From positions 49,040 through 113,039 of IMG/VR virus record IMGVR_UViG_3300033121_002354: a DNA stretch of 64,000 nt, one strand, 5' to 3'. This document shows positions 1 to 64,000 of this stretch, piece after piece. The notes beneath the pieces were generated by a model. It ran no database searches. It was not told the origin of the DNA and was given only the letters and a program-made list of their open reading frames with translations. The translations under genes were made by a program, and so were the position numbers. Numbering within the stretch: the stretch's first letter is position 1; every line of letters starts with the position of its first letter. This stretch comes from a virus (Duplodnaviria > Caudoviricetes).

Positions 1-270
1 GGAATTACGGTTGTCAGCGTTTCTATAACTGGAGCATTTGAATCTTTGTGGACATTTTCAGATGCGGTTACAGTAGTTGATGCGAATGGTGGAGATTTTT
101 ATATTGATGCTGAAGTATCTCAAAGCATTACTGCGGTTAATAGTACGCAATTACAGATTGTCTTTTTTGATCCAGTTGAAGGGTTAACAACATGGACAAT
201 TACAGAATTGGCATCTGTAGTTGGTGTAAATAGTGACATTATTACTCCTCAGTCAGGAGCAATAACATGA
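1..270 (+). CDS. C-terminal part of a Thr/Ser/Val-rich beta-strand protein (probably virion-associated), truncated by the window edge
   Basis: Frame 1 is open from base 1 to TGA at 268-270, which overlaps the next ATG (ATGA). Confidence 0.6.
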   Translation, partial: GITVVSVSITGAFESLWTFSDAVTVVDANGGDFYIDAEVSQSITAVNSTQLQIVFFDPVEGLTTWTITELASVVGVNSDIITPQSGAIT

Positions 271-1301
271 TATACATATCCAACTTATTAGGGCTTTGGC
301 GTTTTAATAACAGCATGTCAGACGAAGCACTGAACAACGATTTTGTTCTAAACAATGACAACTCTTCTTCACTGGGCATATCTGTTGCTGGCTCTTTTGA
401 CACAATTAGCAAATATGACATATTTAAAAGTAAAAATGTCAACACTAAAGCTCTTGTACTAGAAGATGTTTCTTATGAAGCTACTGATACTTTGATAAAT
501 GAAGATTTTACTATTGCTTTTTGGTATAAGTCTGAGACAGTTATTGGTTTCACAAGAAACATAATCTCTAAAGATTTAGAAACAAAAACGGTCCCTATTA
601 TAGCAAAATCTGATAAGACGACCAATGATTTAAGTGAATCTGTTACAAATTGCTCTTTTTTTGTAATAGAAAGATCGCATTCTTCTACGGAAAATCAAAT
701 TGCTGTAGGAACAAGTTCTACAGGAACCAATATTGTATATGCTTATTCTTCTCCATACACTCCCGGAACTCACTTGGTACTTATAACATATGATTCTTCT
801 AACAACAGGACAAGAATAGACATTGATGGCATTGAAGGAACTTGGACGAATACAGCAGAATTAAATGTATCTACATCAACATTGAAAATAAATTCTATAA
901 ATCCAAACTATTTACACCATCAAGCAAGTGGATTAAGCAGAGCTATTTCTGAATTATATATAAAAAAGGAAATTGCCAAAACACATGAGTCCAGCAGATT
1001 ATATACATATGGCATAGATTATGTAGTTGACAAAACGTTGGCTCGAATGCAATTTGCTAGCTTTCCAATGCTTTTAACACAACCAAGTACAATTACTACA
1101 ACCAGAATTATTGCAGAAGGAAGCAACATATATGCCGCCCGAAGTAATGGTGTCCTGTTAAAAGGAGCACAAAACTATTGGGACACAGAACTAACCTTTG
1201 ATTCAAACAAGAAAAATACCCTTTTAAATAAAAGTGATACAGGTACAATATCCTTTGCTTCTGATGGAGTAACCGTAAATGGAGCGATAATAAGCATATA
1301 A
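267..1301 (+). CDS. LamG/concanavalin A-like domain protein, putative virion structural protein
   Basis: 344 aa; LamG-like motifs LLGLWRFN, FTIAFWYK, HLVLITYD, RIDIDG; TAATG coupling to next gene. Confidence 0.7.
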   Translation: MIYISNLLGLWRFNNSMSDEALNNDFVLNNDNSSSLGISVAGSFDTISKYDIFKSKNVNTKALVLEDVSYEATDTLINEDFTIAFWYKSETVIGFTRNIISKDLETKTVPIIAKSDKTTNDLSESVTNCSFFVIERSHSSTENQIAVGTSSTGTNIVYAYSSPYTPGTHLVLITYDSSNNRTRIDIDGIEGTWTNTAELNVSTSTLKINSINPNYLHHQASGLSRAISELYIKKEIAKTHESSRLYTYGIDYVVDKTLARMQFASFPMLLTQPSTITTTRIIAEGSNIYAARSNGVLLKGAQNYWDTELTFDSNKKNTLLNKSDTGTISFASDGVTVNGAIISI

Positions 1302-4300
1302 TGTCTACTACAATCAATAATATAAGAATAAACAATGTAGATCCAGAGATCGTTGATGTATACACAAAATTGCATCCATTTTTCTCTTGGGATTTTGAGT
1401 CTAACGCTGCAAGTATTGCACAGCACGCTTTTGAAATAAAAATAGGTACATATAACAGATATGTTGGTAGTGAGCTTTTTGAGGGGAATATAGTATCATC
1501 TGTTGTTGAATCTACTGTTTCTAGTTATGAATATACAAACTACGATCTGAAAAGGGGCACAACTTATTACGGACAAGTTAGGGCATGGGATTCAGAATTC
1601 GTATTAGATGTTGATACCAGTCAAAACAGAAAACACCTTTCTAATTGGTTGACTTTTTCTTTCAAAGTTAATCAACTGCCATATGTTACCAACGCAAAGA
1701 TATCACCAAGTCACCCATTTTCTTCCGAAGATTTATCGGTTTCATACAAATATATCGATGCCGATAGTCATGAGGAATTTGGCACAAAAATAAGATGGTA
1801 TAAATTTGGTGTACTACAAGAGTCATTTAATGATCTTCAAACGCTTCCAAGTAAAAACATAACCATTGGAGACACTTGGAGTGCAAAAATAATTCCTTTT
1901 GACGGTCTTGAATATGGAGTCCCTTCAGAAACAAACGCTGTAGAGATAGAGTCTTCTCCAGCAGAATTTACTACTCTCGAAATACTCCCCGCTGACCCAA
2001 ACATTCACGATCTACTGAAAGTCAATTATGAATTTGATAATTCAAATCCATATCTCAATCCAGATAGCGTTATAGTAGATTTTGTGTGGTACGTTAACGA
2101 CGTAGAACAAACGGAGACCGGACAAACTGTTAGATTGTCATTGGCAAAAGATGATGTCGTAAAAGCAAAACTAAAAATATCGTATTTAGGGTCTATTATT
2201 TCAGAATCCGAAACAGACGAAGTAACAATATCTGATGCTTCGTGGAAAATTTTTGATTTAAAAGTGAACGGTTATAAAGAGCCAATAGGTTTAACAGATT
2301 TAGCTCCTTTAGTGACATGGAAAGTATTTAAGTCGCAAGAAACATCAAAAGAGTTGCCAGCTTATTTCAGGCTTCTTATAACCAAAACTCCATCTTTGCA
2401 AACTCCCGTATTTGATACTGGAGCTATAGAATACACAACGAACTCTTATCAAATAGAAGACCTTGATCGTGGACAAACATATTTCGTCCATGTTGGTGTT
2501 GGTGATACTAGCAGCGATCTATTGTATGAAACAATAGAAATTGTCACAAGTGGATCATCTTGGAAAGAGAACGTACTAAACAATGTTGGTTGGACTGTCG
2601 AGTTTAAATTTAAGTTAGTAGATTCAGCCGATACAAATTTTCAATCTGTCTCTATTCATGACGGAACAAAGTTCTGTTTGCTTTCGCTGTACAAAAACAA
2701 AATCAAGTTCTTTTCCGTAGATGAATATGAGTATGACATTCCAACAGAAAATCCATTTACCGAATTTCAGGTCGTAAGAATCACAGGATTTAATAGCGAT
2801 TGCCAATTGTATTTTAATAACAATTTAGCCCTCGATTTAAGTGGCAAACTAAATTCTTTATCACAAGCAAAGAGACTAGAATTTGGAGATATGAATCCTG
2901 CCATTGCAACTTCTGGAGTTTGGAGCTTTTTTAGATATTCTACTTCTGGAGCATTCAACGTAGACACTCTTAGTGATGATAACGATTTTGATTTTTATGA
3001 AGTAGTAAACATTCAAAATGGCTCAATCGAAGATTTCAAGAACGGCTTTATCGCTTGGAATCCAGATTCTTCGAGTGATTCCTCTGTAATATTTACTCTG
3101 AATGAAAATTCAAAAGAGGTAGTACTCCCAACTGTTAATCGCAATTTTTCTCCTATAACATCCATTTTTATAGACAAAAACAACAACAAATATATAGCAA
3201 GTGCTAACGGCATAAGAGCACTGTATGGTTCCAAACATGAACCTGACTACTTTTTAGACACAAGTTTGGGCACTCTGACCATATCGGACTTCGATGTAAT
3301 TTCGAACATAGAAGAATCTGATCTAAGTGATGTTCAGTATTTTTCTAATGATTCTTTGTATATTGATACGACCGCAAGTAATATAAATGAATACGATCCA
3401 TCATCTGTATCTCACACTATTCACTATTTGTCACAAAGAGCACCTGGACATAAGTGGTTTGATAACGTAGATAACGCTAAGGGATGGCAAGTTGAGCTGA
3501 CTTTTAATCTTTTAAAATTAGAACAGGAGCCATTCGTAGAAGATGATCTCACCAAGGATGGAGTGGGAATCTATATAAATGATGGAGCCCACCAAGAAAC
3601 TATAACTTTTTCTCAAAATTCCATCACGTTACAAAATGCAAACATTTTTGTGAATGTGAATGCAAGTCTAACTAGAGTTTACAGAATTGTTGGTCAAGGG
3701 AATAACATAAAAATATATCAACGACTTGCAAGTGTTTCTGCTGGAAACGAACAATTGCTGTTAGACGGGACTGGACTTTTTACAGAAACTGCTACACCGG
3801 CAGCAAACAGCAGAAAACCAAAAATGGCAGTTGACAGTGACAACAATTATCACGCTGTATGGGGAGATGATTCTGGCGGAAAAGGTTCAATTCTTTATTC
3901 TAAATTTAGTGGAGGTGAATGGGGAAAAACCGAAGTCGTAGTAGAATCTGCAGCATTTACTCTCAAAAATCCAGATATATATATAAACACCGACAATAAC
4001 ATCTATGTTGTTTACGAAGATTTGTCTTATAACCGTCCTGAAATAAGTGTGAGCATAAAAGACACTGTAGGATGGAATCCAAAAATACGATTAACAAGCA
4101 TAAATTCCAAGAAGAACGGGCCAAAAATTACCGGAGACAGTTTTGGGAATATTTATGTTGTATGGGAAGATGACCGAAATGGACACTCTGAACTATTTTG
4201 TGCAATCCGCAACAAACAGTTGTTAGCTTGGAATTCTAGTGCTCAATTTGGGAATGATACAAATATTGTTAGTTACACTACTAAAGATTTAAACCTAAAG

Positions 4301-7300
4301 AATAAGTCTGTTGATTTCAGAAACCCATCGCTAGTTTTTGCTTATCCAAAAGTGTATGTTGCATTCGAAGCAGATTTTGGAGATTCATCAGCCATCTATG
4401 TAAGTACGTTTGACATATTGGCAAAAGATTGGTTTTCATCTGGATTTCCACAATTCAAAACCGATGGAACATTATCTGGTACAGGAACTAGTATACTAGT
4501 AAGTGACCTAGAAAGAAATTGTGTTAAACCAGATATTACTACAGCAACAACCAGTCAAGTTGTGATAGTGTGGGAAGACAGAACAGAAAAAGTTGCACAA
4601 ATATGGGGCAAAGCTTTATTTGTTGCAGATGACTCCGAATTAACGCCTGCCACACAAGTAACTCACCGTTCTGTTTCGTGCAGAAATCCGGTAGTGTCAT
4701 CCATTATTCCGAATGATTCTGTTTCTATCTTTTTTGAATCATACAACAAAATCGTTTCTTCGAATGAAGTTATAGACATAATAGGGACTGATGAAGGCAC
4801 AAAAATTGATTACAACGAGCTTGGAGAAATATTCCACAGCTCTTACAATGGTGTATCAGGGATATTTTTCGGCTCCGCTACAGGATTTGATGATGATGTA
4901 GTTTTAACCGGAAACGACAATAAAGCCTTTAATCCTGCAGCAGTCAAAAAGTCGGCTTCAAGCTCTTTCATTATTACATATGACTATTTTAAAAATAGTG
5001 GTGATACAACACTTGAGAGCAAAGAACATCCAGAATTTTATTTAATAGGTGATGCAACAGTTACAGACGACACTGGACTAAATTCTGTTTCTTTTGAAAC
5101 AAATAGCACATCCACAGTTTCTATCCTTAATACAAAAGAATTTGCCATAGGCGATATATCTGATTCATTGTCTACCAAAATGCAAATCAAAAACTTAAAA
5201 ATGTATTTTGGATATAGTGACAAGCCATTATCAGTACTTGCAATAAATGAATCTTCTGCACCAACTTGGCCAGATGACAGAGTTTTCGATGTGTTTGCTG
5301 ACGTAACTGGCGGAATTTTGTCAGGGACATTTTCTGGCTTAACCTATTTTAACACCAAAGATTCGTCTATAAAGTTGATACCCCTTGAAACAGGCAAGAC
5401 CAATTTCACTATTACAGCAATCAATTACTCTAAAAACGGAATATGGTTTGTTGGTACTGATACAGCGGTATACTTTTCAGTTGATGGTGGTCAAAATTGG
5501 TCAAGTCAGGCTTTGGACTACGTACAAGAAATTGCAATGGATAGCAATGGAAATGCTGTAGTTGTAACAGTTAGTGGCATTTACACTATTTCTATTAATA
5601 TTGCTCAAAATACTGTTTCTTCGCTTACTCCTCGTATTTTGCGTACAAACCTAAGAACTGTTGCCGTTGATGAAAATGATATCATTTGGGCAGGAGGAGA
5701 TGACGGATTAATAAGAATTGATGAAAACAATTCTGTCATTTCATTTAATTCTTCTAATGGGCTGTCTTCGAACCATGTTAACGACATAGTTATCGTCAAT
5801 AAGGCAAACAGATTTATTGCAACCGCAAACGGCATAAATAAAATGAGCGGTTTTGCGTTTGAGGCGATAAACACGTCAACTCACGATATAGGAAGCAACA
5901 ATATCCTTAGTTTGGCCTATAATTCAACAACTAAAAGTTTGTGGTTTTCTGCTCTAAATAAGTTGTACGAAATGACATTTAGAGATCCAGGAACAGACCG
6001 CATACCGGATGAAATAGAAGAATATGATACAGAAATATCTTTGAATGAATCATATGACAAATCTACATATTTTATTTTAGATACAGACCTTCTTGTTTCA
6101 GATGGTACTACGCTAGAAATTAATTCAGAATCTTCAAAGGTGTACATCAACAAAAACTTGATTGAGTTTGGCTACACCATTGATTCTAAGAATAAGTCAA
6201 TAGTTTTTGATGCAGATATTAAGCCAGATGACATTGTAGAGATACAAATATCTAATAAACTGAAAGTGTTTAAGGATTTCGACCAGAACAAAATAGAGAA
6301 AGAAATTTCTGGAGAATACAAAACTGTCATTTCAAAGCTTGCTATCACTAGCCAAGGACAGCTTTTAGCTCTTTCAAATTCACAAAATTCTTCTCTTTTT
6401 GCTCACGCAGGCACAGCTAGCATTCCTTTTACAATTACGACCATTGACAGAGATAAACCAGCAGCCTGCTTACAACTAGTGGATCAACTTTCCAAAAGTA
6501 AGTTTAGATTCAAAGTTTTGGCTTCTGATGAAACAACCAATGTAGATAAAATGATTGTTTCAATCTATGACAATTTTACATCCGATGGAGAAACCCCGCT
6601 AGATTATGTGCCATACAGTCAGTTTGTCGTGCAAGATATAGGCGAAACACTAAACGAATTTTCTACTTCCTTGGATATCCCATCTACAGCAACAATAGGC
6701 ACAAATGAATATAGCGTCGGCAAAGGAAAATTTCTAGCTACCCTAACATTTGGTCAAGTAACTTATATATATGCCATTACTAGTAGTCCTGTAATAGTTT
6801 TCAGGATGAATACAGCAGAAGAAGTTTGGACCCCAATATGTGCAATCGCAAATGGTAGTAGCGATATTAAAGTGAACGCCGTTGAAACAGTCAGTAACGC
6901 CCTGTATATCATGACAGGAAGCAGTACTCAATCTAATAGGGGACAAATATATAAATGTGCTGATGGAGAAAACTTCATAACTGTTGGGACTATTGGCAAC
7001 AATGCAAACTGTTTGACCGTAAGTCAGGACAATACAATATTTTTTGGTAACGATGCCGGTACTATATATTCCTATACAAATGGGTCTTTGTCTCAATCTT
7101 ATACAGGCATAGGGGCTACAATAAATTCTTTGGGAGTTATAGAAAACAGTCTAATTGCTGCTACTGGCAATTCTGGAAGACTTTATTTGATAAGCATGGA
7201 AACCGGAGATGTATCAATAATATATCAGTCTAAAGAAACTAATATATCAGATTTGTTAATAAGTGATACAATTTTCATTTCTGGGTCAGATTCCAGCATT

Positions 7301-7420
7301 GTTTATAGTAGTGACTTAAAGGATTTTTCATTCGAAAAAGACTATCAAAGTATTACAGGAAACACTTTAAAACTTTATTCTGTTGACACAACCTCTGTTA
7401 CAGATGTATTAGAGACATAA
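1301..7420 (+). CDS. Giant multidomain virion/tail protein (Ig/FN3-like repeats, lectin-like domains, beta-propellers)
   Basis: 2039 aa; FN3-like LKRGTTYYGQVRAWD; Ig-like PYVTNAKISP..SYKYID..IRWYK; propeller blades VVWED and SNGLSSNHVNDI; Asp-box SVDGGQNW. Confidence 0.75.
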   Translation: MSTTINNIRINNVDPEIVDVYTKLHPFFSWDFESNAASIAQHAFEIKIGTYNRYVGSELFEGNIVSSVVESTVSSYEYTNYDLKRGTTYYGQVRAWDSEFVLDVDTSQNRKHLSNWLTFSFKVNQLPYVTNAKISPSHPFSSEDLSVSYKYIDADSHEEFGTKIRWYKFGVLQESFNDLQTLPSKNITIGDTWSAKIIPFDGLEYGVPSETNAVEIESSPAEFTTLEILPADPNIHDLLKVNYEFDNSNPYLNPDSVIVDFVWYVNDVEQTETGQTVRLSLAKDDVVKAKLKISYLGSIISESETDEVTISDASWKIFDLKVNGYKEPIGLTDLAPLVTWKVFKSQETSKELPAYFRLLITKTPSLQTPVFDTGAIEYTTNSYQIEDLDRGQTYFVHVGVGDTSSDLLYETIEIVTSGSSWKENVLNNVGWTVEFKFKLVDSADTNFQSVSIHDGTKFCLLSLYKNKIKFFSVDEYEYDIPTENPFTEFQVVRITGFNSDCQLYFNNNLALDLSGKLNSLSQAKRLEFGDMNPAIATSGVWSFFRYSTSGAFNVDTLSDDNDFDFYEVVNIQNGSIEDFKNGFIAWNPDSSSDSSVIFTLNENSKEVVLPTVNRNFSPITSIFIDKNNNKYIASANGIRALYGSKHEPDYFLDTSLGTLTISDFDVISNIEESDLSDVQYFSNDSLYIDTTASNINEYDPSSVSHTIHYLSQRAPGHKWFDNVDNAKGWQVELTFNLLKLEQEPFVEDDLTKDGVGIYINDGAHQETITFSQNSITLQNANIFVNVNASLTRVYRIVGQGNNIKIYQRLASVSAGNEQLLLDGTGLFTETATPAANSRKPKMAVDSDNNYHAVWGDDSGGKGSILYSKFSGGEWGKTEVVVESAAFTLKNPDIYINTDNNIYVVYEDLSYNRPEISVSIKDTVGWNPKIRLTSINSKKNGPKITGDSFGNIYVVWEDDRNGHSELFCAIRNKQLLAWNSSAQFGNDTNIVSYTTKDLNLKNKSVDFRNPSLVFAYPKVYVAFEADFGDSSAIYVSTFDILAKDWFSSGFPQFKTDGTLSGTGTSILVSDLERNCVKPDITTATTSQVVIVWEDRTEKVAQIWGKALFVADDSELTPATQVTHRSVSCRNPVVSSIIPNDSVSIFFESYNKIVSSNEVIDIIGTDEGTKIDYNELGEIFHSSYNGVSGIFFGSATGFDDDVVLTGNDNKAFNPAAVKKSASSSFIITYDYFKNSGDTTLESKEHPEFYLIGDATVTDDTGLNSVSFETNSTSTVSILNTKEFAIGDISDSLSTKMQIKNLKMYFGYSDKPLSVLAINESSAPTWPDDRVFDVFADVTGGILSGTFSGLTYFNTKDSSIKLIPLETGKTNFTITAINYSKNGIWFVGTDTAVYFSVDGGQNWSSQALDYVQEIAMDSNGNAVVVTVSGIYTISINIAQNTVSSLTPRILRTNLRTVAVDENDIIWAGGDDGLIRIDENNSVISFNSSNGLSSNHVNDIVIVNKANRFIATANGINKMSGFAFEAINTSTHDIGSNNILSLAYNSTTKSLWFSALNKLYEMTFRDPGTDRIPDEIEEYDTEISLNESYDKSTYFILDTDLLVSDGTTLEINSESSKVYINKNLIEFGYTIDSKNKSIVFDADIKPDDIVEIQISNKLKVFKDFDQNKIEKEISGEYKTVISKLAITSQGQLLALSNSQNSSLFAHAGTASIPFTITTIDRDKPAACLQLVDQLSKSKFRFKVLASDETTNVDKMIVSIYDNFTSDGETPLDYVPYSQFVVQDIGETLNEFSTSLDIPSTATIGTNEYSVGKGKFLATLTFGQVTYIYAITSSPVIVFRMNTAEEVWTPICAIANGSSDIKVNAVETVSNALYIMTGSSTQSNRGQIYKCADGENFITVGTIGNNANCLTVSQDNTIFFGNDAGTIYSYTNGSLSQSYTGIGATINSLGVIENSLIAATGNSGRLYLISMETGDVSIIYQSKETNISDLLISDTIFISGSDSSIVYSSDLKDFSFEKDYQSITGNTLKLYSVDTTSVTDVLET

Positions 7421-7421
7421 A

Positions 7422-8822
7422 ATGAGCAATACAACACTAATTAGTAACAAAAATTTATTGTTTAAGAAGACCGATAACGGTTGGGAATTGGTGTTGAAAA
7501 ATGCCGAAACAATAAACGACGTAATTGATAACAAACTAAACACATTTGGTGGGCTATTTGTTATCTCTGACGGAAAAGTAATGAAGTGGTCCACTTTCGT
7601 TCCTAAAAAGAAAATTTACCTCAAAGTAAAAGATGAGGCTGGTAATGTTAGTGATATTTCTGATTGTTCTGTGGTAAGTCTTGACCTAAAATCAATTAAA
7701 GAATTCAGTCCAAGTTCCAGAATTCTTGACATTGATGAGTACGGCAATGTTGTTTACTCGTATGATTCTCCAGAAGATAACACTTTTTATGGTGGAAACC
7801 TAATTGACACTGAAGTTGGAGTATATGAATCAGAAGTTTTTAACGGGACTAATGACCTGGTTTCTTGGAGAACTATTACTTGGACATCTGTAGAACCAGA
7901 AAACACAGAACTAAACCTTCAAATACGTTATGGTGACAGTACTGACGATATTTTGGACCAAGAATGGTCAAGCAATCTAGTAAAAGACATAGACGGATTT
8001 GTTGCAATAGATTATGTCCGCAAACAATTTATTCAATTTAGAGCAATTCTAAAATCACGAGTAAAAGATATAAGTCCGTCTTTGACCTCTGTTACAATAA
8101 AGAACTTGACTTCAAGGGCTACTCACTTTTTTACTACAAACTTTGTTCTTTCTTCAAGAGTTAAATCTGGACTTTTAACAGATAATCACGTAATACCAGT
8201 AAATGCAGATATCATATATGGCATAAATACAAAGAACAGTGTAGATTTTTCAGATTATCAAATAATTGAACCAAACAGATTGTTTACCACGGATGCCAAA
8301 CAATTTGGAAACAATCTAAGAATTGGAATAAAAATAATTTCTCCATCGTTGCCATTGCCAGTTTCAGAAGACCCATATAACAGCATAACACATGTTTGTA
8401 ACATAGGTTTTAATTTTAAAAATGATACATCCAGTAACAAAACATATGACTTTAGAGTAAGGTTTTATAACGATGTAAACAGAACACAGTTAACGTATTC
8501 ATTCTTCTCTGGAAACAACCAGACAGGATGGACATACGGAGTGAATTCCAATTTTCCAAGTACTGGACTGCCTATTTCGGCAGGCAGTACAACTGCTGTT
8601 TCCTTTGTGCCCGGAAACACACTGGGATCACAGGTTTGGTATTTAGTAATAGATGCTTTTGATGGTTCTGATTTTGGTACTGTGAATGACAACTCTTCAT
8701 ATGTATGTTCGAGTTGTACAGATTCTGAGTATGATCCTTATTGCTCTGAGCAACCCAAAGTAATGAACTTGGCAGTCGTTTTTACCCTGGATTCAGGAGA
8801 ACAGGTGCAATTAAACATATGA
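7422..8822 (+). CDS. Virion-associated beta-sandwich protein, continues the domain content of the preceding ORF
   Basis: 466 aa; KKIYLKVKDEAGNVS Ig-closing strand; GVYES..FIQFRAILKS..SPSLTSVTI beta-sandwich. Confidence 0.7.
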   Translation: MSNTTLISNKNLLFKKTDNGWELVLKNAETINDVIDNKLNTFGGLFVISDGKVMKWSTFVPKKKIYLKVKDEAGNVSDISDCSVVSLDLKSIKEFSPSSRILDIDEYGNVVYSYDSPEDNTFYGGNLIDTEVGVYESEVFNGTNDLVSWRTITWTSVEPENTELNLQIRYGDSTDDILDQEWSSNLVKDIDGFVAIDYVRKQFIQFRAILKSRVKDISPSLTSVTIKNLTSRATHFFTTNFVLSSRVKSGLLTDNHVIPVNADIIYGINTKNSVDFSDYQIIEPNRLFTTDAKQFGNNLRIGIKIISPSLPLPVSEDPYNSITHVCNIGFNFKNDTSSNKTYDFRVRFYNDVNRTQLTYSFFSGNNQTGWTYGVNSNFPSTGLPISAGSTTAVSFVPGNTLGSQVWYLVIDAFDGSDFGTVNDNSSYVCSSCTDSEYDPYCSEQPKVMNLAVVFTLDSGEQVQLNI

Positions 8823-9037
8823 ACTGGTTAAAGTTATCTCAAACACCAGTCGTTTTTTCTGGAACGTATCAACAGTGGAATGGTAGAGACGAAATTGGAG
8901 AATTAAGCGTTCATATAAATGGAAAACTATACAAATTTCTTCTTCATCCCTCAGAAAAAGCACGATTTGAAACACTTTTAAGATACAACAAGGGTCGTGC
9001 ATTAGCGTATTTGCGTCAGTTTGAAAGAACTCAATAA
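8819..9037 (+). CDS. Small hypothetical protein
   Basis: 72 aa; coupled by ATGA and TAATG overlaps on both sides. Confidence 0.6.
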   Translation: MNWLKLSQTPVVFSGTYQQWNGRDEIGELSVHINGKLYKFLLHPSEKARFETLLRYNKGRALAYLRQFERTQ

Positions 9038-12000
9038 TGCCCCTTTTTACCGAACAATACCATTTGGCAAGTTTTCTCCAAGGAGATGTATATTCTAGTA
9101 CCCTTGACGCTGCCAGAATGATTTGCTGTGATAACCAACTGTCTCTAATTAGTGACATAATTCAAGATGGCGTAATTTCTGGCTGGGAAGTGTCTTCAGA
9201 GAATTTTCCAGTAATCACTGTTGCTCCCGGTTCGGGAATGGTAGATGGGTTTTTCGTATCTACACAGAACTCTGTTAATTTCACGCTTGAATCTAATACT
9301 ACATCATACGTATTAATAAAAAGAATTTCTGATCTTACGGTTGCAAATGGATGCGTAAGTGACTTGTTACAAATCATTTACACCGATCTTACTGCTCCAG
9401 CCTCTCCTTCTGGATTGTCGGCTGTGAACAACTATCTAAACTCAAATGCTCCTTCAAATTCCATGATTATTGACCTGTCTTGGAATAGTAATTCAGAAAC
9501 AGACTTTTCTCACTATAACATATATAGAAGTACTAACAATTCTGATTTTGATTTTGTCTCCGAATCTGAAAGCAGCACTTTTTCGGACTCTTTGTTACAA
9601 GAAGATACTACATATTATTACAAAGTGTCTTCGGTAGACACTAGCGGTAACGAGTCTTCTTTTTCTGCAGCCAGCGTAACCACTCCGATAACAACATTTT
9701 TGCCACCGAATCCAAAAAACGTAGTTATCTATCCATCAAATGAATCTATAAGTGTCTGTTGGGAAGAACCAGCAAACTTTTCTACGGATCTAATCTCGAA
9801 CTATTTAATCACATATAGTCTTTTAGACACTGATAACTCTGTAATCTCCACCAAATCAATATCGGTTAATTCAAGTGCTGTCTGTGAAAAAATAACATTG
9901 CTTGAAAATAATCATAAATACCTGATTACTTTATATACAGTTGATACTCAATCAAGACAGTCAACGGGGCTTACAAGTATTTCGATTCCAACAAATGGAC
10001 TAAATGACCCCCAAAACGTTTTAGCGTCTAGCTCTGCAACAGAATCAGCAGCAAATGTAAAGCTCAGTCTTTCATGGACTCCACCAGGAGACGAGTACAG
10101 CACAAGCACAAACTTGAAATACAGAATATACACAACCATTGACAAATATGGAACAACCGAATCACGCCCTGTAGAAACAACAATTGGGCAGACATCTATT
10201 GATTTAAGACTAATAAATTATAGTACTGGATACAGGTCTATTCCTGAGCAGTCTGTTGTTACTACGAGAATAACAACTTTGCAGCTAGATGGGAAAGAAA
10301 GCAAAGGAATACTTGTAAGAACTAAAATAGGTAAGTACACTACCCCACAAAAAGTAAGGAATCCAAATGCGTCTTTTGATTTGAAAAAAATTACTGTTAC
10401 GTGGGGAAATAACTCTGACACTTACAAAGTAAAAGTAACAACATACAAAAAGCAAGCCAATGAGCCTTACAGTGATTATGCGTTTGTTTCTGAGGTTGTA
10501 TTGCAGAATACCAACGTATTTATTGTTGATACACCAGATCTAGATTTTACTTACAAATTTGTACTTACACCAATTGATAAATATGGCACAACTGGAGAAA
10601 GTTCATCTTTGACCATTGATATACCCGCAGCAACTGAACTGCAGGACATATTAGCACCAAACAATTTTGTCGGTTCTGGTTTTGATGGCATTATAAATCT
10701 GAAATGGCAGCGTCCTACAGATGAAAACAATTTAATCACCAAATTTCTTGTGTATAGAGCACAAGGAGAAGGAGTGTTGGACTTTGCAGAGTTTTCTCTA
10801 ATAGATGAGCTGTCTCCTAATATAACTCACTATTCTGATTACGGTGTTGATCCCGACCAAACATACACATATTTTATAGTTTCAGAAGATTTGTATGGAA
10901 GACAATCCTTAAATCCGTCAAATGGATATTACAACATAAATACAGTATCTGTTTCTGCCCCAATTAGTTCGGGACTAGAACCAGTTGTTGGACACGTATC
11001 TTTAGCAGGTAACGATATCGTTCTTGAATGGTCCAATTTGCCAGGTGAAACTTTTGATTCATTTGAAATACTCCGCTCCATAGATAACAGAAATAGCTGG
11101 ATATCTATAGCAACTGTAAACACCGAAGAGTTGACCACTGACTATTCTTATACAGATACCAATATTGCCACAACAAATGGACAGAAATTTTATTATGTAA
11201 TAAGAAAAATAAGTAACAATTCTTCAGTTGTTATTTCTGGAGATTTAACTGAAGAGAACACTCTTTTAATAGCAACTGCGATTACAAGTGATTCTTCTGT
11301 CACTACCAACAACGATGTAAAAAGAAACTTGGCCAATCTTCATGATCCCATAATTGAAAAAACTGATGCATCCCTTCTTCTTCATAGGCATGGTGGTAGC
11401 AAGTCATTTGATCCAGAAAAAGTTGATCTAAATTCAAGCTTGATAGTTACCGATTGGACAACAACAGATGGAAAAACGTGGAAAACTACAGAAGATATTT
11501 CGGAAGGAGAAATATACGACCTTTCTGTAAACAGCGAATTTCCAACCGTAATTTATAAAGTGTTTTCAGATGAAAGCAAGATTTTGTTTGCTGATCCAAT
11601 ATCAACCACGAGCTTGTTGAAGTTAACAGTATATGGGATTAATGAGGTTTCCAATATACTGTCTGTTGACAAGTTTGACAATATACATGCAAGACAAATC
11701 GCTTTAGGGAGATTGACTCTTGATCAATTGCCAGATCTAGATCATAACGGGGTCACCAAAGAACCTATTTACCCAATTAGATCTACTCTTAAGATGTATG
11801 ACACACACACTTATCAATCAAATGCATCAGATAAATTATTTGGTGATGCAACTACTTTTTTTGCTATTACTGATAAATCGGCAATTGTAGAGGAATTTCA
11901 AAGTTTCGATAATTCAACTGTCGGCACAACTGTTTTGTTTAACAATCCAGAAAACGACAGCTACACCATTGACAACATTGTTAGTGGATCTTCAGAAGTT

Positions 12001-15000
12001 ACGGTAGAACAAGCATTTGATGGAGATAAATCTTATAAGGTAACAATAAAATTTAAGGATACACAGCCCCAACGCTGGGTCAAATTAAACACCTCCGGTT
12101 TTAATCCTGTAGTAAATCTAAGCAAGCATCTTGGTTTCAGAATCATGGTGATGAGTGGGTCTTTTTATCTTGGCATTGGAGTTAGAAAATCAGAAAACGG
12201 AGAAACGACACCAGGAAGTGACGGAGGAATTACAAATTCCCAAGGAAAAATAGGGGATATAGAATTTGTTGGTGTTACGGAAGTAACAGAATATGGCGAC
12301 CTTTTGGTCCCAAAAGGACAGTACTTGTTGTCTGAAAGACCCGGGTTCTGGAGAGATGTACAATTTGATTTTACGGAAAACGTACATGCTTTTACTGGAG
12401 ATGGAAATTTAAGCACTACAACTGGATATGCAACACTTGAACATCTAGCCATAACCGTTAACACCGATGAAGAAATAGTGTTTTTTATAGACTCAATCGA
12501 GCAACGTTCAGATATTTTAGCCGGGTCAACAAGCAACGGGCTAATGACATCAGACAATTTTGGGCAAAGCTGGAGCGTTTTAAGATATACAGAAACGCCA
12601 ATACACAAATTTTATAAAGCCTCAATTAATGGATTTTTGTGGGGAATTTCGTCCAAAAAGGTTTATTATTCGTCAAATACAGAACAATGGTTTGAAATCC
12701 CCGGCATTGAAAATGTTCACTTTGTTTATGACATCGTTGAAGACGTTGATGGCGATATGTTTGTTTCTACAGATAAGGGCGTCTTCATTTTAAGAACGGC
12801 AACATATTCGGCGTTTTTTGAATTGACAAAAACAAAATATGTAACTTCTTTGTCTTCTTCTACTTATGCAATTTGGTATACATATCCATATGTGTATGTA
12901 AGTACTGATTTTGGTATTTTTAAGTCACAAGATAAGGGAGAAAAATGGACTGATTCTGGATTTTTAAGTGATGATCCAGAACCAATTTTGCAAGTATCAC
13001 TTCAAGACACAGATTTAATTGCTATAAGCGAAACATCGGTTTACAGAAAACTGTTAAACGAAAGTAAGTTTGTCTCATTGTCAAATATTACTGAAAGTAT
13101 TGATACGGTTACATCTTTGTGGAAATTTGACCTTAAAAACAACTCTATATTTGTTTCTACAAATGATGGTATTTATACAAACGTACTTGATGTTTTGTTT
13201 GATCCTACGGTTTTAACGGCAGAATTTGATAGAGTGTTTCCAGAAACTGAAACAAACAATATTCCTCAGCCTGCAACTGAAATAAAAAATATAAACAACA
13301 ACCTATTTATTGCGACAGAAAACAAACTTTTTGTCTCTAATGATACAGTTAATTTAGTCACAAATTATCAGTCTAAGGACAGTCCCAGATTTTTTGTAGA
13401 TGGAAACGAAATAAAAACAAATTACACATATAGCTGTTTTAATAATGTGCTTTCTCTAAAGATCGCTCCCGGTCTGCTATCAACAGTAGAGGGTGAACAA
13501 CTACCAAGAAAGAAATATCAATCATCAACACAATGGGCTCAAAGAGATATTAATGCAGATGTATTAATTTATCTCAATGGAGTTCCAACTTGGATAGATT
13601 TTGCTTTTGACACAACCGATTTTACTCAGAAAGTACAAGATATATTAGACAATCTTTCTGGAAGTACGGAACCAGAATTGCGTGTCATACAAAGTGGGAA
13701 CGTTATATTAACTCCCCTAGTAACAACCAAGACTGTTTCTCAGTTTTTGTCTGACTATAGCTATTTAATATCAACTAACGACAGCATGCCGGTTACAACG
13801 TTAAACGGGGCCAACAACACAAATAGGCAACCAAAAACAGTTGATGTATTTAGTATATTAAGTGTTTCTGATTTGGGTTATACATCTACGCTGTCTTCTT
13901 TGATCGACTTTGATTCATTTGTTAGAGCATTTGAAGGTGGATACCTAGAGTCAGAACTGCAGTCTAAATTATCTACTGCAAAATCAAACGGAGCCGGAAC
14001 ACAATATGATTTAGCAGTTAAAACTGTAATTGACAAATTAAATACTAAAACAAGTTACACAATTGATACAAAAGCAGAGATCGAAACAGAGCTTGGTTTT
14101 AGTGCCAAAAACAGTACAGGAATAATCATTGATGCAAATCACGGATTGTTTGATTTTACTACCTATTTATCAACTAACAAAACCTCGTTTAAAAAAGAAG
14201 ACAAACTAACAGTATCTATATTCGGATGTACTATAAGCAACATAGGAATAAATTCTCACGACCAAATCGAAGACGGTTTTGAGTTTGTAAACAGTGGAAT
14301 GCATAGTAGCCTAACAGATGTTGTTACGGGCAACTTTATTAAAAACGGAATCTTCTTAGATAGACAATTTGGAACACTGGAAGAGAATACTACCAGTTAT
14401 ATCAAAAGTTATTATAAAAGCATCTCTTCGGGGTCTTATGACGTTTTAAATTCTACTGTCGATTATGCACTTGTATCTAGCAACAAAGAAGTAGAAATAC
14501 CAGAAATAGTATTGAGTACACTATGGATTACAGACGAATACCTTGGAAACAGATTGTGGATAGGAACAGATGTTGGTATTTTGGAGTACGAATTTGTTAG
14601 CGGCAGCCTTAATTACTCTAGACTTATCACAATAAATTCAGAATATGTGTACATAAATCAGCTTCTGCAACAAAACGATTCTATTCTTGTTTGTACAAAC
14701 ACGACCATTTTTGAAACATTTGATTTTGGGACAACATGGACCGAACTTAATACAAAAAACCTTCCTTCACAAATTAACAACATTGGAGTTGCCAATGGTA
14801 CAATAATAGCTGCAACATCTGAAGGTTTGTGGTGGTCGCCAAGTGACCAATTCGGTTTTAGTAAAGCCGCCCTAACCACATCAAGCAGACTTGCTGGCCA
14901 AAACAAAATAGATAGCGAATTGGCTTTCATAGGGAACATAATTAATTTGGAGTGTAATAATTTTTCTTTTGCTGAATCAGAATTAGAGATTTACATATCA

Positions 15001-15456
15001 AATAATGGGGCAAGCTTTTTTGGAGTCGGAGATTTAACACAAAGTACAGTAACCAATATATCAAAGATGATATTTTTCAAAAAAATACTTTGGGTTGCCA
15101 CAGATCAGGGTCTTTATTCTGATTCAGGTACTGTTTTTTCAGACAGAATTCAGTTTGCTCTTATACAAACATCTGACTCTTTCAGTACTTCACAATCTGC
15201 AATAAATGATTTAAGTACTGACGGGGAAATACTCTATGCAGCTCAAAGTGATGGAACCCTTCTATTTTTTAAGGACGATGCCTGGAACCGATTTGATACA
15301 AACCTGGGGACGTTGCAAAAAATACAGGTTATGAGCGATGGATATATAGCTTGTTTGGGGTATAATACTGGGATCGTAGTTAACATAAACAGCCTGAACT
15401 CCGATTCTGAACCAACAAATCCTGTTACAGTAATTGATTTGGGAGCATGTACATAA
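9037..15456 (+). CDS. Giant FN3-repeat and Asp-box beta-propeller virion protein
   Basis: 2139 aa; DLTAPASPSGL..LSWNSNSETDFSHYNIYRS..TTYYYKVSSVDTSGNES and further FN3 repeats; Asp-boxes SDNFGQSW, SQDKGEKW, TFDFGTTW. Confidence 0.8.
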   Translation: MPLFTEQYHLASFLQGDVYSSTLDAARMICCDNQLSLISDIIQDGVISGWEVSSENFPVITVAPGSGMVDGFFVSTQNSVNFTLESNTTSYVLIKRISDLTVANGCVSDLLQIIYTDLTAPASPSGLSAVNNYLNSNAPSNSMIIDLSWNSNSETDFSHYNIYRSTNNSDFDFVSESESSTFSDSLLQEDTTYYYKVSSVDTSGNESSFSAASVTTPITTFLPPNPKNVVIYPSNESISVCWEEPANFSTDLISNYLITYSLLDTDNSVISTKSISVNSSAVCEKITLLENNHKYLITLYTVDTQSRQSTGLTSISIPTNGLNDPQNVLASSSATESAANVKLSLSWTPPGDEYSTSTNLKYRIYTTIDKYGTTESRPVETTIGQTSIDLRLINYSTGYRSIPEQSVVTTRITTLQLDGKESKGILVRTKIGKYTTPQKVRNPNASFDLKKITVTWGNNSDTYKVKVTTYKKQANEPYSDYAFVSEVVLQNTNVFIVDTPDLDFTYKFVLTPIDKYGTTGESSSLTIDIPAATELQDILAPNNFVGSGFDGIINLKWQRPTDENNLITKFLVYRAQGEGVLDFAEFSLIDELSPNITHYSDYGVDPDQTYTYFIVSEDLYGRQSLNPSNGYYNINTVSVSAPISSGLEPVVGHVSLAGNDIVLEWSNLPGETFDSFEILRSIDNRNSWISIATVNTEELTTDYSYTDTNIATTNGQKFYYVIRKISNNSSVVISGDLTEENTLLIATAITSDSSVTTNNDVKRNLANLHDPIIEKTDASLLLHRHGGSKSFDPEKVDLNSSLIVTDWTTTDGKTWKTTEDISEGEIYDLSVNSEFPTVIYKVFSDESKILFADPISTTSLLKLTVYGINEVSNILSVDKFDNIHARQIALGRLTLDQLPDLDHNGVTKEPIYPIRSTLKMYDTHTYQSNASDKLFGDATTFFAITDKSAIVEEFQSFDNSTVGTTVLFNNPENDSYTIDNIVSGSSEVTVEQAFDGDKSYKVTIKFKDTQPQRWVKLNTSGFNPVVNLSKHLGFRIMVMSGSFYLGIGVRKSENGETTPGSDGGITNSQGKIGDIEFVGVTEVTEYGDLLVPKGQYLLSERPGFWRDVQFDFTENVHAFTGDGNLSTTTGYATLEHLAITVNTDEEIVFFIDSIEQRSDILAGSTSNGLMTSDNFGQSWSVLRYTETPIHKFYKASINGFLWGISSKKVYYSSNTEQWFEIPGIENVHFVYDIVEDVDGDMFVSTDKGVFILRTATYSAFFELTKTKYVTSLSSSTYAIWYTYPYVYVSTDFGIFKSQDKGEKWTDSGFLSDDPEPILQVSLQDTDLIAISETSVYRKLLNESKFVSLSNITESIDTVTSLWKFDLKNNSIFVSTNDGIYTNVLDVLFDPTVLTAEFDRVFPETETNNIPQPATEIKNINNNLFIATENKLFVSNDTVNLVTNYQSKDSPRFFVDGNEIKTNYTYSCFNNVLSLKIAPGLLSTVEGEQLPRKKYQSSTQWAQRDINADVLIYLNGVPTWIDFAFDTTDFTQKVQDILDNLSGSTEPELRVIQSGNVILTPLVTTKTVSQFLSDYSYLISTNDSMPVTTLNGANNTNRQPKTVDVFSILSVSDLGYTSTLSSLIDFDSFVRAFEGGYLESELQSKLSTAKSNGAGTQYDLAVKTVIDKLNTKTSYTIDTKAEIETELGFSAKNSTGIIIDANHGLFDFTTYLSTNKTSFKKEDKLTVSIFGCTISNIGINSHDQIEDGFEFVNSGMHSSLTDVVTGNFIKNGIFLDRQFGTLEENTTSYIKSYYKSISSGSYDVLNSTVDYALVSSNKEVEIPEIVLSTLWITDEYLGNRLWIGTDVGILEYEFVSGSLNYSRLITINSEYVYINQLLQQNDSILVCTNTTIFETFDFGTTWTELNTKNLPSQINNIGVANGTIIAATSEGLWWSPSDQFGFSKAALTTSSRLAGQNKIDSELAFIGNIINLECNNFSFAESELEIYISNNGASFFGVGDLTQSTVTNISKMIFFKKILWVATDQGLYSDSGTVFSDRIQFALIQTSDSFSTSQSAINDLSTDGEILYAAQSDGTLLFFKDDAWNRFDTNLGTLQKIQVMSDGYIACLGYNTGIVVNINSLNSDSEPTNPVTVIDLGACT

Positions 15457-17046
15457 TTGGCAAGAATTTCTAACCACAATAGTGATGTAATAACATTTTC
15501 AACTCTGCCCAAAACAGACAATTTGACTACTTTTACTATTTCGGTGTGGTTGTATCCAATGGGTACATTTGGTAGTGTTTTTCAAACCATTCTTTCTAAA
15601 AACTATTCTATTAATCTAAACAATATTATCATAAGAATAAATAGTGTGAATAAAAGCTTTTTAGTTTCCAGAGCAAGATCTGTTACTCAAGCAAATGCAG
15701 CTTCTGTTACTTCTATATATACTGAGCAGATGTGGGTTAATCTAATTGCCACAAGTGATGCAACAGGCAAACTAAGGCTGTACAGAGATGGTACTGAAGT
15801 GTCTTATTCTGCAAACAATACTGGATCTGGAAGTTTTGTAACTGATACAGGAAAACCACTTACACTATTCAACAGAAGCATTACCGCAAACCCTTTTTTC
15901 GGTAAAATAGCAGAAGTAGGAATATGGAATCGGATTTTAACAACAGAAGAAAGAAAAAGGATTGTAGTAGACAGGTGGAAACCATCAATAATTCCAGATG
16001 GCTTAGTATCTTATATACCGTTAACTGGTGATACACCAGAAAAAGAACTGGTTAGTGATTCAACTGCAATTTTATCTGGTACTGCAAGCACGGACCACGT
16101 TCCAGATGTGGTTTCGGAATTAAACAATTTTAGCACCTTTCCGTTGTCGGCACACAACTCTAATTATGGAAAAGGGGTAATTTGTTCACAAGTTATACCG
16201 AGTGTAAAAGACAAGGTTGCAAAGGTCTCTCTTTTTCTTTCATCCGAAAAAACAGACGGAATCATAAGTGGAAATGATTCTTACACCGCATTTTCGTGTT
16301 TAAATTTTTATGAAACAAGCAATGAATCTTCTTGGACGATTTACAAAAATTCATCTAGTTATAATGTGTTAAATACCGCTGACCAAGGATACCTAACCAA
16401 CTCTCAAACGGTTTCTTTTTCAACCCAAGAAGACGTTTTTACGTCTTCTCCAAGTGTTACATACAAAACCAGTCTGTCAGATGGCACCTTTGATGTGTGG
16501 TGTAGATGTGGGGGAACTGGGACTTTTTGGTATGCGTGGGATGGAGATGTTTTACCGTCCAAAATAACACTTACATCAACTATTAAATGGCAATTTCTTG
16601 GAAGAATTTCTAATGAAGAATCACAAACAAGAAACTTGGTTTTTTATCTTGGATCTGCAAACTTGGAGTCAATAAAATTAGACGAGGTTTTTATATATCC
16701 AATAGGAAGTGACAGAAAAATAGACAGTTTGTCTTCCATTCAAAACGTTACAGGTGATTCATATAATACTTTCGTAAGAGTAAGAAATTTATTAAACTCT
16801 GCCATACAGTCAATGCCAAATGGCGTAATTGAAAACTGTCATTTCTGGCTTCCATCTCACAAAATTAACACTCCTGAATGGTATAACTATTCAATTCCAG
16901 AAACACAATTCGATGAAGGATTAAGTATTGATTTTACAGTAATATCTGGTAGCAGTAATCATCCACGCTGGTTGTATGCAACCACTAACGACAATGGTAC
17001 GGCAATGTACTCAACTGATTGGGGCGTATCCTTTAATGAGCAGTAA
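15457..17046 (+). CDS. LamG domain virion protein
   Basis: 529 aa; TTG start directly after the previous TAA; FTISVWLY, LRLYRDG, FFGKIAEVGIWNRILT. Confidence 0.75.
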   Translation: MARISNHNSDVITFSTLPKTDNLTTFTISVWLYPMGTFGSVFQTILSKNYSINLNNIIIRINSVNKSFLVSRARSVTQANAASVTSIYTEQMWVNLIATSDATGKLRLYRDGTEVSYSANNTGSGSFVTDTGKPLTLFNRSITANPFFGKIAEVGIWNRILTTEERKRIVVDRWKPSIIPDGLVSYIPLTGDTPEKELVSDSTAILSGTASTDHVPDVVSELNNFSTFPLSAHNSNYGKGVICSQVIPSVKDKVAKVSLFLSSEKTDGIISGNDSYTAFSCLNFYETSNESSWTIYKNSSSYNVLNTADQGYLTNSQTVSFSTQEDVFTSSPSVTYKTSLSDGTFDVWCRCGGTGTFWYAWDGDVLPSKITLTSTIKWQFLGRISNEESQTRNLVFYLGSANLESIKLDEVFIYPIGSDRKIDSLSSIQNVTGDSYNTFVRVRNLLNSAIQSMPNGVIENCHFWLPSHKINTPEWYNYSIPETQFDEGLSIDFTVISGSSNHPRWLYATTNDNGTAMYSTDWGVSFNEQ

Positions 17047-20000
17047 ATGAAGTCTTTTGCCTATAAACTATTTAAATTTGATGACACAAATTCTGACACC
17101 GGTCTGCCAGACACAACCATTGTTTCAATACCTCCAAGCACCACAGAAACAATAGAAATAACAGACTTTAATCATTCCAGTGCTGAATTTATTAACACAA
17201 GTATATCTTCTAATGGAGCTGTTTGTCTTTCCACAGACGAAAAGATTTTGTCAATCCTGTTAGACCAAAGCGGGTCTATGACGTGGAACGACTCAAAAAA
17301 TGACAAATTAACACTTCTAAAATCAATAATTGAAAAAATAAAAAAAATCTATCCAGACAAGATAAAGATAAATCTAGTAACAGTCAATGGTGAACAAATC
17401 GAAATTGAAACGGTTTTGTCATCTTTTGATTCGTTTTCTTCAATAAGTGATAACAATATTTTTGAAACAGTTCAAAAAAGTGTGTTTCAAAATAGTGTTT
17501 ACAATCTTGGCGGAATTAGAGTTGTACGAAGAACAGATAGATACCCTGCCACGCCGCTAGATGGACTAATTATAACAGACAGTATCATTGACCTTGTATT
17601 TGACACTGATTTAGTAAACGGAGAAACCTATTATTACACGATTTATACATATAATGAACACGGGCATTTTTCGAATGGCATAAATCTAAAGGTGACGGCT
17701 GTAGATCCTGCATTTATAAAGGGAGTTGCAAGTTTTGATGCGGAAGTAAAAACTCTTTTTGGGCCAACTAGAGACGAAAGCCTTTTTTGTTCATTAATTT
17801 TCTCAGAACACGAATCAACTATTTTGTATGATTCTTCTGGAAATAAACACCATTTTTCTTTAACAAATGAAGAAAATAACACTTTCTGGGCCGGTTCTCC
17901 ACTGAACGAAGACCCAAGCACAAGTGTTGGCGGGCTCCTTTTGAACGGTGGCTATCTTAAGAGCATCGAAAGCAACTCTGAATTTCAACTGTTGTCTGGA
18001 ACTGAAAAAACGATAAATTTTTGGGCTAAAAGGTACTTAAATAGCAATACTTGCATCCTGTTTTCTGTAGAGAACAACACTAACTTTCAGTACAGAGTAA
18101 AACTAGTATCAAACAAGGTGGCTATACAAACAAGTGGTGGTACGTTTGTATCAAATGCTGTTGTTGGCATTGATTGGACTATGGTTACTCTTGTGTTTCA
18201 AGAAACCAGTCCTGTATCTTGCGATGTTTTCTTAAATGGGTTATATGATTCAACTGTAACCTTTTCTGTACCAGCAACATTGTCAAACACATATTGCTAT
18301 GTTGGCGGATCAGCATTAGAAAACCTTTTTTACTATGGATCTGTAGGATCAATATCGTTCCACAACACAGCAAGATCGACTATTTATATAGAAAATTTAT
18401 ATGATAATGAATCCCATAATTTTGTGTCTCCAATATTAAACACAGCAATAGAACCTGCAGATAATGGGGAAAGAAGTGTTTTAATAAACTGGTTAATCCC
18501 AGACGAATATGAATTCGACAAAATAAAAATAACAAGACAAATTAACAGAACACCAAATTATGTTGATGATGGAGATATTGTTGTTGATACAACAGTAACA
18601 AATGGGTCGTTTTCTTTTTTGGATTGCCACGATTTTATAAATGGAGCTAACTACTACTATAGGATTTTTACTCTTTTAAATGACGAAGTTTGTCACGTAT
18701 CAAACGCCTTAGTTTCCAGTACCTTAATTCCTTTTCAAATTCAAAAAGATTTACTGGTCACTGAACTAGAAATGCCAGTAACCACTCTAGTCCCTGGTGA
18801 TAGACGAGTATTAATCAAATGGAATTCTCCAACAGATTCAAGAGTGGTCGGAACAAGAATTTATTACAACACAAAAGAGTATCCAAATATAGATGGTCAA
18901 ACAAGTACATCTGTCTTGATCTTTGATAGTGTTGATGGCAGCACAAAATATGTACACAGAAACATACCAAACGATATCAATTATTATTCTGTAATTTTCT
19001 ATGATAAGTTTGGAAACATTTCTGCACAAGATCAAGTTAAAACACTTACTTCGAGCGACTTTGCAGATGTCATTTTTGATTCTGACGAAATAAGCGATTT
19101 ACACATAGAACAAACCGCCTCTTCAGAGATTAAGTTGCAGTGGAAAAACCCAATTCTTGAAACCAACTCCTTAGATTTGTGGTTTGGTGAAAGTGCTATT
19201 TTTTTAATCAACATAAAAAGCCTGAACGGGAACGAGATAACCACTTTACCACAACTAAAATCAAACTTGACTACAAGTTTTGAAATAAGCACTTCTAACA
19301 CTAGCACAAATGCATCTTTTGGTAATCTCGCCACTTTTGAAATAACTGATTTGGGCAATGGGCTTATTAAAGGAATAATAAGACACACAAATAACACTGC
19401 AACCTTAAATTCTCTAGCAAGTATCAAAGCTGATGTAGCAAATAATTTTGAAATTTTGGACAGAAATTCAGATCTGGCCATTTTTAAGTGTTCTCTAAAT
19501 TCTGTACTGGTTAATTTTAGTCAGCCACTTTCCATAGATATTGAGAATCTATTACAGTTAAAAGTACCAGCTCAAAACTTGACTACTGGCACAGAAACAA
19601 CTACTGGAAGCAGAGTTTGCCCAGAAAGATTTTGTGAGTCTGTAACAGATACTACTCCAAACACGTTTATTAGCGGTGGATATGCCAACCAAAGCCAGTC
19701 ATACATTGCAAGAGTATATGTTTCATCTAAAAATCTTCCAGTACCAGATGGAACAATTGTAAACATTTCTCTTAAATTGACTGGTAAAAATACTACTCCT
19801 GTTTACACAAAAATACTAGAAGGTTCATATCAAACTGTTTCATCAAACATTGAACGTCTTGATTCAAATGGTGTTTCAACAGGAATTTTTGAAAGACGAA
19901 GTTACGTCGATGTAGAAATGCAATCCCCAATTACAGAAGAAACAGTCGATATAATTGCAGCTTTTTCTCTGAACGGATTACAAGTCACTAAAAATCATAC

Positions 20001-23000
20001 TGTTACTTGGCTAAATACGCTAAAAATGGAAGTCCACGCAAACAAACCAATGCCAGATGGTATTGATAGTGTAGAACAGTTTGCAAATATCTATTTTGTA
20101 GATCCCGATGATCCCGAAAATATTGAAAAAAGAACTCCGGTAGTTGACGGGACCATAGTGCAGTGGAAATTAGAACAAGGATCTTTTGCAAAGGATAGAC
20201 CATTCTATAGCACAGAGCCACTAGCTCAAAGAGTGGGTGGCGTTTATTCTTTGACCAAAAATGGTACAGCAAGAAACGTTTTTTTTGGTCCAATCTCAAA
20301 CATCAAAAGCAATGTAGTCACTTTTTCTTGTGCAAGCGGCGATGGAGGCACTTGCTGTGTTGGTGAAGAATACAAAGTTGTTGCCCAAATAGTATATAAC
20401 GACAAAACATACAAAGCTGGACAGTGGATTGGATACGACTGCCAAGAAGCTCAATCTCTAAACTTGTCTTCTAAAATTCTAATGACTGGAGATTCTGATA
20501 CACTATCTGTATTCCCGCATTATTTAACATATGCTGATGGGGAAAGTTTAATACATTTAAAAGTAATTAGTGATCCAACAACTTCATCCGAATTTTATGC
20601 AGATTGCTTTATTGCATGTCTTAATAATTTAGGCATGCCAATATATACACTTCCTTGTAATCAGTTATTACAAATTGATCCTGGAGAATTAGACACTCAA
20701 GCTATTTCTGAAGGACGTACTACAGAAGCTGGAATAGAAGTTTTGTGGGACGTTGTGTTTGACGAAAATCCATATACAGGTGAAAAAACAATTGTTTCTT
20801 ATGAGAGCTTATCTCCTTTTGATTTTGTAGACAACATATCACAATATATTGCTCTGGTTCCGGTTTCTGGAGCTACTACAGATATCTATTTAAGATGGAA
20901 CAAATTTGTTGGAGACAACAATCCTGCAGAATGCAAAGAAAACAAAACAAATATAAGTGTTGCTACAATACTTAGCGAACTAGACGGTGGTTCAGGGCCT
21001 TGTGATTTTGTGCCGAAATGCCACGAACTAGATGCGTGCGGGATAAAAAAGAAAAAGAAATACAAAAATGTACAACCTGTTAACGTAACAACAACTTTGG
21101 TAGCAAACAATAAAACTGTAACATTAACAGGAGGCGGAACTTATGAAGAGGGAATACCTCCTGTATATGTTGGATTTAAAGAACCACTAGCCATTAACAT
21201 TGTTGATATAAGAGTGAACGGCATTAATGGCAATAAGGTTCAAGACATTATTGTTGATGGGGTTACAAGACACACTTTTGTAGTTGAAGCTACTTTCGCT
21301 GGAAAGCCTGTTCCAAGCGGGACTCCAATCAATCTTGAAGTAGTGCCTGTATCTGGTGATACTTCGTCCATAGTATTGTCTTCTTCAAAAGTTTATACAC
21401 ATTTAGTACACGATCCAATTTTTGATCCACTAGAAGAAGTGGATGCCAGAAGTTTGGCTTATTTTGAAATAAATCCGCTTCCTAATGTAACCTTCTCTGC
21501 TTCGATCAAGGCGACATGTAACTATGACAAATTGGGTACTGTCAGCAGAAAGATGTCTGCGTCAGTGAAGCTATCTAACACAGCAAATACTCCATCTGAT
21601 TGCGAAACCCCTCCTTGCGGGTCAACAAGCTCTAGCACTGGTTCTTCTACGAAACGAAAAGTAGTTTCTAACGAAGTTATTATTTACAGCACAATCAATG
21701 ATGAGTATTCTTCAGAAAGCGGATTGCTGGATTTTAGATCTGGTCAATTTTCTTGGTTAGTGTCAAATTTGACATCAGATACTGGTCAAGTCCCTGATAC
21801 ATCAGGAAGCGTCCCAAATGAAACATCTGTTTATTTATTTGGTGGATGGGATGGAAACAAAATACTTGCAAGCAGTGAAATATTTGATATTGCAACCCTA
21901 GAATCCACTTATACGTTTTCCATGATTACTCCAAGAGTACATGGAATGACACAAAAAATCGGAGACAACATTTATTGTATAGGCGGAATAGAGGTTGATA
22001 GTTTTGGCAATTTGCAAGTCTCCAGAAAAATAGAATCATTTAACATTGTTACCCAAAGATGGAATCCAACTCTGGCGACTATGCCTGCTGGAGTGTCTTT
22101 TGGTGTTTCAATGGTTCATAATGGATTTATATATGTACTTTCTGGTGTTCGCACAATTGTGAACAATTGTTGTTCTCCAGAAAGCTTAAATACTGATATT
22201 TACAAATACGATCCAACAACAGACACATGGAGCACTATATCAACAGACGAACCGACTTATAGTAGAATTTCTCCTTTCTCTGTAAGTCAAAATGGGACTT
22301 TATTGGTATACTCCGGCAGTACACCAAAAACAGATGCATTAATAGCTTCAGAGCTTAACGCCAGTGTGAGTAAGCAGTTAAACGAATTCAAAACAAGTTT
22401 GCTGTCCTCTTCTTATTACAAGAACCTTCCAGACGGAGATCTGGAATTGCTTATCGGAGATACACAGCAGAAAATTTTAGAAAACACTTTTACTTCACCA
22501 TACTTTTATTTGTCTTCTGCTTATATATTTGATCCTGAAACTGAAACCGTTGTTGAATATGAAGTTCCTTGGAAAAACCTTCCAGCACTTAGAAGTCGTG
22601 GTTGCTCGATTGAAAGCGGAAACAATTTCTTTACCATTGGTGGATCAAACGTTAAGTCTTCTACCTCTAATAGAAATGAGAAAATAAATCTATCTACCAA
22701 CGAGTACACTAAACTCAAAAATCTCCCAAGAGGAAGATGTAATTTTTCTGCACATTTATACAATAATACTATTTACTTTTTTGGTGGGTTCACAAGCGGA
22801 CACCAAGAAGGCTGGCTCTCAATTGATGCAAAAGTATATCCAACTTTTGCAGAAACCATAGGTAAGGAGTCTCCTTCGATTTCTGTGAATTTATACGATG
22901 ATGGAGGAGAGTTAGTTACCGAAGAAGTAGAATTGCTTGTCAGAGGTCGAATTAATATCCCATTTTTAACCCCCGCCCTTGGTGTAGACGCCGCAAAACA

Positions 23001-24426
23001 ATCGGCAAATGCTATAGTTGCAAACTCAAATAATAATGCGTCACAGATACAGGCGATAATTGATACAATCAAAGATCCTAGCAGTGACCAATTTCAACTT
23101 AATGCTGTTGCAAAACTGGACCAAACACTGTCTTCTTTTCCTGTTTTGTTTAGCGAATCAAAAATAAAAACTTCAGGTACACATACAACATATTTACTGC
23201 CAAGAAGCGAAGACCCGTTCATGAACCTAAAAAGTGTAGCAGAAGATGTTTTGTCTTTAGGAATTTCAAAGATAAACGATTTATCCTTAACAACATCTGG
23301 CTCTACTTTAAGCAGTCAAATTTCCACTTTAGCAAATGCTTTAAGTGCTTACAAAAACAAGCCAATCGAAATTACTGCCAACCAGAGCAGAAAGCTTTAT
23401 GATATAGAAATAGAAGTTACCGTTTTAAGTGATCAGCTTTTTGGGCAGACAATTTGTTCCAGTACGTTGACATCTTTAAACGCTTTTATACAAACCCTAG
23501 AACAAGCAATTAAAAAGATAAACGCCACACAATCTTTGTTGTCAACAAGCAGCAATCAAGGTACTTCCGTTTCTGATGTAGGTACTGTAACAGTAGATGC
23601 CACAAATTCTGATAGTAGTGGACAAAATGTTTATTCTAAATGTCTTTTGGGAATTACTCCTGAACCAAAACAGCAAAACACCTGTCCTGTTGTGACCTAT
23701 TTTAATACTGTACCCTGGATTCCACAAACGAGAACAATTTTGGGTACAAATTCTTCTACTGCAGATGAGGTTTTAACAGAATTGCAGTCTTTAGAATACG
23801 ATTCTCCTTTTGGGAGCAGTCAGATATTCGACGGAATAACACAAATAGCAAACCTGATAACCTCAGAAGAAGTAAAAGACTTGAACAAGTATGTTTACAT
23901 CTTTTCTGACACCGAAGAGAACTTGTCAAGCTCATCTCTTGATGACGCAGTTAACAACATAAATGCCGTAGATGGTCTTAATAAGACCCCAATCATTTTC
24001 AATGTTATCAATACTGCACTTCCAGCATCAATTGTTTCGGAAGCAACTTCGTCCCAATCAATTACGGCAGAAACTTTGTCACAAAAGACAAATGGTCAGA
24101 CAACGGTTTTGAATGATTCTAAATATATAAATGAAATTGCCGACTTGTCCATAAGGGCCACTGGTGGTCTTGGACACGGTGTTTACAGGAGAGTAATTGA
24201 TCTAGGCGAGCTTTCTTCAATATCAAAAATAACACCAGGCTTCTTTCTTCCGACCGACGCAACCATTTCCATCCGCTTCAGGACAAGTACGGATGGGCAA
24301 AATTATTCCACTTGGACAAAGTTATACAAGAACGTTTCTAGTATAACAGTAGAGAATATTTTGTGCAGATTCATAGAAATAGAAGTTGTATTAAATACGG
24401 AATTTATTGATTTAAGTAGCTCATAA
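17047..24426 (+). CDS. Giant vWA / LamG / FN3 / Kelch-repeat virion protein
   Basis: 2459 aa; MIDAS motif LLDQSGS; LamG segment TINFWAK..WTMVTLVF..VFLNG; FN3 repeats; Kelch blades VYLFGG, IYCIGG, IYVLSG, FFTIGG, IYFFGG; C-terminal vWA elements YIFSDTEEN and LSQKTNG. Confidence 0.8.
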   Translation: MKSFAYKLFKFDDTNSDTGLPDTTIVSIPPSTTETIEITDFNHSSAEFINTSISSNGAVCLSTDEKILSILLDQSGSMTWNDSKNDKLTLLKSIIEKIKKIYPDKIKINLVTVNGEQIEIETVLSSFDSFSSISDNNIFETVQKSVFQNSVYNLGGIRVVRRTDRYPATPLDGLIITDSIIDLVFDTDLVNGETYYYTIYTYNEHGHFSNGINLKVTAVDPAFIKGVASFDAEVKTLFGPTRDESLFCSLIFSEHESTILYDSSGNKHHFSLTNEENNTFWAGSPLNEDPSTSVGGLLLNGGYLKSIESNSEFQLLSGTEKTINFWAKRYLNSNTCILFSVENNTNFQYRVKLVSNKVAIQTSGGTFVSNAVVGIDWTMVTLVFQETSPVSCDVFLNGLYDSTVTFSVPATLSNTYCYVGGSALENLFYYGSVGSISFHNTARSTIYIENLYDNESHNFVSPILNTAIEPADNGERSVLINWLIPDEYEFDKIKITRQINRTPNYVDDGDIVVDTTVTNGSFSFLDCHDFINGANYYYRIFTLLNDEVCHVSNALVSSTLIPFQIQKDLLVTELEMPVTTLVPGDRRVLIKWNSPTDSRVVGTRIYYNTKEYPNIDGQTSTSVLIFDSVDGSTKYVHRNIPNDINYYSVIFYDKFGNISAQDQVKTLTSSDFADVIFDSDEISDLHIEQTASSEIKLQWKNPILETNSLDLWFGESAIFLINIKSLNGNEITTLPQLKSNLTTSFEISTSNTSTNASFGNLATFEITDLGNGLIKGIIRHTNNTATLNSLASIKADVANNFEILDRNSDLAIFKCSLNSVLVNFSQPLSIDIENLLQLKVPAQNLTTGTETTTGSRVCPERFCESVTDTTPNTFISGGYANQSQSYIARVYVSSKNLPVPDGTIVNISLKLTGKNTTPVYTKILEGSYQTVSSNIERLDSNGVSTGIFERRSYVDVEMQSPITEETVDIIAAFSLNGLQVTKNHTVTWLNTLKMEVHANKPMPDGIDSVEQFANIYFVDPDDPENIEKRTPVVDGTIVQWKLEQGSFAKDRPFYSTEPLAQRVGGVYSLTKNGTARNVFFGPISNIKSNVVTFSCASGDGGTCCVGEEYKVVAQIVYNDKTYKAGQWIGYDCQEAQSLNLSSKILMTGDSDTLSVFPHYLTYADGESLIHLKVISDPTTSSEFYADCFIACLNNLGMPIYTLPCNQLLQIDPGELDTQAISEGRTTEAGIEVLWDVVFDENPYTGEKTIVSYESLSPFDFVDNISQYIALVPVSGATTDIYLRWNKFVGDNNPAECKENKTNISVATILSELDGGSGPCDFVPKCHELDACGIKKKKKYKNVQPVNVTTTLVANNKTVTLTGGGTYEEGIPPVYVGFKEPLAINIVDIRVNGINGNKVQDIIVDGVTRHTFVVEATFAGKPVPSGTPINLEVVPVSGDTSSIVLSSSKVYTHLVHDPIFDPLEEVDARSLAYFEINPLPNVTFSASIKATCNYDKLGTVSRKMSASVKLSNTANTPSDCETPPCGSTSSSTGSSTKRKVVSNEVIIYSTINDEYSSESGLLDFRSGQFSWLVSNLTSDTGQVPDTSGSVPNETSVYLFGGWDGNKILASSEIFDIATLESTYTFSMITPRVHGMTQKIGDNIYCIGGIEVDSFGNLQVSRKIESFNIVTQRWNPTLATMPAGVSFGVSMVHNGFIYVLSGVRTIVNNCCSPESLNTDIYKYDPTTDTWSTISTDEPTYSRISPFSVSQNGTLLVYSGSTPKTDALIASELNASVSKQLNEFKTSLLSSSYYKNLPDGDLELLIGDTQQKILENTFTSPYFYLSSAYIFDPETETVVEYEVPWKNLPALRSRGCSIESGNNFFTIGGSNVKSSTSNRNEKINLSTNEYTKLKNLPRGRCNFSAHLYNNTIYFFGGFTSGHQEGWLSIDAKVYPTFAETIGKESPSISVNLYDDGGELVTEEVELLVRGRINIPFLTPALGVDAAKQSANAIVANSNNNASQIQAIIDTIKDPSSDQFQLNAVAKLDQTLSSFPVLFSESKIKTSGTHTTYLLPRSEDPFMNLKSVAEDVLSLGISKINDLSLTTSGSTLSSQISTLANALSAYKNKPIEITANQSRKLYDIEIEVTVLSDQLFGQTICSSTLTSLNAFIQTLEQAIKKINATQSLLSTSSNQGTSVSDVGTVTVDATNSDSSGQNVYSKCLLGITPEPKQQNTCPVVTYFNTVPWIPQTRTILGTNSSTADEVLTELQSLEYDSPFGSSQIFDGITQIANLITSEEVKDLNKYVYIFSDTEENLSSSSLDDAVNNINAVDGLNKTPIIFNVINTALPASIVSEATSSQSITAETLSQKTNGQTTVLNDSKYINEIADLSIRATGGLGHGVYRRVIDLGELSSISKITPGFFLPTDATISIRFRTSTDGQNYSTWTKLYKNVSSITVENILCRFIEIEVVLNTEFIDLSSS

Positions 24427-26096
24427 TGTTTTCAAGGCACTATTTTGCTCCACATTATTTCGCTCCACATTATTGGGCATCAAAAGGCTCAATAAATATT
24501 GTTTCTTATGGAACAATTCCGTGTTTTACCTCTTTATATATAGAAAAGTCTGCTGTTAGGGAAGATTGGCTTTTTTTAAATCCCATCACAACCGATGGAG
24601 CCGTTGAACAGGTTGAAGCGTCTTTAGCAATAAGTAAGCCGGAAGCAGCAACATCATTTTATGGCATTTCTGCAAGTGACAGTTTTGCATCCAAAGACAT
24701 GAGCACAAAAGAACGGCCTTTGTTGTTAGAATCACGAAAAACTTTTATGCTAAACAGAAGTAAAAACAGTGATTCCGTCGTAGCAGAGGAGCAGTTAACT
24801 ACAACAAATGGTTTTGTTTTTAGTGCAGATTACGGCCCCTGGAACGGAATGAGCGAAATTGAAATAACAGAAACAGTAGATGGAGTAACAAGGACTTTAA
24901 GCACAAATGAATACAAAGTTATTCCATACAGTGGAAAAGTAGTCACTCAAAAAAGATACGCCCTGAATAAGACATTCAATATTTTTATTTCTGACACTGA
25001 AAGAATGAGAGTCGGCTTCTTTATTAAAAATCCTAGCACAACACAATCCATTACAATTGAGGGAGCTGGATACGTTTATACAACAAACAAAGAAAGACAA
25101 CCAGCCCTAAGCCAAGTGGCACCCACTGCGTCACAAATAAAAATTTCTCCAAACGAGCCAACCATAAATTCTGTTATGGCAATAAGTTATAAATACTTTG
25201 ATTTGAACAGAAACGCAGAAAGCGGAACACTCATTCAGTGGTTTAAGAATGGAATACCCTTGTTTGAGATAAACAACAAACAATCATTTTCAAACACTGA
25301 TTTGTTGCCTGTTAACAAATTAAAAAGTGGTGATACTATTTCTGCCATAGTTACTCCATCTGACGGCACTTCTTATGGAACCGCAAAAAATGCTCCACCT
25401 GTTAAAATAGCCGAAAGTCCACCGACACTAGAAGCTGCCAAAATAGTGCCAACTCGCAACGGAGTTGTTAACAGCGTTTTTGACACTTCGAGTGTTTTAA
25501 CTGTTAGTTATCAGTTTTTATTGCCCGGCAGCACGAGCAGTAAAGAAAAGAATACAACTTTGGTATGGTTTGTAAATGGAGACATATTTAAGACTCAAAC
25601 TTTTTCATTTAATGATCCGGTTTCTAAAAAAACACTCTACCCAGTTCCAACGGTTATAGGTAAAGATACGGATGGCAAGGACATAACTCAAGATGACAGT
25701 GCGGCATTTATCATTGGAAATCAGATTTACGTAGAAATAACACCGAAAACCAGCTCTAAAACTGGAGAGCTTATCAGAACTGACACAATCACTTTAGTAA
25801 ATTCAGTTCCTGTAATCAACGATGCCAGCATTAAGCAGGCAGCAGGAAATATAGACGTGTCTTATACAATAAGCGACGTAGATATAAACAGGGGCTCTGA
25901 AACCGATCAAACCGAGATACACTGGTTTGAGGCATTGTCGGGTGGAGCATTTACAGAACGTTCTGATTTGCTTTCCAAGCGATCTGTCCCCCTTTCTTCA
26001 TTCACCAAGGGATCATCTGTGCGTGTTAAGTTTATTCCTTTTGATGGCATGTCATTTGGTATAGAATTTACAACTGCGTCTATTTTAATAACATAA
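24426..26096 (+). CDS. Ig-like repeat virion protein with an N-terminal HYFAP repeat
   Basis: 556 aa; repeat PTASQIKISP..SYKYFD..IQWFKNG..VTPSDG is similar to repeats in ORF 1301-7420. Confidence 0.75.
   Translation: MFSRHYFAPHYFAPHYWASKGSINIVSYGTIPCFTSLYIEKSAVREDWLFLNPITTDGAVEQVEASLAISKPEAATSFYGISASDSFASKDMSTKERPLLLESRKTFMLNRSKNSDSVVAEEQLTTTNGFVFSADYGPWNGMSEIEITETVDGVTRTLSTNEYKVIPYSGKVVTQKRYALNKTFNIFISDTERMRVGFFIKNPSTTQSITIEGAGYVYTTNKERQPALSQVAPTASQIKISPNEPTINSVMAISYKYFDLNRNAESGTLIQWFKNGIPLFEINNKQSFSNTDLLPVNKLKSGDTISAIVTPSDGTSYGTAKNAPPVKIAESPPTLEAAKIVPTRNGVVNSVFDTSSVLTVSYQFLLPGSTSSKEKNTTLVWFVNGDIFKTQTFSFNDPVSKKTLYPVPTVIGKDTDGKDITQDDSAAFIIGNQIYVEITPKTSSKTGELIRTDTITLVNSVPVINDASIKQAAGNIDVSYTISDVDINRGSETDQTEIHWFEALSGGAFTERSDLLSKRSVPLSSFTKGSSVRVKFIPFDGMSFGIEFTTASILIT
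24438..24476 (+). repeat. 2.6 x 15-nt coding tandem repeat (HYFAP-HYFAP-HYW)
   Basis: CACTATTTTGCTCCA / CATTATTTCGCTCCA / CATTATTGG; the two full copies differ only at synonymous positions. Confidence 0.85.
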
Positions 26097-26934
26097 ATTC
26101 TGATTTTTTCATACCTGTAAACTTATATTGATAGCACTTTACTGGGTTGGGAAGCATAAACTTAAATAAATCACCAATTGATTTGGATTCAATTCTAATC
26201 ATATATTCTGAATATGATTTACGTTTATACACAACGATATGTGATTTGATATCTAATTTGTCTAATTTTTTAATAAGAATATTTTCTATCTCATTGTATA
26301 GAAATCCGTTTGTACAAAAAATTAATTCCGAACGATTATCTCTTTTTCTGTAACTTCCATCTCCTAAAAACCATAATAATGTTGATAATGGTGTAATTCT
26401 GACATCTTTTGGAATTATTTTAACTCCATTTGGATACCATCTTATTAATTGTGTATGTGTATCTGGATGATATTTTGTAGTTCCAACATTACTAATACTA
26501 AAACCATTCTTTAGTCGTGGATCATAAACTTTCTTTTTGATAAATGTTGGATTATAACACTCAAATTCTTTCATTAAATAACGACAAAACTCTTCATGTT
26601 GAACCGTGCATCCATACGCACACCCAACAGAACTTGGCTTAATGTATCCATCACCAAGCAAAAATCCATCTATCCACTCTAAAAGATGTTCATTTAAAAA
26701 TGAAACAGAATAATCACAGGAAGCTCTTAAGATGTTTTCTTCTATTTTGGATCTCGTTTTTATCCCACAAGCTATAGCTCGACGGCGAACTTGAGACACA
26801 TCCATTGAAAAATTATATTTTTCTTTAACTAACGCACAAATTTTTGGAAATGACAATTCCTTATTTATATAGTAATGATTAAAAAAATCAAGCGTGTATA
26901 TCTCGTTAGCTATTTTAGAATGTTTTGCACCCAC
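26080..26934 (-). CDS. Free-standing double-motif LAGLIDADG homing endonuclease
   Basis: 284 aa; WIDGFLLGDG and TLLWFLGDGS motifs; RWYPNGVKIIP; opposite strand to flanking operon, very AT-rich. Confidence 0.85.
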   Translation of the reverse strand: MGAKHSKIANEIYTLDFFNHYYINKELSFPKICALVKEKYNFSMDVSQVRRRAIACGIKTRSKIEENILRASCDYSVSFLNEHLLEWIDGFLLGDGYIKPSSVGCAYGCTVQHEEFCRYLMKEFECYNPTFIKKKVYDPRLKNGFSISNVGTTKYHPDTHTQLIRWYPNGVKIIPKDVRITPLSTLLWFLGDGSYRKRDNRSELIFCTNGFLYNEIENILIKKLDKLDIKSHIVVYKRKSYSEYMIRIESKSIGDLFKFMLPNPVKCYQYKFTGMKKSEFMLLK

Positions 26935-26981
26935 ATATAGTTATGTGATATTTATGCACAAAATCCTATTGCAACTCTTCA

Positions 26982-27278
26982 TTATTTTTGTTTCTCCATT
27001 AAATCTGTCAAACAAATTGCTGCTACTACACTTCTCAATCCATTGCCATGAGGAGTATCGGGCACTCCCTGATTTTTCATCACTTGTTTAGCCTTTATTT
27101 TATAGCTATTAAATTCTGCCATTGAAATTTCAATAATTGCTGCCGAAGGCATTGTTTTATATCTATTTAACAACTCATTTCTTGTTTTGCAATCAGTATT
27201 GCCTGATTTTTTCCACACATCAAAATCTTCCTCTGTTGGAATAATACACCCAATTTTACCTGCTGTTAATAATTTCAT
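26982..27278 (-). CDS. Hypothetical protein
   Basis: 98 aa; AGGAG Shine-Dalgarno just upstream of ATG on the minus strand. Confidence 0.65.
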   Translation of the reverse strand: MKLLTAGKIGCIIPTEEDFDVWKKSGNTDCKTRNELLNRYKTMPSAAIIEISMAEFNSYKIKAKQVMKNQGVPDTPHGNGLRSVVAAICLTDLMEKQK

Positions 27279-27387
27279 ATATTCTCCTATTTAGAGTTTA
27301 TGCAAACAAAACTTGCACCAACAACGCTGCTGCTGACTGTTTGAAAAAATTCTTTTCTCGAATTCACTTTGTTCCGTATAATTAAAT

Positions 27388-28125
27388 GTGGGCATCTATT
27401 CTCAACCACACGAACATACCGATATAGTTGTTCTAACCCATAACGGTTTAGAGTTTACTAAGTGCTGTATCCACAACATTCAAAAGCACACAAAAAACTA
27501 TACCCTAATAGTTGTGGACAACGCCTCTTCAGATGATACGATAAAATATCTTAAAAAACAAGATGTTGTCCTGATAGAAAACAAAACAAATCGCGGTGTT
27601 GCTGGCGGAAGAAATGACGGACTTAAGTCTGGAACGTCAGAATTTTGTATATGTCTTGATAATGATCAGTATGTCGGAGAAGATTGGTTAGAAGAGTTAT
27701 TTACGTTTATTCACAAAGGATTTGATACGTGCGGAGTTGATGCTTGGCAAATGAACGAACCAACACATCCTAGAGCTTATATACCAAGAAAGCATTGTCA
27801 GTCAAAATATGATATTCCAACCTATATTGGGGGTGGTGGACACTTAATTAAAAGAAGCATTTTAGATGAGTTTAATTTTTTTGATGAGGTTTTCAATCCG
27901 TTTTATTACGAAGATTCAGATCTGTATTTCAAACTTCACAAAAAAGGCTATAAATCATTTTGGAATTCTAAGCACAAAATAAAGCACGTTGGTAACAGCA
28001 CCGTCACTTCTTTTAGCCGCAGTCAACAATTTATTAAAACACATAAGATTTTTAAAGAGCGTTGGTTTCCATATTTTCCAGAACCTCTCACAATTTGTTG
28101 TGATATAGACAGAATTTTAGCATGA
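27388..28125 (+). CDS. Glycosyltransferase family 2
   Basis: IVVLTHN, IVVDNASSDDT, NRGVAGGRNDG, LDND, FDEVF..YYEDSDLY. Confidence 0.9.
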   Translation: MGIYSQPHEHTDIVVLTHNGLEFTKCCIHNIQKHTKNYTLIVVDNASSDDTIKYLKKQDVVLIENKTNRGVAGGRNDGLKSGTSEFCICLDNDQYVGEDWLEELFTFIHKGFDTCGVDAWQMNEPTHPRAYIPRKHCQSKYDIPTYIGGGGHLIKRSILDEFNFFDEVFNPFYYEDSDLYFKLHKKGYKSFWNSKHKIKHVGNSTVTSFSRSQQFIKTHKIFKERWFPYFPEPLTICCDIDRILA

Positions 28126-29213
28126 AAATTGCAATCTGCACAAATTTTTACAGTCCAGCCATTGGTGGCGGTGAAGAAGTTTCACGCAGAATAAGTGAGT
28201 ATCTTGCCAGAAATAACACTGTTAAAGTTTTCACTAGGCAATTAAACGACCGCGAACATCGCAACGTTAATGGGGTTGAAATATCTGAATACAACCCTTT
28301 AATTCCGAATTCTTTCTTGAAATCAATCACTAAATTTAGTCCTGATTATGTTTTAATTTATAGTGATGTTTTTGATTTTTTTATACAAACTCTTCAACTT
28401 AAAATCAAAACCATAATCTGCATGTGTGGCGGCAATCGAGTAGAAAAAAGAGATGAACAGAAACGTTTGCTAGAAAACATGGACTGTGTAAAACACATTG
28501 TTATACACTCAGAAAAAGAGCAGTGCTATAACTTGTTAAATGACTTAGGGTTAAAAGCTACAATTATTCCAAACGGAATAGACCTTAGTGAATTTTCTGT
28601 AAATCCAAGCAAGTCTGATTTGTTAAGCAAATACAAAGATTACTTTTGGATTTTAAATATCTCTAATTTCTTCCCTGGAAAGAACCAGAATTTGTGTTTT
28701 GAGATAATCAAGAGAATCCCTGAATGCAAAAATTCGTTATATATTCAAATAGCCGCTAACAGCAGTTTCAATATTTGCAAACAAAATAAAGTGTTATGGG
28801 ATGTGGCACAAGCAAAATATTCAAAATTAGGAATAAAATCAGTTTTGAAACAGGGGATAGGAAGAAAAGAAACAGTTGAATTTTTAAAGTGTTCAAACGC
28901 ATTTCTTTTTACCAGCGAAAAAGAAGTTGGACCATTAGTAATTCTAGAGGCAATGGCTGCTGAAATACCTTGGGTGTCGGCTGACGTAGGAGAAGTGCCA
29001 CTACTTCCTTCTGGCGGTTTTGTTGTGAGCACACCTAAAAATGATAAAAAATGTGTGATATTTGATGAAAGGGTATTAGACAAAATGGCCGAAAAACTAA
29101 GTTATGCAATCAAGAATCCAACCGCAGGTTTTGATGGTCAAAATTTCATAAAGGGAAGAGACTGGTCCAACATTCTGCCATATTATGAACGCTTATTTTT
29201 TAACGAACATTAA
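28122..29213 (+). CDS. Glycosyltransferase family 4 (GT-B)
   Basis: MKIAICTNFYSPAIGGGE, IIPNGID, KNQ, FTSEKEVGPLVILEAMAAEIPWVSADVG. Confidence 0.9.
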   Translation: MKIAICTNFYSPAIGGGEEVSRRISEYLARNNTVKVFTRQLNDREHRNVNGVEISEYNPLIPNSFLKSITKFSPDYVLIYSDVFDFFIQTLQLKIKTIICMCGGNRVEKRDEQKRLLENMDCVKHIVIHSEKEQCYNLLNDLGLKATIIPNGIDLSEFSVNPSKSDLLSKYKDYFWILNISNFFPGKNQNLCFEIIKRIPECKNSLYIQIAANSSFNICKQNKVLWDVAQAKYSKLGIKSVLKQGIGRKETVEFLKCSNAFLFTSEKEVGPLVILEAMAAEIPWVSADVGEVPLLPSGGFVVSTPKNDKKCVIFDERVLDKMAEKLSYAIKNPTAGFDGQNFIKGRDWSNILPYYERLFFNEH

Positions 29214-29880
29214 ACAGGGCACTTCACAAAATAATCTACGTTCACTTTTTAACTCCATAAAGAGACAAACTACAGAAATACCTGTGGCAATTATTTGTGA
29301 GAATAATGACGCAGAAATAAAGAAGATAGAAACATGCATAAAAGAAACCAAGATTGATGGGACTTTGTTTGTAAACAACAATAATTTATATGAATCACAG
29401 TTTAAAAACATTGTCATCAAATCTTTAGAGACAGAAATTATCCTGATAACCACTGCAGAATCAGTAAATTACAGTGACAGAGCAGAAAAAGAAATAACAT
29501 TACTCACAAGCACAGATTTGAGCATTATTGGAAGTTCTGTAATATTTGGTACAACAGAATTTACCGTCCCACAATATTACATCGAATGTTATGATATGTT
29601 TTTTTATAAAAAAGAGGTATTTGTACACAGGGAAACCGTAGCTTACAAAGTGAAAGATTTTTTAGAAATAGGCGGCTACAATAAACAACCAACCACTCTT
29701 ATAGATTTTGAAGTTTGGTGCAGATTTATGACACAAGGATACAAAGTAATGAACGTACAAAAACCACTAGTAAATACCAATGAAGTTGATTTTAACGCAA
29801 AAGAAGACGTAGAATCCATTTGGAAATCATTTTATTTCAGACAGTTACCTACACTCCCCTTGCCAAAAGAATATGTTTAA
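29185..29880 (+). CDS. Divergent GT2-like protein
   Basis: C-terminal FVH..FLEIGGYN....IDFEVWCRF resembles GT-A; no clear DxD motif. Confidence 0.5.
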   Translation: MNAYFLTNIKQGTSQNNLRSLFNSIKRQTTEIPVAIICENNDAEIKKIETCIKETKIDGTLFVNNNNLYESQFKNIVIKSLETEIILITTAESVNYSDRAEKEITLLTSTDLSIIGSSVIFGTTEFTVPQYYIECYDMFFYKKEVFVHRETVAYKVKDFLEIGGYNKQPTTLIDFEVWCRFMTQGYKVMNVQKPLVNTNEVDFNAKEDVESIWKSFYFRQLPTLPLPKEYV

Positions 29881-29916
29881 ATTTTCCGTATAACAATATT
29901 TGTAAGGAGCTTATTC

Positions 29917-30351
29917 ATGTCAACAGATTTTAAGCTTGGAAAATACCTGCCACGTTGGGTACTTGCTAAAATCTCGAAAAGAACGTGTTTTAGCTGCGGA
30001 TTTAAGTTTAATAAATGTGATATCGTACAAGTTGGAATTCGTAAAACAAAAAATCCAGACGGAACAACCCAAGCTTCTTTGGCGGTCGAAACTTGGTGCA
30101 GTAATTGTAAAAAGGGCTCCATTACAACTTTTCCACAAGAACACTATAAGTCTTTTAGACACCTGTTGTGTCTTCTTTTAAGCGAAATTCAGAAAAATGA
30201 TAGAGCTGAAGCTGCACAAAAAAGAGCAAAAGAACTTAACGATTCCTTTCCACAGATAACCGAAAAAGACTTGGAAGATTTTAAAAAGGAATTGGAAAAA
30301 ATGACAACACATAGTGAATTTCTTAACAAGTTAGGATTAAGCGATGATTGA
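29917..30351 (+). CDS. Zinc-ribbon protein
   Basis: CFSC...CSNC; AAGGAG SD upstream. Confidence 0.65.
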   Translation: MSTDFKLGKYLPRWVLAKISKRTCFSCGFKFNKCDIVQVGIRKTKNPDGTTQASLAVETWCSNCKKGSITTFPQEHYKSFRHLLCLLLSEIQKNDRAEAAQKRAKELNDSFPQITEKDLEDFKKELEKMTTHSEFLNKLGLSDD

Positions 30352-31468
30352 GTCTTTCTTTTTGGCTGGTCTTTTAGAAAAAACCGGAAAACTAAATTAC
30401 CTGTCGGACTACGAAGTGAAAATAAGTCAAAACGGTCCAGAAGATGGTATTACGGTTGCCGGAAACCAAATAACCATTCACAAGCCAACTCTTTTGAGCA
30501 AAACTCTGTTCAATTTGAGCTATGCTCTACTAAGCAAAGACTTGCCAGATCAAGAAAAGAATTATCTGTCCCTCTTTCTGTGGATAGAAATAAATGAATA
30601 TCTTAATAAAGGCACTTTCTCAGAAAAACCACCAATATTAAGAGGCGGAAACGAGTTTTTATCTACCGTTTTACCCATAAACAAAATATTCCAACCCATA
30701 ACTGACCAAATTATAAAACTTTATCCAGTGTTACATATGAAATGTGCTTATACAGACCCCTGTAGAATAATAAATTCATTTTCCGAATTAAGCACCATAA
30801 CACTCGAAAATGCAGTTCAAACAAAACTTCGGTCTATTCCTAACTCAAAATATCCTCTTATTTTGTGTAATAACTCTGTTCAAAATCCTGCTGCTTGTGA
30901 ATCCACTATATTCATAAAGCAACTGGAGCTAAATTTTGGAGAAGAAAAAACCCAAAGAATATTGAAGCATTTATTATTGAACGAATTTGATATTTTACAA
31001 GCATTTGTGACAATATTGAACATTTGTTCCATAGATGGAATGCTTAATTATGTAGAAGAATTTTTACAATGCATAAAAAGATATGTTAAGCTTAATGATG
31101 ATGAAGCAGAACAATGTGTACAAATAACAACGCTTGTCTTCAACAATATTCCGTTTCTAAGCAATAAAGTTGCACAGTACACGAATCAGTCTGTCGAAAA
31201 ACAATGGATGTGGTGGGGCACAATGGTGGGACTGACAGAAAAACAATTGGGCGGAAACCGACACCAAAGACGAGATGCAACAGAAAACATGAAGCCAATT
31301 GAAGACAAACTAAAAGAGATGATCAAAATTTACGAACAAAAAACTGGAAAAAAAGACCTTTGTATTGAAGACTTACTAAAAGTGGTCCGGGAATACGACG
31401 AAAGCAAAACTATTGAACCAGGGCGTATTTACGAACGACTTTTAGGAGAAAATCGTATATGGCAGTAA
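30344..31468 (+). CDS. Hypothetical protein
   Basis: 374-aa ORF coupled to neighbours; no recognised motif. Confidence 0.65.
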   Translation: MIESFFLAGLLEKTGKLNYLSDYEVKISQNGPEDGITVAGNQITIHKPTLLSKTLFNLSYALLSKDLPDQEKNYLSLFLWIEINEYLNKGTFSEKPPILRGGNEFLSTVLPINKIFQPITDQIIKLYPVLHMKCAYTDPCRIINSFSELSTITLENAVQTKLRSIPNSKYPLILCNNSVQNPAACESTIFIKQLELNFGEEKTQRILKHLLLNEFDILQAFVTILNICSIDGMLNYVEEFLQCIKRYVKLNDDEAEQCVQITTLVFNNIPFLSNKVAQYTNQSVEKQWMWWGTMVGLTEKQLGGNRHQRRDATENMKPIEDKLKEMIKIYEQKTGKKDLCIEDLLKVVREYDESKTIEPGRIYERLLGENRIWQ

Positions 31469-31650
31469 ACCAAGATTATTTGAAGCAGGTCATAGATAAG
31501 GCGAGTTATGCCTATAACCTACTTCACTCTGGTAAAGATGTGCAATGCTTTTTTGCACTTCAAGGCTTGTTAACAATGCTGGAAAATTTAAAAACAATGG
31601 AGGCAGAAAATGTTTGTGAAACACAGCAGCCCAAAACAGGAACAAGTTGA
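31459..31650 (+). CDS. Small hypothetical protein
   Basis: 63 aa; AGGAG upstream. Confidence 0.5.
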   Translation: MAVNQDYLKQVIDKASYAYNLLHSGKDVQCFFALQGLLTMLENLKTMEAENVCETQQPKTGTS

Positions 31651-31807
31651 AGTCAGTAAAGAACTTCGAAAATGTTCCAATTGCGGAAAACCATATATGC
31701 CAACTTGTGGCAATTGTGGTTGCAGTTCTCTTTGTCCGTCCTGTAAACAAAGCAGCACTTCAATCAACGTTGACTCATTTAGCAAAACCCTAAAAGAACA
31801 AAAATAA
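31610..31807 (+). CDS. Small Cys-rich zinc-finger protein
   Basis: CSNC, CGNCGC, CPSC; GGAGG SD upstream. Confidence 0.6.
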   Translation: MFVKHSSPKQEQVEVSKELRKCSNCGKPYMPTCGNCGCSSLCPSCKQSSTSINVDSFSKTLKEQK

Positions 31808-31811
31808 GTAA

Positions 31812-34109
31812 ATGATCACATTAGTATTGGGCAATGTAGATACTCGTATTGTTGGCGAGATATCTGATGAGGAATATTATGACCTCAGAAGATATCTTTC
31901 TTTTCGTCCATCTGGTTTTCTTTTTCACCCCCTTTACAGAAAGAAAATGTGGGATGGATGGGCCAGACTTATTAAGAAGAATAAAGGCGGAATCACCTTT
32001 CCAAGCGGGCTTCTTTCTCTCGCAAAAGAAGGATTAACAGAGCTAAATATTCCATTTTGCGTAAAAGATGGTCGTACAAAACCACAACCAACTCTGGAAA
32101 TAGAATTAAGCTCAAATATAGTTTTGCGTGATTATCAGGAGCTGATAAAAAATCACTCATGCAATACAGGAAGAGGTCTTATAGGACTAGCGACAGGCGG
32201 GGGAAAAACTGCAACCAGTGCAGCCTTGATTGCCGAACTTAAAGTGAAGCCATTTTTGTTTTTGGTGACTTCTATAGATCTCTTAGAACAAACAGTAGAA
32301 GCTTTCGAAAATTTCTTGGTGCAAAACGGCAAACCTGCAAAGATTGGCAGAGCCGGAAATGGCATTGTTGATTTACAAGATATTACCGTTATGACAGTAC
32401 AAACAGCTATGAGAGCTTTAGGGAAGAAATACAAAAAATACGACTCTGAAAGCTCCGACAGAAAAGAGAACAATGGTGTCATAGCAAAATACCGCAAAGA
32501 ACTAGTTCACTTTATGACAACATGTCAAGGGGTCATATGTGATGAATGTATAACTGGTGATTCTATTGTGCTGACAAAAAATGGCCCACAACGAATGGAC
32601 AAATTAAAAACAGGGCAGGAAGTGCAGAGTTTAAGTGGTAATAGTGTTGTATGGAAAAAAATAACTCATTTTTATCGCAAAGGGAAGAAAAAGACATTCA
32701 AAGTCCTGCTGAACAACAACCAAAGCATTCGTTGCACAGCAGACCACTTAATCAGGACAAGCAAAGGCTGGAAACCGGCAGGTTCGCTAAAACAGAACGA
32801 CCAGATTTTGTGTTCTGGGAACATGACAGTGGCGGATATGGAGACAGAACTGCATCATTCAGAACTTCATGCCATCCAGAATTATCACTTATCTATAACA
32901 TTACTCACGTTAATGGCAAAAAACATCTCTCAGAACAGTGGTTGGACAGAATTGGAGCAATCGGAATGGCATGGTGGGTTTGCGATGATGGAAGCAGATC
33001 AAAATCATCAATCAGACTTCATACAGAAGGGTACTCGCTGCAGGAAGTCGAGATCGCAGCAAGCTGGATATCACGTATATACGGAAAAGTTTCCATCTAC
33101 AAATATAAACATAAAGAATACAGAACACTCGGTCTCGGAAAAACAGCAACCGATAGAGTTATTACAGAAATCGCGGAATACGTTCCAAAATGTATGGAAT
33201 ATAAACTTTGCAAGTGTTAACTCGGTAGAACCTTGTGGCGAAGAAGAAGTTTTTGATATATCGGTTGAAGACACTCATTGTTTTTTTGCAAATGGAATGC
33301 TTGTTCATAACTGTCAACATTGGAGAGCAGACCAGTGTCAAACTGTAACCAAAACTCTCGAAAATGCATATTACCGTTTTGGAGCTTCTGCCACCGCCTT
33401 CAGAGATGAAGGTGATGATATGGCTATTCAATCGTGCTTTGGTAAGTTTTTGTGCAATATAAAAGCATCTGAACTTATTGAAAAAGGATATCTTGTACAA
33501 CCAACAATCAACATTGTTCACTATAAACCAAAATTTGTAAAAGGAAACACTTATCAAGAAATATACAAAGAGTGCATTGTTGAGGATAAAAAGTACAATG
33601 CGTTGGTAGCAACCACAGCAAATAACTATATTAACCAAGGACGATCTGTCCTTATACTTGTACAGCAAATTAATCACGGCGAATCTCTCGCCAAGATGAT
33701 TCCTGGTGCTCTTTTTGTTTGTGGTGATAGTCCAAAAAAAGAGAGAACAGCAGCACTCAAAATGCTGCATAGCAGGAAAATAAAATGCATTGTTAGTACA
33801 TCAATATTTGATGAGGGCGTAGATATACGGTCGCTAGATACACTTTTAATGGCTGGCGGCGGAAAAGCAAAAACAAGAGCACTTCAACGTGTTGGCAGAG
33901 TATTAAGGATATTTGATGGGAAGAAAGATGCTATCGTGATAGACTTTAGTATTCATGTTGAATATTTGTTAGGCCACGCAAAAGAAAGAGAAAAAATTTA
34001 CAGGACAGAACCGTTGTTCAATATAGAACACATCCCAAATAAAAATGACCCACCAGAAGTTTGGGAAAATCTTGGATTTTCAAATCACAAAACTCAAAAG
34101 CTATTGTAG
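31812..34109 (+). CDS. Superfamily 2 DNA helicase (UvsW/ResIII-like) with intein
   Basis: Q-motif LRDYQ, Walker A ATGGGKT, motif II DE|CQH after splicing, SAT, FDEGVD, QRVGRVLR. Confidence 0.9.
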   Translation: MITLVLGNVDTRIVGEISDEEYYDLRRYLSFRPSGFLFHPLYRKKMWDGWARLIKKNKGGITFPSGLLSLAKEGLTELNIPFCVKDGRTKPQPTLEIELSSNIVLRDYQELIKNHSCNTGRGLIGLATGGGKTATSAALIAELKVKPFLFLVTSIDLLEQTVEAFENFLVQNGKPAKIGRAGNGIVDLQDITVMTVQTAMRALGKKYKKYDSESSDRKENNGVIAKYRKELVHFMTTCQGVICDECITGDSIVLTKNGPQRMDKLKTGQEVQSLSGNSVVWKKITHFYRKGKKKTFKVLLNNNQSIRCTADHLIRTSKGWKPAGSLKQNDQILCSGNMTVADMETELHHSELHAIQNYHLSITLLTLMAKNISQNSGWTELEQSEWHGGFAMMEADQNHQSDFIQKGTRCRKSRSQQAGYHVYTEKFPSTNINIKNTEHSVSEKQQPIELLQKSRNTFQNVWNINFASVNSVEPCGEEEVFDISVEDTHCFFANGMLVHNCQHWRADQCQTVTKTLENAYYRFGASATAFRDEGDDMAIQSCFGKFLCNIKASELIEKGYLVQPTINIVHYKPKFVKGNTYQEIYKECIVEDKKYNALVATTANNYINQGRSVLILVQQINHGESLAKMIPGALFVCGDSPKKERTAALKMLHSRKIKCIVSTSIFDEGVDIRSLDTLLMAGGGKAKTRALQRVGRVLRIFDGKKDAIVIDFSIHVEYLLGHAKEREKIYRTEPLFNIEHIPNKNDPPEVWENLGFSNHKTQKLL
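32547..33311 (+). mobile_element. Intein (255 aa) inserted in helicase motif II
   Basis: Starts CITGDS after DE; block B CTADH; block F VFDISVEDTHCFFANG; ends LVHN followed by +1 Cys. Confidence 0.93.
32651..33220 (+). CDS. Alternative-frame LAGLIDADG endonuclease (C-terminal half) nested in the intein
   Basis: NGKKHL..AWWVCDDGS..LHTEGYSLQEVE..VPKCMEYKL aligns by eye with the second half of the 26080-26934 endonuclease; -1 frame relative to the helicase; expression unproven. Confidence 0.7.
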   Translation: MEKNNSFLSQREEKDIQSPAEQQPKHSLHSRPLNQDKQRLETGRFAKTERPDFVFWEHDSGGYGDRTASFRTSCHPELSLIYNITHVNGKKHLSEQWLDRIGAIGMAWWVCDDGSRSKSSIRLHTEGYSLQEVEIAASWISRIYGKVSIYKYKHKEYRTLGLGKTATDRVITEIAEYVPKCMEYKLCKC

Positions 34110-34118
34110 GTTCCTGTT

Positions 34119-35498
34119 ATGCCAATTCAATTTAAAACGAAGTTCAAATGGGACACCGAAACTTCCCCGAACGAAACGTTCCAAAGACCACTGCACGAAG
34201 TAATTCAACTCATTCGCCACTTACCAAATCCATACATTGGTAATAAAAAGAAACTGTTGCGTTCACTTCATAACTTCATGCAGAACAACAACTTGAAATT
34301 TGACACCTTTCTTGATGCATTCACAGGAAGTGGAGTTGTCGGGTTGTTTATGAAAGCTATGGGTAAGCGAGTTATTGCCAATGATTTACTGGCTTGTTCA
34401 TACTTAAATGCTGTTGCTCTAATAGAAAATTCTGGAACAACTTTGTCTCCAGATCAGATTGGATCTATTTTGAACAAAAATACGCTAGAAAGCGACTTTG
34501 TTCAAAAGAACTGGATGAGCACCTCAAACACGACTCAATTGCGTAGAAGATTTACTGAAAATGAAGCTATCCAGTTAGATCACATTAGATCCAACATTAA
34601 AAACTTAAGCCAGTTTACCGCTCAAAGTATTGGATTAACAGCAAACAGTTTAGTGTGCATGAGAATGCCATTCGGTTTTGCTGATAGAAGCATTGATATT
34701 TACAACCACCGCAGAAAACAAATAGAAAAGTATGGAAAAGACTCAGGTAATCACGATAGACGTATAGGAATTTATTACGATGACAATCTAGATCTTGATT
34801 TCAAGAAGTGGTTTCCAAAGTACGTAGGATCTATTAATAAAGCCGTCTTAAACAACTCACAGATTGTTAATGACGCAAAAATACAACATGCCTTGGCATT
34901 CTTCGGTATACAGAATTATTTGTATCACGAAGCATTTAAAGGCGGCAGATTGAACAACGGACAAATACTGAAAAGGGTAGATACTCGCAAAGAACAAGAT
35001 GGAGTGATGAGATTTACCCAAGAAGATGTTCAAAAGATGTCTTTTGCAGAATTAAGCTCTGTAGGAAAGTGCAGTTGTATTGCTACTAATTGTGACGTTA
35101 TAGATCTGTTACAAAGCGGATTTGTAGACGTTGAATGTGGTTATTTTGATCCTCCATATGGTGGAAGTTCAAGTGATTACCTGTCAATGTATCAGTTTTT
35201 TGAAGAATTTATCTACGAAGAACAAATTGAAAATCTTCCCCATTTCAAATCTATGGATAGATTTTCGAAGAAAACTGATTACGAAAAGAACTTTCTTGAT
35301 CTGTTAGATGCTGCCAAGAACATTCCTATATGGGTGTTTTCATATAACGATAAGTCATGGCAGGGTTTAGAGCATATTATTTCCCTGATTAAAAAGTTTA
35401 GAGGCCATGTAGTTTCCGAAATTGTGGACTACAAATACAAATACAGAAGCAAAAATAACGCTGCGGGCAAAGAATATTTGATCGCGGCAACAGTATAA
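34119..35498 (+). CDS. DNA adenine methyltransferase (Dam/D12, alpha class)
   Basis: PYIGNKKKL, DAFTGSGVV (SAM binding), VIANDL, YFDPPY, WVFSYN, KEYLI. Confidence 0.88.
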   Translation: MPIQFKTKFKWDTETSPNETFQRPLHEVIQLIRHLPNPYIGNKKKLLRSLHNFMQNNNLKFDTFLDAFTGSGVVGLFMKAMGKRVIANDLLACSYLNAVALIENSGTTLSPDQIGSILNKNTLESDFVQKNWMSTSNTTQLRRRFTENEAIQLDHIRSNIKNLSQFTAQSIGLTANSLVCMRMPFGFADRSIDIYNHRRKQIEKYGKDSGNHDRRIGIYYDDNLDLDFKKWFPKYVGSINKAVLNNSQIVNDAKIQHALAFFGIQNYLYHEAFKGGRLNNGQILKRVDTRKEQDGVMRFTQEDVQKMSFAELSSVGKCSCIATNCDVIDLLQSGFVDVECGYFDPPYGGSSSDYLSMYQFFEEFIYEEQIENLPHFKSMDRFSKKTDYEKNFLDLLDAAKNIPIWVFSYNDKSWQGLEHIISLIKKFRGHVVSEIVDYKYKYRSKNNAAGKEYLIAATV

Positions 35499-35509
35499 TT
35501 TAAACACAT

Positions 35510-36000
35510 ATTCAAGGCTCTCCCACTTCCTTGTTGGAGCCGCGACGGCAATTTTACACCCAGAGATGGGAATGACCGAAACAAGGTGAACTATTTCGTC
35601 GAATGCCATCTATTCAATCGCTTTGGCATTTGCATTAGAGATTTAGTTCGAATAACTATTTTAGCGGTTGAAGTGTCATGTCGCTTTTACAAGAATGAGT
35701 CCATTGCCCTCCTTACGGATACGTGCTTAAAACTCAATAAGTATTAGTAGTGGCTCACAGGCGTGCTACCAGTTGTTATGGAAACCCTGACTGGATTAAT
35801 AGACACGTCGTGGCAGGGGTCTGAGATTAGGTTAAAGCCATATGGTGAATAAGCACCCTGTTCTGCTTAATGCAGGATTGAATACCTAAAACTCATCGAA
35901 ACGCTCAGCTTTATACTGCAGTTTCGTTAGAGAATGACCACTGGTAAAGTAAGTCTCTTTTTTGGGCCTTATTTTTTACCAGGGGTTACTTTCTCTACAA
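35510..36000 (+). ncRNA. Putative large structured non-coding RNA of unassigned family
   Basis: Only long intergenic gap in the window. Nested stems: CCTTGTT 35529/AACAAGG 35586 enclosing GCCG-cga-CGGC and CCCA-GAGA-TGGG; GAACTA 35588/TAGTTC 35649 enclosing AATGCCA/TGGCATT; CCAGT/ACTGG; CGAAAC/GTTTCG; long 35928-35997 stem. G-U pairs favour the + strand. Confidence 0.6.
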
Positions 36001-36025
36001 CTCGCATTACCTGCAATCAGTAAAT

Positions 36026-36054
36026 TTGACCCGTTGAACAATTTATCTTATATT
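36026..36054 (+). promoter_or_regulatory. Sigma70-like promoter, probably giving a leaderless rnhA mRNA
   Basis: TTGACC-N17-TATATT-N6-ATG(36061); no SD. Confidence 0.6.
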
Positions 36055-36060
36055 TGACAC

Positions 36061-36513
36061 ATGAATTACGAACTATATACAGATGGGTCTTGCAACCCAA
36101 ATCCAGGTGAAGGTGGTTGGGCGTTTATAATAGTAGAAGTAGATGAGCCAAGGTCTATCAAGTCAACTGGAAGTGGATACGAACCAGTATCTACTAACAA
36201 CCGCATGGAAATGATGGCGTTAATAAAGGGACTTGAAAAGTACAACGAAATTAAAACTCCAGAAGATACTCTTACCGTAGTCACAGATAGTATGTACTTA
36301 TTAAACGGAACAACCAGATGGTCTAAAAAGTGGTGCAAGAACAACTGGACACGTAAACCAAGTCTTAAAAACGTAGATTTGTGGAAACAAATAAGGATTC
36401 TGGACGACTTAACAAAGGGCGTTTTCAGAAAAGTAAAGGGACATGCCGGTGATTATTATAATGAACAAGTAGACGTACTTGCAAAAGCATGTTGTAGTAA
36501 AAATATTTGCTGA
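36061..36513 (+). CDS. rnhA: Ribonuclease HI
   Basis: YTDGSCNPNPGEGGW, STNNRMEM, VTDSMY, KNVDLW, VKGHAG..YNEQVDVLA. Confidence 0.95.
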   Translation: MNYELYTDGSCNPNPGEGGWAFIIVEVDEPRSIKSTGSGYEPVSTNNRMEMMALIKGLEKYNEIKTPEDTLTVVTDSMYLLNGTTRWSKKWCKNNWTRKPSLKNVDLWKQIRILDDLTKGVFRKVKGHAGDYYNEQVDVLAKACCSKNIC

Positions 36514-37403
36514 ACACGTCTTTTAGATCTTATCTTTATCTTACTATGGACGATAAAGAACAGCTTATTCGGTATCTTGATCGAATAAACAAGAAAACTC
36601 CACAGACTCCCGTTCCAAACGACCAGCCCCAACAAAAAAGGTTGTTCACTGTATCAATTCTTAACGAAAAACCGTATGAGCTTGATTATCAACTGGTCAA
36701 GAGAAACAAGTTTCCACCAGACATTTCAAAGCTTTCAAAGTGGAACAATGCAGATTTTATTAAATACATTCTGTCAAAAACTAAAAACGTATTTATTGAA
36801 AGTACTCCAAGTAACAGTTTGCTGCTTAATCATTTAAGAAATAATCTGTCTAAATCAATAGGTTTTCACTTAGAAGATGAAACTCATGTATGTTCGAATC
36901 ACGAATTAAAGGACTACATTGACTATTGGATCAATGTAGTATCCAGCAATAAGAAGACCAATGTTGATTGGATGTGTAGTAAGAAATCGGTTAGACAATA
37001 TGTGTCTAATTATTATGTTGCCTCAAATTACAAACAAACCTTAGAAGAACTTATATTGAGTGGAAAATTCGAAGATGCCTTATTGGAGCATGGGATAGTA
37101 AATTTCTACGAAAGAAGTATCAAGAAAAACAAAGTAAAGAAAACACTTACTATTCTCAAAGAGACAATAGACTCTTTGGATCAACAGCGGTTTTTGCAAG
37201 TTTTTAAACAACTTCTGAAATCTTATCCTTACAAAATAGAACAGAAGTTTAAAGTGAATTTTATTATAAGAGAGGCGATAACAAAGTTTGATCTGAAGAA
37301 GTGGTTTGACTGTGATTTTGATGGAAAATTGTTTAAGACAGAAGAAGAAATAGCACGTATAAATCAAAAGAAGAAAAGAGATTTAGGTGATCAATGGGTG
37401 TAA
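36507..37403 (+). CDS. Hypothetical basic protein (start may be ATG 36546)
   Basis: Long Lys-rich ORF between rnhA and the AAA/DnaC/DnaB genes. Confidence 0.65.
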   Translation: MLNTSFRSYLYLTMDDKEQLIRYLDRINKKTPQTPVPNDQPQQKRLFTVSILNEKPYELDYQLVKRNKFPPDISKLSKWNNADFIKYILSKTKNVFIESTPSNSLLLNHLRNNLSKSIGFHLEDETHVCSNHELKDYIDYWINVVSSNKKTNVDWMCSKKSVRQYVSNYYVASNYKQTLEELILSGKFEDALLEHGIVNFYERSIKKNKVKKTLTILKETIDSLDQQRFLQVFKQLLKSYPYKIEQKFKVNFIIREAITKFDLKKWFDCDFDGKLFKTEEEIARINQKKKRDLGDQWV

Positions 37404-39133
37404 AAAAAGTAACTTGTACTAGTGAAGAATTGGTAAAAATGCAGAATGAATTATTGTTAATGGGCACCAGAGAAGTGTCCCAAGACATAATTGATTCTAT
37501 TAAAAGCCGATATAAACTTTTATATCTGGTGTCCTCCGAAGAGGAACGTGTAGTACGTTTTATACGTAGATTTTGTCAGTCTCAAAGTTATAACGGTTTT
37601 ATATGGGATTGCTCTCGTGGTTTAAATGATATTATGACCATGAAGGCTCCATCAACTTCGAAGCTGGACGAAGAAGAATCTAGCCCAACAATATCAGAAG
37701 ATATCACTGATCCGGCTATTGTATTAAATTACATTCTTGATTCCATATCGTGCAAATCTTATTCCAATGGAAGAATATACATATTGCTGGACTTTGACCA
37801 TTTTCTTCAATCAGAGCAGGGATATGTACTTGAAAGAAAATTGAAACAGTTTTCAAGATCAAGTGCAACTGATACGATAATCATTGTGTCACCTGAATAC
37901 GTTTCAACTCCAGGGTTGGATAAAGAGGTGACAGTTGTTGACTTCCCATATCCATCCAAGGATGAGATCAGAGCTGTACTGAATAAAGTAAAAGAAAAAG
38001 TTGCAGTAACTTATCCAGATATATTGAAGGCTGCCGTAGAAAACGAAGAAGAAATAATCTGGGCTGCTACCGGACTTACTTTGACTGAAGCGAGAAATGC
38101 TTTAGCAAAAACTGTAGTAAAAGACAAAAAGTTTACTACCACTACATTACTTCACGAAAAAGCACAAATCATAAGAAAATCACGTTTACTTGAATACTGC
38201 AATCCAGACATAACAATGGATGATGTTGGCGGTTTTACAGTATTAAAGAAATGGTTTGAATCAAGGAAAAGCTCATTTACACAGGAAGCTTTAGACTTCG
38301 GTGTGCCGGTAGCTAAAGGAATTTTTTTGTGTGGTCCTCCAGGTTGCGGTAAATCTTTTATCTGCAAGGCTTTAGCAAATTTCTATTCATTTCCACTTTT
38401 AAGAATGGATATGGGTGCAATGTTTGATAGTCATGTTGGGGCTTCTGAAAAAAGAATAAGAGAAGCCTTAAAAATTGCGGATGCATTAGCTCCTGCAATT
38501 TTGTACATTGATGAGATTGATAAAGGGGTTTCTGGAGGAAAAGGCAGTAATGATACAGATGGTGGGACGACGGCAAGAGTAATTGGAACGTTGCTGACAT
38601 GGATGCAGGAAAAAACGAGTAAAGTATTTATTGTGGCAACTGCTAATAGTACGGCAACTATTCCGGCAGAAATGTTAAGAGCTGGTCGTTTTGATGAAAT
38701 CTTTTTTCTTGATCTGCCGCACATGGTTGAAAGAGCAGATATTGTTTCTAAATTGATTTTAAGAAAAAGAAGAGATCCTTCGAAGTTTGATTTGAATTTA
38801 ATTGCTAAGTGTTCGGAAGGATATACTGGTGCTGAAATAGAAAAGGCCGTAGATAATGCTGTAATTTTCTGTTTTTCACAAAACAAGAAGGAGTTGACTA
38901 CTGAAGATATTGTTAGGTCATTTGGTGAGTTTATTCCGTTATCAAAATCTCGATCTGCTGAAATTGAAACAATGAGGGCTTGGGCCAAAGATGGCAGAGC
39001 GATAATTGCCAACTCCGATGAGCCTGTTAAGAATTTGAAGGTCAAAAACTCACCAAAAATTGACAAACCTAATAGCGATCATAGAGTTGAAATAGACCTA
39101 GATGAGGACTGTGGTCCGTTAGACATGGAATAA
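37394..39133 (+). CDS. AAA+ ATPase (Ycf46-like architecture)
   Basis: N-terminal LYLVSSEEER domain; GPPGCGKS, LYIDEIDK, VATAN, RAGRFDEIFFLDLP, GYTGAEIE. Confidence 0.88.
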   Translation: MGVKKVTCTSEELVKMQNELLLMGTREVSQDIIDSIKSRYKLLYLVSSEEERVVRFIRRFCQSQSYNGFIWDCSRGLNDIMTMKAPSTSKLDEEESSPTISEDITDPAIVLNYILDSISCKSYSNGRIYILLDFDHFLQSEQGYVLERKLKQFSRSSATDTIIIVSPEYVSTPGLDKEVTVVDFPYPSKDEIRAVLNKVKEKVAVTYPDILKAAVENEEEIIWAATGLTLTEARNALAKTVVKDKKFTTTTLLHEKAQIIRKSRLLEYCNPDITMDDVGGFTVLKKWFESRKSSFTQEALDFGVPVAKGIFLCGPPGCGKSFICKALANFYSFPLLRMDMGAMFDSHVGASEKRIREALKIADALAPAILYIDEIDKGVSGGKGSNDTDGGTTARVIGTLLTWMQEKTSKVFIVATANSTATIPAEMLRAGRFDEIFFLDLPHMVERADIVSKLILRKRRDPSKFDLNLIAKCSEGYTGAEIEKAVDNAVIFCFSQNKKELTTEDIVRSFGEFIPLSKSRSAEIETMRAWAKDGRAIIANSDEPVKNLKVKNSPKIDKPNSDHRVEIDLDEDCGPLDME

Positions 39134-39137
39134 TAGT

Positions 39138-39926
39138 GTGAAAATACAAGATTACTATGACAAAGCTGCCAACGAATGTAAGATATGTAACGGCAAGAAG
39201 TTAACAGTTACAGATGGCAAAAGTGTAATATGTCTATGTCAAAGGATGGCTCTTGCACGGTACAGGTGGGAAGAAATCCCAATTAATGGTGTTTATCGTT
39301 CATTAGACTGGAAACATTTTGGGAACACTGGGAAACTCGTACTTCCAAAACATGTTTACGAGTCTGCACGAGCATCGGTTTTGGGTTATTGTTTCACGAC
39401 TGCAAGTATAGGAGAATTAAAGAATTATCAAGCAAAACCTGAAAGTCTTAAAAAGATTGAGAATCTTACATTTAGAGTAGAAGTATCTAAACTGGTTGAG
39501 CGATGCAAGAATGGAGAAAATGTTGCCATTTTTGGTGACGAGCAAAGTGGCAAAACTTTTTTGGCTTCTTTAATTACCAGAGAGGCCATTCATACATCAG
39601 CATTCAAAAAAGAAATGCAAATAGAGTGGGTTCCTTTTTACAGGATTGCAGCAAAACTGGAATGGGGGAAGATAGATCAAGAATTTGTGGATGACTTATC
39701 TTATTTTTGTGACTTTTTGATTATAGATGACGTTCATAACACATCTAAAACCTATAATCCTGTCAGCTTAGACAACATTATTGGAACCCGCTCATCTAAC
39801 GATAAGGCAACTATATTAACTATACGTACAGGCACCAGTTTAAAAATGCTTGGCAATGAAATACTCAAGTTGGTAAACAGTCCAAAAACTTTGCGAGTGT
39901 TTTTAACACAGGAATCACATGACTAA
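39138..39926 (+). CDS. DnaC/IstB-like helicase loader
   Basis: N-terminal CKIC..CLC zinc motif; GDEQSGKT; FLIIDDV; directly upstream of dnaB. Confidence 0.7.
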   Translation: MKIQDYYDKAANECKICNGKKLTVTDGKSVICLCQRMALARYRWEEIPINGVYRSLDWKHFGNTGKLVLPKHVYESARASVLGYCFTTASIGELKNYQAKPESLKKIENLTFRVEVSKLVERCKNGENVAIFGDEQSGKTFLASLITREAIHTSAFKKEMQIEWVPFYRIAAKLEWGKIDQEFVDDLSYFCDFLIIDDVHNTSKTYNPVSLDNIIGTRSSNDKATILTIRTGTSLKMLGNEILKLVNSPKTLRVFLTQESHD

Positions 39927-41379
39927 CAAATTATTAATATCGGAACAAAAATTAATAAATTTAATGCTTAAAGATGATCGGGTTATTCAAGACCTTGTTT
40001 CTCGTAATATTACAGAAAACATGTTTTCTGAAGAACACGAGTTTTTGGTAAGGTCTATTTTTAAGCAATACATGACCACCTCCAAGACTTCAGTCACCAG
40101 ACTATTAAGCAGAGATACGTATAGAGCCAACCTTATTGGCGTCAACATGGGAGACATGGCATCTAAACTTACGGTTTATGACAGTTGCTCCTTTGAAGAT
40201 GCAGAATTGGGTGATGTTGAATATTTAGTTAAAGACCTGATTAACGGTTTTGCATCTCGCAGGACCGCAGTTGTTTTAGCACAGTATAAAGAAACTCTTG
40301 AGAAAAAAGGGCATTACGAGGCTGCAGTAAATCTTAGAAAGAATCTTGATTTCACTTCTTTTAGCGTATCCAATAAAACATCAAAGCTTGTCTCTCTTAG
40401 AGATCCAGATTCCATCAAAGAGTATCTGAACGAAAAGAAAGAACAACGTACAAATCCAGCAAAATTAATAAAGACCGGAATAGACGAAATTGACAAAGTT
40501 ATGCCTATTGGACCGGCCAAAGGTACTTTGACGTTATTTATATCACCACCTGGTTGTGGTAAAACCACAATAATGTTAAATATTGGCATTAATGTTACTA
40601 AAGCAAAGCACAATGTGTTATTTGTAACAATCGAAATGCCAGCTAACAGACTTATTGACCGAATAGCCTCTAATATAACGGGGATAGACTTTTCGAAAGT
40701 TAGTCAACCTGGATTGTTAAGTGAAGAAGAGTTTGCCGCGATTGAAAAAGCAATGACTGATTGGCATAAAAACTATGCTGGAAACTTTTGCATGTTGGAT
40801 ACTGGCGGTGAAATTACTATCTCTATGTTACAAAGAGAGATAGAAGATCGCTTGATCAATTTCAAACCAGATATTCTTGTGGTTGACTATCTGAGTATTG
40901 TAAAACCTGATGATCAAGACAGCAGGCATGACCTTAAATTGGGTGAAATTGCCAAAGGTTTGCGGGCTATCGGGGCAAGATATGACTTAGGAGTTTTGTC
41001 TGCTGCACAGTTGGGACGTGATGCAATCCGCAGAATCAGAAAAGACAAAGACCAAATGATGGGTACAGATGACGTTAAAGATTCTCAAGAAGTGGCTGCG
41101 GATTGCGATTTCATATTTGGATTATTTCAAAGTGAAGATGGAGATAATAAGCTTCGAGGACAAACCATTAAGTCACGTTATGGAAGATCGTTTAACAAAT
41201 TCAATCTTTACTTCGACGGAAGTATATGCAAAATAGGCAATTATGAGATTGCTGGTATAGGTGACAGCAAATTTAAATTACCTGACAAGAGCATGTTAAT
41301 AGATGACCAAACTTCAGATTTTTCTGCTGTAAACTTAAACAACGATGATGATGAAGAAGACACGTTTAATTTGGATTAA
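39919..41379 (+). CDS. dnaB: Replicative DNA helicase DnaB
   Basis: TGIDEIDK, SPPGCGKT, FVTIEM, VVDYL, AAQLGR, KSRYG. Confidence 0.92.
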   Translation: MTNKLLISEQKLINLMLKDDRVIQDLVSRNITENMFSEEHEFLVRSIFKQYMTTSKTSVTRLLSRDTYRANLIGVNMGDMASKLTVYDSCSFEDAELGDVEYLVKDLINGFASRRTAVVLAQYKETLEKKGHYEAAVNLRKNLDFTSFSVSNKTSKLVSLRDPDSIKEYLNEKKEQRTNPAKLIKTGIDEIDKVMPIGPAKGTLTLFISPPGCGKTTIMLNIGINVTKAKHNVLFVTIEMPANRLIDRIASNITGIDFSKVSQPGLLSEEEFAAIEKAMTDWHKNYAGNFCMLDTGGEITISMLQREIEDRLINFKPDILVVDYLSIVKPDDQDSRHDLKLGEIAKGLRAIGARYDLGVLSAAQLGRDAIRRIRKDKDQMMGTDDVKDSQEVAADCDFIFGLFQSEDGDNKLRGQTIKSRYGRSFNKFNLYFDGSICKIGNYEIAGIGDSKFKLPDKSMLIDDQTSDFSAVNLNNDDDEEDTFNLD

Positions 41380-41381
41380 TC

Positions 41382-42017
41382 ATGATAAGCAAGACACAGA
41401 TTGAGTTGGCATTGCAAAACAAGAGTATCACTGATTATCTTGCTGCTCGTGGTTTTAGTCCTGAAACAACTACGGGAGTGAGATGGAAATATCTTTGTCC
41501 TTTTCCAGATCATCAAGAGACCAAACCAAGTTTTGTTGTTTTTAAAAATGAAGAGATAGAAAAGTTTTGGTGTTTTGGATGTAGTCGCGGCATTTCTCTT
41601 GTGCAACTCATGATGGGCTTGGAGGGGTTGACCTATCCACAAGCCCTGAAAAAGATTATCCCTGATTCTCAATTTACTAGTGATGATGAAATTAAGGCAA
41701 TCTTATCACAAATAGAGAAGTTCAAGGATGATATAACGCCAGATGCAGATATAGGCACGCTACTTATGAACATATCTAGGATGTGTTTAACTTACTCTCA
41801 TAAAACCAATAACGATCCTAAAGAGGTGGCAATTTTAGACAGATTCTATTGTCAGCTTGATAAAGATATTATAGATTTAAATATAGATAACCTTGAAAGA
41901 TATCTGTTTGTCTTGCCCAAAATATTGTGCCAAAGAAAAGACATATATAAGCACAATAAATTCTTGGAAAGAAAAAAGGAGTTTAAACATGAGAGCACCA
42001 TCTCATTGGAAGCTTGA
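41382..42017 (+). CDS. Stand-alone CHC2 zinc-finger (primase zinc-binding domain) protein
   Basis: LCPFPDHQETKPSF..FWCFGCSRG..LMMGLEGLTYPQAL; helical C-terminus; no TOPRIM. Confidence 0.85.
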   Translation: MISKTQIELALQNKSITDYLAARGFSPETTTGVRWKYLCPFPDHQETKPSFVVFKNEEIEKFWCFGCSRGISLVQLMMGLEGLTYPQALKKIIPDSQFTSDDEIKAILSQIEKFKDDITPDADIGTLLMNISRMCLTYSHKTNNDPKEVAILDRFYCQLDKDIIDLNIDNLERYLFVLPKILCQRKDIYKHNKFLERKKEFKHESTISLEA

Positions 42018-42180
42018 TGACTTATACGAACACTGCTTAAGTGGACCTAAAGCTTCAAAAGGAGATAAGTGGTTTCCTGCTCGTCCATGTGGATTTTATT
42101 CTATTTGGAGCAGGATAAGAATTGCTTATTCAGTTTTTATTGGAAAATGTGATGCAGTTGAATGGCCAGGTGATCAGTGA
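41989..42180 (+). CDS. Small hypothetical protein
   Basis: AAGGAG SD before ATG 41989; GTGA overlap with next gene. Confidence 0.55.
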   Translation: MRAPSHWKLDDLYEHCLSGPKASKGDKWFPARPCGFYSIWSRIRIAYSVFIGKCDAVEWPGDQ

Positions 42181-43277
42181 ATACGATTAAGTTAGGAAAC
42201 TCTTTGTACTTAATGCAGCAGGACTTACAGAACAACAGTGTATCTGCTGTCATAACAGATCCACCATATGGGCTATCTTTACTTCAAGAGGAGTGGGATC
42301 AGTCACTTCCTTCTACAGAAATATGGCGGCAATGTTTTCGTGTTCTAAAGCCTGGTGGTTTTTGTGTGGCGTTTGGACATGTAAAAACATTTCACAGGCT
42401 TGCCTGCAACATAGAAGATGCAGGGTTTGTTTTGAAAGATTGTTTTTGTTGGGGATATGCTACTGGTACTCCGTACAGTCTGGATTTGTCAAAAGCTTTT
42501 GATAAAAAACTAGGAATGGAACGTGAAGTTATAGCAACACGTGTTCATCCGACGTTAAAGAACAAACCAAAAGTTAAATCGAGCAGATACCATGTTGAGA
42601 GTCTTAAAAGCGATGAAACTGCAGAGTCATGGGACATTACTGCACCTGCATCAGATGAAGCAAAAAAGTGGAATGGTTGGGGTACAGCACTAAAAACTGC
42701 TTGGGAGCCTATTCTGCTTTTTCAGAAACCACTAGAAGGAACTTACATAGAAAATGTAAAGAAATATAATATTGGCGGCATCAATATTGATGAATGTCGC
42801 ATTCCGTATGCTTCAGAAGAAGACAAAAAGTCGCTGGAAACATTTCTTAATTTTGCTGGAAAAGATCACGGAAATTCTAAGTATAGGTCTTTTAATGGTA
42901 ATGGGAAAAAGCAGGTCAATGTGCATCCAGACGGAAGATGGCCAGCAAATATGATGTGGTTAGATGAAATTTTTCCAGAATACGACCATATTTTTATGGT
43001 CCCTAAGCCTTCAAAGCACGAGAAGAGAGACTATAATGATCATCCTTCTGTTAAGCCTGTTCACTTAATGGAACGACTGATTAAGCTTGTAACTCCTAAT
43101 CCTACAGTAGTTTGTGAAGATGTGATAGTATTAGATCCCTTTATGGGTTCTGGCGGGACAGGGGTTGCTTGCAAGAAATTAAATCGTACATTTTATGGGT
43201 ACGAGTTGAGTCCTGAATACTATGAAATAGCTGTGCAAAGGTTTAACGAGAACACTAATACAGAGTTGTTCAAATAA
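42177..43277 (+). CDS. Site-specific DNA methyltransferase (N6-A/N4-C, beta class)
   Basis: ITDPPYG, RVLKPGG, HPSVKP, VLDPFMGSGGTG. Confidence 0.92.
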   Translation: MNTIKLGNSLYLMQQDLQNNSVSAVITDPPYGLSLLQEEWDQSLPSTEIWRQCFRVLKPGGFCVAFGHVKTFHRLACNIEDAGFVLKDCFCWGYATGTPYSLDLSKAFDKKLGMEREVIATRVHPTLKNKPKVKSSRYHVESLKSDETAESWDITAPASDEAKKWNGWGTALKTAWEPILLFQKPLEGTYIENVKKYNIGGINIDECRIPYASEEDKKSLETFLNFAGKDHGNSKYRSFNGNGKKQVNVHPDGRWPANMMWLDEIFPEYDHIFMVPKPSKHEKRDYNDHPSVKPVHLMERLIKLVTPNPTVVCEDVIVLDPFMGSGGTGVACKKLNRTFYGYELSPEYYEIAVQRFNENTNTELFK

Positions 43278-44044
43278 TGCAAGACAGCAATTTTTATTCT
43301 TTAACTCCACAGTATAAAAAGTTTGCACAGAGCAAAGACAAGTGCAAATCCTGTTATCTTTGTGACATATATAAACAAGTTGTTCAATCTGAAGGAAACG
43401 TAAAGAATCCTACTTTTATGATAATTGGTGAAGCTCCAGGTGCCGACGAAGTAGAACATAAAAGACCGTTTATAGGAAAATCTGGGCAGGAGCTTCGAAA
43501 GCATTTGCGGAGAATTGGGTTTAACAAGTCTAACACTTTGATAAGCAATGTTTTGCCATGTCGTCCTAAAGACAACAGGTTTCCATTTGATGCCAAAATA
43601 TCGCGTAACTGTGCTAAAAAATGGTTGCTACAAGAAATAAAAATGGTTCAGCCCAAGCTCATAATAACTTGTGGCTCCAAGGCAGCAGAAATAGTCAGAG
43701 AATTTCACGACAAAACACTTGTACTTGGTAAGTATCGTGGGATATTTGAGTTTATCAATGGATCAAGATGGTGCATTTCTACATGGCACCCTTCTTATGT
43801 ATTAAGGTGCAAAAACGATCCAGCCAAGGCTTCTATAGAAAAAGAGTTTATAGACGATTTGGAAAAAGCTTTTGATTATAATAGTTATATAACCAATAAA
43901 AAAGATAACACACAAAAAGTGTATTTTGCCAAAAAGAAAACTAACAACAGCTATGTTGTCAAGGATGAAACTTATTATACTTCCAACAATAAAGACACTT
44001 ATAGTGTTAGTGAAAACTTTTTTACGCAGTATCCAACATGGTAG
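43277..44044 (+). CDS. Uracil-DNA glycosylase family 4
   Basis: CKSCYLC, IIGEAPG..E...RPFIGKSG, NVLPCRP, WHPSY. Confidence 0.92.
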   Translation: MQDSNFYSLTPQYKKFAQSKDKCKSCYLCDIYKQVVQSEGNVKNPTFMIIGEAPGADEVEHKRPFIGKSGQELRKHLRRIGFNKSNTLISNVLPCRPKDNRFPFDAKISRNCAKKWLLQEIKMVQPKLIITCGSKAAEIVREFHDKTLVLGKYRGIFEFINGSRWCISTWHPSYVLRCKNDPAKASIEKEFIDDLEKAFDYNSYITNKKDNTQKVYFAKKKTNNSYVVKDETYYTSNNKDTYSVSENFFTQYPTW

Positions 44045-44463
44045 AATTTGAAGACACAACATTAATAGAATCGCAAGGGTTTTTTGATATCGTTCAGGAA
44101 CTCATGGAAGTTCCAAAGTGGATGTTAAGGTCAAATGTGTATATTACTACTGCAGATGGTCAGTTTGGTTATGTAATTAATTTTTGGAATACCAAGAGAG
44201 TTATCATAGATGAAGTAATGCGTTCATTAATGGTGAATTCTCCAGCATCTGATTTGTCAGAACTATCAAATTGGTGCGAGGAACACGGCTGGAACAAGCC
44301 AGAGCCATCACCAAGGTTGTTAGAAAATCCACGCCAATTTGATTTTTGGCAAAGGCAGTATCAATCTGGTCTTGTAAATTCTGAAGAACTCGACCAGAGA
44401 GAAAGTGATTTTATGGAAAGAATAAAACCAAAGGAAACAAAAAATGCCAGTAAAGAGTTGTAA
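44038..44463 (+). CDS. Hypothetical protein
   Basis: 141-aa ORF in operon, overlapping both neighbours. Confidence 0.6.
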   Translation: MVEFEDTTLIESQGFFDIVQELMEVPKWMLRSNVYITTADGQFGYVINFWNTKRVIIDEVMRSLMVNSPASDLSELSNWCEEHGWNKPEPSPRLLENPRQFDFWQRQYQSGLVNSEELDQRESDFMERIKPKETKNASKEL

Positions 44464-45067
44464 CAAATTAACACGTTTCGAGTTTGAGTATGAGTCAGAA
44501 TCGTCTAAGACAACGTACAATTTAGTGTATGTTGGGTCTTCGGAAGGCGAAGAAATATCTATAACAGATGAAGAAGGTACAGAGGTAAACTTTGATTTTT
44601 CAATGCTTTGTGAAATTGTTGACTTAATTAGAGCAACCAAAAAAACGCAGAGCAACCTGAATATTCCTTCTCCTACTGTTCAGGATTTTTCTACAGAGTC
44701 AGAAGTTGACAGGACTCAAAAACACGTTAGTGAAATAATGTCTAATTTTGATCCTTCATCTCCAGAGTTTGAATCACCTGGAATCATGAAGGGGCTTAAT
44801 GGACTAGAGGTTGTAGGAGAACAAGAAGAAATAAACATAGAAGATCTGGACGAGGAAATCTCCTTAGACGATGACGAAGAAACCACTATAAAAACCACAA
44901 AATCGGGCGGACATAATGTAGTTGTTGCAAATCAAACTCCAGAAGAAGAGTTAAAAAAGATTGCCGAAGAAAGGAAAAAGACACAACCGAAAAAGCCCGG
45001 TGCTAAGAAAATCAAGAAAATTGCAGAGTCTGAACCAAACGAAGATGACGAAGTAATAAATCTTTAA
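44444..45067 (+). CDS. Acidic hypothetical protein
   Basis: 207 aa; AAGGA upstream; Glu/Asp-rich with basic tail. Confidence 0.65.
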   Translation: MPVKSCNKLTRFEFEYESESSKTTYNLVYVGSSEGEEISITDEEGTEVNFDFSMLCEIVDLIRATKKTQSNLNIPSPTVQDFSTESEVDRTQKHVSEIMSNFDPSSPEFESPGIMKGLNGLEVVGEQEEINIEDLDEEISLDDDEETTIKTTKSGGHNVVVANQTPEEELKKIAEERKKTQPKKPGAKKIKKIAESEPNEDDEVINL

Positions 45068-45079
45068 AAGGAGATCAAT

Positions 45080-45262
45080 GTGCTACTTAACAAACAGGCC
45101 GTAAAAACCGCTATTCTGGAACGTTGGTGCAAACTTCGTGGTATAGAGATGACAAGGGTTTCATCTGAGTGTTACGAATATTTGGAAGCAAAGCTAATAA
45201 ACACTATTGATAACGCCATAAAAACTCATCCTTCTATGGGTAAAACAATCAGGTTTCAGTAA
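45080..45262 (+). CDS. Putative histone-fold protein
   Basis: 60 aa; LLNKQAVK (a1), RVS (L1), long amphipathic helix, GKTI (L2); AAGGAG SD. Confidence 0.55.
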   Translation: MLLNKQAVKTAILERWCKLRGIEMTRVSSECYEYLEAKLINTIDNAIKTHPSMGKTIRFQ

Positions 45263-45480
45263 TGGATTATCCTTGTGTAAAACTGGTATTGGCTAAGCAA
45301 ATGCTTGGTCCAAACGGGATTATAGAACCATTGTGCAATTCGTGTACTCAAATTGATTGTACTAATCCCATACGGAAGAAAACGGTTTCTATTTTAGGTG
45401 TCAACAAAGAGTGGCACCTGTTCATGGAAGGAACCAAAGCTTATCAAATAGTTGGCTGCGAAGGCTACATTAATGAATGA
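45262..45480 (+). CDS. Small Cys-rich protein
   Basis: CNSCTQIDC..CEGY; TAATG coupling. Confidence 0.6.
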   Translation: MDYPCVKLVLAKQMLGPNGIIEPLCNSCTQIDCTNPIRKKTVSILGVNKEWHLFMEGTKAYQIVGCEGYINE

Positions 45481-46321
45481 TGATTTCTATTCTTATATCA
45501 CCAAGATTACAACTTATCCCGGTTCTAAAGTTGTAATGAGTAGTTTGTCTAAGTTGTGGAGTTATGCCCACGACGAAGCAACTAGACTAGAGCTAAAGAA
45601 TTTATCAAAAGTGCATTTTGGAAGCAGGATATATGTTGATCCATCTTTTAATCCGGGTTTCGATTATGTTGTAAATAAATTTCCAGATGCTGATTTAAGT
45701 TCTATATCGGCTTTTTTAGTGCCTTCAGAGCACATGAACATTCTGGAGGTTCGTCACTGTGCAGGTTGTTATATTCCTAAGTTAAAGCTCATTTTGATAA
45801 AAGCGGGCAATACTTGGGGTGGTTCATCTAGTGAGATTGACCGATTATTTGATTTGTTTTCTATAAACGTTGCTATGGATGATGTATTTGTCCACGAATT
45901 GATACACGCAGTTTCACATGAATATGACAGACAAACCAGAAAGAACAAAGTATTAGAAGAAGAGTTTGCTTACAGTAATACGCTTGACTGGTTTTACGAT
46001 AAAGGGTTAAATGACGAACAAATAATATCAAAGAATTTTTTGCCATTTTTAATTTCGGATGTGCTGGAAAAGGACAATAAGGAAATAGAAGACTCAATAT
46101 TTTCTAGTAAAGCAATATACGCATCTTATTTAACAGGCAAAGAACGTCGTGCATCATTAGAGATGTTTGCTAACGAATATGTTACAGAGGTAGTGAACAG
46201 GGCAATAGATAAAGGAAAATCATTAATAAAAATGTATAAAAAGTATGGAAGAAATCAGTATTACAATACAACATTGATTGATGATGACGAAAGCAGGTTT
46301 AGTAATTTAGATTTTTCATAA
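45473..46321 (+). CDS. HExxH zinc-metalloprotease-like protein
   Basis: AGCY..FVHELIHAVSH..EEEFAY. Confidence 0.6.
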   Translation: MNDDFYSYITKITTYPGSKVVMSSLSKLWSYAHDEATRLELKNLSKVHFGSRIYVDPSFNPGFDYVVNKFPDADLSSISAFLVPSEHMNILEVRHCAGCYIPKLKLILIKAGNTWGGSSSEIDRLFDLFSINVAMDDVFVHELIHAVSHEYDRQTRKNKVLEEEFAYSNTLDWFYDKGLNDEQIISKNFLPFLISDVLEKDNKEIEDSIFSSKAIYASYLTGKERRASLEMFANEYVTEVVNRAIDKGKSLIKMYKKYGRNQYYNTTLIDDDESRFSNLDFS

Positions 46322-46324
46322 GTT

Positions 46325-46705
46325 ATGGCAATATACGAATACAAGTCTGTTAATGGTGGGTGCAAACAATGCTCTGATGTTTTTGAAGTAGTTCAAAGAA
46401 TGTCAGATCCGCCATTACAGGTGTGTGACAAGTGTGGAAACCCTGTAGAACGAATACCTAGTTTATGTTCTATGAATATGGGTTTTCGAGAAGCCAATCA
46501 ATACCCTGATGTTAAATATCATAAATATTGGAGAGACAGAAACGGTGTTAGGCACAAAGTAACTCCTGCTGATGGTGATCATAAATCCCCAACGGTTTCC
46601 AGAAGGGTTACGGCTTCACCAGAACAAATTGCTGCTCGCAAAAAGAGAGATTACGAACAAAGTCGTAGAGATCTTGCACGTCGTTGTCGGCAAAAAAAGA
46701 ACTGA
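46325..46705 (+). CDS. FmdB-family zinc-ribbon protein
   Basis: MAIYEYK..CKQC..FEVVQRMSDPPLQVCDKCG..VERIPS. Confidence 0.85.
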   Translation: MAIYEYKSVNGGCKQCSDVFEVVQRMSDPPLQVCDKCGNPVERIPSLCSMNMGFREANQYPDVKYHKYWRDRNGVRHKVTPADGDHKSPTVSRRVTASPEQIAARKKRDYEQSRRDLARRCRQKKN

Positions 46706-46706
46706 T

Positions 46707-46735
46707 TTGTATTTTCCTGAATCGTATTACATACT
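46707..46735 (+). promoter_or_regulatory. Sigma70-like promoter, leaderless
   Basis: TTGTAT-N17-CATACT-N6-ATG(46742). Confidence 0.5.
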
Positions 46736-46741
46736 TTAGTA

Positions 46742-47086
46742 ATGAGATATATCAGAGTTAAAAAGATAACTCAAAAGCTGTGTGACACTATTGTCAATGA
46801 ACAGCCTGCAGTCAAAGAAATTCTTACTCAAATCATGGCCCGCAATTTATATTGTTCAATGATAGTAGAAGGAAAGAGTCAATACTGTGTTTTAGATAAG
46901 GTAAGAATTTTAGATGTCCTGAGTGACGGTTTTAAGTATGCCTCTTTCAGGGGCAACATTAGTGTAAAAGATTCTTGCAAGTATGAGAGCTTAAGAGAGC
47001 TTAAAGTAGAATCAGAGGTTATGAAAGAAGTCACATCTGTTGATGAACCACAAGATGATCGCTGGTCCTTGTTAGATTTGAATTAA
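46742..47086 (+). CDS. Hypothetical protein
   Basis: 114 aa; TAATG coupling to next gene. Confidence 0.65.
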   Translation: MRYIRVKKITQKLCDTIVNEQPAVKEILTQIMARNLYCSMIVEGKSQYCVLDKVRILDVLSDGFKYASFRGNISVKDSCKYESLRELKVESEVMKEVTSVDEPQDDRWSLLDLN

Positions 47087-47517
47087 TGTTAATTTTAATT
47101 GCTATTATTGCTTTAATACTGCTTGTAATAACCAGCAAAATAGAGAACTGGTTATTTACAAAGGTTAAATGTCATCGTGTTAATCAGCAGAAGTATCAGT
47201 CCGAAGAAAACTCAAGGAGAAGGTCTTTTGATGAGCTTCATAAATATTTAGAGTATTTAAACTTCAACATTATTCACTGTGGCGGTAGAAACCCAATAAG
47301 GATGTACGGCTGGTTGCCATCGGGTAAGCAATTTTATGTGAGTTGCAAAAAAGATACATGTTATATGGTTGTAGATGATGACGACAATGACTCGAAGAAG
47401 ATATCTTGTGACAATGCCAGCAATTTGTCAGAGCCAGAATTTGCAATGATTTTTGTAAATTTTTTAGAGCAATATGGGTATCACGATTTGGCAAAAGAAA
47501 TTAAGAGAGTATATTAA
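47086..47517 (+). CDS. Membrane-anchored hypothetical protein
   Basis: N-terminal hydrophobic helix MLILIAIIALILLVIT. Confidence 0.65.
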   Translation: MLILIAIIALILLVITSKIENWLFTKVKCHRVNQQKYQSEENSRRRSFDELHKYLEYLNFNIIHCGGRNPIRMYGWLPSGKQFYVSCKKDTCYMVVDDDDNDSKKISCDNASNLSEPEFAMIFVNFLEQYGYHDLAKEIKRVY

Positions 47518-47723
47518 TGGCTAAAATAACAGTAGAAATACCACAAAACGTTATAGATGAGGCAGTTAAAAAAGAGCTGAAAAAGTTACTGTCAGAAAAT
47601 AGCAAACTCAGAAAAGAACGTGACCAATTAAAACAAAAGATATACAGCATGAAGGAAGATATAGGAAAAGCTGAATCAATTATAGGCTATATTCGAGATG
47701 TTGGCGAATTCAAAGGAGATTAA
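47517..47723 (+). CDS. Small coiled-coil protein
   Basis: 68 aa with heptad pattern; TAATG coupling. Confidence 0.6.
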   Translation: MAKITVEIPQNVIDEAVKKELKKLLSENSKLRKERDQLKQKIYSMKEDIGKAESIIGYIRDVGEFKGD

Positions 47724-47727
47724 CACA

Positions 47728-48054
47728 ATGGACCATGATCAAATAACAGAACAAGAAAGAGCAAAAATAATAGAAGAAATTATGAAGATAGAACCATTGC
47801 ATATGTCTGGCTGTGGTTTGGATTTATACTTAAGAAGGGCAGATGTGCTTAAAGTAATAAAAGGTGTAAACACAGAGAATAAGGTGCAGAAGTTAAACTT
47901 TTTTTGGGTTATGTGTGGCAATTTGACAGAGGCCGCACAAAGAATAAACGAGGGACTAAAAAATAGGAATATTCCGGCACAAAATGTTGTTTGTATAACA
48001 TATGACACACAATCCAATCCCCCCACGCCGCAAGCAGTTTGGTTTATAGAGTAA
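47728..48054 (+). CDS. Hypothetical protein
   Basis: AAGGAG SD before ATG 47728. Confidence 0.6.
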   Translation: MDHDQITEQERAKIIEEIMKIEPLHMSGCGLDLYLRRADVLKVIKGVNTENKVQKLNFFWVMCGNLTEAAQRINEGLKNRNIPAQNVVCITYDTQSNPPTPQAVWFIE

Positions 48055-48060
48055 AGAATT

Positions 48061-48873
48061 GTGGTCAAGTGTATGTTGTGTGGTTTTGAATTTAAACAGA
48101 TAACTAGTAGTGGTCATCTACGAAAACACAATATAGATATTGGTGAATACAAAAAGTTGTTTCCTGAAGCAGAGGTAATTTCTAAAGAAATTTGTGAATT
48201 ACGTTCCAAGTTGACAAATGACCGAATCCTTAAAGGAATTCATTTTGTTCCATTTAGAGATATTAAAGGATTGGCTAGAAAAATACACGACCAATACAAA
48301 ATTAAAGACAGACGCGATTTTGAGTATGTTTGTATTAGATGTGGAATTAAAAAGTATGCAGAATGCCGTTCGACAGCAAAGAAAAGAAAATTTTGCTCGA
48401 ACAAGTGTCGCATGTTGCACATTCAAGAGCATGATGAATTACTAAAAGAGTTTTCTAGAAAAGTCAGTAGAGCAACAACCGGAATTCCCAAGAGAGGTGG
48501 TTATAGTCGTGCTCGCGGAGGTGTAAGAGAGGATATAGGACACTATGTCAGGAGCGGGTGGGAAGCGGACATTTGTCGTATTTTTATATATTACAATAAG
48601 CCTTATGAATATGAAAAATATGTTGTGAAGTTACAACACGGCAAAAATAGTCTTACATGGATTATTGATTTTATTGATACACAAAAACATATATCTAACG
48701 GACTGATCGAGGTTAAAGGTTGGTGGGACAAAAAAAGTAAACTCAAATTAAAGTTGCTAAAGAAGCAGTATCCTGATATATATAAGCGGTTGACAATTAT
48801 TGATTTTCACAAAATGAAAGATCTTATTGTCAAATATAAGGGAGTAATTAATGGGTGGGAAAGTTCCAAATAG
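48061..48873 (+). CDS. Zinc-finger PD-(D/E)xK-type endonuclease, putative free-standing homing endonuclease
   Basis: CMLC..HLRKH and CIRC..FCSNKC modules followed by VRSGWEA..YEYE..IDF..IEVKGWW nuclease domain. Confidence 0.7.
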   Translation: MVKCMLCGFEFKQITSSGHLRKHNIDIGEYKKLFPEAEVISKEICELRSKLTNDRILKGIHFVPFRDIKGLARKIHDQYKIKDRRDFEYVCIRCGIKKYAECRSTAKKRKFCSNKCRMLHIQEHDELLKEFSRKVSRATTGIPKRGGYSRARGGVREDIGHYVRSGWEADICRIFIYYNKPYEYEKYVVKLQHGKNSLTWIIDFIDTQKHISNGLIEVKGWWDKKSKLKLKLLKKQYPDIYKRLTIIDFHKMKDLIVKYKGVINGWESSK

Positions 48874-48891
48874 AAAGGGGGTTTTAATACT

Positions 48892-50186
48892 ATGACAATA
48901 AAAAAATCTGATTTCGCTCATTTGCATTGTCATAGTGTTTAGCTCTGCCCCGTCTTAGTGGCGGGGTAGAGCTAACACTAGTTTTTTCAGCATTTGATGG
49001 CTTTTCCCAGATAAAAGATCTTCCTAGAACTGCCAAGTTGCATGGCCAGCGGGCTATAGCGTTGACAGATCATGGTACACTTGGTGGAGCAATACAGTTT
49101 ATAAAGGCATGCAGAGAAGAAAATATAAAGCCAATTTTAGGATCAGAATTTTATTGCAGTCGTAATCGCAGAGCAAAATCAAAAAAGGAACAACCAGAGG
49201 GCAAACGGGGCAATAGACACTTAAATTTGTTTGCCAAAAACCTTACGGGCTATAAAAATCTTTGTACGCTTTCTCAGCGTTCTTATCTTGAGGGATACTA
49301 TTATTCACCAAGAATAGACTTTGAGTTATTGCAAGAATTTAGTAAAGGATTGATTTGCTCAAGTGCGTGCCTCAGCAATGTAATCAACTGGAACCTGTCG
49401 ATAGACAGATATGACCTTGCAAAAAAAGCAGCCACTATTCTCAAGGATATTTTTAAGAAAGATTTTTATCTTGAAATGATGTATCATGGAATGGATACAC
49501 AAAGCAAGATACTTCCATTAATCAAAAAGCTGTCAGTAGAGTTGGATATAAAAACCATTCCGACATTTGACAGTCATTACACAAACAAGGAAGACGCCAA
49601 ATATCAAGAAATAGTGGAATGTATTTCTCAGAAGAGATGTTACAAAGATCCAGACCGATATCATTTTCCTTATCAGGAATTTTATATCAAGTCTACAGAA
49701 GAGGTGTGTAAGGTATTTGGTCACTTACCGCAAACGATCAAGAACACCCAAGAGATAGTAGACAAATGTGATTTGGATGATCTTAAGTTTGGCGGCATGC
49801 TTCTGCCCAAGTTTGATGTTCCCATAGGGTTTGAAAGTGATTATAATTATTTAGCACATCTTGCTTGGGACGGACTTAAGAAAAAGGGAAAAGATAAAGA
49901 TCCAAGATATGTAGAGCGGTTAACTCTTGAGTTGAGCGACACCAAGTTGGTGTGGATAACCAAAAAGCTAGATTTCAAGGCTTACTTTCTTATAGTGTGG
50001 GATTTCTGCAATTTCATGAAGAAAGAGAAAATTCCATATGACGTTAGAGGTTCTGGTAACGGCTCTCTGTTGCTTTGGTGTTTGGGAATAACTAACATTG
50101 ATAGTGTATTGTACGGTTTGAGTTGGCCCCGATTCTTAGGATTTGATTCGGTCAAATATATCTGTTTAGATGATATTGGGTTATAA
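48892..50186 (+). CDS. dnaE: DNA polymerase III alpha, N-terminal subunit (PHP + part of palm), interrupted by a 44-nt insert; join 48892-48939 with 48984-50186 (416 aa)
   Basis: MTIKKSDFAHLHCHSV + FSAFDGFSQIKDL..AIALTDHG rebuilds the HxHSxYSxxDG motif; KPILGSEFY, GYKNL, RGSGNGSL; AAGGGGG SD before 48892. Confidence 0.9.
48933..48983 (+). other. Candidate translational-bypass element (GTT take-off, TAG, hairpin, GTT landing)
   Basis: GTT 48937-39, TAG 48940-42, 21-bp stem 48933-48980 with two G-U pairs, one bulge and a 5-nt loop, GTT 48981-83 in the downstream dnaE frame. Confidence 0.75.
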
Positions 50187-52111
50187 TGGCATTAACTCTA
50201 GAACAAGTTGTTGATATAGCCAAGCTTCATCCAGAGTATGATGAGCAACGTGTTTCTAGTGAGCTAGAATACATAAAAAATAACGACCTTCAAAAAGACT
50301 TCTTGGATGTTTGTGAAGCCGCCCTTGCCAAAGGTCAACCAGGAAGTAAGAATGTTTTAAATTCTTTTGTTTTTTATTTGATACGTATCACTTCCTGCAA
50401 GCCAGTTGACAAATTCGATGTACCCAAACGCAGAGCTTATGTCCGAGATGGCTGGCCTGACGTTGATATAGATGTTTGTTACCTGCATAGAAGTACTTTA
50501 ATTGCTTATGCGAAATCAAAATATGGTGAAGGCAACGTTGCGACCATTGGTACTGTTGGTAAACTAGAAATTAAATCGGCTATTCACAAAGCAATTCTAG
50601 TTCTTGATCCCACCAAGTCTTATAACAAAGAAAACGGATTTGGCAGGAAGCAACTAGAAAGAGATCCTAATTTCCAACTTAAGCAAGAAATATGTGATTC
50701 CCTTCCAAATATTATGAAAAAGGAGGATGGGACACGTATAAGGAAAATCAAAGAGGCTTACGATACTTATCCAGAGTTTAAGAGATATATGGATAAGTAT
50801 CCAAAAATTTACAAGCTTGCTCTTAAGCTTGAGGGTACGATTGCTTCGTATGGCACTCATGCTGCGGGTGTAATTCTCTCTCCAATTCCGCTGGAACAGA
50901 TATGCCCCCTTCATCTTTCGAAAAAGAAAAAAGAAGATGCTCGCAACGATGCCGATGCTTCTGAGAAGTATGAGTGGTGTACTCAATTCACCATGACCGA
51001 TGTTGAAGCAATTGGCTTGCCCAAGATGGACTTCTTAGGAATTTCAACCGAAACGTCCATTGCTCGTTGTTTTGAGACGGTTAAAAAATCATATAACATT
51101 GAACTAGATCGTGATAACATACCCATTGATACACAAACTCTTGAGCTGTTAAACAGAGGAGAAGGGGTTGGCGTATTTCAGGCCGAAACAAGACCGATGC
51201 AAAATGTCATGCGGCAAATCGGCATAGATAGTTTTGAAGATATTATCGCTTGTGTTTCTATTTTTCGTCCAGGTCCGATGCAGTATATTGACCAGTATGC
51301 TGATCGTAAACACGGGAAAGACGAAGTATCTTATTTGCATCCTTTGTATGAAAAAATTGCATCTTCGACATATGCTATCTTGATTTATCAAGAACAGATC
51401 ATGCGAATTTTCGTTGACTTAGCCCAACTAAGTGAAAACGATGGATACAAATTTATTAAGGGTTGTGCCAAAAAGAATCCAAAAATAGTTGAGGCAATGT
51501 TAGAGAAGTTTATTGCTGGTTGTGCTGTTAACAACATATCTCCTAAAATAGCAAAGAAAATTGCTGACGACTTACACCAATTCGCTGGATACAGCTTCAA
51601 CTTAAGTCATGCTACAGGATATGCTAAGAAGAGTGCTACATGTAGTTATTTAAAAGCACATTTTCCTGCAGAGTTTATTGAGGCACGGTTGACGGTTGAA
51701 TATATACGCAAATCTAAAAGCATGGAGATATATAGACAAGAAGCACAAAGAATGGGGTTTAAGATACTTAAACCTGATTTGAATAAGTCTGGAATTGATT
51801 GGCAGATAGTGGATCAGAAAACGCTTTTAGAGCCATTGATAGTAAAAGGTATTGGGGTTGTAGCGGCACAAGAAATTATTAAGTGTAGACCTTATGACCC
51901 AAACAATCTTCTTGTTGATTTTTCTAAGAAAATTGGATTGAAAAATGCATTGCACGTAACCAAGAGAGAGATTGACGGAATGTATTCTGCTGGAATGTGG
52001 CAGGGGTACGGAACAAGGGAAAAGGTTGTGGAAACTTTTGAAAAGGCGAAGGAGTACGGAAAAAGAAACAGGGGCAGACAAATAGGTGGAAATTTATTTG
52101 GCAAACAGTGA
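50186..52111 (+). CDS. dnaE: DNA polymerase III alpha, catalytic subunit (palm/thumb/fingers/HhH; no OB-fold tail evident)
   Basis: WPDVDID, THAAGV, KMDFLG, GVFQ, FRPGPM, IYQEQIM, YSFNLSHATGY, PDLNKS, VKGIG. Confidence 0.93.
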   Translation: MALTLEQVVDIAKLHPEYDEQRVSSELEYIKNNDLQKDFLDVCEAALAKGQPGSKNVLNSFVFYLIRITSCKPVDKFDVPKRRAYVRDGWPDVDIDVCYLHRSTLIAYAKSKYGEGNVATIGTVGKLEIKSAIHKAILVLDPTKSYNKENGFGRKQLERDPNFQLKQEICDSLPNIMKKEDGTRIRKIKEAYDTYPEFKRYMDKYPKIYKLALKLEGTIASYGTHAAGVILSPIPLEQICPLHLSKKKKEDARNDADASEKYEWCTQFTMTDVEAIGLPKMDFLGISTETSIARCFETVKKSYNIELDRDNIPIDTQTLELLNRGEGVGVFQAETRPMQNVMRQIGIDSFEDIIACVSIFRPGPMQYIDQYADRKHGKDEVSYLHPLYEKIASSTYAILIYQEQIMRIFVDLAQLSENDGYKFIKGCAKKNPKIVEAMLEKFIAGCAVNNISPKIAKKIADDLHQFAGYSFNLSHATGYAKKSATCSYLKAHFPAEFIEARLTVEYIRKSKSMEIYRQEAQRMGFKILKPDLNKSGIDWQIVDQKTLLEPLIVKGIGVVAAQEIIKCRPYDPNNLLVDFSKKIGLKNALHVTKREIDGMYSAGMWQGYGTREKVVETFEKAKEYGKRNRGRQIGGNLFGKQ

Positions 52112-52126
52112 TTTATATCATAAAAT
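52098..52126 (+). promoter_or_regulatory. Sigma70-like promoter, leaderless
   Basis: TTGGCA-N17-TAAAAT-N6-ATG(52133). Confidence 0.6.
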
Positions 52127-52132
52127 TCTATC

Positions 52133-52432
52133 ATGAGCGAAGAACGAATTACAAAATGTGTGACTGGTTTATCTCGGAAAATACAAACATCTCGTTTTCA
52201 GTCTTTGACAATAACAAGAGAGACAGAAGATGAGATTCGGTGGTCTACAATGCAAGAGCGTAAAACCAAGATGGAAAACGCTACAAAGCTTGCAATTGTA
52301 GACTACAAAAAAGTTTTTGATGATGTCTTGGCTGAATTAAAGCTTCAAGAAGTGAATGCTTATTATGTGGATGAAGTTGCAGAAAAGAAGCTCAACAATC
52401 CTAAACTTGAAGATATGGATGATTTAAAGTGA
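52133..52432 (+). CDS. Hypothetical protein
   Basis: 99 aa; GTGA overlap with next gene. Confidence 0.65.
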   Translation: MSEERITKCVTGLSRKIQTSRFQSLTITRETEDEIRWSTMQERKTKMENATKLAIVDYKKVFDDVLAELKLQEVNAYYVDEVAEKKLNNPKLEDMDDLK

Positions 52433-53571
52433 CAGTAAAAGACATAGATAAACAGATTGCAGAAATATTTGAAGTCCCTGCAAGTGGCGGGAAAGCAGAC
52501 GAGAGTGACGAAAGCCACATAACAGGGCAAAATAAGGTTGTTCAAACATTTGAACAAAAAGCTCAAGATGTTCAAGCAATGATGGAAGCTGAGTCAGAGG
52601 AAATAGAGTTGGTAAAAGAACCAGAACCTGTAAAGGTTGAACCGCCTCAGATTCCTGTTCCAGAGCCAGTGCTTGAAGTTGTTGAACACGAACAAGTAAT
52701 AAAGAGTGCAGAAAGAATAACGCAAGAGAAGCCCAAGCCGGAGATCGTGGTTGTAGAAGAACCAGATTCCGAAATTCAGCCAAAAACAAAGATAAAAACC
52801 ATAAATATAAGTGATGAAGAAGAAAAACCAAAATCAGATAATCCTCTTAATTTATTTGGCAAAGACTTAGATGTATACAACTTTGTGACGGAGAAATATC
52901 CACAGTTTCAATTTTATGATAATCATGCCTCAATGAGGTTGTTCTATAAATTCAAAGTCAAAGAACTTGGATATGTGCTTAATAAATTCCCGCTAATGAA
53001 CATTTCTTCTTATATTGAAGAAATCAAGAATGTTAATTTAGACTTTTCTGTTCCAGGTGTTCCAGACCCACTTACGTTAGCCAATAAACTTAATCAGGTT
53101 ATCAGGGCCAGAACAAGACTAACACAGATACTCTTCCATATTAGTAGCCAATTAAAGTTGTGGCAGCGGTGCCAAGAAATGTTGGAGGGAAAGCTATTTC
53201 TTGAGAAAGAAATAAAAGGCCAGCAAAAACGTGGTGGTCTTGTATTGGAATATATGGCGGATGTTGTTCATTATGTATCGGAAATGGAAGGACTCAACGA
53301 AGCAGCGAAACGTGTGGAAGATTTGTTGTCAGCCAATTATGACAGCATAAGTAGACAAATAGCTTGTCTTCAGACTTTTAAAGACACTAAAGAATTTAGT
53401 CAAGAACAAAGATTTGACACTAATAAAAGTAAATCAGATACTAATAAGTATAGCAATTTAGACTCTGTATCTTCTGGTGAAGTCGTAAAAGGGACTAATA
53501 GTCAGGATAAAAAAGTCTTTGACGCTAATTTCGGTGTCGATGATGCCGATGATGATGATTTCTTAGGATAA
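52429..53571 (+). CDS. Hypothetical protein (acidic/Pro-rich N-terminus, helical C-terminus)
   Basis: 380-aa ORF upstream of the SSB-like gene and recA; acidic tail DDADDDDFLG. Confidence 0.7.
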   Translation: MTVKDIDKQIAEIFEVPASGGKADESDESHITGQNKVVQTFEQKAQDVQAMMEAESEEIELVKEPEPVKVEPPQIPVPEPVLEVVEHEQVIKSAERITQEKPKPEIVVVEEPDSEIQPKTKIKTINISDEEEKPKSDNPLNLFGKDLDVYNFVTEKYPQFQFYDNHASMRLFYKFKVKELGYVLNKFPLMNISSYIEEIKNVNLDFSVPGVPDPLTLANKLNQVIRARTRLTQILFHISSQLKLWQRCQEMLEGKLFLEKEIKGQQKRGGLVLEYMADVVHYVSEMEGLNEAAKRVEDLLSANYDSISRQIACLQTFKDTKEFSQEQRFDTNKSKSDTNKYSNLDSVSSGEVVKGTNSQDKKVFDANFGVDDADDDDFLG

Positions 53572-53590
53572 TTTTTCAAGGAGAATGTTA

Positions 53591-54325
53591 ATGGCTACGA
53601 AATTGGATTGGAACACGGTTCCAAAGTCAGGGTTTAAGTCTGGTGGTGGCAACAACCCTGATCGTCGAGAGATTTTGCGAATCAAGTTTACAGATGACTG
53701 CTCGCATATCGTTCGTCCTGTAGGCCCACCAGTTGGTTTCTTTAGTTTTTTCTCTCCTTCATTACGCCGCTCATTCCGTTGTGATTTGGGTAATGCAGCG
53801 GTTGCAAAGCAGCTTGCAGAAGTCCTTAATTGTGAACCTTCGCAAAAGTTTGCTATTAACGTAATTGATAGAAGCGATAACGTGATTAAAATCATGGAAG
53901 CTCCTATGACGGTATACGAGCAGATGGTTGACGTTTGCTCCGTTAACAAGACAAAGGCTGGTGGCAAAAACGGCGGCGACTGGAAGGTATCTACAAAGCC
54001 AGTCAAACGCAAGGGTGGTGGTCAGAGCCGTCGTTACACTGCAAACTTCTTAGGGAAAGAGCCGTTTACCGAAGAGGAATTGGCTAGAATCGAGAATGAA
54101 GACCCTTCAAAGAATGAATGGTATATTCTTGATGACATTTACAAAGAAGACGATCCAGAAAGTGTGAAGCAGCTTATTGAGAAATTTGGGTCAGGCTCCG
54201 ATTCTCCTGCTCCAAAGTCGTATAAAAAATTGGACAGTGAAGAAGACAGCTTTAGCAAAAAGCCCGCAAAGGCTGTTTCCGCTGCAAAAGTAGAAGAGAT
54301 GGAAGATGTTGATTTAGATTTCTAA
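53591..54325 (+). CDS. Putative phage single-stranded DNA-binding protein
   Basis: FAINVIDRSDNVIKIME OB-like core, acidic-aromatic tail EDVDLDF, next to recA; AAGGAG SD favours ATG 53591. Confidence 0.6.
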   Translation: MATKLDWNTVPKSGFKSGGGNNPDRREILRIKFTDDCSHIVRPVGPPVGFFSFFSPSLRRSFRCDLGNAAVAKQLAEVLNCEPSQKFAINVIDRSDNVIKIMEAPMTVYEQMVDVCSVNKTKAGGKNGGDWKVSTKPVKRKGGGQSRRYTANFLGKEPFTEEELARIENEDPSKNEWYILDDIYKEDDPESVKQLIEKFGSGSDSPAPKSYKKLDSEEDSFSKKPAKAVSAAKVEEMEDVDLDF

Positions 54326-54329
54326 GATT

Positions 54330-54445
54330 GCCCAGCGTTTCTGCTGGCACTAACCTGACCTTGGAACAGTTAGTGAAATCCTGGCTATAAACATTTTCTC
54401 TGTGGGCACACAGATAGAATGATGCAAGATAGACGAGGTTGGTTA
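54330..54445 (+). ncRNA. Possible structured RNA / cis-regulatory leader of recA
   Basis: Hairpins CCAGC/GCTGG, CACTAA-CTG/CAG-TTAGTG, CATT-TCTGTG/CACAGA-AATG, CCT-CTAT/ATAG-AGG. Confidence 0.35.
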
Positions 54446-54468
54446 GCTTTTTATATATAGGAGTAATT

Positions 54469-55677
54469 GTGTCAAAAGCATCAAAAAATAAAGGACTTGA
54501 AACAGCATTAGCAACCATAGAGAAGAATTTTGGATCTGGTGCTACAAGACTAGGGTCGGAACTGGAAAAGGTTAATTTTTTCAGAACTGGTCATGACGAT
54601 TTAGATGCTGGACTTGTTGAGGGTGGTGGCGGATTTGCTCGCGGGAAAATCATTGAATTGTACGGACCAGAGAAATCCGGCAAATCATCCTTAGCCCTTC
54701 GCTGTTGCAGTTATGCACAGAAGGAAGGCTATACTCCTTACTGGATTGATCTTGAGCGTGCTTTAGTGAGAGGTGGTATCGCAGAGATCAATGGAGTTGA
54801 CATGGACAAAATGTGGATTCCAAAACTCGAAGATATGAACCTTGACGATGAGGAAAGCGGTGCTCCTTTTGATGCTGGCAAAGTGCTTGACTTAATGTTG
54901 ATGGTTATTAAGACTGCACAATTTAATCCTGTAGTTTTAGATTCTGTTGCTGGTTTAGTTTCAGAAAACGAAATGAATGCGGAAAGTTTTAACAAAAACC
55001 AGATGATGGATACGGCTCGATTAATCAGTAAAGCAGTTAAGAAGATAAACGCATTTTCTGCAATGAATGATATTTGTGTTATTTTTGTAAATCAAGAAAG
55101 AGATAAGCCTGACGTACAAACCGGACATACACAACTTGTAACTCCGGGTGGAAAAGCAATCAAATATTATGCATCTCAAAGAATCAGGGTATGGAAGAAG
55201 AGTGGGTCAGAGGCTCTTATTTACACAACCAGAGAAGATGGAGTAAAGGATTTAATAGGGCACTGGGCCAAAGCAAAGATAGACAAGAATAGATGTGCAC
55301 CTCCGCTTGAAGAACCTGTAGAAATACCAATTTATTATAAACACCATTTTCCTGATGAAGCAGAACGTCTATATCAACTTGCTCGTGATTTACAGGTCAT
55401 TTCCAAGAGGGGTGAAGATTTAACCTGGAAGTATGGCAAAGAGGTAATCTTAAGAAATTCATCTCCTTCAGAGGTAATGGAATTAATTAGGTCAAGGAAG
55501 TTAGAGCCTCGTCTTTCTTTCGAGTGTATTGCTGCTGCTGCTGGAGAAAAAAATCAGAAAAAGAAGTCTCCAGTGGTCATTCCTGCTTCTTTAGCAGAAA
55601 TTGCTAAGGGCTATGATCCCAAAACCAACGAAAAAGGCACTGAAGAAGAAACAGATGATGATGAAGAAGAACTGTGA
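54469..55677 (+). CDS. recA: RecA recombinase
   Basis: IEKNFGSG, GKIIELYGPEKSGKS, WIDLE, VLDSVAGL, FVNQER, TPGGKAIKYYASQRI, KNRCAPP; AGGAG SD before GTG 54469. Confidence 0.93.
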   Translation: MSKASKNKGLETALATIEKNFGSGATRLGSELEKVNFFRTGHDDLDAGLVEGGGGFARGKIIELYGPEKSGKSSLALRCCSYAQKEGYTPYWIDLERALVRGGIAEINGVDMDKMWIPKLEDMNLDDEESGAPFDAGKVLDLMLMVIKTAQFNPVVLDSVAGLVSENEMNAESFNKNQMMDTARLISKAVKKINAFSAMNDICVIFVNQERDKPDVQTGHTQLVTPGGKAIKYYASQRIRVWKKSGSEALIYTTREDGVKDLIGHWAKAKIDKNRCAPPLEEPVEIPIYYKHHFPDEAERLYQLARDLQVISKRGEDLTWKYGKEVILRNSSPSEVMELIRSRKLEPRLSFECIAAAAGEKNQKKKSPVVIPASLAEIAKGYDPKTNEKGTEEETDDDEEEL

Positions 55678-55945
55678 TATTTGGAAGAATACAGAAACTG
55701 GTATAACTGCCACTTATGGAGAAAATGTATATCTTATACACGATATACAGAGAAGAATAGATTTCCCACCCATGAAAAAGTATGCTCTGTATAGAGAAAA
55801 TGATAATGCCTATTTAGATTGTGATGGCGAAATAGTTTGTGGCAATGCAAAATTTAACGCTTGTGGCTTGCCAATGTATGCTGTGTTTGATACTGTAGAA
55901 GAAGCAAAGAAACTGGTTGAAGAATTAGAAAACAGACATGTTTAA
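55655..55945 (+). CDS. Hypothetical protein
   Basis: Short ORF filling the recA-primase gap; start uncertain (55655/58/61). Confidence 0.55.
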   Translation: MMMKKNCDIWKNTETGITATYGENVYLIHDIQRRIDFPPMKKYALYRENDNAYLDCDGEIVCGNAKFNACGLPMYAVFDTVEEAKKLVEELENRHV

Positions 55946-56660
55946 AGATCAGTTTACGGCGGTAGAAAGGGAGAAACTGGTAGAATTGTCGGTCTCAACT
56001 TTGTGGGAAAAAGATGGTAAGCCGGGCCTAGATTATTTAGTAGAACAAAGAAAATTAAAAGAAAGTGTCATAAAGGACTTTAAACTAGGGTATGTCCCTT
56101 CGTATGTTGAACACCAACTAGCAAACAGAATCATATTCCCGATTTATGATTCTTCTGATAATTTAATAGCTTTACACACTTACTCTATTTCTGATGAATC
56201 GAAGGGCTTACCGAAATACTGGCATGAAAAGTTTAGAAAGTCTTTTTATTTATACGGGTTAAATTCAGCAAAGCACAGAATAAGAGAAAGGGGATTTGTT
56301 TTGGTTGTAGAAGGCAATTTTGATCTGCTTCAGTGTCATAATAACGACTTAACAAATTCGGTAGCCATGTTTGGAAAGGCTTTGTCTCTTCACCAGATTG
56401 CTTTATTGATACGATATACAGATAAAATTGTTTTGGGTTTTGATGGTGACAATGCTGGGAAATCTGGGCAAGAAAAAACCAGTATCGAAATGAAAGAATT
56501 TACCAGTGTTGTACCGCCAGTTTTCAGTTTGACCGGAGTAGAGTGGCCGGAATTGAAGACTAAAACAGATCCAGATGAATACATTCGAGAAAACGGAATT
56601 AGAAGTTTTAAAATTTTAGTGCAAAAGGCTTTAAATAAGTTAAAACCATGTCAGAATTAG
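55938..56660 (+). CDS. dnaG: DNA primase catalytic core (TOPRIM) lacking the zinc-binding domain
   Basis: YLVEQRKL..FKLGY, RIIFPI, KY..F.KSFYLYGL, VVEGNFD, FDGDNAG, DPDEY. Confidence 0.88.
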   Translation: MFKDQFTAVEREKLVELSVSTLWEKDGKPGLDYLVEQRKLKESVIKDFKLGYVPSYVEHQLANRIIFPIYDSSDNLIALHTYSISDESKGLPKYWHEKFRKSFYLYGLNSAKHRIRERGFVLVVEGNFDLLQCHNNDLTNSVAMFGKALSLHQIALLIRYTDKIVLGFDGDNAGKSGQEKTSIEMKEFTSVVPPVFSLTGVEWPELKTKTDPDEYIRENGIRSFKILVQKALNKLKPCQN

Positions 56661-57544
56661 AAGTTTGCGACATATCGGTGTCAGAGTTGATAGATGATTT
56701 TTTAATCAAGAAATCATTAGAAGATAATGATCGTGACAATTTAATATTCCATCCAAGTGAGTTTCATGGTTGCAAAAGAAAGATTTCATATCAATACCAT
56801 GAAGCAACTGGTTTTATTAATGTGGTTCTAGACCAATACAGCGTTAATACTAGACTTTGTAGAATATTTGATAACGGTCATAAAGTCCATGATCGTTACA
56901 AGGAGTATTTAAGTGATCCACGTTGTGCCCCCGGACTCCTGAAGGGCAGATGGAAATGCAAAAACAAGTGGGCACACAATGAACCAAAAATTGTGGGTCT
57001 AGAAGAAAAGTTTGGAGTTTTTCGCCCTGAAACTCCTTGTGAATGCGGATCTACTGAATACGAATACGTCGAGGTTGGATTTTTGTCCGAAGTGTACAAC
57101 ATTGGGGGACACGTAGACGTAATCCTTTTTCTTCCCAATGGACAGCATATCATAATTGACTTTAAGTCGATTGGATATCGAGGCTTTGATAGACTTTTTG
57201 CACAACCAGAAGATAAACACTATACACAAATGCAGTTGTATCTATTTTTGTCAGGAGAAGAAGCTGGCAAATTTTTGTATGAAGACAAAAACGATCAGCG
57301 AATAAAAGAGTTTCTAGTAATAAGAGATCAAAAGTATATTGACCGTTTGCTTATTTATGCTGAACACTTAAAAGATATTGTTACGTATGAAGGCCCCAAC
57401 GGGCAACGAAAGCTTGCTCCAAGGTCAAACAGCACTTTTCCAGAAACAGATGATTCTCCATATCTTGTTAAATACACTCCAAAGCATTATGAGTGCATAA
57501 ATTGTCGTTTTAAGAATAACTGCTACAAAAAGGACAAAAAATGA
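56648..57544 (+). CDS. Cas4-like PD-(D/E)xK exonuclease
   Basis: PSEFHGC, GHKVH, GHVD, IIDFKS, QMQLY, C-terminal CINCRFKNNC (1+3 Cys Fe-S pattern); no CRISPR context. Confidence 0.8.
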   Translation: MSELEVCDISVSELIDDFLIKKSLEDNDRDNLIFHPSEFHGCKRKISYQYHEATGFINVVLDQYSVNTRLCRIFDNGHKVHDRYKEYLSDPRCAPGLLKGRWKCKNKWAHNEPKIVGLEEKFGVFRPETPCECGSTEYEYVEVGFLSEVYNIGGHVDVILFLPNGQHIIIDFKSIGYRGFDRLFAQPEDKHYTQMQLYLFLSGEEAGKFLYEDKNDQRIKEFLVIRDQKYIDRLLIYAEHLKDIVTYEGPNGQRKLAPRSNSTFPETDDSPYLVKYTPKHYECINCRFKNNCYKKDKK

Positions 57545-57756
57545 AAGAACGATATTTGGTAGTTTTATTTGATGAAACTAATGATCGTGAAGAGAATTTC
57601 TATTCTTTTGTAGTAGAAGGAAAAAATCGTCTAGATCAAACTTTGGAAGAATATAAAGAGCTTACACTTGTAAGTGAAGCAGATTTGGCAGATGAGTGCA
57701 ATTTAAAACTGCATTCCAAAGGTGCTGGTACTGTATTTTATACAAGGTTGGGATAA
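57541..57756 (+). CDS. Small hypothetical protein
   Basis: 71 aa; coupled on both sides. Confidence 0.55.
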   Translation: MKERYLVVLFDETNDREENFYSFVVEGKNRLDQTLEEYKELTLVSEADLADECNLKLHSKGAGTVFYTRLG

Positions 57757-58796
57757 TGAAACTGCCTGTTTGTACAGATGGTACGCTGGTTGATGAAAAA
57801 GTGATGCAATTCCAGTTGCATCATAAAAGTGAAGATTTTGACCTTATACGTAAATACTACATAAGTTATAGAAAATTTTGGTTCAACAAAGTAAGCGATC
57901 TTATAGAGGAAGAAGAGTTTTATTTAGAGTGGGATGAGAAGCTTCTACATGCCGTAGAAACATATGACGATGATAGAGCAAAAGCTTTGTGTCAGTTAAA
58001 AAATTGGCCAATCAATTCAAAATTCAACAGGTGGTTTTATAGTTCCCTTAGAAACATGATTTCTAATATAAAGTCGGGAGCTTTCAGAGGAAACAAACAA
58101 CCATCTGTTATATGCCCGATTTGTTTAAGACAAGTACCAAAAATAGAAGAACAGCACCTTAAACACATTATAAGCACAAAAGATTTGCCCAAAACATTTA
58201 TATGGAACTGTGATACATATAAGACCTTTTCCAAGCCTTATCAGAAAGCATTAAAGCTGGTGAAGGGGCACTGGCAAAAAGTTAAATGGGAATGGTTTTT
58301 AAAGGACGGGACAAAAGGAGTTGTTTGCCCGTTTACAATGAACATTGTTCCAAAGATAGACTCAGAATATATTAACACTCTACCAAAAAAGTACAAGCAT
58401 TATGCGGTGCCTTATAGCTGGTTTGAGTTTCAAGAGGAGTTTCCTACTGCTATTGTGCATTCAGAAATACACAGAATTGATACTAACAGCATAGAATGTG
58501 ATGGTCGAAAACGTTCAGATGTCAGCGTTAATTTACGCACAGCAAATTCAGAGTACTCAAACTATACTTGCGAGATAGACATGATTGAAAACACTACCGA
58601 ATATGAAAGTGCTATGAAAGTGATAGAAAAATACAGCTCTGACAAAATAGATAAATACATAATGATGTGCTTAACCACTGGATATAGCATGCAGGATGTC
58701 TGTGAGGAACTAAACATATCTCGTCGTGACCTTCAGAATAGGATCACGAGCCTAAAAGAAAATGTAAATTTAAAGAACGCACTAATTAATATGTGA
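57756..58796 (+). CDS. Sigma-factor-like protein with inserted zinc-finger region
   Basis: Region-2-like LLHAVETYD..FNRWFYSSLRN; C-terminal HTH GYSMQDVCEELNISRRDLQNRI; internal CPIC..HLKH. Confidence 0.6.
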   Translation: MKLPVCTDGTLVDEKVMQFQLHHKSEDFDLIRKYYISYRKFWFNKVSDLIEEEEFYLEWDEKLLHAVETYDDDRAKALCQLKNWPINSKFNRWFYSSLRNMISNIKSGAFRGNKQPSVICPICLRQVPKIEEQHLKHIISTKDLPKTFIWNCDTYKTFSKPYQKALKLVKGHWQKVKWEWFLKDGTKGVVCPFTMNIVPKIDSEYINTLPKKYKHYAVPYSWFEFQEEFPTAIVHSEIHRIDTNSIECDGRKRSDVSVNLRTANSEYSNYTCEIDMIENTTEYESAMKVIEKYSSDKIDKYIMMCLTTGYSMQDVCEELNISRRDLQNRITSLKENVNLKNALINM

Positions 58797-58797
58797 T

Positions 58798-58826
58798 TTG
58801 CATTTCGGAAAACTATATCATATCAT
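58798..58826 (+). promoter_or_regulatory. Sigma70-like promoter
   Basis: TTGCAT-N17-TATCAT upstream of GAAAGG SD and ATG 58854. Confidence 0.55.
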
Positions 58827-58853
58827 TAGAACACTTTTACGAAAGGCAGTAAT

Positions 58854-59234
58854 ATGAGTAACGCAACTGACAAAATTCATCCAGGGTTTCTAAAGGTGAA
58901 AGGTCGATTTGACACTTCAGAGCAGAGAAAGCTATATGTAAAGAAGCTTTCTTCCGCCCTGTATCAGTGCATTTCAAATCATGGTTACGCTGAAATGCGT
59001 GCAATTGGCCGCGATGCCTGTTATAACGCAGTTTGTTCCTTAATTCGAGTTAACGGGACTCTTGCACAACAAGGGACAGAACTGTACTGGAATGCAGCTT
59101 TTGACAATGGTAATCTTGGCGATCTTCAGAGTGATGGCCATGTACAAGATGTCACTGCGGTTAAATTTTACGTCAAAGACTTTACTGCTGTGCAAATGAA
59201 GGCGTTTAAACGCGAGGCTGAAGAAAGCAAATGA
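58854..59234 (+). CDS. spoVS: SpoVS-like (Alba-fold) protein
   Basis: LKV..AEMRAIGRDACYNAV..AF..VTAVKFYV matches the SpoVS pattern LKV..AEIQAIGAGALNQAVK..PAF..RTAIKLIV. Confidence 0.75.
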   Translation: MSNATDKIHPGFLKVKGRFDTSEQRKLYVKKLSSALYQCISNHGYAEMRAIGRDACYNAVCSLIRVNGTLAQQGTELYWNAAFDNGNLGDLQSDGHVQDVTAVKFYVKDFTAVQMKAFKREAEESK

Positions 59235-59416
59235 AACGCAAAACCGTTACGACTTTGACATCAAAGCAAGCGTATTCAAACATTGAAAAAATAGTGGATC
59301 TACTGTTTGTGATCCGTGAATCTGAACATTTTTTGGTTGAAGAACTTAATTCTATAGACAGAGCATATTGCGATCTTCTTGATATAAAGTCAAGACTGGA
59401 TACCTTGCCAAAGTAG
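59231..59416 (+). CDS. Small hypothetical protein
   Basis: 61 aa; ATGA overlap. Confidence 0.55.
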   Translation: MKRKTVTTLTSKQAYSNIEKIVDLLFVIRESEHFLVEELNSIDRAYCDLLDIKSRLDTLPK

Positions 59417-59424
59417 GAGTAAAC

Positions 59425-60036
59425 ATGTCAAGTGATATTGAATATTTGTTGGCCACTCAATCGCTTCCTGATGATTTTGTAATTGACAACATTTATAAGA
59501 TGGAAGAACTTCTGGAAGTGATTCAAAAGTTAAATAAAAAGAATGAACGTCTTAGTGAGCTAAATCAATACCGTATGAAAGTAACCAAGGAAAAGGTTTC
59601 TGAAAACACAGAGAAGATAACCAGATTAAGAAAGATCATCTTGGAGGGAATGAAACGTTTAGCTCCTGATGAAAAGACGATTGATTTTTCACCAATCGGC
59701 AAAATCACTCGTAAGAAAAATAGGTCATCGTGGGAAGTGACGGACGATCAGGAATTAATAAAATTCTTGAAGGACAAAGGTTTGGAAGAAAGCGTAATTG
59801 TGATTAAACAAAGCCTTGACAAGAGAGAGCTTGAAAAGGTGCTGGATAAAGTTTCAAAGAGTGTAGACAGCATTCCTGGTGCATCACTGGTGCCAGGAGA
59901 AGAAGGGGTCACAATTACTTATGACAAAAACTACAAAGCCAGTGATGACGGCGATGATGATGAAATGCCTGAAAAACCAAACAAAATAGGAAAAGCAAAG
60001 GTTGACGTGGAAAATCTGGACGAATTAACCATATAA
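59425..60036 (+). CDS. Mu Gam-like host-nuclease inhibitor / Gp157-like protein
   Basis: N-terminal coiled coil then KTIDF..GKITRKK..SLDKREL..IPGASL; AGGAG SD. Confidence 0.65.
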   Translation: MSSDIEYLLATQSLPDDFVIDNIYKMEELLEVIQKLNKKNERLSELNQYRMKVTKEKVSENTEKITRLRKIILEGMKRLAPDEKTIDFSPIGKITRKKNRSSWEVTDDQELIKFLKDKGLEESVIVIKQSLDKRELEKVLDKVSKSVDSIPGASLVPGEEGVTITYDKNYKASDDGDDDEMPEKPNKIGKAKVDVENLDELTI

Positions 60037-60045
60037 GGAACGCAG

Positions 60046-60798
60046 ATGAACGCACGAGAAGAAAAAATACAGAATTGCATAAAGTATCTTACTCAACTTT
60101 ACAACCAACTTCCTCAGACTGTTGGTTGTGAAAAAGCCACTCAGCCAGGTGGTTGTGGTGCATGGTGTTGCACCAAGAACACTCCTAGCATGTTTTATAC
60201 GGAGTTTTTATATATTTGGGACCAAGTAATGAATACTTGGCATAAGGCAGAATTAAAGAAGTTAATTCTTAGGGCAATCAGAAACCATTTGTCTAATGAA
60301 GTGATTAAGGGGTGTATTTTTCATAACCCTGTTACATTGCAGTGCAATGTGCATGAACAGAGACCTTTGGCCTGTCGTCAATATGGCATAGTTCCAAAAG
60401 ACAATTGGGAAAGAAGATCAAAGTCTCTTCAGAATAGATACAAGAACGATCCAAGAAAAGATGATTTGCTTCCAATTTTAAACCAGTGCAATCTTGTTTC
60501 TACCACGGATGGCAAAAAGGAAATCACTCATAAAAATGAAAAAAGATGGTTTAAGCGGACGCAGCAAATTGAAAGTTATCTAGGAGTTAAGCAACAAGTT
60601 ATTCAAAGGCACGATCTTCCTGGTGGAAGTTATCGCACAATGCACGATCATGTTTTAATGGAATTGTTTGATATGAGCTTTTTGACGAATCTCAGTCAGA
60701 TTAAACTTGAGTGTGATTCCATTCAAAAAGTTGATGAGTTCATTAAAACGCTTGAACCAATTTTGGATGCTATATGTCAACAAAAGTTGTTAACATAG
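60046..60798 (+). CDS. YkgJ-like CxxCxxCC cysteine-cluster protein
   Basis: C..GCGAWCC, CIFH..CNVHEQRPLACRQYG. Confidence 0.8.
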   Translation: MNAREEKIQNCIKYLTQLYNQLPQTVGCEKATQPGGCGAWCCTKNTPSMFYTEFLYIWDQVMNTWHKAELKKLILRAIRNHLSNEVIKGCIFHNPVTLQCNVHEQRPLACRQYGIVPKDNWERRSKSLQNRYKNDPRKDDLLPILNQCNLVSTTDGKKEITHKNEKRWFKRTQQIESYLGVKQQVIQRHDLPGGSYRTMHDHVLMELFDMSFLTNLSQIKLECDSIQKVDEFIKTLEPILDAICQQKLLT

Positions 60799-61073
60799 AA
60801 TCTACTTCTTATGACCCTGTTAAAAGAGTCGTAAAAGTGTGTGGCACTAACGCAGAGACCAAAAAGGTAATAGAGTTTGAAATTTCTCGTGAATCTATGG
60901 GATTCAAAGAGAGTATTCCAGATGTCTATATGGTGCAGTTGGCTAAAATATTGTTGGCCAAAAAACAGATTACTTGGACCAATATAAGGCCACCACCAAT
61001 AGAAAATGTGTTATCTGATTATGAAAAGTTATCAATTAATTCAAAGTTAATGGATAAAACTAGTGAAGATTAG
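60774..61073 (+). CDS. Hypothetical protein
   Basis: 99-aa ORF in operon. Confidence 0.55.
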   Translation: MSTKVVNIESTSYDPVKRVVKVCGTNAETKKVIEFEISRESMGFKESIPDVYMVQLAKILLAKKQITWTNIRPPPIENVLSDYEKLSINSKLMDKTSED

Positions 61074-61347
61074 AATAATTGGCGTAAAAGGTTGTAGCAG
61101 ATGTAGGAGCCTTGTTAATAGTTACACGGCTCAAAAAGTAAAATTTGAATATTGGGACGCAGATGATCCATTGCACGAAAAAGCTTTAGATGAAATGAAG
61201 ATTGACACTACACCTGTTGTTCAGGTTGTTAGAGATGACGGTACAGTGGCGTTTCAGTCAGATCCAATGATATACAAAGGCGGAATTGCTTACTGTGAGT
61301 TGAGAAAAATAATGTCAAAAATCGAAAGGAATCAAGATGCTAATTGA
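61063..61347 (+). CDS. Glutaredoxin/thioredoxin-like protein
   Basis: GVKGCSRC active site and TTPVV cis-Pro motif. Confidence 0.75.
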   Translation: MKIRIIGVKGCSRCRSLVNSYTAQKVKFEYWDADDPLHEKALDEMKIDTTPVVQVVRDDGTVAFQSDPMIYKGGIAYCELRKIMSKIERNQDAN

Positions 61348-61540
61348 CAGAAATGGACAGCGTTATTTTCCGTTTATGGAAGGCTACGTGAGAAACTTTG
61401 AATACGACAATTTAGAAGAAGGTGAAGTTATGACAGAGCCACTACCAAACTATAAGCAGTTATTATTTTTCAAGGACTATTCTAATGCGTACAAACAGGA
61501 GATTTACGAAGACTGTTACTCGGGAGAGACCTGCGATTAA
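61337..61540 (+). CDS. Small hypothetical protein
   Basis: 67 aa; AAGGA SD; overlaps next ORF by 56 nt. Confidence 0.4.
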   Translation: MLIDRNGQRYFPFMEGYVRNFEYDNLEEGEVMTEPLPNYKQLLFFKDYSNAYKQEIYEDCYSGETCD

Positions 61541-61856
61541 GGTCAAGGAAGTTCCTCCAGAAGATAGAACTATTCGTGATTACGCTAAAAAGTTTATAGA
61601 AATAATGAAAACTACATCTGGCTTTGTAGATGGTGTTACTCTGGCGAAAAAGTTTGAAGAAGCTGGATGGCATTTAAAACACGATGTAATTACCCTTTGG
61701 AGGGTCTGGCGTCAAGTTGAACACGATTGCAAGTCAGAAGTTGTACAGTTTATACCTCAAAGTTGTGTACACTGGACAAGGCGACCCTCCGGCTGGAGAT
61801 TTATGGGTTGGCCAGCAGAAGATGATATGCCCCGTAAACGGAAAAAGAGATATTAA
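61485..61856 (+). CDS. Hypothetical basic protein
   Basis: 123 aa; AAGGA upstream; TAATG coupling to fcl. Confidence 0.6.
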   Translation: MRTNRRFTKTVTRERPAIKVKEVPPEDRTIRDYAKKFIEIMKTTSGFVDGVTLAKKFEEAGWHLKHDVITLWRVWRQVEHDCKSEVVQFIPQSCVHWTRRPSGWRFMGWPAEDDMPRKRKKRY

Positions 61857-62782
61857 TGCCTAAACAAAAAATTCTTATCACCGGAATAAATGGTCTACTT
61901 GGTAGTGCTTTAGTAAAGATTCCTTTTGAGAATTATGACTTGGTTTTTCTTAAAAGGACTCATGGCGATCTTACTGACAGAAATGCCGTAGAAAAAATTT
62001 ATCAGACTCATTGTCCTAATATTGTTATACATGCTGCTGCGAAGGTTGGTGGCATTAAAGCTAATTTCGATAAAAGTGCAGAATTCTTCTACGAAAACAT
62101 ACTAATGAATACTCACATGATACATTGTGCTGCCAAGTATCATGTTGATAAGTTTATAGCTTTTTCCTCTGTCTGTGCATTTGATGGTAATGAAACTCTT
62201 TACGAAGAAAGCAAGCAACAGGATGGCATACCTCATTACACTAATTTTGCTTATGCTTATGCAAAAAGAATGATAGATGTACAATTTAGGGCTTATGCCA
62301 AATCTGACACTAAATTCATTAATCTCATACTTTCCAACATGTATGGAATTAACGACAACTTTGGTGGTGACAGTCATGTTATTCCTGCACTAATTCATAA
62401 GGCGTTTCTGGCGAAAAAATACCCAAATCAAGACTTTGTTGTTTGGGGAGATGGTACGGCTAGAAGAGAGTTTGTATACTCAAAAGATGTGGCTAGAATT
62501 GTAGAGCAATTGGTTGAAAAAGATATTGATGTAAAAACAATGATTGTATCTTCTGGTAATGATATTTCCATAAAAGATATTGTTGACATTATAATTAAGC
62601 GAATGCCCTATGACAGAGACGTTAAGTATGACACTACTCAACTGGTTGGGCAAAAGGTAAGAAGATCAAATAACACTGTATTTAGAACTCATTTTCCTGA
62701 TTTCCAATTCACTTCATACGAAGATGGTTTAAACGAGACTATAGACTGGTTTAAGATTCAATATCCAGATGTAAGACTATAG
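61856..62782 (+). CDS. fcl: GDP-L-fucose synthase (extended SDR)
   Basis: ITGINGLLG, HAAAKVGGIKAN, SSVC, YAYAK, SHVIPALI, VWGDGTARREFVY. Confidence 0.9.
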   Translation: MPKQKILITGINGLLGSALVKIPFENYDLVFLKRTHGDLTDRNAVEKIYQTHCPNIVIHAAAKVGGIKANFDKSAEFFYENILMNTHMIHCAAKYHVDKFIAFSSVCAFDGNETLYEESKQQDGIPHYTNFAYAYAKRMIDVQFRAYAKSDTKFINLILSNMYGINDNFGGDSHVIPALIHKAFLAKKYPNQDFVVWGDGTARREFVYSKDVARIVEQLVEKDIDVKTMIVSSGNDISIKDIVDIIIKRMPYDRDVKYDTTQLVGQKVRRSNNTVFRTHFPDFQFTSYEDGLNETIDWFKIQYPDVRL

Positions 62783-62799
62783 ATGCAAGTATTTTTGAA

Positions 62800-62832
62800 T
62801 GAACTACCGCAGGGCTGAAGACCCTGCGGTTT
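62800..62832 (-). repeat. IS200/IS605 right-end hairpin and cleavage tetranucleotide
   Basis: Minus strand AAACCGCAGGG-TCTTCAG-CCCTGCGGT-AG-TTCA, overlapping the tnpB stop codon. Confidence 0.8.
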
Positions 62833-64000
62833 CGTGATTCATAGACTCCAGATTACTAATGGACGCCTCCTCACGTTTTTGTTTTGATTCCGACTGCGAT
62901 CCGCATCCAGAATATATTACTAATCCTTGCTCTAATATGTTTAACGCAGCATTAACATCACGATCCAACTCCTCCGAACACTTCGGACAAACCCATGTCC
63001 GATCAGACAAAGTTAAATCACTGTTAATGAACTTACAGTTATTACAAGTCTTCGAAGAAGGAAAGAACCTGTCAATCTGGACAAAAGTCCTTCCATTCCA
63101 CTCTGACTTGTATTGCAGTTGGCGAACAAACTCGCTCCAAGATACATCTGCAATAGCTTTCGCCAACTTGTGGTTCTTCATCATATTAGCTACAGCCAAA
63201 CTTTCCATGCATATCGTTTGGTTTTCACGAACTATGCTGGATGAAATCTGGTGTAAATGATTATGACGAATATTGTAGATCATTTCATGAATCTTGGCAA
63301 CCCTGACTCGTTGCTTCCACCTATTATTAGAGCCTTTGGCTTTCTTAGCCAACTGACGTTGCTCATACGCCAATTGTTTTTCGTATTTACGAGTAGTTTT
63401 GATATTAGGATAGACAGTGCCATCAGAACAAATGGCTAAATCCTTAACTCCTAAGTCAACACCGACCTGTTTATCAGTTTTGGCATATGGAGTATGTTCT
63501 GTTTCAACAGTGATGGCAACAAAATATTTACCAGATGGTTTTCTGGAAATTGTAGCGAACAGGATTTTTCCAGTTAATGGACGATCTTCTTTGACCTTTA
63601 TAGGTTCTTTGAACTTAGGAAGAAACAGTTTACCTTGTTCATATTTAACGAATTGTGGAGCCCTGAAAGATTGTTTGTTTTTTCTGGACTTAAATCGTGG
63701 GAACTTAGCTTGCTTATGAAAGAACTTATTGTATGCTACATCTAAGTCCCTTAGAGCTGCTTGAAGAGTTTGAGAATTAATCTCTTTCATCCAAGCATAT
63801 TGTTCTTCTTTTTTAAGGTCTGTGAGGGACTTTGCGTTGTCGTAATAGTTAAGAGTTTTCTTACTTTCGAGGTATAATGTTTTACGTTCGTCAAGGAAGT
63901 GATTGAATACAAATCGCTTCGCTCCGAAGTGTTTAGCAAGCAGTATTGCTTGTTCTTCGGTTGGATATATGCGGTATTTAAATGCTTTCGTGACGATCAT
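62804..64000 (-). CDS. tnpB: RNA-guided endonuclease TnpB
   Basis: KAFKYRIYPT HTH; RuvC-I VGVDLG, RuvC-II ICMESL, zinc ribbon CNNC..CPKC, RuvC-III DRDVNAA all intact. Confidence 0.95.
   Translation of the reverse strand: MIVTKAFKYRIYPTEEQAILLAKHFGAKRFVFNHFLDERKTLYLESKKTLNYYDNAKSLTDLKKEEQYAWMKEINSQTLQAALRDLDVAYNKFFHKQAKFPRFKSRKNKQSFRAPQFVKYEQGKLFLPKFKEPIKVKEDRPLTGKILFATISRKPSGKYFVAITVETEHTPYAKTDKQVGVDLGVKDLAICSDGTVYPNIKTTRKYEKQLAYEQRQLAKKAKGSNNRWKQRVRVAKIHEMIYNIRHNHLHQISSSIVRENQTICMESLAVANMMKNHKLAKAIADVSWSEFVRQLQYKSEWNGRTFVQIDRFFPSSKTCNNCKFINSDLTLSDRTWVCPKCSEELDRDVNAALNILEQGLVIYSGCGSQSESKQKREEASISNLESMNHETAGSSALR

Follow-up and report, generated by a model that had tools for sequence, protein, structure and literature searches.

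Introduction

The ColE1 primer RNA II is transcribed from an upstream promoter, forms a persistent RNA–DNA hybrid at a downstream origin, is cleaved by RNase H and has an antisense partner, RNA I. In the polycistronic mRNAs of phages, for example those of the T7 early region, long intercistronic hairpins act as RNase III processing or 3′-stabilising sites. At the R-loop origins oriF and oriG of phage T4, a promoter precedes an A+T-rich unwinding element, and the minimal origin spans about 100 bp (PMC3016281). ROOL (RF03087) and GOLLD (RF01998) are large ornate RNAs of phages and prophages (PMC12286853), and long GC-rich intergenic regions are an established criterion for finding structured RNAs (PMC8723152, PMC8632094).

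Here we analysed a 562-nt intergenic region within a stretch of 64,000 nt of viral DNA (hereafter, the window), which comprises the last 64 kb of the 113-kb record IMGVR_UViG_3300033121_002354 (positions 49,040 to 113,039). The record is rated 23% complete and is thus a fragment of a huge phage. The original prediction, made from the sequence of the window, had placed here a large, densely structured phage RNA, either of a new class or similar to ROOL and GOLLD, and had also suggested an R-loop primer of the ColE1 type. The non-coding region ahead of the RNase H and replisome genes is indeed present, with exact bounds of 35499–36060, from the stop codon of a methyltransferase gene (TAA, 35496–35498) to the ATG of an RNase H gene at 36061.

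Compared with the described systems, the gap shows partial likenesses only. It resembles RNA II in being untranslated over about 550 nt near replication functions and RNase H; however, it has neither an antisense partner nor a downstream origin, its linkage to RNase H is not conserved, and it lies upstream of a promoter pointing away from it. As at T4 oriF and oriG, a UvsW-like helicase and an RNase H are encoded nearby, whereas the gap is GC-rich without an unwinding element, and its promoter at 36026–36054 leads straight into the RNase H open reading frame (ORF). Similar to ROOL and GOLLD, it is about 500 nt long and phage-borne, but it gives no covariance-model match to either and lies about 75 kb from the tRNA arrays of the record. 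Finally, between what appear to be two transcription units it has an imperfect hairpin of roughly 30 bp, interrupted by internal loops and more stable in the sense orientation, which is reminiscent of the T7-type hairpins, although it has no sequence family for comparison.

Results

Nearly all genes of the window lie on the + strand. Upstream of the gap, a UvsW-like SF2 helicase containing an intein (31812–34109; Pfam Intein_splicing and Hint) is followed by a D12-class N6-adenine DNA methyltransferase (34119–35498, + strand; Pfam PF02086), the final gene of this helicase–methylase block. Homologs of the methyltransferase are full-length with 40%–60% identity, and the intein of the helicase differs among relatives, some having an intein with a LAGLIDADG domain and others no intein. 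Downstream of the gap, RNase HI (36061–36513, + strand; Pfam PF00075) is followed by an all-alpha protein of 298 aa (36507–37403, + strand), an AAA+ ATPase, a DnaC-like loader, DnaB and a primase zinc-finger protein. The loader and DnaB are thus located as predicted, and a primase zinc domain is found there too. The 298-aa gene represents the conserved gene 3′ of the slot behind the methylase in every relative, its tblastx matches being genes of 279–282 aa and the C-terminal half of a 568-aa ORF in the relative L007. It belongs to no Pfam or PHROG family, and its AlphaFold2 model (pLDDT 79) has no fold match in the PDB. This gene family evolves fast, with 16%–22% identity across the clade (alignment A7), and the L007 homolog has an additional 340 aa fused at its N terminus, which give a weak RepL-like match.

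The gap is the longest stretch of the window without an ORF of at least 80 aa. It had been taken for the only large gap; further gaps of 343–453 nt are nevertheless present in the window. Stop codons interrupt all six frames, except for an 82-codon open run in the frame after the methylase stop. The 82-aa frame has no Pfam match, and its HMMER scan against 1.84 billion proteins gave a sole, spurious match to 17 residues of a repeat protein. None of the four largest ORFs in or overlapping the gap is a called gene in a collection of 15 billion proteins, tblastx of the gap against the slot contents of relatives yielded nothing, and no Shine–Dalgarno sequence was found for the gap ORFs. The idea of a decayed gene was rejected, as Pfam, tblastx, HMMER and small-ORF comparison were all negative.

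As predicted, the gap is more GC-rich than its flanks, with a GC content of 0.411 against 0.358 in coding sequence. The GC content stays at 0.41–0.44 throughout 35500–35950, and that of the first 430 nt, 0.426, falls in the top 1.5% of the 430-nt windows of the genome once tRNA arrays are excluded; GC-rich 430-nt windows are also found within coding regions of the same genome. Across the whole 113-kb record, the only other ORF-free gaps of at least 500 nt with a GC content of at least 0.40 are three tRNA arrays with 17 tRNA genes (G000:C1:8477–11882; 17 tRNAs by ARAGORN, 16 by Rfam), which lie beyond the window, some 75 kb upstream of the gap. The other non-tRNA gaps of the record have a GC content of 0.28–0.40, and the 562-nt gap groups with the tRNA arrays. 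Given that the composition of the RNase H gene is ordinary (GC 0.38, GC3 0.34), the GC excess of the gap is not simply donor DNA. The gap is both longer and more GC-rich than the norm of its genome, the combination by which structured RNAs have been found elsewhere (PMC8723152). We consider the GC-rich, ORF-free stretch 35499–35927 (+ strand) a candidate orphan RNA or 3′ untranslated region of the methylase transcript.

Folding of the whole gap gave a z-score of −3.5 on the + strand and −1.0 on the − strand. For 20 coding windows of 562 nt from the same genome, the mean was −0.9 (sd 1.6), and two of them reached −3.4 or lower (−4.0 and −4.5). Windows of 200 nt within the gap scored −0.9 to −2.5, values that many coding windows equal or surpass. 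Upon removal of the terminal hairpin, the remaining 35499–35924 scored −1.15, and 12 of 100 shuffles folded equally well. The description of the region as densely structured is therefore not supported. Comparison with shuffled controls, named beforehand as a possible refutation, gave a divided answer: some 430 nt fold like shuffles and a 70-nt hairpin does not. However, 12 covariation-supported RNAs from sister phages, described below, scored between +0.8 and −3.0, so that the folding-energy test is powerless in these genomes and uninformative either way. As z-scores fail to separate proven RNAs from coding sequence, folding like shuffles is no refutation.

Three hairpins on the + strand of the gap were scored. 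The first, GGCUCU...GGAGCC at 35516–35541 (−9.9 kcal/mol), is not significant (z −1.4); its loop CCUUGUU is complementary, by eye only, to AACAAGG near 35580. The second is the predicted GAGA tetraloop hairpin, CCCA-GAGA-UGGG with 4 bp at 35559–35570 (z −2.9; one of 200 shuffles as stable). The third, at 35928–35997, corresponds to the predicted 70-nt stem with G-U pairs and is a long imperfect hairpin with U-rich inner loops. Its folding is significant, at −29.4 kcal/mol (z −5.6) on the + strand and −20.9 kcal/mol (z −4.3) on the − strand, the difference of 8.5 kcal/mol being due to the G-U pairs. A scan of 34800–36800 revealed no intrinsic terminator; it passed over this hairpin because no U-tract lies 3′ of it, and CUACAACUCGC comes next. 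It is probably a 3′-end, stability or processing signal of the upstream transcript.

The TATAAT noted previously is indeed located at 35494–35499, but the promoter scan gave no −35 partner for it. The only + strand sigma70-like site in the scan is TTGACC-17-TATATT at 36026–36054, 6 nt upstream of the RNase H ATG; the sole − strand site lies inside the RNase H gene, outside the gap. At the corresponding place, the relatives L019 and L021 have TTGACT-17-TATAAT or TAGGAT sites. No Shine–Dalgarno sequence is present between the 36026–36054 promoter and the RNase H ATG; given the 6 nt that separate the −10 element from the ATG, the mRNA of the replication operon may be leaderless. Repeats in the gap are short and two-copy only, without iterons or a tandem pattern, and neither DnaA boxes nor GATC sites were found in it. 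The GC skew within the gap is about 0. Along the genome, it is about 0 across 10–84 kb, and beyond 86 kb it lies at +0.1 to +0.25 for the remainder of the record; this shift of regime, near window positions of about 31000–37000 (genome 80–86 kb), leaves gene orientation unchanged.

Searches for known RNAs and homologs of the gap were negative. At the gathering score, Rfam 15 run on the whole window gave zero matches, and at E-values up to 10 the interval 35300–36260 gave only chance miRNA and snoRNA matches of 18 bits or less. The predicted absence of tRNA, tmRNA, RNase P and group I/II intron signatures was thus borne out (Rfam; ARAGORN for tRNA and tmRNA), and HEARO was not detectable in the gap with Rfam 15 either. 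The proposed likeness to ROOL or GOLLD failed, with no match to either of them or to any other Rfam 15 family even at E-values up to 10. In the loci of relatives and in what remains of the record, gathering and permissive thresholds alike returned tRNAs only. DNA similarity searches of phage records (blastn), the gap's own record and all fetched relative loci retrieved the gap itself or chance matches, and against one related viral record the best that emerged was a 14-nt match (E 0.5). The proposed collection of homologs accordingly came up empty in every collection searched, and hence there is neither covariation nor conservation evidence for the gap.

Syntenic contigs were collected via methyltransferase homologs. 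Each of the five nearest lineages (50%–60% methylase identity) has different content 3′ of the methylase: the 568-aa ORF in L007, a 75-aa ORF in L008, AT-rich spacers in L010 and L013 (232 and 436 nt, respectively) that contain palindromes and T-runs, and a small ORF in L023. The GC contents of the slot spacers of the closest relatives are 0.246 against 0.297 for the locus, 0.289 against 0.302, and 0.326 against 0.338. The AT-rich spacers L013:7366–7801, L010:7363–7594 and L008:6100–6258 have GGUGUAGMACA in common, together with palindromes TATAACAYC...GATGTTATA or ATATCACATG...CATGTGATAT followed by T-runs, which look like operators or terminators before the replication operon. RNase H occupies the slot only in the lineage of the window and is missing there in all syntenic relatives, indicating a lineage-specific insertion. 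Its best non-self homolog among 5.8 billion proteins is 51% identical, its best non-self homologs lie mostly on megabase-sized, apparently bacterial contigs, and its IMG/VR relatives (35%–42% identical) have no gap upstream. As RNase H is unlinked to the slot in relatives, the pairing of the gap with the RNase H gene is a chance feature of this lineage, not a conserved module. An IF3 homolog comes after the 279–282-aa gene in L008, L010 and L013; among the relatives compared (L008, L010, L013, L018, L019 and L021), most encode this homolog between the 260–300-aa gene and the AAA+ ATPase, where the window lacks it.

More distant relatives, with about 45% methylase identity, carry a gap of 420–630 nt at the slot, with a GC content above that of their genomes. 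These sister-clade gaps contain a conserved element of about 250–330 nt, always on the sense strand, at about 22 distinct loci. The element sits 130–550 nt upstream of a 260–300-aa gene and after a UvsW-like helicase and a D12 methylase, as exemplified by L018:6452–6722, L049:3893–4205, L021:6429–6706 and L019:6466–6745 (alignment A3, with about 18 further loci). RNAalifold analysis revealed three helices with compensatory changes. In a pseudoknot-type CCGUN/NACGG helix, the variable pair is GC in six sequences, CG in five and UA in five. A closing helix (P1) of 6–9 bp is present in 16 of 16 sequences and pairs the 3′ end with the 5′ end, immediately behind a conserved CAUA; its strands vary widely in sequence, and its cis score is 19.1 against a trans score of 13.3 (sd 3.0). 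The RNA also has a CGAG hairpin with UAAAAA on its 3′ side and an invariant core of ~70 nt composed of CCAGGCAACGGG, a stem with a GUAGUUGAU loop and ACGUCCUGGUC. The inner stem of the core shows double changes at five of five pairs, and none of 500 shuffles attained the observed covariation. The sister-clade element is a bona fide structured RNA, and at least 17 sister-clade phages carry the covarying RNA at the slot. Neither the full RNA nor its core matches any family in Rfam 15, no description of it was found in the literature, and it is apparently undescribed so far. A tmRNA, suggested by the strings GACGGGAU and CUCGUAAAAA, was rejected, given that ARAGORN and Rfam were negative and that the spacing to a conserved UAA/UAG is not a multiple of three.

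The gap and the sister RNA are alike in slot, strand, GC enrichment and the presence of a sigma70-like promoter on the 3′ side. In both cases, the sequence lies in sense orientation after the helicase–methylase block and upstream of a 260–300-aa gene; the window differs in that RNase H is inserted between the gap and the 298-aa gene. The closing helix, the pseudoknot-type helix and the invariant core are features that can be shown for the sister RNA only, and the gap has neither a sequence nor a core-motif match to it. A family HMM run on the gap alone (nhmmer, filters off) found no match at E-values up to 100, and the core covariance model R1, also with filters off, found nothing, its best score being 3 bits compared with 35–78 bits for 22 matches in methylase-relative loci. 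R1 likewise found the core motif missing in all five nearest relatives. A quick maximum-likelihood tree of the methylase places the six-member clade of the window (support 100) as the sister group of the clade that bears the RNA (support 97), in which 17 of 26 members have the motif; outgroups are without it. Inspection by eye gave only short resemblances, namely ACAUA soon after the methylase stop, a beginning that the family shares, a AUAUGGUGAA segment like that of L049, and a first hairpin loop that can pair downstream. Elsewhere in the window, a 113-nt gap of GC 0.46 upstream of a 412-aa gene (54326–54438) encloses a GCCAGC/GCUGGC-type hairpin, and an R1 match just upstream of it (54183–54227; 10 bits) is at chance level.

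Outside the clade, the ~70-nt core is found in at least 16 unrelated IMG/VR contigs, where it is mostly intergenic (alignment A4, model R1). The loci include L158:77–149(−), L159:7970–8041, L191:6650–6721, L192:13662–13731(−), L196:3398–3469, L223:3508–3576 and L225:3067–3135, among others. In these contigs a variable hairpin and a U-run precede the core on the 5′ side, and the neighbouring genes include SF2 ResIII helicase genes (three contigs) as well as genes for an HU-like protein and for a DNA methylase. Loose pattern scans of viral and genome contigs gave mostly chance matches among those listed: upon rescoring with R1, 13 of the 100 viral loci listed were true members, and none of the genome-contig loci listed passed nhmmer.

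Discussion

The present analysis enables us to propose a putative model of the gap, which we tentatively favour while giving it somewhat less than even weight. The stretch 35499–35927 would be transcribed as the untranslated tail of the helicase–methyltransferase message and would function as an RNA of about 430 nt, a lineage-specific orphan in the slot where sister phages keep their ~300-nt RNA. Its GC content would be held above the genome level because the RNA itself matters. The hairpin at 35928–35997 would end or protect this RNA, as a 3′ stabiliser or an RNase III-type processing site, and the promoter at 36026–36054 would then start the replication operon (RNase H, the 298-aa protein, AAA+ ATPase, loader and DnaB), possibly from a leaderless mRNA. 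This model draws on the GC content of 0.426, the only other long GC-rich gaps of the record being tRNA arrays; on the spacers of the nearest relatives, which lie at or below locus GC while the RNA-bearing gaps of the sister clade lie above it; on the lack of a coding signal and the better folding of the sense strand; and on the covarying RNA at the same slot in at least 17 sister phages, with a promoter layout like that of L019 and L021. Against it stand the lack of any homolog, a 430-nt folding no better than that of shuffles or coding sequence, GC-rich windows of the same size in coding regions, and the lack of a recognisable promoter or terminator delimiting a separate RNA. Furthermore, nothing similar exists in the five nearest relatives, so the gap sequence is evolutionarily young and could be a relic. 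Of the large phage RNA originally predicted, the idea thus stays viable through the tRNA-array-like composition, the missing protein signal and the sister RNA in the slot, but it finds no help in homologs or distinctive folding.

A possible alternative, to which we give slightly less weight, is an ordinary spacer in which only the promoter and the hairpin (as terminator, stabiliser or operator) are functional. The other ~430 nt would then be a relic without function, left behind for instance when RNase H arrived or by an older RNA or gene that has since decayed. In favour of a relic, the content of the slot, a hot spot, differs in each close relative, the RNase H gene is unique to this lineage, and the 430 nt fold like shuffles and have no homolog anywhere searched. 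However, a relic in a genome of 36% GC should drift toward AT, as the spacers of the relatives have done, whereas the GC content of this sequence is among the highest 1.5%, next to an RNase H gene that is fully ameliorated. Moreover, translated similarity to the N-terminal half of the L007 ORF, or to any other protein, is nil. A functional large RNA in the 430 nt that replaces the P1-closed RNA of the sister clade, whether by extreme divergence or by non-homologous substitution, is unlikely. Distinctly less likely is that the gap holds a hyper-diverged or functionally replaced version of that ~300-nt RNA doing the same job. The common slot, the common downstream promoter layout and the by-eye resemblances (ACAUA, the pairing of the first hairpin loop and the AUAUGGUGAA segment) would fit such a version, but these resemblances are short, neither the family HMM nor R1 recognises the gap, and the motif is lacking in the five nearest relatives and the outgroups, with the clade of the window sister to, not nested in, the RNA-bearing clade.

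We regard a replication origin, or an R-loop primer RNA processed by the adjacent RNase H in the manner of ColE1 RNA II or T4 oriF, as quite improbable. The gap does head a replication block near a UvsW-like helicase and RNase H, the GC skew rises just downstream of it, and in T4, UvsW unwinds the R-loops used at origins, which RNase H very likely processes (PMC3016281). Yet the skew changes in magnitude and not in sign while gene orientation is constant, and a skew of about 0 within the gap means that the RNA would not be G-rich. It also speaks against an origin or primer that RNase H is unlinked to the slot in every relative, that the GC-rich gap offers no A+T-rich unwinding element, iterons or DnaA boxes, and that transcription from the one good promoter would lead away from the element. 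Lower still is the probability of unrecognised small protein genes, such as a 53-aa GTG ORF at 35586–35747 or a 31-aa ORF at 35962–36057. Small ORFs do occur 3′ of the methylase in L008, L078 and L023; these, however, are unrelated to each other and to the window. The stop-free run of 82 codons would be expected by chance in about one-third of such gaps, as estimated from stop-codon frequency, and the candidate ORFs lack a Shine–Dalgarno sequence, a family match and a real homolog and were never called as genes.

In summary, the gap is a candidate for a lineage-specific orphan RNA or 3′-UTR element ending in a stabilising hairpin. By itself it is a weak candidate, and its value is in leading to the sister-clade RNA, the more solid discovery, which lies outside the window. 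Unrelated phages also have the core of that RNA, in several cases adjacent to UvsW/RAD25-type helicase genes, and it belongs to no Rfam family. Should the 430 nt prove to be a functional replacement of the sister RNA, the slot would demand an RNA, the window would present a second, unrelated solution, and the sister RNA with its ~70-nt core would constitute a new class of RNA linked to the replication or recombination of phage DNA. If the slot does require an RNA, the two lineages would offer a natural comparison for the role of a large RNA at the entry of a replication module, be it transcript processing, replication control or something else.

Follow-up and report, generated by a model that had tools for sequence, protein, structure and literature searches.

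Free-standing endonucleases of T4-like phages and cyanophages bring about collaborative or 'intronless' homing (the seg and mob genes, or the psbA intron with F-CphI), and the mitochondrial 'byp' elements of Magnusiomyces capitatus are apparently mobile, hairpin-forming inserts of 27–55 nt that are bypassed between matching codons. In phage T4, the 50-nt translational bypass of gene 60 lies within a MobA homing-endonuclease element according to Manning and Atkins (2022, bioRxiv 10.1101/2022.08.31.505936; Bonocora 2011 as cited there), who call the gene 60 cassette 'unique'. Here we compare these systems with a phage dnaE gene that is interrupted within its PHP motif I and preceded by a nuclease gene. 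We found no paper in the literature describing a nuclease-linked hop gap in phage dnaE. With a probability of about 0.62, we propose that this dnaE is read by ribosome hopping and that the upstream gene encodes a homing-type endonuclease targeting uninterrupted motif I, the gap sparing its carrier.

The locus lies in the replication gene cluster of a fragment of a giant phage (megaphage); the whole 64,000-nt stretch of DNA that we analyzed is hereafter called the window. All features of the locus are on the plus strand. The free-standing nuclease gene of 270 aa (48061–48873; stop codon 48871–48873) is followed, on reading the sequence, by an 18-nt spacer (48874–48891) with an SD-like GGGGG (48877–48881) for dnaE, the ATG of which starts at 48892. 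Codons 1–16 of dnaE (48892–48939; MTIKKSDFAHLHCHSV) end with GTT (48937–48939), which the sequence and the comparison of hop signals with relatives mark as the putative take-off codon. The gap begins with TAG (48940–48942), 48 nt into dnaE, and the arrangement recorded in the first-pass annotation, a nuclease gene ending 18 nt before dnaE and an insert 48 nt inside it, is correct in all its coordinates. The 41-nt coding gap (48940–48980) is putatively untranslated on the evidence of folding, a uniqueness search, the relatives and a strain variant, X2. Its end is marked by a second GTT (48981–48983), the landing codon predicted from the sequence and the relatives, which is identical to the take-off codon. 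It lies 44 nt downstream of the take-off codon, which shifts the frame by 2. From the landing codon onwards the window reads GTT TTT TCA GCA TTT GAT GGC, and deletion of 44 nt from dnaE restores the PHP motif I spacing as HLHCHSV-FSAFDG.

The rest of the DnaE N-terminal chain (48984–50186; FSAFDG onwards) comprises PHP and the first part of pol III alpha according to its ORF and Pfam. Pfam identifies PHP and DNA_pol3_alpha in the gene downstream of the nuclease gene; as stated in the first-pass annotation, the host gene is dnaE and differs from that of T4. By the same two kinds of evidence, a separate gene (50186–52111) encodes the DnaE C-terminal chain with the remainder of pol III alpha plus the finger and HhH domains. 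This gene is part of the host gene and outside the cassette; in relatives, additional genes sit between the two dnaE halves.

Folding placed the gap in a hairpin that includes a lower stem (48933–48980), with an energy of −38.5 kcal/mol and z = −8.06; none of 200 shuffled sequences folded as well. No second copy of its 35-nt core was found within the 64-kb window, where none is expected by chance. The region 48886–48939 contains a candidate alternative 5′ stem, in which 48886–48904 would pair with 48921–48939 (19-nt arms, 84% complementary). One arm includes the dnaE start codon, and the other corresponds to the codons just before take-off.

Several conventional explanations of the broken frame were rejected. 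The ORF reading of the window revealed no ATG, GTG or TTG in the downstream dnaE frame before 49038, and therefore re-initiation would yield no DnaE without hopping. The window uses the standard genetic code, since under table 11 95.6% of it lies in stop-to-stop frames of 100 aa or more, and the frame change persists under any code. An intrinsic terminator was also discarded as an interpretation of the hairpin because the T run 3′ of the stem is present in the window and absent in relatives. In an independent wastewater run, X2, we detected a variant of the same 44-nt gap, and the gap is therefore not an assembly artefact. Compared with the window, X2 carries 13 substitutions and two indels in the gap, while 1/293 nt differs after it. 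The GTT pair, a stop codon (TGA), the 44-nt length and the stem energy are all kept.

The window locus had no DNA or protein match in the GenBank phage collection, and single-protein scans of viral contigs gave no matches; alignment-based searches were needed to find relatives. Nine related phages harbor hairpin-type gaps at the same motif, with hop lengths of 36, 37, 44, 51 and 52 nt and with frame offsets of 0, 1 and 2 all represented. The hairpins of the relatives are unrelated in sequence to that of the window, yet they are located at the same codons, and their stem energies range from −24 to −46 kcal/mol. The take-off and landing codons are identical in eight of the nine gaps and synonymous (CAG/CAA) in the remaining one, and the matched pair varies by lineage (GTT, CAG or ACT). 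A stop codon (TAA, TGA or TAG) directly follows take-off in 8/9 and comes one codon later in L251. This sister locus has CAG and CAG 44 nt apart where the window has GTT and GTT at the same distance, which amounts to a double change. Compensatory changes were found in 4/17 and 7/19 stem pairs. In the relatives, an SD-like GGAG, GAGG or AAGG is located 4–7 nt 5′ of the landing codon, whereas the nearest SD-like sequence in the window, GAG (48969–48971), is inside the stem and 9 nt from landing, a greater distance than in either T4 or the relatives. The peptide before take-off has 16 residues in the window and 12–14 in the relatives, and corresponds to the conserved PHP motif itself.

Matching codons, stop codons, co-varying stems and the presence of all three frame offsets fit hopping, and hop lengths that span all three residues modulo 3 do not fit frameshifting, which we therefore rejected for the long gaps. 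As judged from these alignments, the exact co-variation of 3-nt codon pairs together with compensated stems is indicative of selection on an RNA device, not of a neutral scar.

Other nuclease-bearing phages have gaps of 1–12 nt in the same motif, nearly all of which are led by a stop codon. Stop-led gaps at PHP motif I were seen in >20 independent assemblies. Across lineages, the gap positions spread over about 10 codons and the overall lengths range from 1 to 52 nt. In the short gaps, the landing codon often agrees with the take-off codon at positions 2–3 alone. The 2-nt gap of L054 (CTT TAG, then GAT) offers no good re-pairing codon, and the 9-nt gap of L090 (CAT TAA GGT CCC) has a non-matching landing codon. 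The break in L086 is a single extra T, 51 nt into dnaE, in the context AAA UUU UGA U. This context resembles the prfB-type +1 frameshift, in that tRNA(Phe) can move by one base and pair anew while UGA occupies the A site. Such a shift fits the one-base variants only; the 44-nt gap of the window is not crossable by frameshifting.

The first-pass annotation had suggested that the nuclease gene and the insert should be compared for co-occurrence across related genomes. We scored this on a 40-row DnaE tree of non-redundant alleles, in which the nuclease was counted when located directly 5′ of dnaE. The association held: PHP motif I is interrupted in 17/19 alleles with the 5′ nuclease and in 0/21 without it. 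The exceptions, L088 and L180, have the nuclease and an uninterrupted motif. In L095/L232, the nuclease gene is in divergent orientation, and the motif is in frame and one residue longer. Fisher's test gave p = 5e-8 on a 35-row set (14/16 vs 0/19), a value that ignores shared ancestry. On the tree, the nuclease state changes seven times, at least five of which are forced by well-supported branches. When independent pairs were drawn on the well-supported branches, disruption tracked the nuclease in a mean of 4.9 of 5 pairs and never the reverse (sign test on five independent pairs, p = 0.0625); all branches together provide seven pairs, likewise with the same direction throughout. L255/L256 and L257, which have an intact dnaE and no nuclease, are nested inside the window's own clade, and in L255 and L257 clpP abuts dnaE. 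Among near-complete relatives, the nuclease is absent from L067 (87%; intact dnaE) and L007 (100%). The distribution of the nuclease is patchy relative to the DnaE phylogeny.

Whether gap and nuclease also move as one unit received mixed evidence. The mobile cassette proposed in the first-pass annotation on the model of T4 mobA/gene 60 gains support from a comparison of L054 with L067, whose identity rises from 29/51 ahead of the gap to 47/51 directly behind it and is about 82% over 1.4 kb. The similarity breaks exactly at the gap, and the first 17 dnaE codons of L054 look foreign too, as if foreign DNA ended there. A second pair contradicts it: between L086 and L255, the 1.67-kb nuclease block is wholly within the clpP-dnaE spacer, dnaE is alike from the start codon (75%), and a single-base change apart from that block makes the break. 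Transfer of gap and nuclease together is thus suggested by one pair and contradicted by the other. In the window's clade, nuclease and DnaE are about equally diverged (about 50–60% identity), the nuclease tree of the close clade is mostly unresolved, and an AU test did not reject vertical descent of the insert types (p 0.55). Given the equal divergence and this AU result, recent transfer in the window's clade is unproven. A weak correlation between nuclease and DnaE identities (rho 0.25) had been taken to indicate cassette swapping, a claim that we withdrew as the AU test did not reject an ACT-type clade on the DnaE tree.

These comparisons bear on the best-surviving rival, which we regard as possible but unlikely. 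According to it, the homing endonuclease is real, and the breaks are scars that arose on the spot, when self-cleavage was sloppily repaired, or at an integration junction, tolerated by a hop or shift at the stop codon; nuclease and break would be causally linked but share no cassette. The extra T inside dnaE of L086, away from the nuclease block in the spacer, is what such scars would look like, as are the scatter of positions and lengths among the gaps and the partial codon matches of the short gaps, which resemble microhomology junctions. On the other hand, the long hairpins are elaborate and kept by compensatory changes, their exact codon pairs co-vary, and the beginning of L054 dnaE looks foreign relative to L067. 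Some gaps seem to have arrived with the nuclease and others to have arisen at the site when self-cleavage was repaired imprecisely.

The nuclease contains a C2H2 ROS/MucR-like zinc finger (residues 4–23), a CxxC...CxxxC zinc ribbon (91–116) and a T7-endonuclease-I-like PD-(D/E)xK domain (about residues 150–262) with the conserved residues GHYVRSxWE, D203 and E217-V-K219. Both zinc sites as well as E168, D203, E217 and K219 are invariant in 24 homologues. Pfam matched the protein to Phage_endo_I (PF05367) with an E-value of 2.3e-5 and 24.5 bits, below the curated cut-off of 29.1, and also to a ROS/MucR-type zinc finger. A profile search of the PDB hit T7 endonuclease I (1M0D, E 5e-8). The AlphaFold2 model has a mean pLDDT of 86.5, and its PD-(D/E)xK matches in the PDB were weak by Foldseek (best E 0.066). 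In sequence terms, the protein is best classified as a distant relative of the T7 endonuclease I family, and the expectation that its family would differ from the HNH enzyme MobA was borne out. At 54/160 sampled loci, the same nuclease domain is embedded in a longer ORF of 500 aa or more. It lies within Intein_splicing in all seven long DnaE ORFs scanned, three of which also contain NUMOD3, and free-standing relatives carry diverse DNA-binding modules. As the domain also occurs inside DnaE inteins, a homing role is credible. The intein-borne relatives place the window protein in a homing-endonuclease family with clearly mobile members, and it may itself home.

That the protein is instead an ordinary junction resolvase of the replication module, T7-endonuclease-I-like and kept beside the gap by descent without any tie to it, is improbable. 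T7 endonuclease I (1M0D, 2PFJ), the best match among solved structures for the catalytic domain and one with the same E...D...ExK layout, is indeed a resolvase and not sequence-specific. The gene is also intact, about as diverged as DnaE across the clade, and located among replication genes. However, T7 endonuclease I is a domain-swapped, structure-selective enzyme of 149 aa, whereas the window protein is longer by about 150 aa of zinc modules, two in number, fails to reach the Pfam cut-off and has relatives in inteins. A resident resolvase is also difficult to reconcile with its absence from L067, L007 and the intact-dnaE members of the same clade, or with the confinement of breaks to nuclease-adjacent dnaE on 5–7 separate branches.

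We consider it very improbable that the recoding site throttles the synthesis of DnaE, with a hop of low efficiency setting dosage or timing and the nuclease merely co-transcribed. The 5′ stem can sequester the dnaE start codon, and gene 60 bypass is about 50% efficient with a secondary role discussed (10.1101/2022.08.31.505936). Nevertheless, close relatives manage without any break, and a break type that changes quickly and appears only with the nuclease would be unexpected for a dosage device.

No more credible is a stray IS200/IS605-end palindrome (PATE/REP-like) that inserted into dnaE without involvement of the nuclease. At its end, the tnpB gene of the window (62804–64000, minus strand) has a GC-rich hairpin whose loop reads TCTTCAG, and then GGTAG; this arrangement bears a loose likeness to the insert. 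This shared motif is at chance level (5 matches vs 3 expected), the window has no further copy of the insert, the unrelated hairpins of the relatives occupy the same codons, and short non-palindromic gaps show the same nuclease association. Finally, single-base breaks such as that of L086, in a T run, could be sequencing errors, but the idea that dnaE is a pseudogene or the gap an assembly error can practically be dismissed, given that the gap is present in two independent studies, that the downstream 1,040 aa of DnaE are intact and conserved, and that so many independent assemblies carry stop-led gaps at this motif.

In our preferred reading, hopping combined with a homing-type endonuclease, the ribosome would decode Val-16 (GUU) and then meet UAG and a very stable hairpin. 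Peptidyl-tRNA(Val) would release, the ribosome would slide 44 nt, and the tRNA would re-pair with the second GUU, so that decoding resumes at FSAFDG and gives an intact PHP motif. The product of the upstream gene would act as a free-standing homing-type endonuclease that combines zinc-finger DNA-binding modules with the T7-endonuclease-I-like PD-(D/E)xK domain, and its likeliest target is the highly conserved DNA for PHP motif I in dnaE alleles without a break. Wherever this target of roughly 30 bp is interrupted, be it by a 36–52-nt hairpin, a 2–12-nt stop-led filler or a single extra base, the carrier genome would be protected from its own nuclease, and hopping or a +1 shift would keep the polymerase intact.

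A tentative extension of this model is an arms race. Cuts at PHP motif I by T7-endonuclease-I-like homing endonucleases, sloppily repaired, might repeatedly make stop-led gaps, which selection might then shape into hop devices of 1–52 nt. The hairpin evolves very fast (15 differences in 44 nt between strains with flanks 99.7% alike), and on the arms-race reading this could be because it doubles as an immunity tag, specific to the allele, against rival variants of the nuclease. In that case, nature would offer bypass elements in graded steps and a path along which hopping evolves from nothing.

To our knowledge, T4 gene 60 with its direct homologues had been the one element behind efficient long-range hopping in bacteria and phages. 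If our preferred reading is true, dnaE would be a second, independent system that differs in host gene and nuclease fold and takes off as early as 12–16 codons into the message, and 'interrupt the target, fix it at translation' would be a general strategy of selfish nucleases. A PD-(D/E)xK, T7-endonuclease-I-like class would then join the intein-borne and free-standing homing enzymes. Its dozens of natural variants would offer material for asking which hop signals are needed, whether a long nascent peptide is dispensable and how far a ribosome can slide. In practical terms, gene callers truncate these polymerase genes, and many DnaE entries in databases begin after motif I.

Compared with the described systems, the 'byp' elements resemble the dnaE gaps as short hairpin-forming inserts skipped between matching codons, but they occur in a eukaryotic organelle, at dozens of sites per genome and with no associated nuclease gene. 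Collaborative or 'intronless' homing shares with this locus a free-standing nuclease gene in the spacer beside a conserved gene and a target that is interrupted or altered in the carrier. There, RNA splicing or a silent polymorphism keeps the gene functional, whereas the dnaE interruption would be removed at translation by hopping.

The closest parallel is T4 gene 60. In both genes, the take-off and landing codons match, a stop immediately follows the take-off codon, a stem-loop opens the gap, and the gaps are similar in length (44 nt in the window and 50 nt in T4); most dnaE relatives likewise have an SD-like purine run before landing. Each gene encodes an essential replication enzyme and is interrupted within a highly conserved motif, beside a free-standing endonuclease gene whose putative recognition site the gap would interrupt. 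In contrast, the host motif is DnaE PHP instead of the Toprim domain of topoisomerase (topoisomerase II large subunit). Take-off is at codon 46 in gene 60 and at codon 12–16 in dnaE, which therefore has no long nascent-peptide signal, and the 16 residues that precede take-off in the window are not gene 60-like. MobA splits its gene, whereas the window nuclease is upstream of the whole dnaE gene. The sequence, length (1–52 nt) and position of the dnaE gaps vary widely between lineages, and their co-transfer with the nuclease is inconsistent, unlike the gene 60 cassette. MobA is an HNH enzyme and the window nuclease a zinc-finger PD-(D/E)xK protein; with dnaE as the host gene and a non-HNH nuclease, the locus is therefore an analogue, and not a member, of the gene 60/MobA element family.

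The window (64 kb) is the 3′ part of a viral record of 113 kb whose completeness is 23% according to CheckV, and it therefore derives from a fragment of an approximately half-megabase phage; the genetic code is standard. The nuclease ORF (48061-48873, 270 aa) has an N-terminal ROS/MucR-type zinc finger and a weak Pfam match to Phage_endo_I at residues 162-245. dnaE starts with the ATG at 48892, 18 bases past the nuclease stop and preceded by a GGGGG ribosome-binding site. Its first 16 codons (MTIKKSDFAHLHCHSV) end with GTT (48937) and are followed by TAG (48940). A second GTT lies at 48981 in a different frame and leads into FSAFDGFSQIKDL and the full PHP/pol III alpha N-terminal chain, so that PHP motif I regains its exact spacing once 44 nt are skipped. 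No start codon in the downstream dnaE frame was found before 49038. Folding of the gap gives a hairpin of 20 bp at -38.5 kcal/mol (z = -8.06), a stability that none of 200 shuffled sequences reached; its 35-nt core occurs once in the window. Because an independent wastewater run, X2, carries the same stretch, the gap is real DNA. All numbers given for this locus in the first-pass annotation were correct when rechecked against the sequence, which confirms the anatomy of the gap.

In the region 49038-52111, dnaE is divided at 50186 into two genes that lack intein motifs. The halves abut in the window with a TGA/ATG overlap, while in relatives one to three extra genes lie between them (AAA_28 ATPase, DNA methyltransferases and small ORFs; split loci compared: L002, L003, L004, L086 and L255). 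At the window end, a minus-strand tnpB (62804-64000) encodes a Cas12f1-like TNB domain (E 1e-25), and its 3′ flank (62800-62840) contains a GC-rich hairpin with the loop TCTTCAG followed by GGTAG, bearing a loose likeness to the dnaE insert.

Nuclease homologues with 47-58% identity are all located directly upstream of a split dnaE with its own hairpin gap at the same motif. The take-off and landing codons are CAG/CAG in L251 (hop of 44 nt) and in L002 and L253 (51 nt), CAG/CAA in L252 (52 nt), and ACT/ACT in L003, L004 and L171 (37 nt) and in L173 (36 nt). A stop codon immediately follows the take-off codon in eight of the nine hairpin gaps, comprising the window and eight relatives, and comes one codon later in L251. 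Frameshifting and read-through are both ruled out as a general explanation, as the hop lengths span all three residues modulo 3 and the three gaps that are in frame nonetheless contain stops; hopping between matched codons is the explanation that remains. L251, the sister of the window on the DnaE tree (100/99 support), has a 44-nt gap likewise opening with GTT TAG, and its codon pair is CAG/CAG versus GTT/GTT in the window; both codons have thus changed and still match each other. The stems are preserved through compensatory changes, which affect 4 of the 17 ACT-group pairs and 7 of the 19 CAG-group pairs.

The comparison with X2 revealed that window positions 48940-48983 are hypervariable, while the flanking dnaE is 99.7% identical. 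Downstream of the landing codon a single nucleotide out of 293 differs, and the 30 nt preceding take-off are identical, whereas the 44-nt gap shows 15 differences (13 substitutions, one insertion and one deletion). X2 nevertheless retains both GTT codons and the 44-nt length; it has the stop TGA where the window has TAG, and the stem energies are nearly equal (-36.6 versus -36.9 kcal/mol), so structure, length and codon pair are conserved. The 3′ end of the nuclease gene is mostly less than 85% alike between the two. These comparisons strongly support reading the gap as a conserved recoding device that ribosomes would hop.

In more distant phages that carry a related nuclease gene immediately 5′ of dnaE, short gaps were found within the same ten codons. 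Examples are TCC TAA TGAAG TCC in L212 (11 nt), TCC TAG AGA TCT in L234 (9 nt), ACT TAG GTGT GCT in L188 (10 nt) and TCG TAA AGTT ACG in L092 (10 nt); L181, L197, L178 and L089 have a His take-off codon, a stop and a NAY landing codon (5-12 nt), and one extra base gives TTT TGA in L086 and TTT CGA in L087. The landing codon fits the take-off tRNA at positions 2 and 3 or better in 8/9 short gaps, a pattern spotted post hoc, which could instead reflect microhomology at the insertion junction. L090 and L054 deviate from this pattern. In L054 (361-420), a 2-nt gap reads CTT TAG then GAT GGC and lacks a good re-pairing codon, which may reflect a shift of another type, loss of gene activity or a mistake in the 4.7-kb contig.

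The first-pass annotation had proposed that the nuclease cuts insert-free dnaE and that the insert destroys its target, and had named their co-occurrence as a test, which the alleles pass. The 80 viral dnaE loci reduce to a few dozen distinct alleles, among which all nuclease-free ones have a continuous motif. On a 40-row DnaE tree, the motif is broken in 17 of 19 nuclease-bearing versus 0 of 21 nuclease-free alleles. The exceptions are L088, with a nuclease on a very long branch, and L180, with the atypical motif HLHTHFETS. In L095/L232 the nuclease is in divergent orientation and the motif is longer by one residue. The nuclease state must change seven times on this tree, and well-supported branches require at least five of these changes. 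Of the 5 independent contrasts on such branches, 4.9 on average point in the same direction and none in the opposite one (seven contrasts counting all branches), and a sign test with five pairs cannot fall below p = 0.0625. The protein census also contains many intact DnaE N-termini within the window's own clade. In the two intact alleles examined, P0059 (L255/L256) and P0088 (L257), the nuclease is absent and clpP abuts dnaE; both nest among nuclease-bearing relatives, L255 being sister to L086 with 100/100 support. Thus the locus passes the co-occurrence test for a system linked to a homing nuclease, and a functional link, in which the putative target must be broken when the nuclease is present, is well supported; the cleavage specificity, the protection and the hopping efficiency are predicted. 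About 30 database proteins of the DnaE clade (among P0045-P0098) begin only after motif I (e.g. MQYSKFDG, M..AVGLTDHG), and gene calling has probably cut short many further interrupted dnaE genes beyond those examined.

Two zinc sites are retained in 24 nuclease homologues, as are the residues GHYVRSxWE...D...E-V-K. The closest solved structure in a profile search is T7 endonuclease I (E 5e-8); AlphaFold2 modelled the protein confidently (mean pLDDT 86.5), and Foldseek returned only weak PD-(D/E)xK matches. The nuclease domain lies within a long ORF in 54 of 160 sampled loci. All seven long ORFs scanned (L167:442-5829, L193, L217, L184, L227, L210 and L179) encode a DnaE whose finger domain is interrupted, at Pfam profile position 48, by an Intein_splicing domain, and each intein carries the T7-endonuclease-I-like PD-(D/E)xK domain (detected by Pfam in five and by tBLASTn in L167 and L210) in place of LAGLIDADG or HNH; three of the seven have a NUMOD3 motif. 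Other free-standing relatives are joined to helix-turn-helix arrays or lie beside methylases and recombinases. Given the intein-embedded copies and varied free-standing relatives, these nucleases behave as a family of modular homing endonucleases that is persistently associated with dnaE. In L148, a 689-aa ORF (3633-5699) with many helix-turn-helix repeats and, at its end, a second Phage_endo_I domain lies directly downstream of a free-standing homologue, making a tandem pair of related nucleases. A literature search found no published description of a PD-(D/E)xK DnaE-intein nuclease class or of a dnaE bypass.

The proposal that gap and nuclease travel as one unit, as in T4, held only in part. 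L054 has the nuclease and L067, an 87%-complete record, has no homologue; their DNA is identical at 29 of 51 positions over dnaE codons 1-17, at 47 of 51 right after the gap, and at ~82% for 1.4 kb. In L054 the 5′ end of dnaE thus appears to have arrived together with the nuclease, with the gap as the junction. In L086, by contrast, the nuclease block and the dnaE break are two separate events: relative to L255, a 1.67-kb block (a 211-aa ORF and the nuclease) lies exactly within the clpP-dnaE spacer, the two dnaE sequences resemble each other from the start codon on, and one additional T, 51 nt inside, makes the break. A scar in L251 (1282-1370), located after the nuclease stop and ahead of the genuine dnaE start, consists of a second ribosome-binding site and a duplicated dnaE start, in which seven dnaE start codons (VNVDFVQ) are fused to roughly the last 14 codons of a different nuclease allele (..YGGLVPFWETKDF*), indicating recombination at that spot. 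Within the window's clade, vertical descent of the insert types was not rejected (AU test, p = 0.55). A strict single travelling unit is therefore only partly supported by these alleles. Gene 60 has a known 5′ stem-loop, and in the window a 19-nt inverted repeat (48886-48904/48921-48939), through which the sequence around the dnaE start codon pairs with the last codons ahead of take-off, could play the same part or act as an initiation gate. The gene 60 cassette of T4 has been called unique (Manning and Atkins, bioRxiv 10.1101/2022.08.31.505936).

Follow-up and report, generated by a model that had tools for sequence, protein, structure and literature searches.

A conserved mRNA hairpin interrupting the PHP motif of a phage dnaE gene is a candidate element of programmed translational bypassing

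How can a phage produce a replicative DNA polymerase when the reading frame of its gene is broken within a metal-binding motif? The question is raised by a dnaE gene located in the window analyzed here, namely, the 64,000 nucleotides that make up the final 64 kb of the 113-kb IMG/VR virus record IMGVR_UViG_3300033121_002354. Since CheckV rates this record as 23% complete, it is probably a fragment of a jumbo phage; a megablast search found no match to the locus among GenBank phages. An initial sequence-only reading proposed that ribosomes hop over 44 nt of the message inside the PHP motif of DnaE. Direct reading of the sequence bears out the anatomy on which this proposal was built (Table 1): an ATG at 48892, preceded by a Shine-Dalgarno-like site, opens 16 codons that end at the TAG at 48940, and the GTT at 48937-48939 is repeated at 48981-48983, 44 nt further on and in a different frame. 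As the same reading pointed out, ORF calling lets the polymerase ORF begin only at TTG 49038, which loses metal-binding residues, and the interval 48984-49037 offers no in-frame start codon ahead of this TTG.

Table 1. Features of the dnaE locus, in coordinates of the 64,000-nt window
Feature	Position	Strand	Basis or remark
270-aa ORF, Ros/MucR-type zinc finger and endonuclease I / PD-(D/E)XK-like domain	48061..48873	+	Pfam, PHROGs
Shine-Dalgarno-like sequence GAAAGGGGG	48873..48881	+	Sequence; 10 nt ahead of ATG 48892
ORF1 (mini-ORF), 16 codons, MTIKKSDFAHLHCHSV	48892..48939	+	Sequence; PHP profile; pN/pS
RNA hairpin, 7-bp outer and 14-bp inner stem	48933..48980	+	Fold, covariation
Take-off codon GTT (Val)	48937..48939	+	Pairs with AAC 48974-48976, helix base
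Coding gap, 44 nt, proposed to be undecoded	48940..48983	+	Sequence and comparison with relatives
TAG stop, which would stand in the A site at take-off	48940..48942	+	Sequence
Landing codon GTT, abutting the helix on its 3′ side	48981..48983	+	Sequence
ORF2, remainder of the DnaE N-terminal part (PHP domain, palm start)	48984..50186	+	ORF calling, Pfam
DnaE C-terminal part (palm, fingers, HhH), separate ORF	50186..52111	+	Pfam, ORF calling

The product of the mini-ORF corresponds to the first strand and the H-x-H-x-H-S portion of the PHP motif, and AGGAG-type sites lie ahead of the mini-ORF starts in most relatives. Beyond the gap, the codon at which decoding would resume is TTT 48984, and reading onward TTT TCA GCA TTT GAT GGC gives FSAFDG (FSAFDGF...). 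Within ORF2, the PHP domain (Pfam, E = 9.5e-37) precedes the beginning of the DNA_pol3_alpha domain. The rest of the polymerase is encoded by a separate ORF, the ATG of which overlaps the ORF2 stop codon (TAATG), and this split of DnaE into two ORFs is conserved in relatives. No second dnaE was found in the 113 kb of this 23%-complete record, and a copy elsewhere in the genome is not excluded.

The two halves of the motif fit each other precisely. In 78 intact homologous loci, exactly one codon separates H-x-H-x-H-[ST] from [YF]-S-x-x-D-G, and omitting positions 48940-48983 restores this spacing (...HCHSV-FSAFDG...), as the sequence-only reading had recognized. The Pfam PHP profile concurs: the hop-joined N terminus is matched from profile position 1 with 68.1 bits, whereas the downstream frame alone is matched only from position 8, with 51.7 bits. 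The junction peptide predicted across the gap is SDFAHLHCHSVFSAFDGFSQIK.

The insert is not an assembly artifact, since it is carried by contigs of run X1 at about 59x and since a diverged version of the same length occurs in run X2, an independent wastewater metagenome from another study. Runs X3 and X4 yielded nothing for the locus. The 377-nt X2 contig covers positions 48910-49276. Its TAG is changed to TGA, and the gap contains 11 further substitutions, one insertion, and one deletion. Despite these 13 changes within it, the gap is still 44 nt long, compensating stem changes are present, and the variant, rebuilt from the differences, folds at -36.6 kcal/mol. By contrast, the 290 nt that follow the gap differ from the window by a single change, and this contrast marks a recombination boundary at the 3′ end of the gap.

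The same contigs bear on the idea that the gap is excised from the DNA between its GTT(T) direct repeats in part of the population, a kind of phase variation in which only excised genomes would express the polymerase. Deletions are known to occur preferentially where short direct repeats enclose a palindrome, and intact and insert-bearing alleles are interleaved in the tree of relatives. However, the X1 (~59x) and X2 contigs show only the insert form, with no excised joint across the gap reported among them; the sense-strand G-U bias described below indicates RNA, not DNA; and the conservation of the stop and of the landing codon would be left unexplained. We regard DNA-level excision as very improbable.

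Almost the whole gap had been read as one hairpin with a 14-bp inner and a 7-bp outer stem, and folding supports this description (-38.5 kcal/mol). The inner stem pairs 48941-48954 with 48960-48973, thus beginning at the second base of the stop codon, while the outer stem pairs 48933-48939, which include the take-off GTT, with 48974-48980, which adjoin the landing GTT. U48940 forms a one-base bulge, the sole interruption of the helix. Shuffled sequences fold at -17.6 ± 2.6 kcal/mol (z = -8.1, with 0 of 200 as good), and the hairpin is the stablest 70-nt fold of the entire 113-kb record (mean, -9.6; SD, 4.1). A G+C clamp begins at +11 from the take-off codon. No further copies of the hairpin were found in the window or in the whole 113-kb record, where it is thus a single occurrence; an Rfam search with the insert returned nothing below E = 0.38, i.e., chance-level matches only, and a bulge-helix-bulge motif is absent from the fold.

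Such a helix might act as an intrinsic terminator or attenuator that limits the amount of dnaE mRNA. A terminator scan listed the G+C-rich helix of the window, after which comes G-TTTTTT, and the T run is kept in the X2 variant; however, the T run is simply what the Val-Phe-Ser codons spell, and most relatives have purine-rich spacers without a T run. Moreover, termination would leave the broken reading frame unsolved. Attenuation could be an extra role, albeit a doubtful one, and would be compatible with bypassing.

The relatives of this gene proved informative. Phage DnaE N-terminal parts, about 400-470 residues long, were returned in their hundreds by protein searches; several of those from close relatives had oddly truncated N termini, and their DNA was then retrieved. 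Relatives were gathered from viral and metagenome contigs by a protein-alignment scan; a scan of viral contigs with a single protein had found no relative, whereas the alignment-based scans succeeded. Together with the window, 22 further distinct loci give a set of 23 that carry an insert at the same site, between H-x-H-x-H-[ST]-x and [YF]-S-x-F-D-G. These inserts are 36-53 nt long and very different in sequence. The sequence-only reading had expected relatives to have a contiguous gene, which is the case for the distant ones; most of the close ones possess a hairpin of their own instead, and this is stronger evidence than the expected contiguous relatives would have been.

Across these loci, the codons on either side of the gap remain matched. 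Take-off and landing codons are the same in 11 of the 23 loci (CAG, CAA, ACT, or GTT) and synonymous in 7 (CAG/CAA, GTT/GTA, and TAT/TAC); two of three bases agree in 4 loci, including two cases of CAG/TAG, in which a first-position G-U pair is an option, and the match is poor in the remaining one. Four take-off codon families are used (Gln, Val, Thr, and Tyr). When the junction is displaced, the codon match shifts along with it, as in L137 and L155, where the junction lies one codon earlier (ACT...ACT), and in L135, where it lies one codon later (TAT...TAC).

In 13 of the 23 loci, a stop would occupy the A site when the ribosome takes off, and in 5 more a stop stands one codon further on. Among close relatives the stops interchange as the stem compensates: TAG in the window, TGA in X2, and TAA in the sister locus L002. 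A common sense codon is found in the A site in 10 of the 23 loci, such as L087 and L099, and five of these 10 have a stop 6-14 codons on. The geometry of the helix is highly constant. Indeed, all 23 loci have the take-off codon paired at the base of their helix; counted from the first base of this codon, the G+C clamp begins at +8 to +12 in 20 of 21 loci, and it ends 13-19 nt ahead of the landing codon in 19 of 21. The 3′ junction is located 0-7 nt past the helix end. In about 10 of the 23 loci, GGAG or GAGG occurs 4-8 nt before the landing codon, and the same bases pair with the His-Ser codons in the outer helix; the window has only GAG near its landing site, inside the 3′ arm.

How could ribosomes pass from one coding part to the other? 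Among the 23 gaps, 12 have a length divisible by three, 4 leave a remainder of 1, and 7 leave a remainder of 2. As judged from the reading frames, read-through and frameshifting are excluded as a general route, since every gap (23/23) contains an in-frame stop and since a path requiring a single frameshift is open in only 3 of the 23 loci. The specific case of a -1 frameshift at GTT-TAG, after which the hairpin would be translated and would place 15 extra residues in the PHP motif, can be considered for the window, where no stop interrupts the downstream frame from 48936 onward and where this frame shares 4-7 nt with the end of ORF1. However, there is no slippery sequence or heptamer at this site, and tRNA-Val on GUU would have to re-pair on UGU. 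Stops close this route in 20 of the 23 relatives, and 12 of the gaps are multiples of three. Besides, the extra residues are unconserved and would break a spacing that is invariant in the 78 homologues, which makes a frameshift hardly credible.

Two further candidates were discarded. The record encodes 17 ordinary tRNAs and no suppressor, and 44 is not a multiple of three, which disposes of a suppressor tRNA or an alternative genetic code. Reinitiation at an ATG or GTG in the spacer was rejected as well: within the outer helix this triplet is complementary to the His codon, and it falls in frame no more often than by chance.

Covariation was computed on a plain MAFFT alignment of the inserts, with 17 consensus pairs. 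Compensatory changes are observed in 17 of the 17 predicted pairs, and 84% of the cells pair, compared with 59% in shuffles (0/500). The covariation score is 0.68, as opposed to 0.24 in shuffles and 0.12-0.22 in slid controls. Strand comparisons distinguish RNA from DNA: summed over the loci, ΔG is -790 kcal/mol for the sense and -643 kcal/mol for the antisense strand, and G-U pairs number 48 in the former and 10 in the latter. Since the sense strand folds better and contains more G-U pairs, the selected structure is, by this sequence criterion, that of the mRNA. The suggestion, initially drawn from the fact that both non-Watson-Crick pairs of the window hairpin are G-U (2 of 20 pairs), that selection acts on RNA thus extends to the relatives. 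An apparent hypervariability of the hairpin between L104 and L107 was dismissed, being equal to the neutral rate.

Both coding parts also appear to be under constraint. In the 23 insert-bearing loci, the final nine mini-ORF codons give a pN/pS of 0.21, the same value as in intact relatives (0.21), and the first nine downstream codons give 0.23, with the reservation that synonymous sites are saturated. The Ser codon of the mini-ORF switches between AGY and TCN. This purifying selection on the mini-ORF and on the downstream codons implies that both halves are translated and needed, an inference from codon substitutions that argues against a dead gene. No elevated ratio is seen that would point to decay of the PHP ORF, a condition under which the initial proposal would have been refuted. 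The mini-ORF sequence contains nothing specific to the insert-bearing genes when compared with intact relatives.

A tree computed from 63 N-terminal parts confines the inserts to a single clade (SH-aLRT, 99) comprising 23 insert-bearing and 13 intact sequences, and the 27 sequences outside this clade are all intact. Within it, the two states are interleaved, and well-supported branches force at least seven changes. This patchy pattern is compatible both with precise losses on several occasions and with several gains through recombination, and we cannot decide between them. Short direct repeats around a palindrome are prone to deletion, which would favor loss. Hairpin similarity and polymerase (protein) similarity have a correlation of 0.01, but this comparison is saturated and uninformative; only three close pairs agree.

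The 270-aa ORF immediately upstream, which ends 18 nt ahead of the dnaE start, has weak Pfam matches to PF05367 and PF05443 and matches endonuclease and resolvase families in PHROGs (E of about 1e-5 to 1e-6); it may be a free-standing homing nuclease. Its homologues lie immediately upstream of dnaE in 5 of the 23 insert-bearing loci, the window included, and in 1 of the 13 intact ones, so that the nuclease is sporadic, like homing nucleases. Other loci have unrelated upstream neighbors, i.e., a methylase, an intein-bearing methylase, a Clp protease, or a glycosyltransferase. A role of the nuclease as a fixed partner of the insert was rejected, the association (5/23 versus 1/13) not being significant, and a fixed nuclease-plus-gap cassette like that of MobA and gene 60 has not been demonstrated. 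We infer that the insert originated as a selfish element that a hop renders harmless, and the matched codons could be a target-site duplication that it left behind.

A selfish insert might also persist as a tolerated scar without any recoding, either because the gene is dead or because a truncated DnaE without its first strand is made from a downstream start, perhaps complemented by the 16-residue peptide. The interleaved presence and absence of the insert, with its seven or more changes, would be consistent with this view, as would the fact that the polymerase already consists of two polypeptides in this clade and the nuclease gene adjoining dnaE. However, the mini-ORF and the downstream codons that precede any possible start are under purifying selection as in intact genes (within the limits of saturated synonymous sites), an in-frame ATG or GTG near the landing site is found in only about 4 of the 23 loci, which is the chance level, and the covariation of the helix indicates that the insert itself is maintained. 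In addition, this is the sole dnaE of the record (which is 23% complete). A mere scar therefore seems improbable.

Having observed the anatomy of the element, its conservation and covariation, and the selection acting on both of its coding parts, we infer that the dnaE gap is probably crossed by programmed translational bypassing, although no bench test supports the hop itself. In the mechanism that we propose, translation would initiate at ATG 48892 and produce a 16-residue chain. The ribosome would then stall, its P site holding peptidyl-tRNA-Val on GTT 48937 and its A site TAG, while the G+C-rich upper stem would stand at about +11, at the mRNA entry. The peptidyl-tRNA would release the take-off codon, the ribosome would slide across the 44-nt gap, and the tRNA would re-pair on GTT 48981, just beyond the helix, so that decoding could restart at TTT 48984. 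The expected outcome is a single polypeptide with an intact PHP metal-binding motif. Once the landing codon reaches the P site, the clamp may re-form behind the ribosome; we thus infer that it serves as a stall at the entry and then as a ratchet at the exit. We interpret the entry-side spacing by reference to the textbook position of downstream structures that stimulate recoding. Failure of the hop would presumably be cheap, yielding just a 16-residue peptide. The hop may even be driven by the hairpin alone, independently of the nascent peptide, with a footprint-sized G+C clamp stalling the ribosome at entry and setting the landing site.

Several observations count against bypassing. The A-site codon is an ordinary sense codon in 10 of the 23 relatives, and five landing codons are not cognate. 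The nascent chain has only 12-16 residues and no special signal. The 21-bp helix is far bigger than the take-off stem-loop of gene 60, and how it would be traversed is unexplained. Lastly, there are no protein, ribosome-profiling, or RNA data for the locus, which no listed RNA run contains.

The main rival to bypassing is excision at the RNA level, in which the hairpin would be a micro-intron cut from the mRNA, with the ends resealed either by an enzyme of the host or the phage or by the RNA on its own. A conserved, covarying sense-strand helix that juxtaposes both junctions would suit this reaction, the direct repeats could be a target-site duplication, and the insert lies at a conserved catalytic motif, a frequent location of introns and inteins; inteins are present in the dnaE of relatives (P0059). 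However, splicing needs no stop after the 5′ junction, and yet 13 of the 23 loci have one, with three stops interchanging. Likewise, the 3′ junction is not fixed relative to the helix, lying 0-7 nt beyond its end, and the unpaired 3′ codon copy still specifies Gln, Val, Thr, or Tyr even though splicing would make it part of the intron. The inserts (36-53 nt) are far below the size of group I or group II introns, Rfam gave no match above chance level, and the fold has only a one-base bulge in place of a bulge-helix-bulge. The 113-kb fragment (23% complete) yielded neither RtcB nor an RNA ligase family, which does not exclude a splicing enzyme encoded elsewhere. To our knowledge, such splicing of mRNA micro-introns has no precedent in bacteria or their viruses. 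We thus consider RNA excision unlikely and retain bypassing as the preferred reading.

Natural long-range hopping is known to us from very few systems, namely, T4 gene 60 and its homologues, the yeast mitochondrial byps, and one Streptomyces phage, and knowledge of its mechanism comes mostly from one cassette. The dnaE element is unrelated to the known cassettes, resides in an essential replicative polymerase, and comes in more than 20 natural variants that differ in gap length, frame, stop, take-off codon, and stem sequence while the geometry stays fixed. If the hop is real, a long nascent-peptide signal is not required for hopping, and these variants would offer the field a ready-made natural mutational series. 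Gene callers would systematically truncate such genes, as illustrated here by the call from 49038, which drops the metal-binding histidines. The element would, moreover, make a second case in which recoding neutralizes a selfish insert. Within the library searched, full-text queries turned up no paper on a phage dnaE bypass.

A parallel is offered by the ribosomal shunt of Cauliflower mosaic virus, in which ribosomes finish a short ORF at the foot of a stable helix and take up translation again immediately past this helix. The shunt is a eukaryotic termination-reinitiation process that yields separate proteins from a new start codon, whereas the dnaE landing site has no start codon and a single chain is required. 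The byp elements of Magnusiomyces capitatus mitochondria form a multi-copy mobile family with dozens of members per genome. Like the dnaE insert, they are short hairpin-forming inserts (27-55 nt) in coding sequence; their take-off and landing codons match, and the codon that follows take-off is one that ribosomes decode poorly. In contrast to them, the dnaE hairpin is unique in 113 kb and fixed at one site of one gene, and its system is bacterial or phage rather than mitochondrial. The byps were reportedly described by Lang and colleagues in 2014 (as cited in PMC10732093).

Among phages, the terminase gene of Streptomyces phage phiHau3 is bypassed at UUA codons, as confirmed in E. coli by mass spectrometry (PMC10732093). 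Similarly to dnaE, a phage gene is read over a gap there, and a predicted mRNA structure brings the landing codon near the take-off codon. The trigger, however, is a rare UUA codon tied to the host tRNA supply (PMC10732093), whereas a stop codon or the hairpin clamp is the trigger that we propose for dnaE; the gene and the structure are different as well.

A close counterpart is the 50-nt translational bypass of phage T4 gene 60, with its homologues in the MobA homing-endonuclease element. Manning and Atkins found bypass cassettes only in Topo2L genes, termed the cassette unique, and mention no polymerase case (bioRxiv 10.1101/2022.08.31.505936). In both systems, the gene of a phage enzyme of DNA metabolism is interrupted inside a metal-binding motif (10.1101/2022.08.31.505936), take-off and landing codons are matched, and a stop follows the take-off codon, with TGA or sense-codon variants occurring. 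In both, the 5′ arm of a stem-loop contains the take-off codon as well as the stop, and the gaps are similar in size (44 nt in dnaE and 50 nt in gene 60). A purine tract that may resemble the Shine-Dalgarno-like element of gene 60, although its bases also pair in the outer helix, precedes the landing site in about half of the dnaE relatives. The distribution is patchy in both, and a nuclease gene is sometimes adjacent.

The differences are equally clear. The dnaE insert lies in a PHP domain and the gene 60 gap in the Toprim domain of Topo2L, with no sequence homology evident. In dnaE, the helix fills the gap and joins the two codons, whereas gene 60 relies on a small take-off stem-loop and separate 5′ and 3′ elements. 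The nascent chain of dnaE has 12-16 residues and no dedicated signal, whereas that of gene 60 comprises 46 codons and an essential peptide signal. Moreover, the nuclease beside dnaE is PD-(D/E)XK-like and is present in only 5 of the 23 insert-bearing loci, unlike MobA, which is an HNH enzyme. The original proposal of a bypass element independent of gene 60 and probably driven by its hairpin is supported by the comparison of the 23 loci, the hop remaining inferred. Most likely, the dnaE element works in a manner similar to gene 60 bypassing while standing outside that homologous family.

A mosaic boundary was detected between the window and its relative from X2, an independent wastewater metagenome run in which one contig carries a diverged version of the 44-nt hairpin gap. 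On the 3' side of the landing codon the two sequences hardly differ, whereas they diverge in the hairpin, at the start of the mini-ORF (ORF1), and in the nuclease gene. This contrast, seen in the sequence comparison, suggests a recombination event, one end of which lies where the gap finishes on its 3' side. In both variants, the hairpin runs directly into G-TTTTTT and was scored as intrinsic-terminator-like; this T run is missing in most relatives.

The same dnaE motif is interrupted by only 5 additional bases, with the stop codon first (CAT TCT TGA/TAA CT GAA TAC), at two loci of a distant clade (about 34% identity). There, ORF1 ends in ...HLHTHS and (T)EYSxLDG continues in another frame. 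A short hop could account for this break, which is kept in the two diverged loci, and so could a +2/-1 shift.

The virus record encodes 17 tRNA genes, arranged in two arrays upstream of the window. Among them, tRNA-Val(UAC) and tRNA-Gln(UUG) could read the two main take-off/landing families of the clade, GTT/GTA and CAG/CAA; none of the 17 is a suppressor tRNA.

DnaE is split into two ORFs that overlap by TAATG, the break separating the RFLG motif from the PDVDID catalytic motif, and this split is kept throughout the clade. In one relative, two additional genes, one an ORF of 68 aa and the other encoding an AAA_28 ATPase, separate the halves, which are therefore two polypeptides.

Locations of features in and around dnaE
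Feature	Location	Remark
270-aa zinc-finger protein with endonuclease I-like nuclease domain	window 48061-48873	gene end 18 nt upstream of dnaE
Mosaic boundary	window 48525-48995	versus run X2
Terminator-like signal	window 48939-48990	
DnaE split	window 50184-50188	
Genes between DnaE halves	L003:4226-5414	
5-base break	L015:1475-1520; L026:1475-1520	
Methylase gene with intein	L109:15-1334	
tRNA arrays	G000:C1:8477-11882	whole 113-kb record

dnaE is a hot spot of insertion by selfish elements. Inteins occur in the N-terminal part of DnaE in some relatives, and Hint/Intein_splicing domains are present in the related N-terminal protein P0059. At locus L109, dnaE is preceded by a DNA methylase gene that contains an intein with a LAGLIDADG domain; the same methylase is found without the intein at L087. 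The nuclease gene occurs only sporadically upstream of dnaE in relatives (L132, L137, L155, L157, and L138), and in this it resembles a homing nuclease, for which such a scattered occurrence is expected.
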